Positions 1 through 9,632 of a DNA stretch of 9,632 nucleotides are shown here, in pieces. The notes beneath the pieces were generated by a model that had not been told where the DNA came from, searched no databases, and worked only from the letters and a program-made list of their open reading frames with translations. Origin of the DNA: a virus. Taxonomy: Duplodnaviria; Heunggongvirae; Uroviricota; Caudoviricetes. How positions within the stretch are numbered: the stretch's first letter is position 1; the number at the start of each line of letters is the position of its first letter. Location: the IMG/VR virus record IMGVR_UViG_2600254997_000008; one strand, written 5' to 3'. The translations under genes and the position numbers were made by a program.

Positions 1-240
1 CTGAGCGAGAGAAGAGGCCAGTGACACAAGGCGTCGTGTACGACGCGGATCACCGAGACGGGCATGTCCAAACTGCTCGTTAGCCCATGAATAACAATCA
101 GAAAGTACCATAACAGACCCGAAGAAAATGAAATATAAGAGAAGATCAACGGGTGAGGAAAAAGTTCAAAAAATCGCTGCCGGGGAGGAAGGAAACTACC
201 GGATGGAAAGAGTCCCCCTAAAGCAGACTGACAGACATCA

Positions 241-262
241 CAAATCCCCGGGTGGGGATTTG
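241..262. repeat. Perfect palindrome: 9-bp stem CAAATCCCC / GGGGATTTG around a 4-nt centre GGGT
   Basis: Read directly from the sequence at 241-262. Not followed by a U-run on either strand, so not a typical intrinsic terminator. Lies immediately inside the IS50-like terminal sequence. Confidence 0.5.
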
Positions 263-276
263 TGTATAAGAGACAG
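258..276 (-). mobile_element. IS50/Tn5-like terminal inverted-repeat-like 19-mer (minus strand CTGTCTCTTATACACAAAT)
   Basis: From memory, the 19-mer matches the IS50 outside end (CTGACTCTTATACACAAGT) and the Tn5 mosaic end (CTGTCTCTTATACACATCT) at 17/19 positions each. It sits exactly where stf homology ends. The other end and any target-site duplication are outside the window. Confidence 0.3.
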
Positions 277-1054
277 CTTTGGCCCGGGAGGTCCCACCAC
301 GGTGGGGATTCGGTTTACGGCGTCTTCCGCCGCTATCCTGCTTTGTTCCGCTGACTGTGCGCTTTCTGCTGACTCCCGGGCTTTTTCTGCTGCGGTCGTT
401 GCATCCCTGGATGCATTACCGGCTGCACTTTCTGCCGTCTTTCTTGACAATTCAGCTTCTGCTGCACTTTGTGATGACTCACTGGCTTTTTGAGCGGCCG
501 CAGAAGCCGAGGACGAGGACGCATCCTCTGACTGCTTTGCTGAGGCTGCACTTTCCGTCGCCTGCCGGGCTGACTCCGATGCATCCCCTGCAGAAGTCTC
601 AGCATTTACTGCACTCTTTTCCGCCTGGCCGGCTGATATACCCGCATTCCTCGCTGACGTCTCTGCCTCTCCGGCATTCTTCTTCGCCTCCTCAGCGTGA
701 CGCGCTGCCTCTTCCACCATCAGTTCAAAACGTCGCAGTGCCTCCGGACGGGCATCATCCTCCGTCATGGCACCGAGAAAATCATTCAGCGTACCGGGTT
801 GAGAATCTTCATACACGGTGATGGTCCCGGCATGTGACGGCGGGAATCCCTCCACCAACAGAATAACGCTGTACTGACCGTACTCAACGTCCATACTGTA
901 ACGCCCGGCTTCATCCGGATTTTCTGAGGCCAGCGTGTTCACCACCACAGTGGTACTGTTACGTTTTGCTTTCAGCTGGATTGTGCAGTTCTGTACCGGT
1001 TTTCCTGTGCCGTCTTTCAGTACACCTGAAATCTTTACTGCCATATTCACCCCA

Positions 1055-1081
1055 CAAAAAAGCCCGCCTGAACCGGCGGGC
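1055..1081 (-). terminator. Rho-independent terminator-like hairpin between lom and stf
   Basis: On the minus strand: 8-bp GC-rich stem AGCCCGCC / GGCGGGCT with a 6-nt loop, followed by a run of six T (plus-strand A-run at 1055-1060). Lies downstream of the lom stop at 1109. Confidence 0.5.
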
Positions 1082-1108
1082 TGTCATAACACTGTGTTAC
1101 CTGGCTAA

Positions 1109-1708
1109 TCAGAATTTATAACCGACACCCACGATGAAACCGTCAGTGCGCCAGTCACCACTGCCGGAGCCTTCATAAGCAATATCAATGGCCACGGATT
1201 CGGTCGGGTTAAACTGCACGCCAGCCCCCCACGCCAGAGACGTGTTGCTGTGGCGACCGTCATCACTTCCGGTCAGCACATCGTGCGTTTTCCCCTTGTT
1301 GTCAGTTACGCGGAGATAATCCCCGGAGAAAGTCGACACACGGCTGTAAGCCACACCCGCCATCGCATACGCGCTGAACCATTCATTCACGCGCACAGAC
1401 GGCCCCGCCATCACGCTGAACCAGCGGTTACGCACGGAATCTTCATGCCAGCGGGTATCGCTGTAACGGGTAAGCTGGCGATTCTTGTCTCCTGCATAGC
1501 TGAATGACGTCACCAGCCCCAGCGTGTCCGTAAATTCATAACGGTATTTCACGTTAATCCCGTTAAGATTATCGCTACCGGGAGCGTTCGTCCGGGCATG
1601 AAGATACCCCGCGCTCAGTGTGGACTGATGTTCAGACGCCCATGCAGGCGCACCGGATACGGACAGACAGATGGCTGCGGACAAAATGGCTGCACAAACT
1701 TTACGCAT
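1109..1708 (-). CDS. lom: Outer-membrane beta-barrel protein Lom (Ail/Lom/OmpX family), a lysogenic-conversion moron
   Basis: 199-aa ORF. N-terminal signal peptide [25 protein letters not shown]-terminus ...[24 protein letters not shown] matches lambda Lom and ends in the aromatic residue typical of outer-membrane barrels. Sits between J and stf as in lambda. Shine-Dalgarno GAGAGG lies about 6 nt upstream of the ATG at 1706-1708. Confidence 0.85.
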
Positions 1709-1732
1709 AATTACCTCTCGCTTTTCTGCAAT

Positions 1733-1757
1733 AAAAAAGGCACCATTTCTGGTGCCC
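1733..1757 (-). terminator. Rho-independent terminator-like hairpin between J and lom
   Basis: On the minus strand: stem GGCACCA / TGGTGCC with loop GAAA, followed by TTTTTTATT (plus-strand A-run at 1733-1738). Lies downstream of the J stop at 1778 and upstream of the lom start. Confidence 0.5.
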
Positions 1758-1777
1758 TTATATGGGTTATAACAATT

Positions 1778-4700
1778 TCAACGAATACTGATGCCGGAAG
1801 CGGCTTTTTTGGTCACAATCACCGTACAGTCGGTGATATTACCTGCCCACTGATTGCCTTTATGGAAAACCTTAAACTCCAGAGTGACGCTTCCCCTGCC
1901 ACTCGGCATATCAATAACCGCACTGTAGCTACCGGGAATGGCCCCTTTAGTTTCTCTGGATGCGATTAATACACCGTTTTTGCGAACTTCAAAACCATAA
2001 CCCGTGTAACTTGTACCTCCCGGGTTATTACCACTTCCCGGATAGCTATACGCTATTCCGTTAAAGATAATGGGCGGAATAATGATTTGACGGTCAAAGT
2101 TATGATCATCGCTGATGGTGACTGTAACCGTCCCGTTTGGTGTTTCCGTGTTACCCCACGTACCAGCCTGTTTCGGAAATGATTTGGATACAGCTTTAAC
2201 GAAGTCACCTCTGACCTGAGTCGCCTCCAGCATGCCCTTAATCGTACAGTTTTCATTTACCGTGACGTTGTTGAGCGTCCCGGAGTTCGCATTCACGTTA
2301 CCGCTGATATCCGCATTTCTCGCCGTCAGCCGCCCGTCCGGTGTCAGGGAGAATGCCGGAGGATTACCGCCGCTGGTAATTGTTGGAGCCGTCAGATACT
2401 TCAGGAACACTTCGTTCATGAATATCTGGTTGCCCTGCGCCACAAACATCGGCGTTTCATTCCCGTTTGCCGGGTCAATAAACGCGATACGGTTAGCGGC
2501 AACCAGGAACTGGCTCAGTTTGCCTTCCTCCGTATCCTCCATGCTGAGGCCAAGCCCCGCGACATAATGCCTGCCGTCCTCGGTCTGCTCAATTTTGACG
2601 CCCCACATGGCATTCCATTTATCGTTGGCGTCCTTCCACTCTTTCGAAAACTCCTCCAGTTTGCTGGCGTTATCCTCCGTCAGCTCGACTTTTTCCAGCA
2701 GCTCCTTGCCGAGATGGGATTCGGTTATCTTGCCTTTGAAAAAATCCAGGTAACCTTCCGCATCATCGCTCGCCCGACCGACGGCCTCCACGAATGCCGA
2801 TTTGCCAACGGTGTTCACACTGCGAACGTAAAAATAATAATCATGGCCCGGCTTAATATTGATACTGGCGGCTATCCAGTACAGCGCCGTGCCAAGATAG
2901 CGCGCTGTGGTTTCAACCTGCCGGATATCGGCAATCCGCTTTTCCGAGAACCAGAACTCAAACTGTACCGTCGGATCATAAACCGCAAGATGCGGCGTGG
3001 CGGTTATCTGAAAATAGCCCGGCGTCAGCTCAATCCGCGACGGCGCTGCCGGTGCGGCAATCCGGAACGATACCGATGCCGGATCGCCCTGCTGTCCCCG
3101 GGCATTTACCGCCCGGACCTTCAGCGTGTAACGCCCCAGCGCCAGTTGCCTGAAGCGGTATGTGGTTTCCGTCGTCCGGGCCGTGCTGACCAGCCGCTCA
3201 CTGCCGTCATCCGCTGCCACGGTCAGGCGAAGCAGGAAACTCACGCCCTTCACCACCTTCGGCGTGTCCCAGCGGGCCAGTACCTGATACTCCCCGCTGT
3301 CTGCGGTGACTTCTGCGGTCAGATGCTGCACTGCTGGCGGCGTGACACCATTCACCGTGCCGCTCTGGTTACCGTCAAAGTGCGCCCCGTTATCCACGAT
3401 GGCCTCTTTTGCCGGCACATGCTGCACGGCAGTGATGGCATACGTGCCGTCATCGTTCTCACGGATACTCACACAGCGGAACAGGCGCTGACGCAACGTC
3501 GGCAACTTCAGCCCCCATACGCTGTATCCGGCAACGCCGTCAGGAACACGGCTCACTTTCACCTTCACGCCGTCGGTGACGGACTGGACCTCCACGCTCA
3601 CCGGATTACCCTGCCCGTCAACCAGGCTTATCAGCGTGGTGCCGGAGGATGGCAGCGTGATTTCACGGTCGAGCGTCAGCGTCCGGGGTCTGGCTGTTCA
3701 CCGCCAGCACGCGCCCGCCGGTGCTGATACCGGCATAGTCATCATCGCAGATTTCAATGACATCGCCCGGTACATGGCGAAGCCCTTCAGCACCCACGCT
3801 GAAGTCCACGGTCTGCGTTTCCAGCAGCTCCGTTTTAATCAGCCACAGCCCGGCGCGGTGTGCCTGCCCCCGACTGGTACAGCCAAAGGCATCCATCTTC
3901 GTGACGTTACGACCGTAACGGGCAATGGCCTGCGTGTCCTCCACAAGCTCCGTTGCCGTCTCCCAGCCGTTATCCGGGTCAGTCCAGTTCACCTCAACGG
4001 CATTATGGCGGTCCTTCAGGGCGCTGAAACTGTAGCGGAACGGCGCGCCATCATCCGGCATCACCACATTACTGCGGTTATAGGTCCACACCTTATCCGA
4101 TGGTCGGTCCTGCACGAACGTCAGCGTCTGCCCGTTCCATACCGGCATACAGCGCATCGCAGAGCAGAAATCACTGAGCACATCCCACGCCTTGCGCTGT
4201 GTGGTCAGGTACGCATTACAGGTGATGCGCGGCTCCGTGCCGCCAAAGCCGTCCGGCACTGACTGGTCGCAGTACTGGCCGATGACATACAGCGCCCATT
4301 TATCCACATCCGCCGCACCAAGACGTTTCCCCATGCCGTAGCGCGGATGGGTCAGCATATCCCACAGACACCAGGCCATGTTGTTGCTGTATGCCGGTTT
4401 AAACGTCCCGTCCCAGATACCGCTGTATTGCCGCGTCTGCGGGTTATAGTTCGACGGCACCTGCAGAATGCGCCCGCGAAGATTGATAAATTACGGCTTC
4501 ACCTGCTGGCTGCCGAACTGCTCCGAATCCACCTGCACGCCGACCAGTGCCGTGTTCCGGGTAGCAACTGTTTCACATCGATGATTTCGGTGTATGACGA
4601 CCAGAGCGTTTTGTTCTGCAGCTGGTCTGTGGTGCTGTCCGGCGTCATCCTGCGCATCCGGATATTAAACGGGCGCGGCGGCAGGTTACCCACCACCACC

Positions 4701-5197
4701 GAGGCCAGATACTGCGAGGTGGTTTTGCCCTTAATGGTGATGTCTTTTTCCGTCACCCAGCCACCGTTACGCTGTATCTGAACCAGCAGGCGGACTTCCG
4801 ACGGATTCCTGTCTCCCTTTGAGGTGGTTTCCACCAGTGCCTGTACACCGAAGGTAAAGCGCAGACGGTCGATGTTTGCCGACGTGATGGTCCGGGTGAT
4901 CGGCGTGTCATATTTCACTTCCGTACCCAGCACAGTCTCGGAGCCGGAGGATTCAAACCCCTCCGGCGGAGTCTGCTCCTGCTCACCTGCCCGGAACACC
5001 ACCGTGACGCCGGAGATATTGGTATTCCCCTCACTGTCCAGCACCGGCGTACTGTTCAGCAGCACGCTTTTTAATCCGTCCACCGGACCTTCAATCGGCC
5101 CTTCGCTGATGACATCGATCACACTCAGCAACTGCGTGGATTTCAGGTTGTCCTTCGCTTCGCGCGGGGTATGCCCCTTACTGCTGCCTTTACCCAT
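1778..5197 (-). pseudogene. J: Tail tip / host-specificity protein J (central tail fibre), disrupted by frameshifts and an in-frame stop
   Basis: Three consecutive minus ORFs match lambda J from N to C: 4499..5197 (MGKGSSKGHTPREAKDNLKSTQLL...), 3663..4460 (PSNYNPQTRQYSGIWDG...) and 1778..3601 ([15 protein letters not shown]... to the C-terminus). The breaks are single-base insertions at roughly 4564-4565, 4555-4556, 4498-4499, 4488-4490 and 4483-4484, which also create an in-frame TAA at 4491-4493, plus one in the G-run at 3685-3688. The span is 3420 nt; removing six inserted bases gives 3414 nt, or 1137 codons (lambda J is 1132 aa). Confidence 0.85.
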
Positions 5198-5210
5198 TCC
5201 TCATGCTCCA

Positions 5211-5240
5211 TAAACGACAAAACCGCCCGCAGGCGGTTTC
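5211..5240 (-). terminator. Stem-loop in the I-J intergenic gap, possibly a weak terminator or attenuator
   Basis: On the minus strand: 8-bp stem AAACCGCC / GGCGGTTT with loop TGCG, followed by TTTTGTCGTTTAT. Lies between the I stop (5258) and the J start (5197). Function is inferred from structure only. Confidence 0.3.
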
Positions 5241-5257
5241 ACATAAAACATGTTCCA

Positions 5258-5930
5258 TCAGCGACCAATCACCACGATTTCACCACCATCACCTTCATCA
5301 GCTGTACTGATCTCCTGAGATGCCACACGTGACCCCACGCGCATTTCACCGAACAGAACGGGCAGAACATTGCCCTGGGCAACCATGTTATCCAGTGAGG
5401 AGAAATAGGTGTTCTGCTTACCGTTATCCGTACTGGTCGCTGTGGGCGTCCGGGCTTTCGGTGCCAGCATCTGCGCCACACCACCGAGCACCATACTGGC
5501 ACCGAGAGAAAAACAGGATGCCGGTCATACCTCCGGCCCCCATGGCTGCCCCCCATGCTGCAAGGGTGGCTCCGGCGGTAAAGAATGATCCGGCAATGGC
5601 GGCTGCTCCCAGGACAATCTGGAATACGCCCCCTGACTTGGCCCCGGCGACTCTGGGAACAATATGAATCACAGCGCCATCAGGCAGAGTCTCATGTAAC
5701 TGCGCCGTTAATCCGGACGTGCTGACGTCCCGCCCGGAAATCCGTACCTGATACCAGCCATCGCTCAGTTTCTGACGAAACGCCGGGAGCTGTGTGGCCA
5801 GTGCCCGGATGGCTTCAGCCCCCGTCTTCACACGAAGGTCGATGCGGCGGCCAAATCGTTGTAAATCCCCGTAAAGGCAGATGCGCGCCATGCCCGGTGA
5901 CGCCAGAGGGAGTGTGTGCGTCGCTGCCAT
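5258..5930 (-). pseudogene. I: Tail tip assembly protein I, frameshifted
   Basis: ORF 5424..5930 carries the lambda I N-terminus (MAATHTLPLASPGMARICLYGDLQRF...). ORF 5258..5494 carries the C-terminus (...SMVLGGVAQMLAPKAR...VVIGR). The frame switch maps to a 5-A run at 5509-5513 (minus strand TTTTT; four would give ...GILFSLGASMVLGG). The span is 673 nt; minus one base gives 672 nt, or 223 aa, which equals lambda I. The I start overlaps the K 3' end by 102 nt, as in lambda. Confidence 0.85.
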
Positions 5931-6571
5931 TTGTCGGTATACCTCTCTCGTTTGCTCAGTTGTTCAGGAATATGGTGCAGCAGCTCGCCGTCACCACAGT
6001 AAATAGCGGCATGATTCGGCACCGATGAACCAAAGCAGCACAGCAGCACATCGCCCGGCTGCGCCTCTGTCAGTGCGACACGGTAAAAACCAGTCGCCTC
6101 CATATTGTCAAGATAGAGATTCTGACCGTTACGCCACCAGTCATCCCCGCGATGAAAATCCGGCATCTCAATTCCCGCCAGATGGTAAGCATCCCGGAAC
6201 AGCGTGTAACAGTCCGTCACCCCGTGCTCAAAGCGCCGCCCGGTGAGATGCGGCACACAGCGGAACTTGTGAATCGCCCCCCGGCAGACCAGCCACCAAG
6301 GCAAATCACTCTGCACCTGCAGCCGCCGGTCGGCCTCACTCAGCCAGGGCAGACCACCGGGGTGACTGTGGACCAGCGCCACAATCTCCCCCTGCATTTT
6401 GGCCTGCAGCCAGTCCTCCGGAGCCATCCGGAAATAATCCTCCGGTTCACTGGAGATATTCACGCAGGGGAAATATCTTTCCCCCTCCGGCGTTCTCACC
6501 ACGAAGCCGCACGACTCCGCTGGCGCACATCGCCGGGCGTGCGCCAGAATCGCTGATTCTGTCTCTGTCAT
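5828..6571 (-). CDS. K: Tail tip assembly protein K (JAMM/MPN domain plus NlpC/P60-like domain)
   Basis: Minus ORF 5828..6613. The most plausible start is the ATG at 6569-6571 (MTETESAILAHARR...), 4 nt after the L stop, giving 247 aa. Lambda annotation uses the internal Met at about 6427 (199 aa). JAMM motif HSHPGGLPWLSEAD (HxHx7Sx2D) is present, with a Cys-containing region (DCYTLF) downstream. Confidence 0.85.
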   Translation of the reverse strand: MTETESAILAHARRCAPAESCGFVVRTPEGERYFPCVNISSEPEDYFRMAPEDWLQAKMQGEIVALVHSHPGGLPWLSEADRRLQVQSDLPWWLVCRGAIHKFRCVPHLTGRRFEHGVTDCYTLFRDAYHLAGIEMPDFHRGDDWWRNGQNLYLDNMEATGFYRVALTEAQPGDVLLCCFGSSVPNHAAIYCGDGELLHHIPEQLSKRERYTDKWQRRTHSLWRHRAWRASAFTGIYNDLAAASTFV

Positions 6572-6575
6572 GGGA

Positions 6576-7274
6576 TTACTGCGAAAGTTTGTTAATGGAA
6601 AGGAAGCCGCCAAAGTTGCCGACGTTATTGCGGAACTTACAACCGCTCAGGCATTTGCTGCATTTATCCTTCGTGATATCGGAAGTTGGCTGGTCATATT
6701 CATCCGCGACCGCCGGACCGTGATAACCGCACTCACCACCGCGATAGGTCCAGGTGCAGGTATTAGCCAGCATGATACGCCCCGGAAAAACAGCACCATC
6801 CGTTTCCGTCGGCGTGGACAACACAAAGGAGGCACTGACCGCACTCAGTTCGCTGCACTGCTCAATGCGCCAGCGGCTGATCACCTCCTGCTCCGGATCG
6901 GCGTCACTGTTTCCGTTGACGAAGTTCACCGCATCCAGAAAACGGGCGTAAACCTTACGCCGGACCACCGTTCCGCCGACCAGACTCTGCAGATCTTCCG
7001 CCATCCCGGTGACCATACCGTACAGGTTAGAAACCGTCAGCGTGGGGCGCGTACTGGTGCCTTTGCCATTCAGTTCAAAACCACTCCCCTGAATGGGATA
7101 CGGCTGATACTGTCGCCCCTGCCAGGTGACCGGCTCACCTTTTTCGTTCTGCTCATTACAGAAAAAATAACGTTCTCCACCGACCTCTGTCAGATCGATT
7201 TCCCAGAGCACCACGCTGGCCGACTGCTCCACACGGGTGCATTCATTCAGTGTTTCCTGCCGGATATCCTGCAT
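6576..7274 (-). CDS. L: Minor tail protein L
   Basis: 232-aa ORF: MQDIRQETLNECTRVEQSASVVLWEIDLTEVGGERYFFCNEQ...CSKCLSGCKFRNNVGNFGGFLSINKLSQ. Same length as lambda L, with the C-terminal Cys cluster. Its start overlaps the expected M stop (TGATG). Confidence 0.9.
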   Translation of the reverse strand: MQDIRQETLNECTRVEQSASVVLWEIDLTEVGGERYFFCNEQNEKGEPVTWQGRQYQPYPIQGSGFELNGKGTSTRPTLTVSNLYGMVTGMAEDLQSLVGGTVVRRKVYARFLDAVNFVNGNSDADPEQEVISRWRIEQCSELSAVSASFVLSTPTETDGAVFPGRIMLANTCTWTYRGGECGYHGPAVADEYDQPTSDITKDKCSKCLSGCKFRNNVGNFGGFLSINKLSQ

Positions 7275-7604
7275 CAGTTCACCACCTGTTCAAACTCTGC
7301 GCTGAACTCAACACGCAACATACTGACCCGCGACGACCATTTTGCGCAGGTCACCTTTATCTGCCTGCAACTCATAAGGCGGCGTCCACAGAAAGGACTT
7401 CCAGCCACCGTGCTCTGCCAGAAACGACTCCAGCACCGTGGCCTCCTCACGGGAGACAGAAAGCGTCACGCTGTACGTTTTCAGGTCAGCATTCAGCCCG
7501 GCAGGCGCACGCTGGGAATAGCCATCACCAAAGCGCACCTCCCTGACAGAAGGAGCCGAAGCCACATCCATACCGGGTTTCACTTTCCAGCGGAAGGTTT
7601 TCAT
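7274..7604 (-). CDS. M: Minor tail protein M, C-terminus frameshifted by a 1-bp insertion
   Basis: ORF 7308..7604 begins MKTFRWKVKPGMDVASAPSVREVRFGDGYSQRAPAGLNADLKTYSVTLSV... as in lambda M, but ends after an aberrant tail (LQADKGDLRKMVVAGQYVAC). The adjacent frame encodes ...QIKVTCAKWSSRVSMLRVEFSAEFEQVVN and stops at TGA overlapping the L ATG. The frame switch is near 7364-7373. Span 331 nt; minus one base gives 330 nt, or 109 aa, which equals lambda M. Shine-Dalgarno GGAGGT lies upstream of the ATG at 7602-7604. Confidence 0.8.

Positions 7605-9632: not shown

Follow-up and report, generated by a model that had tools for sequence, protein, structure and literature searches.

Laboratory lambda, known as lambda PaPa, lacks side tail fibres through a 1-bp frameshift in stf. 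Loss of the side fibres in lambda slows adsorption, is non-lethal and is tolerated in lambda PaPa. As to the transposable elements that bear on the present locus, Tn5 has a weak target consensus, A-GNTYWRANC-T. Insertion sequences (IS) of the IS50 subgroup are recognized by a size of 1350-1550 bp between two terminal inverted repeats, by ends of the form CW------Y---CA-A--W-, by a DDE transposase with the YREK motif Y-(2)-R-(3)-E-(6)-K, and by direct repeats of 8-9 bp (PMC2266710). The outside end of IS50, CTGACTCTTATACACAAGT, and the mosaic end of Tn5, CTGTCTCTTATACACATCT, are both found in a published oligonucleotide table (PMC3347997). Moreover, IS186 follows the target rule 5'-GGGG(N6/N7)CCCC-3' (PMC5009759). 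ISEc13, the element with which this analysis is concerned, is only listed in the open-access papers found to mention it.

The stretch of DNA that we analysed (the window, 9632 bp) is the entire draft contig ALNX01000136.1 of the EPEC strain E851/71 (ALNX00000000, assembly GCA_000754045.1). Its positions 277-9632 share 95% identity with the phage 434 tail region and carry, all on the minus strand, the phage 434-like genes stf, lom, J, I, K, L, M and part of H. The match to phage 434, and likewise to intact E. coli stf, begins exactly at position 277, and identity to ISEc13 ends at 276. The sequence across the junction reads ...CACAAATCCCCGGGTGGGGATTTGTGTATAAGAGACAG|CTTTGGCCCGGGAGG..., base 276 being the last before the break, which is where a first-pass annotation, made from the letters of the window, had seen the tail-fibre coding signal end (276/277). 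The coordinates of all features are collected in Table 1.

Table 1. Features at the junction between stf and ISEc13 (window coordinates)
Feature	Position	Strand	Remarks
ISEc13 transposase-proximal end (IS50 'outside end'-like)	1..276	-	276/276 identity; contig breaks inside the element
ISEc13 transposase, first 37 codons	1..111	-	ATG 111-109, reads toward base 1
IS-encoded tail LSLIHKSPPGDL of the fused ORF, with stop codon 238-240	238..276	-	translation
Perfect palindrome, 11-bp stem and 4-nt loop	239..264		overlaps terminal-repeat positions 13-19
19-nt terminal inverted-repeat sequence CTGTCTCTTATACACAAAT	258..276	-	carries TTATACACA; fits IS50-subgroup consensus
Predicted target-site duplication CTTTGGCC or CTTTGGCCC	277..285		putative; second copy beyond the contig
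Truncated stf, codons 1-256 of 437	277..1044 (1044->277)	-	phage_tail_N, Ala/Ser-rich region, first collagen-like triplets

Translation of the minus strand runs through the N-terminus of Stf and its Ala/Ser-rich region to GPPGPK, and then continues with the IS-encoded tail to a stop codon. The fused product thus has 268 aa, 256 of which belong to Stf and 12 of which are encoded by the IS. Pfam assigns PF08400 (phage_tail_N) to the called stf product, and stf genes in several complete E. coli genomes are 100% identical in nucleotide sequence over window 277-700. In a relative with an intact stf (L002), the gene has 437 codons and reads ...NRIPTVVGPPGPK-GEPGPAGPQGPKG... across the junction position, so that GPPGPK is followed by GEPGPAG... 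up to 437 aa instead of by LSLIHKSPPGDL and a stop. The stf of the window is a truncated member of the lambdoid Stf family: only the first two Gly-X-Y triplets (GPPGPK) are left, nearly all collagen-like repeats are gone, the C-terminal 181 residues are absent, and the C-terminal domain and tfa are off the window. The contig also lacks the fibre-assembly gene downstream. Since the C-terminal 181 residues are missing, stf of the E851/71 prophage is a pseudogene, and side tail fibres are presumably not made. For annotators, this means that the 268-aa product is not to be reported as a tail-fibre variant. By analogy, the prophage would resemble lambda PaPa as a lambdoid phage that loses the distal part of Stf by a mutation in stf and keeps its J-based central fibre. 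Unlike in lambda PaPa, with its 1-bp frameshift, stf is here interrupted by an IS in its collagen-like region, and the prophage of E851/71 may be defective on other grounds.

The sequence to the left of the junction is the end of ISEc13, an element of the IS4 family, IS50 subgroup. Window 1-276 is identical at every position to the last 276 bp of the reference copy in E2348/69, the other EPEC strain examined (L001 2501-2776). When window 1-400 was compared by megablast with 5426 complete E. coli genomes, thousands of places matched from position 1 to 276-282, 31-33 of them in E2348/69; the few matches that reach 277-282 do so by flanks of their own that resemble CTTTGG by chance. The matched places are labelled 'IS4-like element ISEc13 family transposase' by PGAP (NCBI). 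In the reference copy, the annotated coding sequence WP_000244358.1 starts at L001 2611, corresponding to window 111 on the minus strand. The transposase codons 1-37 present in the window are identical to those of the reference copy and are preceded by a leader of 165 nt. A scan for sigma-70-like promoters in window 1-1200, including this transposase leader, found none. ISEc13 reference copies measure 1550 bp and have CTGTCTCTTGATCAGATCT and CTGTCTCTTATACACAAAT as their ends, and the remaining 1274 bp of the element at stf lie beyond the contig. The ISEc13 end accounts for where the draft contig stops: short-read assemblies break at repeats, and this multicopy IS interrupted the contig after 276 bp of its sequence.

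The assignment to the IS50 subgroup draws on the window and on complete copies of ISEc13 elsewhere. Comparison of the full transposase of the reference copy with the Tn5 transposase structures 1MUH/4DM0 gave an E value of ~6e-84, and the catalytic residues D, D and E as well as the YREK signature match; the aligned motifs are LEDTT/IEDTT, CDREADI and YERRWLIEEYHKAWK, the last one corresponding to Y..RW.IEE.HK. The 19-nt end in the window, which begins with 5'-CT, has the consensus bases C1, T2, T9, C13, A14, A16 and T19. In the reference and other copies, ISEc13 also agrees with the subgroup in size, end consensus, YREK motif and repeats of 8-9 bp. The proposal of the first-pass annotation, the end of an IS4-family or Tn5-like element inserted in stf, is therefore borne out by 276 nt of exact ISEc13 sequence and by a transposase homologous to that of Tn5.

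The 19-mer occurs once in the window, and 0 occurrences would be expected by chance even if three mismatches were allowed. Against the IS50 outside end it shows two mismatches (17/19), and against the Tn5 mosaic end likewise two, at positions 17-18 (17/19); the first-pass annotation had counted two differences from each, and both reference strings have now been verified. The motif TTATACACA within the 19-mer probably corresponds to the DnaA box that the IS50 outside end contains, and the other terminus of ISEc13, CTGTCTCTTGATCAGATCT, presumably equals the IS50 inside end (19/19). The latter terminus contains two GATC sites and the stop codon of the transposase gene. IS50/Tn5 thus shares with ISEc13 a homologous DDE/YREK transposase (E = 6e-84), a similar length, an outside-end-like terminus with 17 of 19 positions in common, and a target duplication of 8-9 bp. 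Unlike IS50/Tn5, ISEc13 has perfect palindromes at both ends, with stems of 11 bp and 13 bp, and the ISEc13 targets seen sit between CCCY and RGGG arms. IS50/Tn5 itself was rejected as the source of the left-hand sequence, given the two mismatches in the 19-mer and a transposase that is homologous to, and clearly diverged from, Tn5 Tnp. With the ISEc13 of E2348/69 and of many other genomes, in turn, the window has in common the 19-nt end, the subterminal palindrome, the 5' UTR and 37 transposase codons. It differs from the reference in that it contains the end of the element only, and in that no match listed for the 5426 complete E. coli genomes lies at this location in stf.

ISEc13 has very probably entered the collagen-like region of stf, in the lambda/434-like prophage of E851/71, by simple cut-and-paste insertion. 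By homology with Tn5, the transposase would bind the 19-bp ends, and the element would be excised and joined into a staggered cut, with duplication of 7-9 bp of target sequence. The outside-end-like terminus abuts stf codon 256, and the Stf frame runs 12 codons into the IS before it stops. The resulting fused product is devoid of most collagen-like repeats and of the entire C-terminal, presumably receptor-binding, part. Moreover, the fibre-assembly gene downstream would be split from its operon, and the prophage would then be unable to make side tail fibres.

Simple insertion also predicts the far side of the element. There, a 7-9 bp copy of CTTTGGCC(C) would mark the joint between the inside-end-like terminus CTGTCTCTTGATCAGATCT and the rest of stf (GGAGAACCGGGGCCC...), and a contig end would read ...GGGCCCCGGTTCTCC-CTTTGGCC(C)-CTGTCTCTTGATCAGATCT in the direction of the window's plus strand. 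The length of the predicted duplication should be loosened from strictly 9 bp to 7-9 bp, because 13 other ISEc13-like sites duplicate 7-9 bp, 8 bp being the commonest length for ISEc13. On the far side, the open stf frame reaches back no more than 24 nt into the IS, and neither this stretch nor the following 60 nt offers a start codon, so that no diagnostic far-side protein would be called. Exact-pattern scans of GTDB representative genomes, IMG/VR and JGI metagenomes did not find the observed junction, and neither junction is present among the matches listed from the complete E. coli genomes (5426). For the predicted far junction (stf 3' side, 0-20 nt, inside-end-like terminus), a scan of the JGI metagenomes gave no match, and a scan of GTDB representatives with the ISEc13 end for more insertion sites gave no exact match.

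The other copies of ISEc13 provide the evidence on how the element selects and duplicates its targets. Our sample of insertion sites comprised 15 full-length copies, chromosomal or plasmid-borne, together with an internally deleted derivative and a pair of copies of an E. fergusonii relative that are ~89-90% identical; the site flanks were taken from L006-L018, L020, L023 and L024 and compared with window 271-291. This yielded 13 independent sites with repeats, which are 7 bp long at two sites, 8 bp at six and 9 bp at five, two of the last being slightly diverged. At all 13 sites, the duplicated core lies between a 5' pyrimidine run (cccct, ccctc or ccccc) and a complementary 3' purine run (agggg or ggggg), giving the layout CCCY...RGGG; the chromosomal matches were ranked by a query that included ~6 flank bases, which may bias the first core bases, not the arms. 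At least four of the six adjacent positions can pair at 9 of the 13 sites, compared with 4% of background positions, and the reconstructed empty sites fold as hairpins in which the core is the loop. Many of the sites lie between gene ends, such as those of yccJ/agp, cirA/lysP, tldD/aaeR and rcnB/yehA, and the potential hairpins are often terminator-like.

In the intact stf of L002, a pyrimidine run (ttctcc) precedes the predicted duplication and a purine run (gggagg) follows it. The stf site, ttctcc-CTTTGGCC(C)-gggagg, allows two to three of the six arm pairs and is a loose fit to CCCY/RGGG. Its pyrimidine and purine runs stem from Gly-Pro codons (GGN CCN) on the opposite strand. It is plausible that the CCCY/RGGG layout gives the reason why this spot in stf was targeted. 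ISEc13 might even be a structure- or motif-directed IS that chooses 7-9 bp loops between CCCY and RGGG arms, a generalization that we put forward tentatively and with some doubt. The element itself bears a conserved CCCC-N4-GGGG palindrome that overlaps its terminal repeat.

A comparable target preference is that of IS186, which is placed in a different part of the IS4 family. As in IS186, the core of ISEc13 targets has no conserved sequence and is variable in length, and it is flanked by a short palindrome of G/C runs that seems to be what is recognized. The two differ in polarity, the ISEc13 arrangement being the mirror image, CCCY...RGGG with the core as the loop of a hairpin, compared with GGGG...CCCC in IS186. 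They also differ in the size of the core, which is 7-9 bp for ISEc13 and 6-7 bp for IS186.

The internally deleted derivative of ISEc13 is ~955 bp long (L020 1123-2077; L021 1124-2077) and has both ends intact and no transposase gene. It adjoins parB on IncF plasmids and is flanked by a diverged 9-bp repeat.

A rearrangement could likewise leave a genuine ISEc13 end at position 276, the junction being the scar of an IS-mediated deletion, of an inversion or of recombination between two copies. The 3' part of stf, together with tfa and the cargo downstream, would then be absent or located elsewhere in the genome. ISEc13 copies do take part in deletions and recombination, as seen from two of the 15 full-length copies, which are not flanked by a direct repeat and lie next to truncated genes: L001, found between glmS and a partial PTS gene, and L019 on pMAR2. 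Moreover, E2348/69 has ~30 copies that are able to recombine, and the contig of E851/71 stops inside the IS, which leaves the far side unconstrained. Against this stand the recognizable 7-9 bp repeats at the other 13 of the 15 full-length copies and at one internally deleted derivative, which mark simple insertions, as well as the stf site, where a pyrimidine run and a purine run are arranged as at primary insertion sites. We therefore regard a rearrangement as unlikely and retain simple insertion as the preferred reading.

That the junction is an artefact, namely a remnant of a Nextera/Tn5 mosaic-end adapter, a laboratory mini-Tn5 or an assembly chimera, is extremely improbable. The 19-mer matches the mosaic end at 17 of 19 positions, it sits at the end of a contig, and the many homopolymer indels in this contig suggest a modest sequence quality. 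However, a mosaic-end adapter or a mini-Tn5 requires the exact CTGTCTCTTATACACATCT together with adapter or vector sequence; positions 17-18 differ, and the 257 nt past the 19-mer are native ISEc13. The match to the native IS is 100% over 276 nt, and it includes the 5' UTR and the start of the transposase gene. ISEc13 is, moreover, abundant in natural replicons of E. coli, Shigella and Salmonella. The junction also recurs independently. Two contigs, ALNX01000136.1 and an unrelated 1083-bp contig of an ENA metagenome, have the fused 268-aa product on record in exactly this form, and the DNA of the latter is identical across the junction and also ends within the IS. An adapter, a mini-Tn5 and a chimera are thus ruled out by the 276-nt identity to the IS, the mosaic-end mismatches and the independent recurrence of the junction, and the alternative of a library-adapter or mutagenesis artefact, which the first-pass annotation had kept beside the IS, falls away.

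Just as improbable is an alternative 3' module native to stf to the left of 277, for which the high mosaicism of tail-fibre genes and a frame open over 12 codons could be adduced: no listed stf match in the 5426 complete E. coli genomes reaches left of the junction, intact stf read across it carries on with collagen repeats, and the left-hand sequence is also found at unrelated chromosomal and plasmid sites beside a transposase gene. In line with this, comparison with related prophages, by which the first-pass annotation had proposed to check its reading, turned up intact stf genes that are free of the left-hand sequence, and none with it as a native part of stf.

An ISEc13 insertion that truncates a prophage stf is an ordinary event of a kind already known. 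IS insertions in prophage genes are common, ISEc13 is catalogued and abundant in E2348/69, and the finding itself matters little. Of wider interest is solely the target rule that ISEc13 seems to follow. If it is true and has not yet been described, target specificity would explain the hit on the collagen-like Gly-Pro codons of stf, and ISEc13 would be a natural relative of Tn5/IS50 with a strong target rule. If it were confirmed genome-wide, it could hold modest interest for the biology of transposons and for the prediction of IS hot spots, such as terminators and collagen-like repeats.

The end of ISEc13 is further marked by a perfect palindrome, the only hairpin-type inverted repeat of at least 9 bp in the 9.6-kb window. 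Its arms, 239-249 and 254-264, read CACAAATCCCC gggt GGGGATTTGTG. The first-pass annotation had correctly called it perfect and had given it a 9-bp stem at 241-262 just inside the end; the stem is in fact 11 bp long (239-264), and since the right arm shares positions 13-19 with the terminal 19-mer, the palindrome is part of the end. It is kept in ISEc13 relatives of 97%, 93% and 89-90% identity. In the E. fergusonii form, the loop and the innermost part of the stem are changed (CCCCG-gatt-CGGGG) and pairing is retained. The copies from E. marmotae and E. fergusonii (L022, L023 and L024; 89-93% identity) have a T-to-C change in the palindrome, which produces an A-C mismatch on the plus strand and a G-U pair on the transposase-sense strand. 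The same change turns their 19-mer into CTGTCTCTTATACACAAGT, which is one mismatch away from the IS50 outside end.

When the RNA spanning the junction was folded, the palindrome hairpin came out as the dominant helix, and the 231-nt fold as a whole is not unusually stable (z = -1.4). A terminator scan of the minus strand did not flag the palindrome, because no T-run follows it, and an intrinsic terminator of stf read-through was accordingly rejected as its function. The palindrome could act in DNA as a site for the transposase or a host factor, or it could form a structure in RNA made by read-through, a process that matters here because stf and the transposase gene are co-directional. Both genes are on the minus strand (window 111-1044), and late-operon transcription through stf would therefore enter the IS via its outside-end-like terminus and the palindrome.

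At the other end of ISEc13 (L001 1229-1259) there is a perfect palindrome as well, with a 13-bp stem and a 5-nt loop, which includes terminal-repeat positions 3-15, the two GATC sites and the transposase stop codon. Isolated 43-bp remnants that consist of the ISEc13 terminal repeat and palindrome (window 234-276) are found on several plasmids of the Shigella virulence type (matches H99-H105, on Shigella and E. coli plasmids).

Elsewhere in the contig, window 3611-7643 has many single-base indels relative to phage 434, for example at 3685, 4484, 4488, 4498, 4558 and 4566, and further ones at 5509, 6576, 7366 and 7643. The clearest of them (3685, 4484-4498, 4558, 4566 and 5509) consist of one extra base in a short homopolymer. 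The indels split J into three ORFs (1778-3601, 3663-4460 and 4499-5197), and the I/K region has short gene calls only. These indels reflect either sequencing error in the draft or a decayed prophage.

Between lom and stf, a strong terminator-like hairpin is present on the minus strand at window 1061-1082, with eight pairs followed by TTTTTTG, at the position of an annotated terminator in phage 434. Finally, relatives with an intact stf carry type III effector cargo directly past stf-tfa, namely cif in L002 (1394-2242) and NleC/NleH/NleB-like genes in phage 434 (L003 1-3006); the corresponding cargo region of E851/71 lies beyond the IS, off the contig.

Follow-up and report, generated by a model that had tools for sequence, protein, structure and literature searches.

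Two terminator-type hairpins with different owners flank lom in the distal tail region of a lambda-like E. coli prophage

The window analyzed here, a stretch of 9,632 nt from a Caudoviricetes record in IMG/VR (IMGVR_UViG_2600254997_000008), carries on its minus strand the distal tail genes H (tape measure), M, L, K, I, J, lom, and stf of a lambda-like siphovirus, and belongs to an E. coli prophage. It shares 95% identity with phage 434 across 9.3 kb, and of 5426 complete E. coli genomes, 5051 contain prophages that match it; the lom region itself is matched by 230 phage records, with 99.9% identity to phage cdtI and ~97% to phage 434. The three genes around which the analysis turns are the following:

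1778-3601, minus strand: 3' part of J, encoding Ig-like domains, a tail-tip fibre domain, and a C-terminal receptor-binding domain of the 434 type; stop codon at 1780-1778
1109-1708, minus strand: lom, a 600-nt ORF for 199 amino acids; ATG at 1708, stop codon at 1111-1109
277-1044, minus strand: N-terminal part of stf, the side tail fibre gene (PF08400); ATG at 1044-1042

Intergenic gaps of 69 nt and 64 nt separate J from lom and lom from stf, respectively. The prophage is decaying: stf is broken by an IS element (ISEc13) at 276/277, with homology to phage stf ending at 277, and J carries frame breaks, with six putative 1-nt insertions at 4567-4484 and 3688. lom is intact while these neighboring tail genes are damaged, in keeping with the accepted view that lom benefits the host.

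The encoded Lom aligns with the full PF06316 profile (residues 1-199 on profile positions 1-199; E 2.3e-121, 403 bits vs. a cut-off of 23), is 100% identical to Lom of phage cdtI, and also matches the PDB entries of lambda Lom, OmpX, and Ail. As judged from sequence, it is a predicted 8-stranded outer-membrane beta-barrel of the Ail/Lom family, in the allele carried by phages 434 and cdtI; a literature search for PDB code 9WSO returned no relevant paper. Identity to lambda Lom is 44%, with divergence running from residue 1 to ~172 and the last ~27 residues identical, so that an initial sequence-only reading, which had placed the differences in the N-terminal half and the predicted loops, was right about the loops and understated the extent. 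The least conserved stretches and the insertions and deletions lie where Lom is longer than OmpX, at residues about 34-49, 69-92, and 123-155, which we infer from the OmpX alignment to be probable extracellular loops. At the DNA level the block divergent from lambda spans window positions 2250-1190, between flanks that are at least 90% identical, and holds the receptor-binding domain of J, the hairpin in the J-lom gap, and most of lom.

Each of the two gaps bordering lom contains a hairpin directly followed by a T-run, and a further small hairpin lies in the lom 3' UTR:

1733-1759, minus strand: hairpin 1, in the J-lom gap; stem 1759-1750/1745-1736, loop GAAA, T6 run at 1738-1733
1709-1732, minus strand: lom leader, ATT followed by GCAGAAAAGCGAGAGGTAATT, with the Shine-Dalgarno sequence GAGAGG at 1719-1714; invariant in related loci
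1086-1100, minus strand: small AU-rich hairpin GUAACAcagUGUUAU in the lom 3' UTR, directly upstream of hairpin 2; conserved, lambda included
1055-1082, minus strand: hairpin 2, in the lom-stf gap; stem AGCCCGCC/GGCGGGCT (1082-1075/1068-1061), loop GGTTCA, T6 run at 1061-1056

The core of hairpin 1, GGCACC (1756-1751) paired with GGTGCC (1744-1739) and closed by A1750-T1745, can be extended to 10 pairs (1759-1736), giving 8-10 pairs around a 4-nt loop and a folding energy of -13.7 to -15.6 kcal/mol; its start is 18 nt past the J stop codon and its end 24 nt short of the lom ATG. Hairpin 2 has 8 pairs, 7 of them G-C, and a 6-nt loop, and starts 26 nt past the lom stop codon; between its T-run and the stf ATG sits the Shine-Dalgarno sequence GGGGTG. 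The sequence-only reading had reported GC-rich stems followed by T-runs on the coding strand downstream of J (1733-1757) and of lom (1055-1081), and both scanning and folding confirm them: over exactly these intervals hairpin 1 folds at -13.7 kcal/mol (z -3.5) and hairpin 2 at -17.2 kcal/mol (z -4.1), with one of 200 shuffles folding as well in either case. A program scan for terminator-like sites ranks the two as the top sites of the window, and under a strict definition (7 or more perfect pairs, including 4 or more G-C, a loop of 3-8 nt, and a run of five or more T within 2 nt of the stem) they are the only sites on both strands of the 9.6 kb. The same strict scan applied to 300 dinucleotide shuffles yields a mean of 0.09 sites, with two or more sites in 4 of the 300; the pair is not a chance occurrence.

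Both elements combine the features of intrinsic terminators, namely a GC-rich stem, a U-tract, and a sense-strand position 3' of a stop codon, and the T-run adjoins each stem on the coding strand only, the opposite strand having no equivalent. The same two elements are annotated as terminators in the records of phage 434 (OL657226) and Ayreon (MF807953). A permissive-threshold Rfam search of positions 900-2000 found no known RNA family that fits; two sub-threshold matches, ST7-AS1_2 and Trp_leader (E 0.12, overlapping the lom 3' end and hairpin 2), were set aside as chance. Hairpins of this kind are moreover not confined to the borders of lom. The 434 record marks further sense-strand terminators in the D-E gap, in the I-J gap, and after tfa, and the window carries the second of these as well:

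5212-5239, minus strand: hairpin in the I-J gap, AAACCGCC-tgcg-GGCGGTTT with a U-rich tail; annotated as a terminator in 434

This stem folds at -15.2 kcal/mol as a core and at -24.0 kcal/mol when extended (z -4.2), and a putative terminator is also listed for this gap in the HK97 and N15 records; in N15 another one follows the accessory genes 22, 23, and cor and directly precedes the fibre gene. Hairpins thus bracket the essential late gene J in the same manner as lom, and because of the I-J hairpin and the D-E and post-tfa terminators of 434, bracketing by hairpins does not on its own define a separate transcription unit.

Conservation of the two hairpins was followed in 80 IMG/VR loci whose encoded Lom proteins are 96-99% identical, and both are present in all 80. 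The stem of hairpin 1 comes there mainly in three alleles, GGCACC/GGTGCC (that of the window), GGCGTC/GACGCC, and GGCGCC/GGCGCC, set apart from one another by compensatory substitutions in two neighboring pairs. Across 16 distinct sequences these covarying pairs, 36-47 (G-C/A-U) and 37-46 (C-G/U-A), are linked by G-U intermediates, and 96% of cells are paired, vs. 30-68% in controls with a slid partner column. Changes on both sides are seen at two pairs (10 cells); none of 500 shuffles reaches the covariation score, and the slid controls fall far below it. The preservation of pairing in evolution is a further terminator-type feature of hairpin 1. It is important to note that the covariation sequences are close relatives. 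Locus L005 carries a G-U/U-G intermediate and L050 the reciprocal arm combination with two mismatches, both looking like crossovers within the loop, and in L040 the loop is inverted. Part of the covariation signal thus reflects a few alleles and not many independent events, yet these allelic events point the same way. The T-run of hairpin 1 is invariant across the covariation alignment, and a T6 run is found in all 434-type loci examined. J-end alleles and hairpin 1 variants are reshuffled among the loci.

Hairpin 2 is almost invariant, with 99% of cells paired, its T6 run unchanged in all 434-type loci examined, and its few substitutions one-sided and G-U-compatible only. The alignment contains no two-sided compensatory change in this stem, which is therefore conserved but uninformative as to covariation, and its conservation could in part be due to the generally high identity of the block formed by the lom 3' end and stf. 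It is also almost unchanged in lambda and in Stx2_KH16-043, whose Lom proteins are ~44% identical to that of the window. On the upstream side, a hairpin with a U-run precedes lom in three lom allele families (~44% protein identity), the T-run lying at -28 to -30; the lambda version reads CGUCCG-GGAA-CGGGCG followed by UUUUAUUAU, and its stem sequence is unrelated to that of the window.

The ownership of the two hairpins emerges from loci with and without lom. A scan of IMG/VR with the hairpin 1 pattern retrieved 120 loci, in 84 of which the hairpin is followed by an intact lom of 199 amino acids and in a few by a truncated one. In another 14 the J stop codon is followed by hairpin 1, TTTTTTATT, and TGTGGAGTGAATATG, the latter comprising the stf ribosome-binding site and start, with no lom; in five lom-less representatives tblastn likewise finds J and stf present and lom absent. 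Comparison of the two forms delimits the following element:

1057-1729, minus strand: lom indel cassette of ~673 nt, made up of the 21-nt leader, the lom ORF, and a 3' UTR that holds hairpin 2 and most of its T-run

MAFFT placed the corresponding gap slightly off; TGTGGAGTGAATATGGCAGTA, equivalent to window positions 1056-1036, was read directly from the sequences. The borders of the indel lie in or beside the two T-runs and may shift by 1-2 T. Hairpin 1 is unchanged in the lom-less J-hairpin-stf junctions, so it is resident at the J end and not specific to lom. Hairpin 2, in turn, lies within the indel and is absent from those junctions, and accordingly travels with lom. In lom-plus and lom-less forms alike, a terminator-type hairpin stands 11-14 nt before stf. 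The indel may represent either an insertion or a deletion between the T-runs, as both directions fit the sequences compared. HK97 also has J followed by stf with no lom; its J-stf gap shows no hairpin homologous to those described here, only a long and unrelated inverted repeat.

The sequence-only reading had pointed to positions 1709-1777 as the place to look for a sigma-70 promoter. None was found there by a program scan, nor did the program scan and our own position weight matrix (PWM) find one between hairpin 1 and the lom ATG; the 21-nt leader of the cassette is too short to leave room for one. On a PWM scale where the lambda promoters pR, pL, and pRM score 13.0, 12.7, and 9.2, the best candidate able to serve lom, TTCGTT-17-TATAAG, scores 2.7, and its transcript would begin at the base of the hairpin 1 stem. 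Near the ATG, the top-scoring site, TTTATT-17-AATTAT (5.6), was rejected: its -10 element overlaps the ATG and its start lies inside the ORF, so that it cannot serve lom. The PWM was run on the window, lambda, 2G7b, and KH16-043, all of the J-lom type, and on two Stx podophages. Within 400 nt upstream in the window the best sites score 6.4-7.0, and a weak candidate upstream of hairpin 1 is TGGGCA-17-TACGGT, whose -10 hexamer starts at 1826 and whose end lies 112 nt from the lom ATG; lambda, 2G7b, and KH16-043 offer no better site (scores of at most 7.8), and no candidate is common to the four J-lom-type loci. Inspection by eye of the surroundings of hairpin 1 for a PhoP box or a sigma-E-type promoter gave nothing convincing, the 434 record annotates no promoter for lom, and our literature search found no mapped lom promoter or terminator. 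If a lom promoter exists, it would be non-consensus, activator-dependent, or upstream of hairpin 1.

The lom cassette consequently shares some but not all traits of the lambdoid morons (the Juhala/Hendrix concept; PMC3594210, PMC8065619). Like these, it is an extra gene of the late region that only some relatives have in this slot, with a product useful to the host and not part of the virion, and it has a predicted terminator of its own in hairpin 2. It differs from them in lacking a detectable promoter in or beside it, as seen in the 21-nt leader and the sigma-70 scans; in a base composition that is not distinctive (53-55% G+C in lom vs. 53-57% in stf and 47-63% in J, where the low-GC stretch is the receptor-binding domain of J and not lom); and in having its upstream hairpin outside the cassette.

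The interpretation we favor, and consider likely on the strength of these sequence comparisons, is that both hairpins are sense-strand Rho-independent terminators of the late tail operon, that they have different owners, and that they are overridden in lytic growth. Hairpin 1 would be a resident terminator of the J end, in place with or without lom, and hairpin 2 would be part of the lom cassette, which has hairpin 1 on one side and the stf ribosome-binding site on the other. The stf ATG lies 11 nt past the T-run of hairpin 2, a spacing that leaves no room for a promoter, and stf transcription must therefore pass both hairpins; it follows that the hairpins cannot isolate lom during late transcription. 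The late operon of lambdoid phages is transcribed from pR' by Q-modified polymerase. During lytic growth such a polymerase would pass hairpins 1 and 2 as well as the I-J hairpin, and we infer Q antitermination as the probable means of read-through from the anatomy of the locus together with established lambda biology, in which Q lets polymerase pass downstream terminators (PMC8065619). The hairpins would then matter only for unmodified polymerase: in the lysogen, hairpin 1 would stop stray unmodified transcription leaving J, hairpin 2 would end any lom transcript short of stf, and the lom promoter would lie outside the cassette. Lambda lom has been reported to be transcribed in lysogens (PMC7067206, PMC1151598), and expression of the phi24B lom orthologue to be uncoupled from induction (PMC3342100). 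The proposal that hairpins set lom apart as a separate transcription unit within the tail operon thus survives in part: lom does have terminator-type hairpins on both sides, a downstream hairpin of its own, and the distribution of a presence/absence cassette, but hairpin 1 is not lom-specific, J is bracketed too, and stf needs read-through.

Similar hairpins occupy every sizeable gap here (I-J, J-lom, and lom-stf), and the 434 record marks the D-E and post-tfa ones in addition, a distribution also expected if the hairpins acted mainly as mRNA 3'-end stabilizers or processing barriers in the late transcript, shielding the J and lom segments from 3' exonucleases after cleavage and thereby setting the relative amounts of J, Lom, and Stf, with termination secondary. 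Furthermore, if Q-modified polymerase ignores terminators, selection on hairpin 1 would call for another payoff in lytic growth. A stabilizer has no need of a U-tract, however, and yet the T6 run is invariant in all 434-type loci examined and a T-run is present in other alleles too (T4 then ATTAT in lambda, T6 in KH16-043). The T-runs argue that termination is probably at least part of the role of the hairpins; stabilizer and terminator functions are not mutually exclusive, and we regard stabilization as unlikely to be the principal one. The absence of a promoter between hairpin 1 and the ATG, with a leader of 21 nt, weak candidates such as TGGGCA-17-TACGGT only upstream of the hairpin, and the hairpin itself under selection, could alternatively mean that hairpin 1 works as a leaky attenuator within the lom leader, one that sets or conditionally regulates how much of the lysogen transcription started by one or more weak promoters in the J 3' end reaches lom. 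We find this rather improbable: the upstream candidates score 6-8, as against 9-13 for genuine lambda promoters, the four J-lom-type loci scanned have none of them in common, hairpin 1 remains unchanged where there is no lom to regulate, and folding gave no sign of an alternative antiterminator structure.

The position of the indel borders in or beside the T-runs, the apparent loop crossovers of L005 and L050, the inverted loop of L040, and the mixing of J ends with hairpin variants would likewise be accommodated if the hairpins had no role at the RNA level and were DNA joints kept by mosaic-phage recombination at module boundaries, or had arisen by chance. Chance, though, is excluded by the strict scan against shuffles, and an account in terms of DNA alone has to contend with compensatory changes that preserve Watson-Crick or G-U pairing, with two hairpins that are both sense-strand and carry their U-tract on that strand only, and with lambda keeping a hairpin and U-run at the same spot on an unrelated stem, all of which make it highly improbable. 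The readings can also be joined: because the indel borders lie in or beside the two T-runs, these might serve as docking or excision points for a promoterless cassette with its own terminator, and hairpin 1 would then attenuate leakage from promoters in J and so set the level of Lom, in place of acting as an insulator. We offer this combination as a speculative and improbable one. Under the terminator reading that we prefer, the hairpins are real and selected elements of terminator type, and the layout they form is common, already annotated in related phages, and ordinary known biology. Its significance beyond good annotation is small; what the present analysis adds is the assignment of the hairpins to different owners (J and the lom cassette), the compensatory evolution of hairpin 1, and a cassette with no recognizable promoter, and both the ownership and the missing promoter should be useful for work on lom regulation and on moron gain and loss.

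Comparison with individual phages places the window close to known systems. Phage 434 (OL657226.1: 18940-18966 and 19615-19642) and Ayreon (MF807953.1) have the hairpins at the same positions in the same J-lom-stf order, with 97% DNA identity over the region and with both hairpins identical in sequence to those of the window; nothing material differs, save that the copy in the window sits in a decaying prophage and that its Lom is closest to that of cdtI. Lambda (NC_001416: J 15505-18903, lom 18965-19585, orf-401/stf from 19650) has the same gene order, a homologous leader, a near-identical hairpin 2 (one G-C to G-U change plus loop changes), and a hairpin with a U-run at the same distance before the lom ribosome-binding site, but the stem of this upstream hairpin (CGUCCG/CGGGCG, then U4AUUAU) is weaker and unrelated to that of the window.

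More distant is the lom of the Stx podophages (933W/phi24B type, e.g., NC_004913), also an Ail/Lom gene with a strong terminator-like hairpin ~40 nt downstream. Its terminator is a different one (ACCCGC...GCGGGT with T6), it occupies another genomic slot behind an AT-rich upstream region of ~90 nt that has no hairpin, and its product is ~40% identical to the Lom of the window over 75% of the length. A link to the phi24B small RNA 24B_1, which lies downstream of lom, was considered and rejected: lambda-type phages are stated to lack that region, and the context differs. The two podophages scanned with the PWM are not alike, in that PhiR5_2 has no comparable promoter-like site in the region upstream of lom, whereas the lom of an Stx1 phage is preceded by a promoter-like site that scores 9.7, 59 nt upstream of its ATG.

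The comparison with lambda reveals a single contiguous mosaic block on the minus strand (2250-1190), only 40-70% identical to its lambda counterpart within flanks of at least 90% identity, which spans the C-terminal receptor-binding domain of J, the terminator-like hairpin between J and lom (hairpin 1) and approximately the first 172 codons of lom. Among the IMG/VR loci, however, this lom allele follows no fewer than three distinct J ends, and the J and lom alleles are therefore not strictly linked.

Hairpin 1 itself varies between loci. Its loop is inverted from AGAAAT to ATTTCT in one locus (L040:1426-1500), while two others (L005:1426-1500 and L050:1426-1500) carry arms of different alleles in the two reciprocal combinations, one of which retains G-U pairs and the other of which has two mismatches. 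These three variants look like DNA-level events, and the reciprocal arm combinations suggest crossovers within the hairpin loop. In three further loci (L128, L172 and L202) the sequence switches to unrelated DNA directly 3' of hairpin 1 or of the lom leader, as exemplified by ...GCAGAAAAGCGAGAGGTGTAACCGGCTC..., at these positions:

L128, 14688-14711: hairpin at the switched junction
L172, 735-758 and 3486-3509: hairpins at the switched junctions
L202, about 2780, minus strand: switched junction

These are additional cases in which this junction has been rearranged or has received an insertion. HK97, for its part, lacks lom, and its 207-nt gap between J and the side tail fibre gene stf (L093) features a long inverted repeat (L093:4040-4170), GGAAGGTGCGAATAAGT ... 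ACTTATTCGCACCTTCC, whose arms lie some 70 nt apart and which is unrelated to either hairpin 1 or the window's second terminator-like hairpin, between lom and stf.

The window holds a third strong hairpin inside the essential late operon:

5212-5239, minus (sense) strand: hairpin in the I|J gap, with a U-rich tail and a folding energy of -15.2 to -24.0 kcal/mol (z -4.2)

The phage 434 record annotates its counterpart as a terminator, and HK97 and N15 each have a putative one marked in the corresponding gap. In Stx podophages of the 933W/phi24B type, a clear sense-strand hairpin followed by T6 is found about 25-45 nt 3' of lom (L087:1278-1330 in an Stx1 podophage and L088:1269-1320 in PhiR5_2). 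The phi24B small-RNA study reported no Rho-independent terminator in the region downstream of lom (PMC4426718), presumably because the search concerned a terminator for the opposite-strand 24B_1 transcript. As for the protein, full-length lambda Lom (206 aa) is present as chain C of a complex in PDB entry 9wso, for which a search of one literature library returned no paper.

J (5197-1778, minus strand) is split into three open reading frames:

5197-4499, minus strand: first J reading frame
4460-3663, minus strand: second J reading frame
3601-1778, minus strand: third J reading frame

The split results from one extra base, compared with J of phage 434, at each of six positions (window 4567, 4558, 4499, 4490, 4484 and 3688), all of which fall within short homopolymer runs; the frame breaks reflect either decay into a pseudogene or sequencing errors in these runs.

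On the other side of lom, stf is entered by an insertion sequence:

1-276: end of ISEc13 (IS4 family), junction at 276/277, matching many E. coli copies at 100% identity

The terminal sequence of the element, TGTGTATAAGAGACAG, occupies 261-276. ISEc13 lies inside stf, inserted after approximately 256 codons, and homology to phage stf starts at 277. The prophage thus has a disrupted side tail fibre gene beside an intact lom.

Follow-up and report, generated by a model that had tools for sequence, protein, structure and literature searches.

A phage 434-type J ending in a lambda-like prophage, with OmpC rather than LamB as its probable receptor

Host-range change through exchange of the C-terminus of J, the case of phage 434 and OmpC included, has been textbook material since the 1970s. 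The locus studied here, a viral sequence of 9,632 nt that we refer to as the window, carries a J gene whose C-terminal end departs from that of phage lambda. This raises the question of what kind of ending it is, how it came to be joined to a lambda-like J, and which outer membrane protein it recognizes. A sequence-only reading of the window had suggested that J may recognize a receptor other than LamB and that the change arose by exchange of the C-terminus. We compared the ending with J proteins of phages, prophages and solved structures, and weighed the candidate receptors together with the condition of the gene itself.

Gene order in the window and the boundary within J

The tail-tip module of a lambda-like prophage fills the window on the minus strand. 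The gene order, H-M-L-K-I-J-lom-stf, is colinear with lambda and 434 according to the ORF list and blastn; H is cut by the window end and only the start of stf is present. J as a whole occupies positions 1778-5197 (minus strand), with its stop codon at 1778-1780, and is distributed over three segments on that strand. These are an N-terminal ORF of 232 aa (4499..5197), a middle part in a different reading frame (3663..4460) and a C-terminal ORF of 607 aa (1778..3601). According to the ORF list and Pfam, the C-terminal ORF contains two Ig-like/FN3 domains, the tail tip fibre domain and the receptor-binding domain (RBD); the Pfam domains Ig_J, Ig_J_second, Phage_Tail_Tip and Ig_GpJ_C follow one another in the normal order. 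Two further ORFs, at 1598-1969 (plus strand) and 2053-2256 (minus strand), were rejected as by-products of the J frame, since translation of that frame gives 98.7% identity to Ayreon and the DNA is identical to that of intact J genes in three genomes. On the 3′ side of J lies an intact lom gene (Ail/Lom outer membrane protein; 1109..1708, minus strand; full-length Pfam Ail_Lom match, E=2.3e-121), which belongs to a 434-like cassette. It is followed by the N-terminal 270 codons of the side tail fibre gene stf (238..1050, minus strand; Pfam phage_tail_N) and by the end of an ISEc13 element of the IS4 family (1-279), which matches numerous copies at 99.6-100% identity, EPEC E2348/69, for one, having 32.

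Comparison with lambda J by tblastn gave 97.2% identity for lambda residues 1-215 (the N-terminal part), 96.9% for residues 214-502 (the middle part, frame 3) and 79.2% for residues 500-1131. The fall in identity within the last of these segments is concentrated at its end. In a residue-level alignment, each 50 columns contained 44-50 identical residues up to lambda residue ~984, and the following ones contained 24, 11 and 18. Amino acid identity to lambda J is thus ~95% up to residue ~984, while the last ~150-155 residues (window 1781-2239) are 38.0% (tblastn) or 40.7% (MAFFT) identical. The diverged stretch begins with the last of the central straight fibre before the RBD (2192..2239, minus strand), from which point identity to lambda falls, and continues through the RBD proper (1781..2191, minus strand). 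These results agree with the sequence-only reading, which had described the last ~150 residues as alignable with lambda J and heavily substituted. Its placement of the diverged region at 1778-2250 was correct within a few codons, the first three positions being the stop codon and divergence beginning near 2239. It had also held that the upstream ~980 residues follow lambda J; this is true at ~95% identity, but only after the frameshift zones at ~4484-4567 and 3688 are corrected.

At the DNA level the boundary is abrupt. The blastn alignment of the window with lambda runs from 9632 to 2222 at 94.7% identity, is interrupted, and restarts inside lom (1236-695) at 88%. Because the lambda alignment ends so abruptly at 2222, the boundary is a sharp recombination joint, a mosaic boundary, and not gradual or scattered drift. 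The join to the otherwise lambda-like J falls at about lambda codon 985. Acquisition of the C-terminus by exchange is supported by this boundary and by the 434-colinear cassette described below.

The 434-type ending and its predicted fold

When the last 159 residues of J were aligned with the C-terminus of phage 434B J, 150 of 159 (94.3%) were identical and no gaps were required; J of lambda h434 imm21 likewise matched at 150/159. A tblastn search with these 159 residues against 50,697 phage records retrieved 243 records that fall into two discrete classes, 74 with at least 90% identity and 169 with less than 60%, with none between. At 98.7%, the close class contains Ayreon, many Stx1a- and Stx2c-converting phages, PhiR49_1 and Perceval. 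Lower identities were found for ev099 and phi458 (both 98.1%), cdtI (97.5%) and phage 2851 (93.1%), and phage 434 itself lies within this class (434B 94.3%, 434 wild type 93.7%). Judged by these alignments, the last ~140-155 residues of the window's J are a phage 434-type (h434) receptor-binding domain.

The similarity to 434 is not confined to J. By blastn, window positions 6264-277, a stretch that reaches from K across J and lom to stf, align colinearly with 434B DNA at 94.4% identity. Since colinearity continues through lom and stf, the whole distal cassette is 434-like, beyond the J RBD alone. The window also shares with phage 434 and lambda h434 imm21 (OL657226, OL657227, OM418627) the J length class, 3414 nt without the six inserted bases discussed below, and the downstream arrangement of a 600 nt lom followed by a 434-type stf. 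It differs from phage 434 in nine substitutions within the RBD, several of them beside predicted loops, in the frameshifted state of J and in the interruption of stf by ISEc13.

Lambda h434 imm21, sequenced by Feiss et al. (PMC9119081), allows the comparison to be extended to the classical host-range hybrid. The first ~2,000 nt of its J do not differ from lambda; a switch follows near nt 2,000-2,200, after which J is identical to 434B up to the stop codon. As the hybrid J is 434 sequence from crossover to stop, this domain type is part of the classical h434 host-range allele. The left crossover of that allele lies inside J at codon ~700 (OM418627, 2506-5919), and the 434 sequence runs on through lom, stf and tfa.

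Ayreon, the O157:H7 Stx1a and Stx2c phages, PhiR49_1, Perceval, ev099, phi458 and cdtI carry the same allele subgroup as the window (97.5-98.7%). Unlike the window, these phages have an intact J and are inducible or plaque-forming; the RBD is therefore functional in them. More distant relatives include the natural J C-termini of A8 and 1A2, which share the fold of the window RBD; A8 also has a long loop 2. Identity is 48.7% to A8 and ~44% to 1A2, the latter figure being approximate since 1A2 was translated by eye from an OCR-damaged supplement. By sequence, the A8 and 1A2 endings are placed as sister classes of the window type, with different alleles, and the window RBD may act in a similar way. 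The possibility that an A8 or 1A2 chimera carries the window domain was rejected: no DNA words of the window occur in the supplement of PMC11338833 (OCR-damaged text), and the sequences belong to different classes. Gifsy-1 J, which uses OmpC, was likewise set aside as a relative, its C-terminal region being just 18% identical to that of lambda, with nothing comparable reported.

The sequence-only reading had proposed a domain prediction for the J C-terminus. Pfam assigns residues 471-606 of the 607-aa ORF to PF12421, Ig_GpJ_C (E=9.3e-27; score 94.2 bits, curated cutoff 26.2; positions 1-134 of the 135 in the profile), a family named ‘Tip attachment protein J, C-terminal receptor binding domain’. 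The best phmmer match among PDB sequences was A8 gpJ 713 (9wca; E=2.3e-31), followed by lambda J (8xcj/8iyk) at ~1e-23 (2.2e-23), both covering the whole domain. An AlphaFold2 model of the RBD was computed as a monomer only, from 17 sequences. The homologous proteins behind the alignment were short fragments of at most 270 aa, mainly of the 434 type, and the model has moderate confidence (mean pLDDT 75, pTM 0.67). It is an all-beta sandwich. Its top Foldseek matches were 8xck, 8xcj, 9wca and 9wcb (TM 0.68-0.71, E ~1e-14), and the next matches were ten orders of magnitude weaker. The first two of these are the lambda central fibre in the closed and LamB-bound states, and 9wca is A8 gpJ in the closed state without receptor. 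The title of 9wcb gives A8 gpJ with EDL933 OmpC, which means that a solved structure of a J-family RBD on OmpC already exists. The prediction thus returned a known J domain and a beta-sandwich that matches solved J RBDs.

The RBD of lambda J (8XCJ/8XCK) resembles that of the window in Pfam family, in fold (TM ~0.7), in its position at the central-fibre tip and in the upstream ~980 residues, which are ~95-97% identical. It differs in its receptor, LamB (PMC11101478), in having 38-41% identity within the domain, and in indels at four loop regions. Relative to lambda, the four changes in the window are insertions of 2, 6 and 1 residues and one shorter segment, and all lie in mostly non-strand segments of the model. 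Loop region 1 (2135..2182, minus strand; model residues 41-56, mostly non-strand) carries the 2-residue insertion near lambda residue 1012. Loop region 2, PGSGNNPG (2018..2041, minus strand; model residues 88-95, non-strand), carries the 6-residue insertion near lambda residues 1048-1051. The single-residue insertion, near lambda residues 1077-1084, is in loop region 3, TKGAIP (1934..1951, minus strand; model residues 118-123, non-strand), and the shorter segment, near lambda residue 1107, is loop region 4, GNQWA (1844..1858, minus strand; model residues 149-153, non-strand). Among 1,207 natural J proteins, Maddamsetti et al. (PMC6646904) described four indel hot spots, and the four indels of the window coincide with them; the hot spots at 1012 and 1107 are positions required for the switch of lambda to OmpF (PMC6646904). 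In the lambda domain, four bottom loops, L1-L4, insert into LamB (Ge et al., PMC11101478). The four loop segments predicted in the window would be the counterparts of lambda L1-L4 and would lie at the receptor-facing end.

Receptor assignment and state of the locus

Outer membrane protein Ib (OmpC) was reportedly identified by Hantke in 1978 as the receptor of phage 434. Two later sources bear on the effect of the 434 J protein in lambda. A passage in PMC3509688, citing Fuerst and Bingham 1978, states that replacement of lambda J by 434 J leads to binding of OmpC, the receptor of 434, and PMC11101478 states that lambda with 434 J uses OmpC, 434's own receptor. Because the h434 hybrid also carries 434 lom, stf and tfa, the hybrid alone cannot show whether the RBD or the side fibre is responsible for OmpC dependence. 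In the A8 and 1A2 chimeras, exchange of the J C-terminus alone, with stf removed or replaced, moved lambda particles from LamB to OmpC, and the two chimeras accept different OmpC alleles (PMC11338833). A K-12 derivative was the isolation host of Ayreon (Ayreon announcement), whose J ending differs from that of the window at 2 of 159 positions, so the receptor of Ayreon is present on K-12. For Ayreon, cdtI, the PhiR phages and the long-tailed Stx phages, no receptor of this J type was found named in the Ayreon announcement, PMC6646904, PMC13190303, PMC8065619 or a 2026 receptor-prediction preprint.

We consider OmpC, and not LamB, to be the likely receptor of the window's RBD, with a high degree of confidence that derives from homology. 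The earlier suggestion of a non-LamB receptor is supported to the same extent by the 94.3% identity to the 434/h434 ending, a reported user of OmpC. It would have been contradicted by close similarity to lambda J or to a protein already shown to bind LamB; the identity found is 38-41%. The 434-type RBD is a beta-sandwich and forms a trimer where the central tail fibre ends. By analogy with lambda J bound to LamB and A8 gpJ bound to OmpC, its distal loops would enter a trimeric porin from the extracellular side, at the mouth of the channel. Binding of the porin would then cause a rearrangement of the fibre and opening of the tail tip for DNA ejection. Insertion of its loops into a porin by the window allele itself may be expected on the same analogy. 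The RBD arrived in a recombination cassette of J C-terminus, lom and stf, colinear with phage 434.

Variation within the 434 type is centred on positions 41, 45, 46 and 56; 86, 87 and 98; 136; and 145, 147 and 152. Positions 86, 87 and 98 flank loop region 2, and positions 145, 147 and 152 are in or beside loop region 4. Several of the nine differences from 434 (9/159) are in or beside predicted loops, namely S86, Y87, S98, R136 and Q45/A46. The variants observed within the type (window 1781-2302) include AYSYPG, AYDDPG and AYDNPG, and VFHKGNQW and IFQKGNQG. The clustering of these positions in and beside the predicted loops may reflect selection at contact sites or against OmpC variants.

Could the domain nevertheless bind LamB, having accumulated neutral differences from lambda through drift that such a domain tolerates? 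Both RBDs have the same fold, belong to one family and share a beta-strand core. However, the window RBD falls outside the lambda-type LamB-binding class, with 38.0-40.7% identity to lambda residues ~985-1132 and indels in all four loop regions, and its DNA cannot be aligned with that of lambda. The nearly identical 434 domain confers an OmpC-dependent host range (PMC11101478, PMC3509688), and the discrete identity classes, with no record between 60% and 90%, indicate cassette exchange and not drift. We regard LamB binding as highly improbable. A quite unlikely alternative keeps the 434-type fold and supposes that the subgroup of Ayreon, the Stx1a and Stx2c phages and the window, marked by S86, Y87, S98, H147 and W152, binds another porin (OmpF, PhoE or OmpN, for example) or is restricted to certain OmpC alleles. 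Sites at which the window departs from 434, and which are also variable among 434-type endings, do cluster in or next to the predicted loops; as few as four point mutations in lambda J switch it to OmpF (PMC6646904), and the A8 and 1A2 chimeras differ in the OmpC alleles accepted (PMC11338833). Yet the identity to 434 is 94%, without indels, Ayreon came from a K-12 derivative, PhiR26_1 (96% over the domain) is recorded with K-12 hosts, as is 434, and nothing points to another porin. More broadly, that the subgroup differs in the OmpC alleles it recognizes, or uses a second porin, seems to us unlikely; if it did, the hypervariable positions would record an arms race with the surface loops of OmpC.

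A separate matter is whether the 434-type domain is functional at this locus. Relative to lambda and 434B, J contains single-base insertions at ~4567, 4558, 4499, 4490, 4484 and ~3688, which add six bases; the one near 3688 is a single C that turns CCC into CCCC and brings the frame back. Nearly all of them lengthen short homopolymers, and J leaves and then re-enters frame, so that the gene has three frame segments and no single uninterrupted frame of ~1130-1140 codons. Further single-base indels were found in H (~7649), M (~7366), the L/K junction, K (~6577 and ~6438) and I (~5513). In total the window has twelve such indels relative to lambda and 434B, eleven insertions, mostly in homopolymers, and one deletion, and they frameshift H (at its 3′ end), M, K, I and J. 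The stf ORF ends at 238 after 270 codons, compared with 437 in relatives (intact homologues are 1314 nt); its disruption by ISEc13 is real. With J unreadable as a single protein and stf interrupted by an insertion sequence, this is a prophage that is defective or was poorly sequenced, and not an active phage; J here is either a pseudogene or a sequencing artefact.

If J is a pseudogene in a decaying prophage, the RBD would be a functionless relic here, a reading to which we give about even chances and which is compatible with the 434-type assignment. The six insertions that split J into three frames, the additional indels in H, M, K and I and the truncated stf all agree with it. Against it, the RBD itself has no indel and no stop codon, and its DNA is 100% identical to that of intact annotated J genes in 3 complete E. 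coli genomes. The changes are also nearly all insertions that lengthen homopolymers, and the J cluster is private, a pattern that sequencing or assembly error fits at least as well. Across 14,705 homologous places in complete E. coli genomes, the cluster of five insertions did not occur once; the best full-length matches reached 97.2%, a shortfall equal to exactly the five gaps, and an exact 40-mer spanning two of the J insertions had no match in GTDB representative genomes. These private, homopolymer-type insertions suggest sequencing or assembly error more than natural decay. Either way, as J is frameshifted and stf is cut, the 434-type RBD would speak only for the receptor of the ancestral phage and not for present activity of the locus.

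Other rearrangements were noted nearby. Relative to lambda and 434B, gene I has lost 3 nt and gained 3 nt at points ~8 nt apart (window 5433-5445), a local change that keeps the frame; the insertion at ~5513, which splits I into two ORFs, is separate from this rearrangement. Downstream of tfa, E. coli DCE7 carries the type III effector genes EspW and DUF1076 (NleG-like), and 434 and lambda h434 imm21 carry NleB-like, NleC-like and NleH-like genes, so that phage 434 itself carries effector morons. In the window, the effector region of the relatives is replaced by ISEc13.

Prevalence of the 434-type ending and its meaning

Of 5,426 complete E. coli genomes, 2,112 contain the 480-nt domain DNA (window 1778-2257). 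The corresponding lambda DNA (lambda record L001 9440-9904) was found in 98 of the 5,426, in every case with at least 99% identity; the five lambda-type genomes listed all belong to laboratory strains, among them the DE3 strains C41(DE3), C43(DE3) and BL21-Gold(DE3). Escherichia albertii and Shigella sonnei are further sources of 434-type protein fragments. The 434 type is therefore the ordinary J ending among E. coli prophages and the lambda type is rare, the difference being about twenty times.

The 434-type J ending seen here is already known, extremely common and well understood both structurally and genetically, and its receptor class is no longer open. Complexes of J with OmpC have now been solved, and such domains have already been used to retarget lambda particles. 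For annotation, the unusual load of single-base insertions in the tail genes of the window means that they should be treated as suspect sequence, and J proteins with this C-terminal sequence can be labelled as 434-type and as probable OmpC binders.
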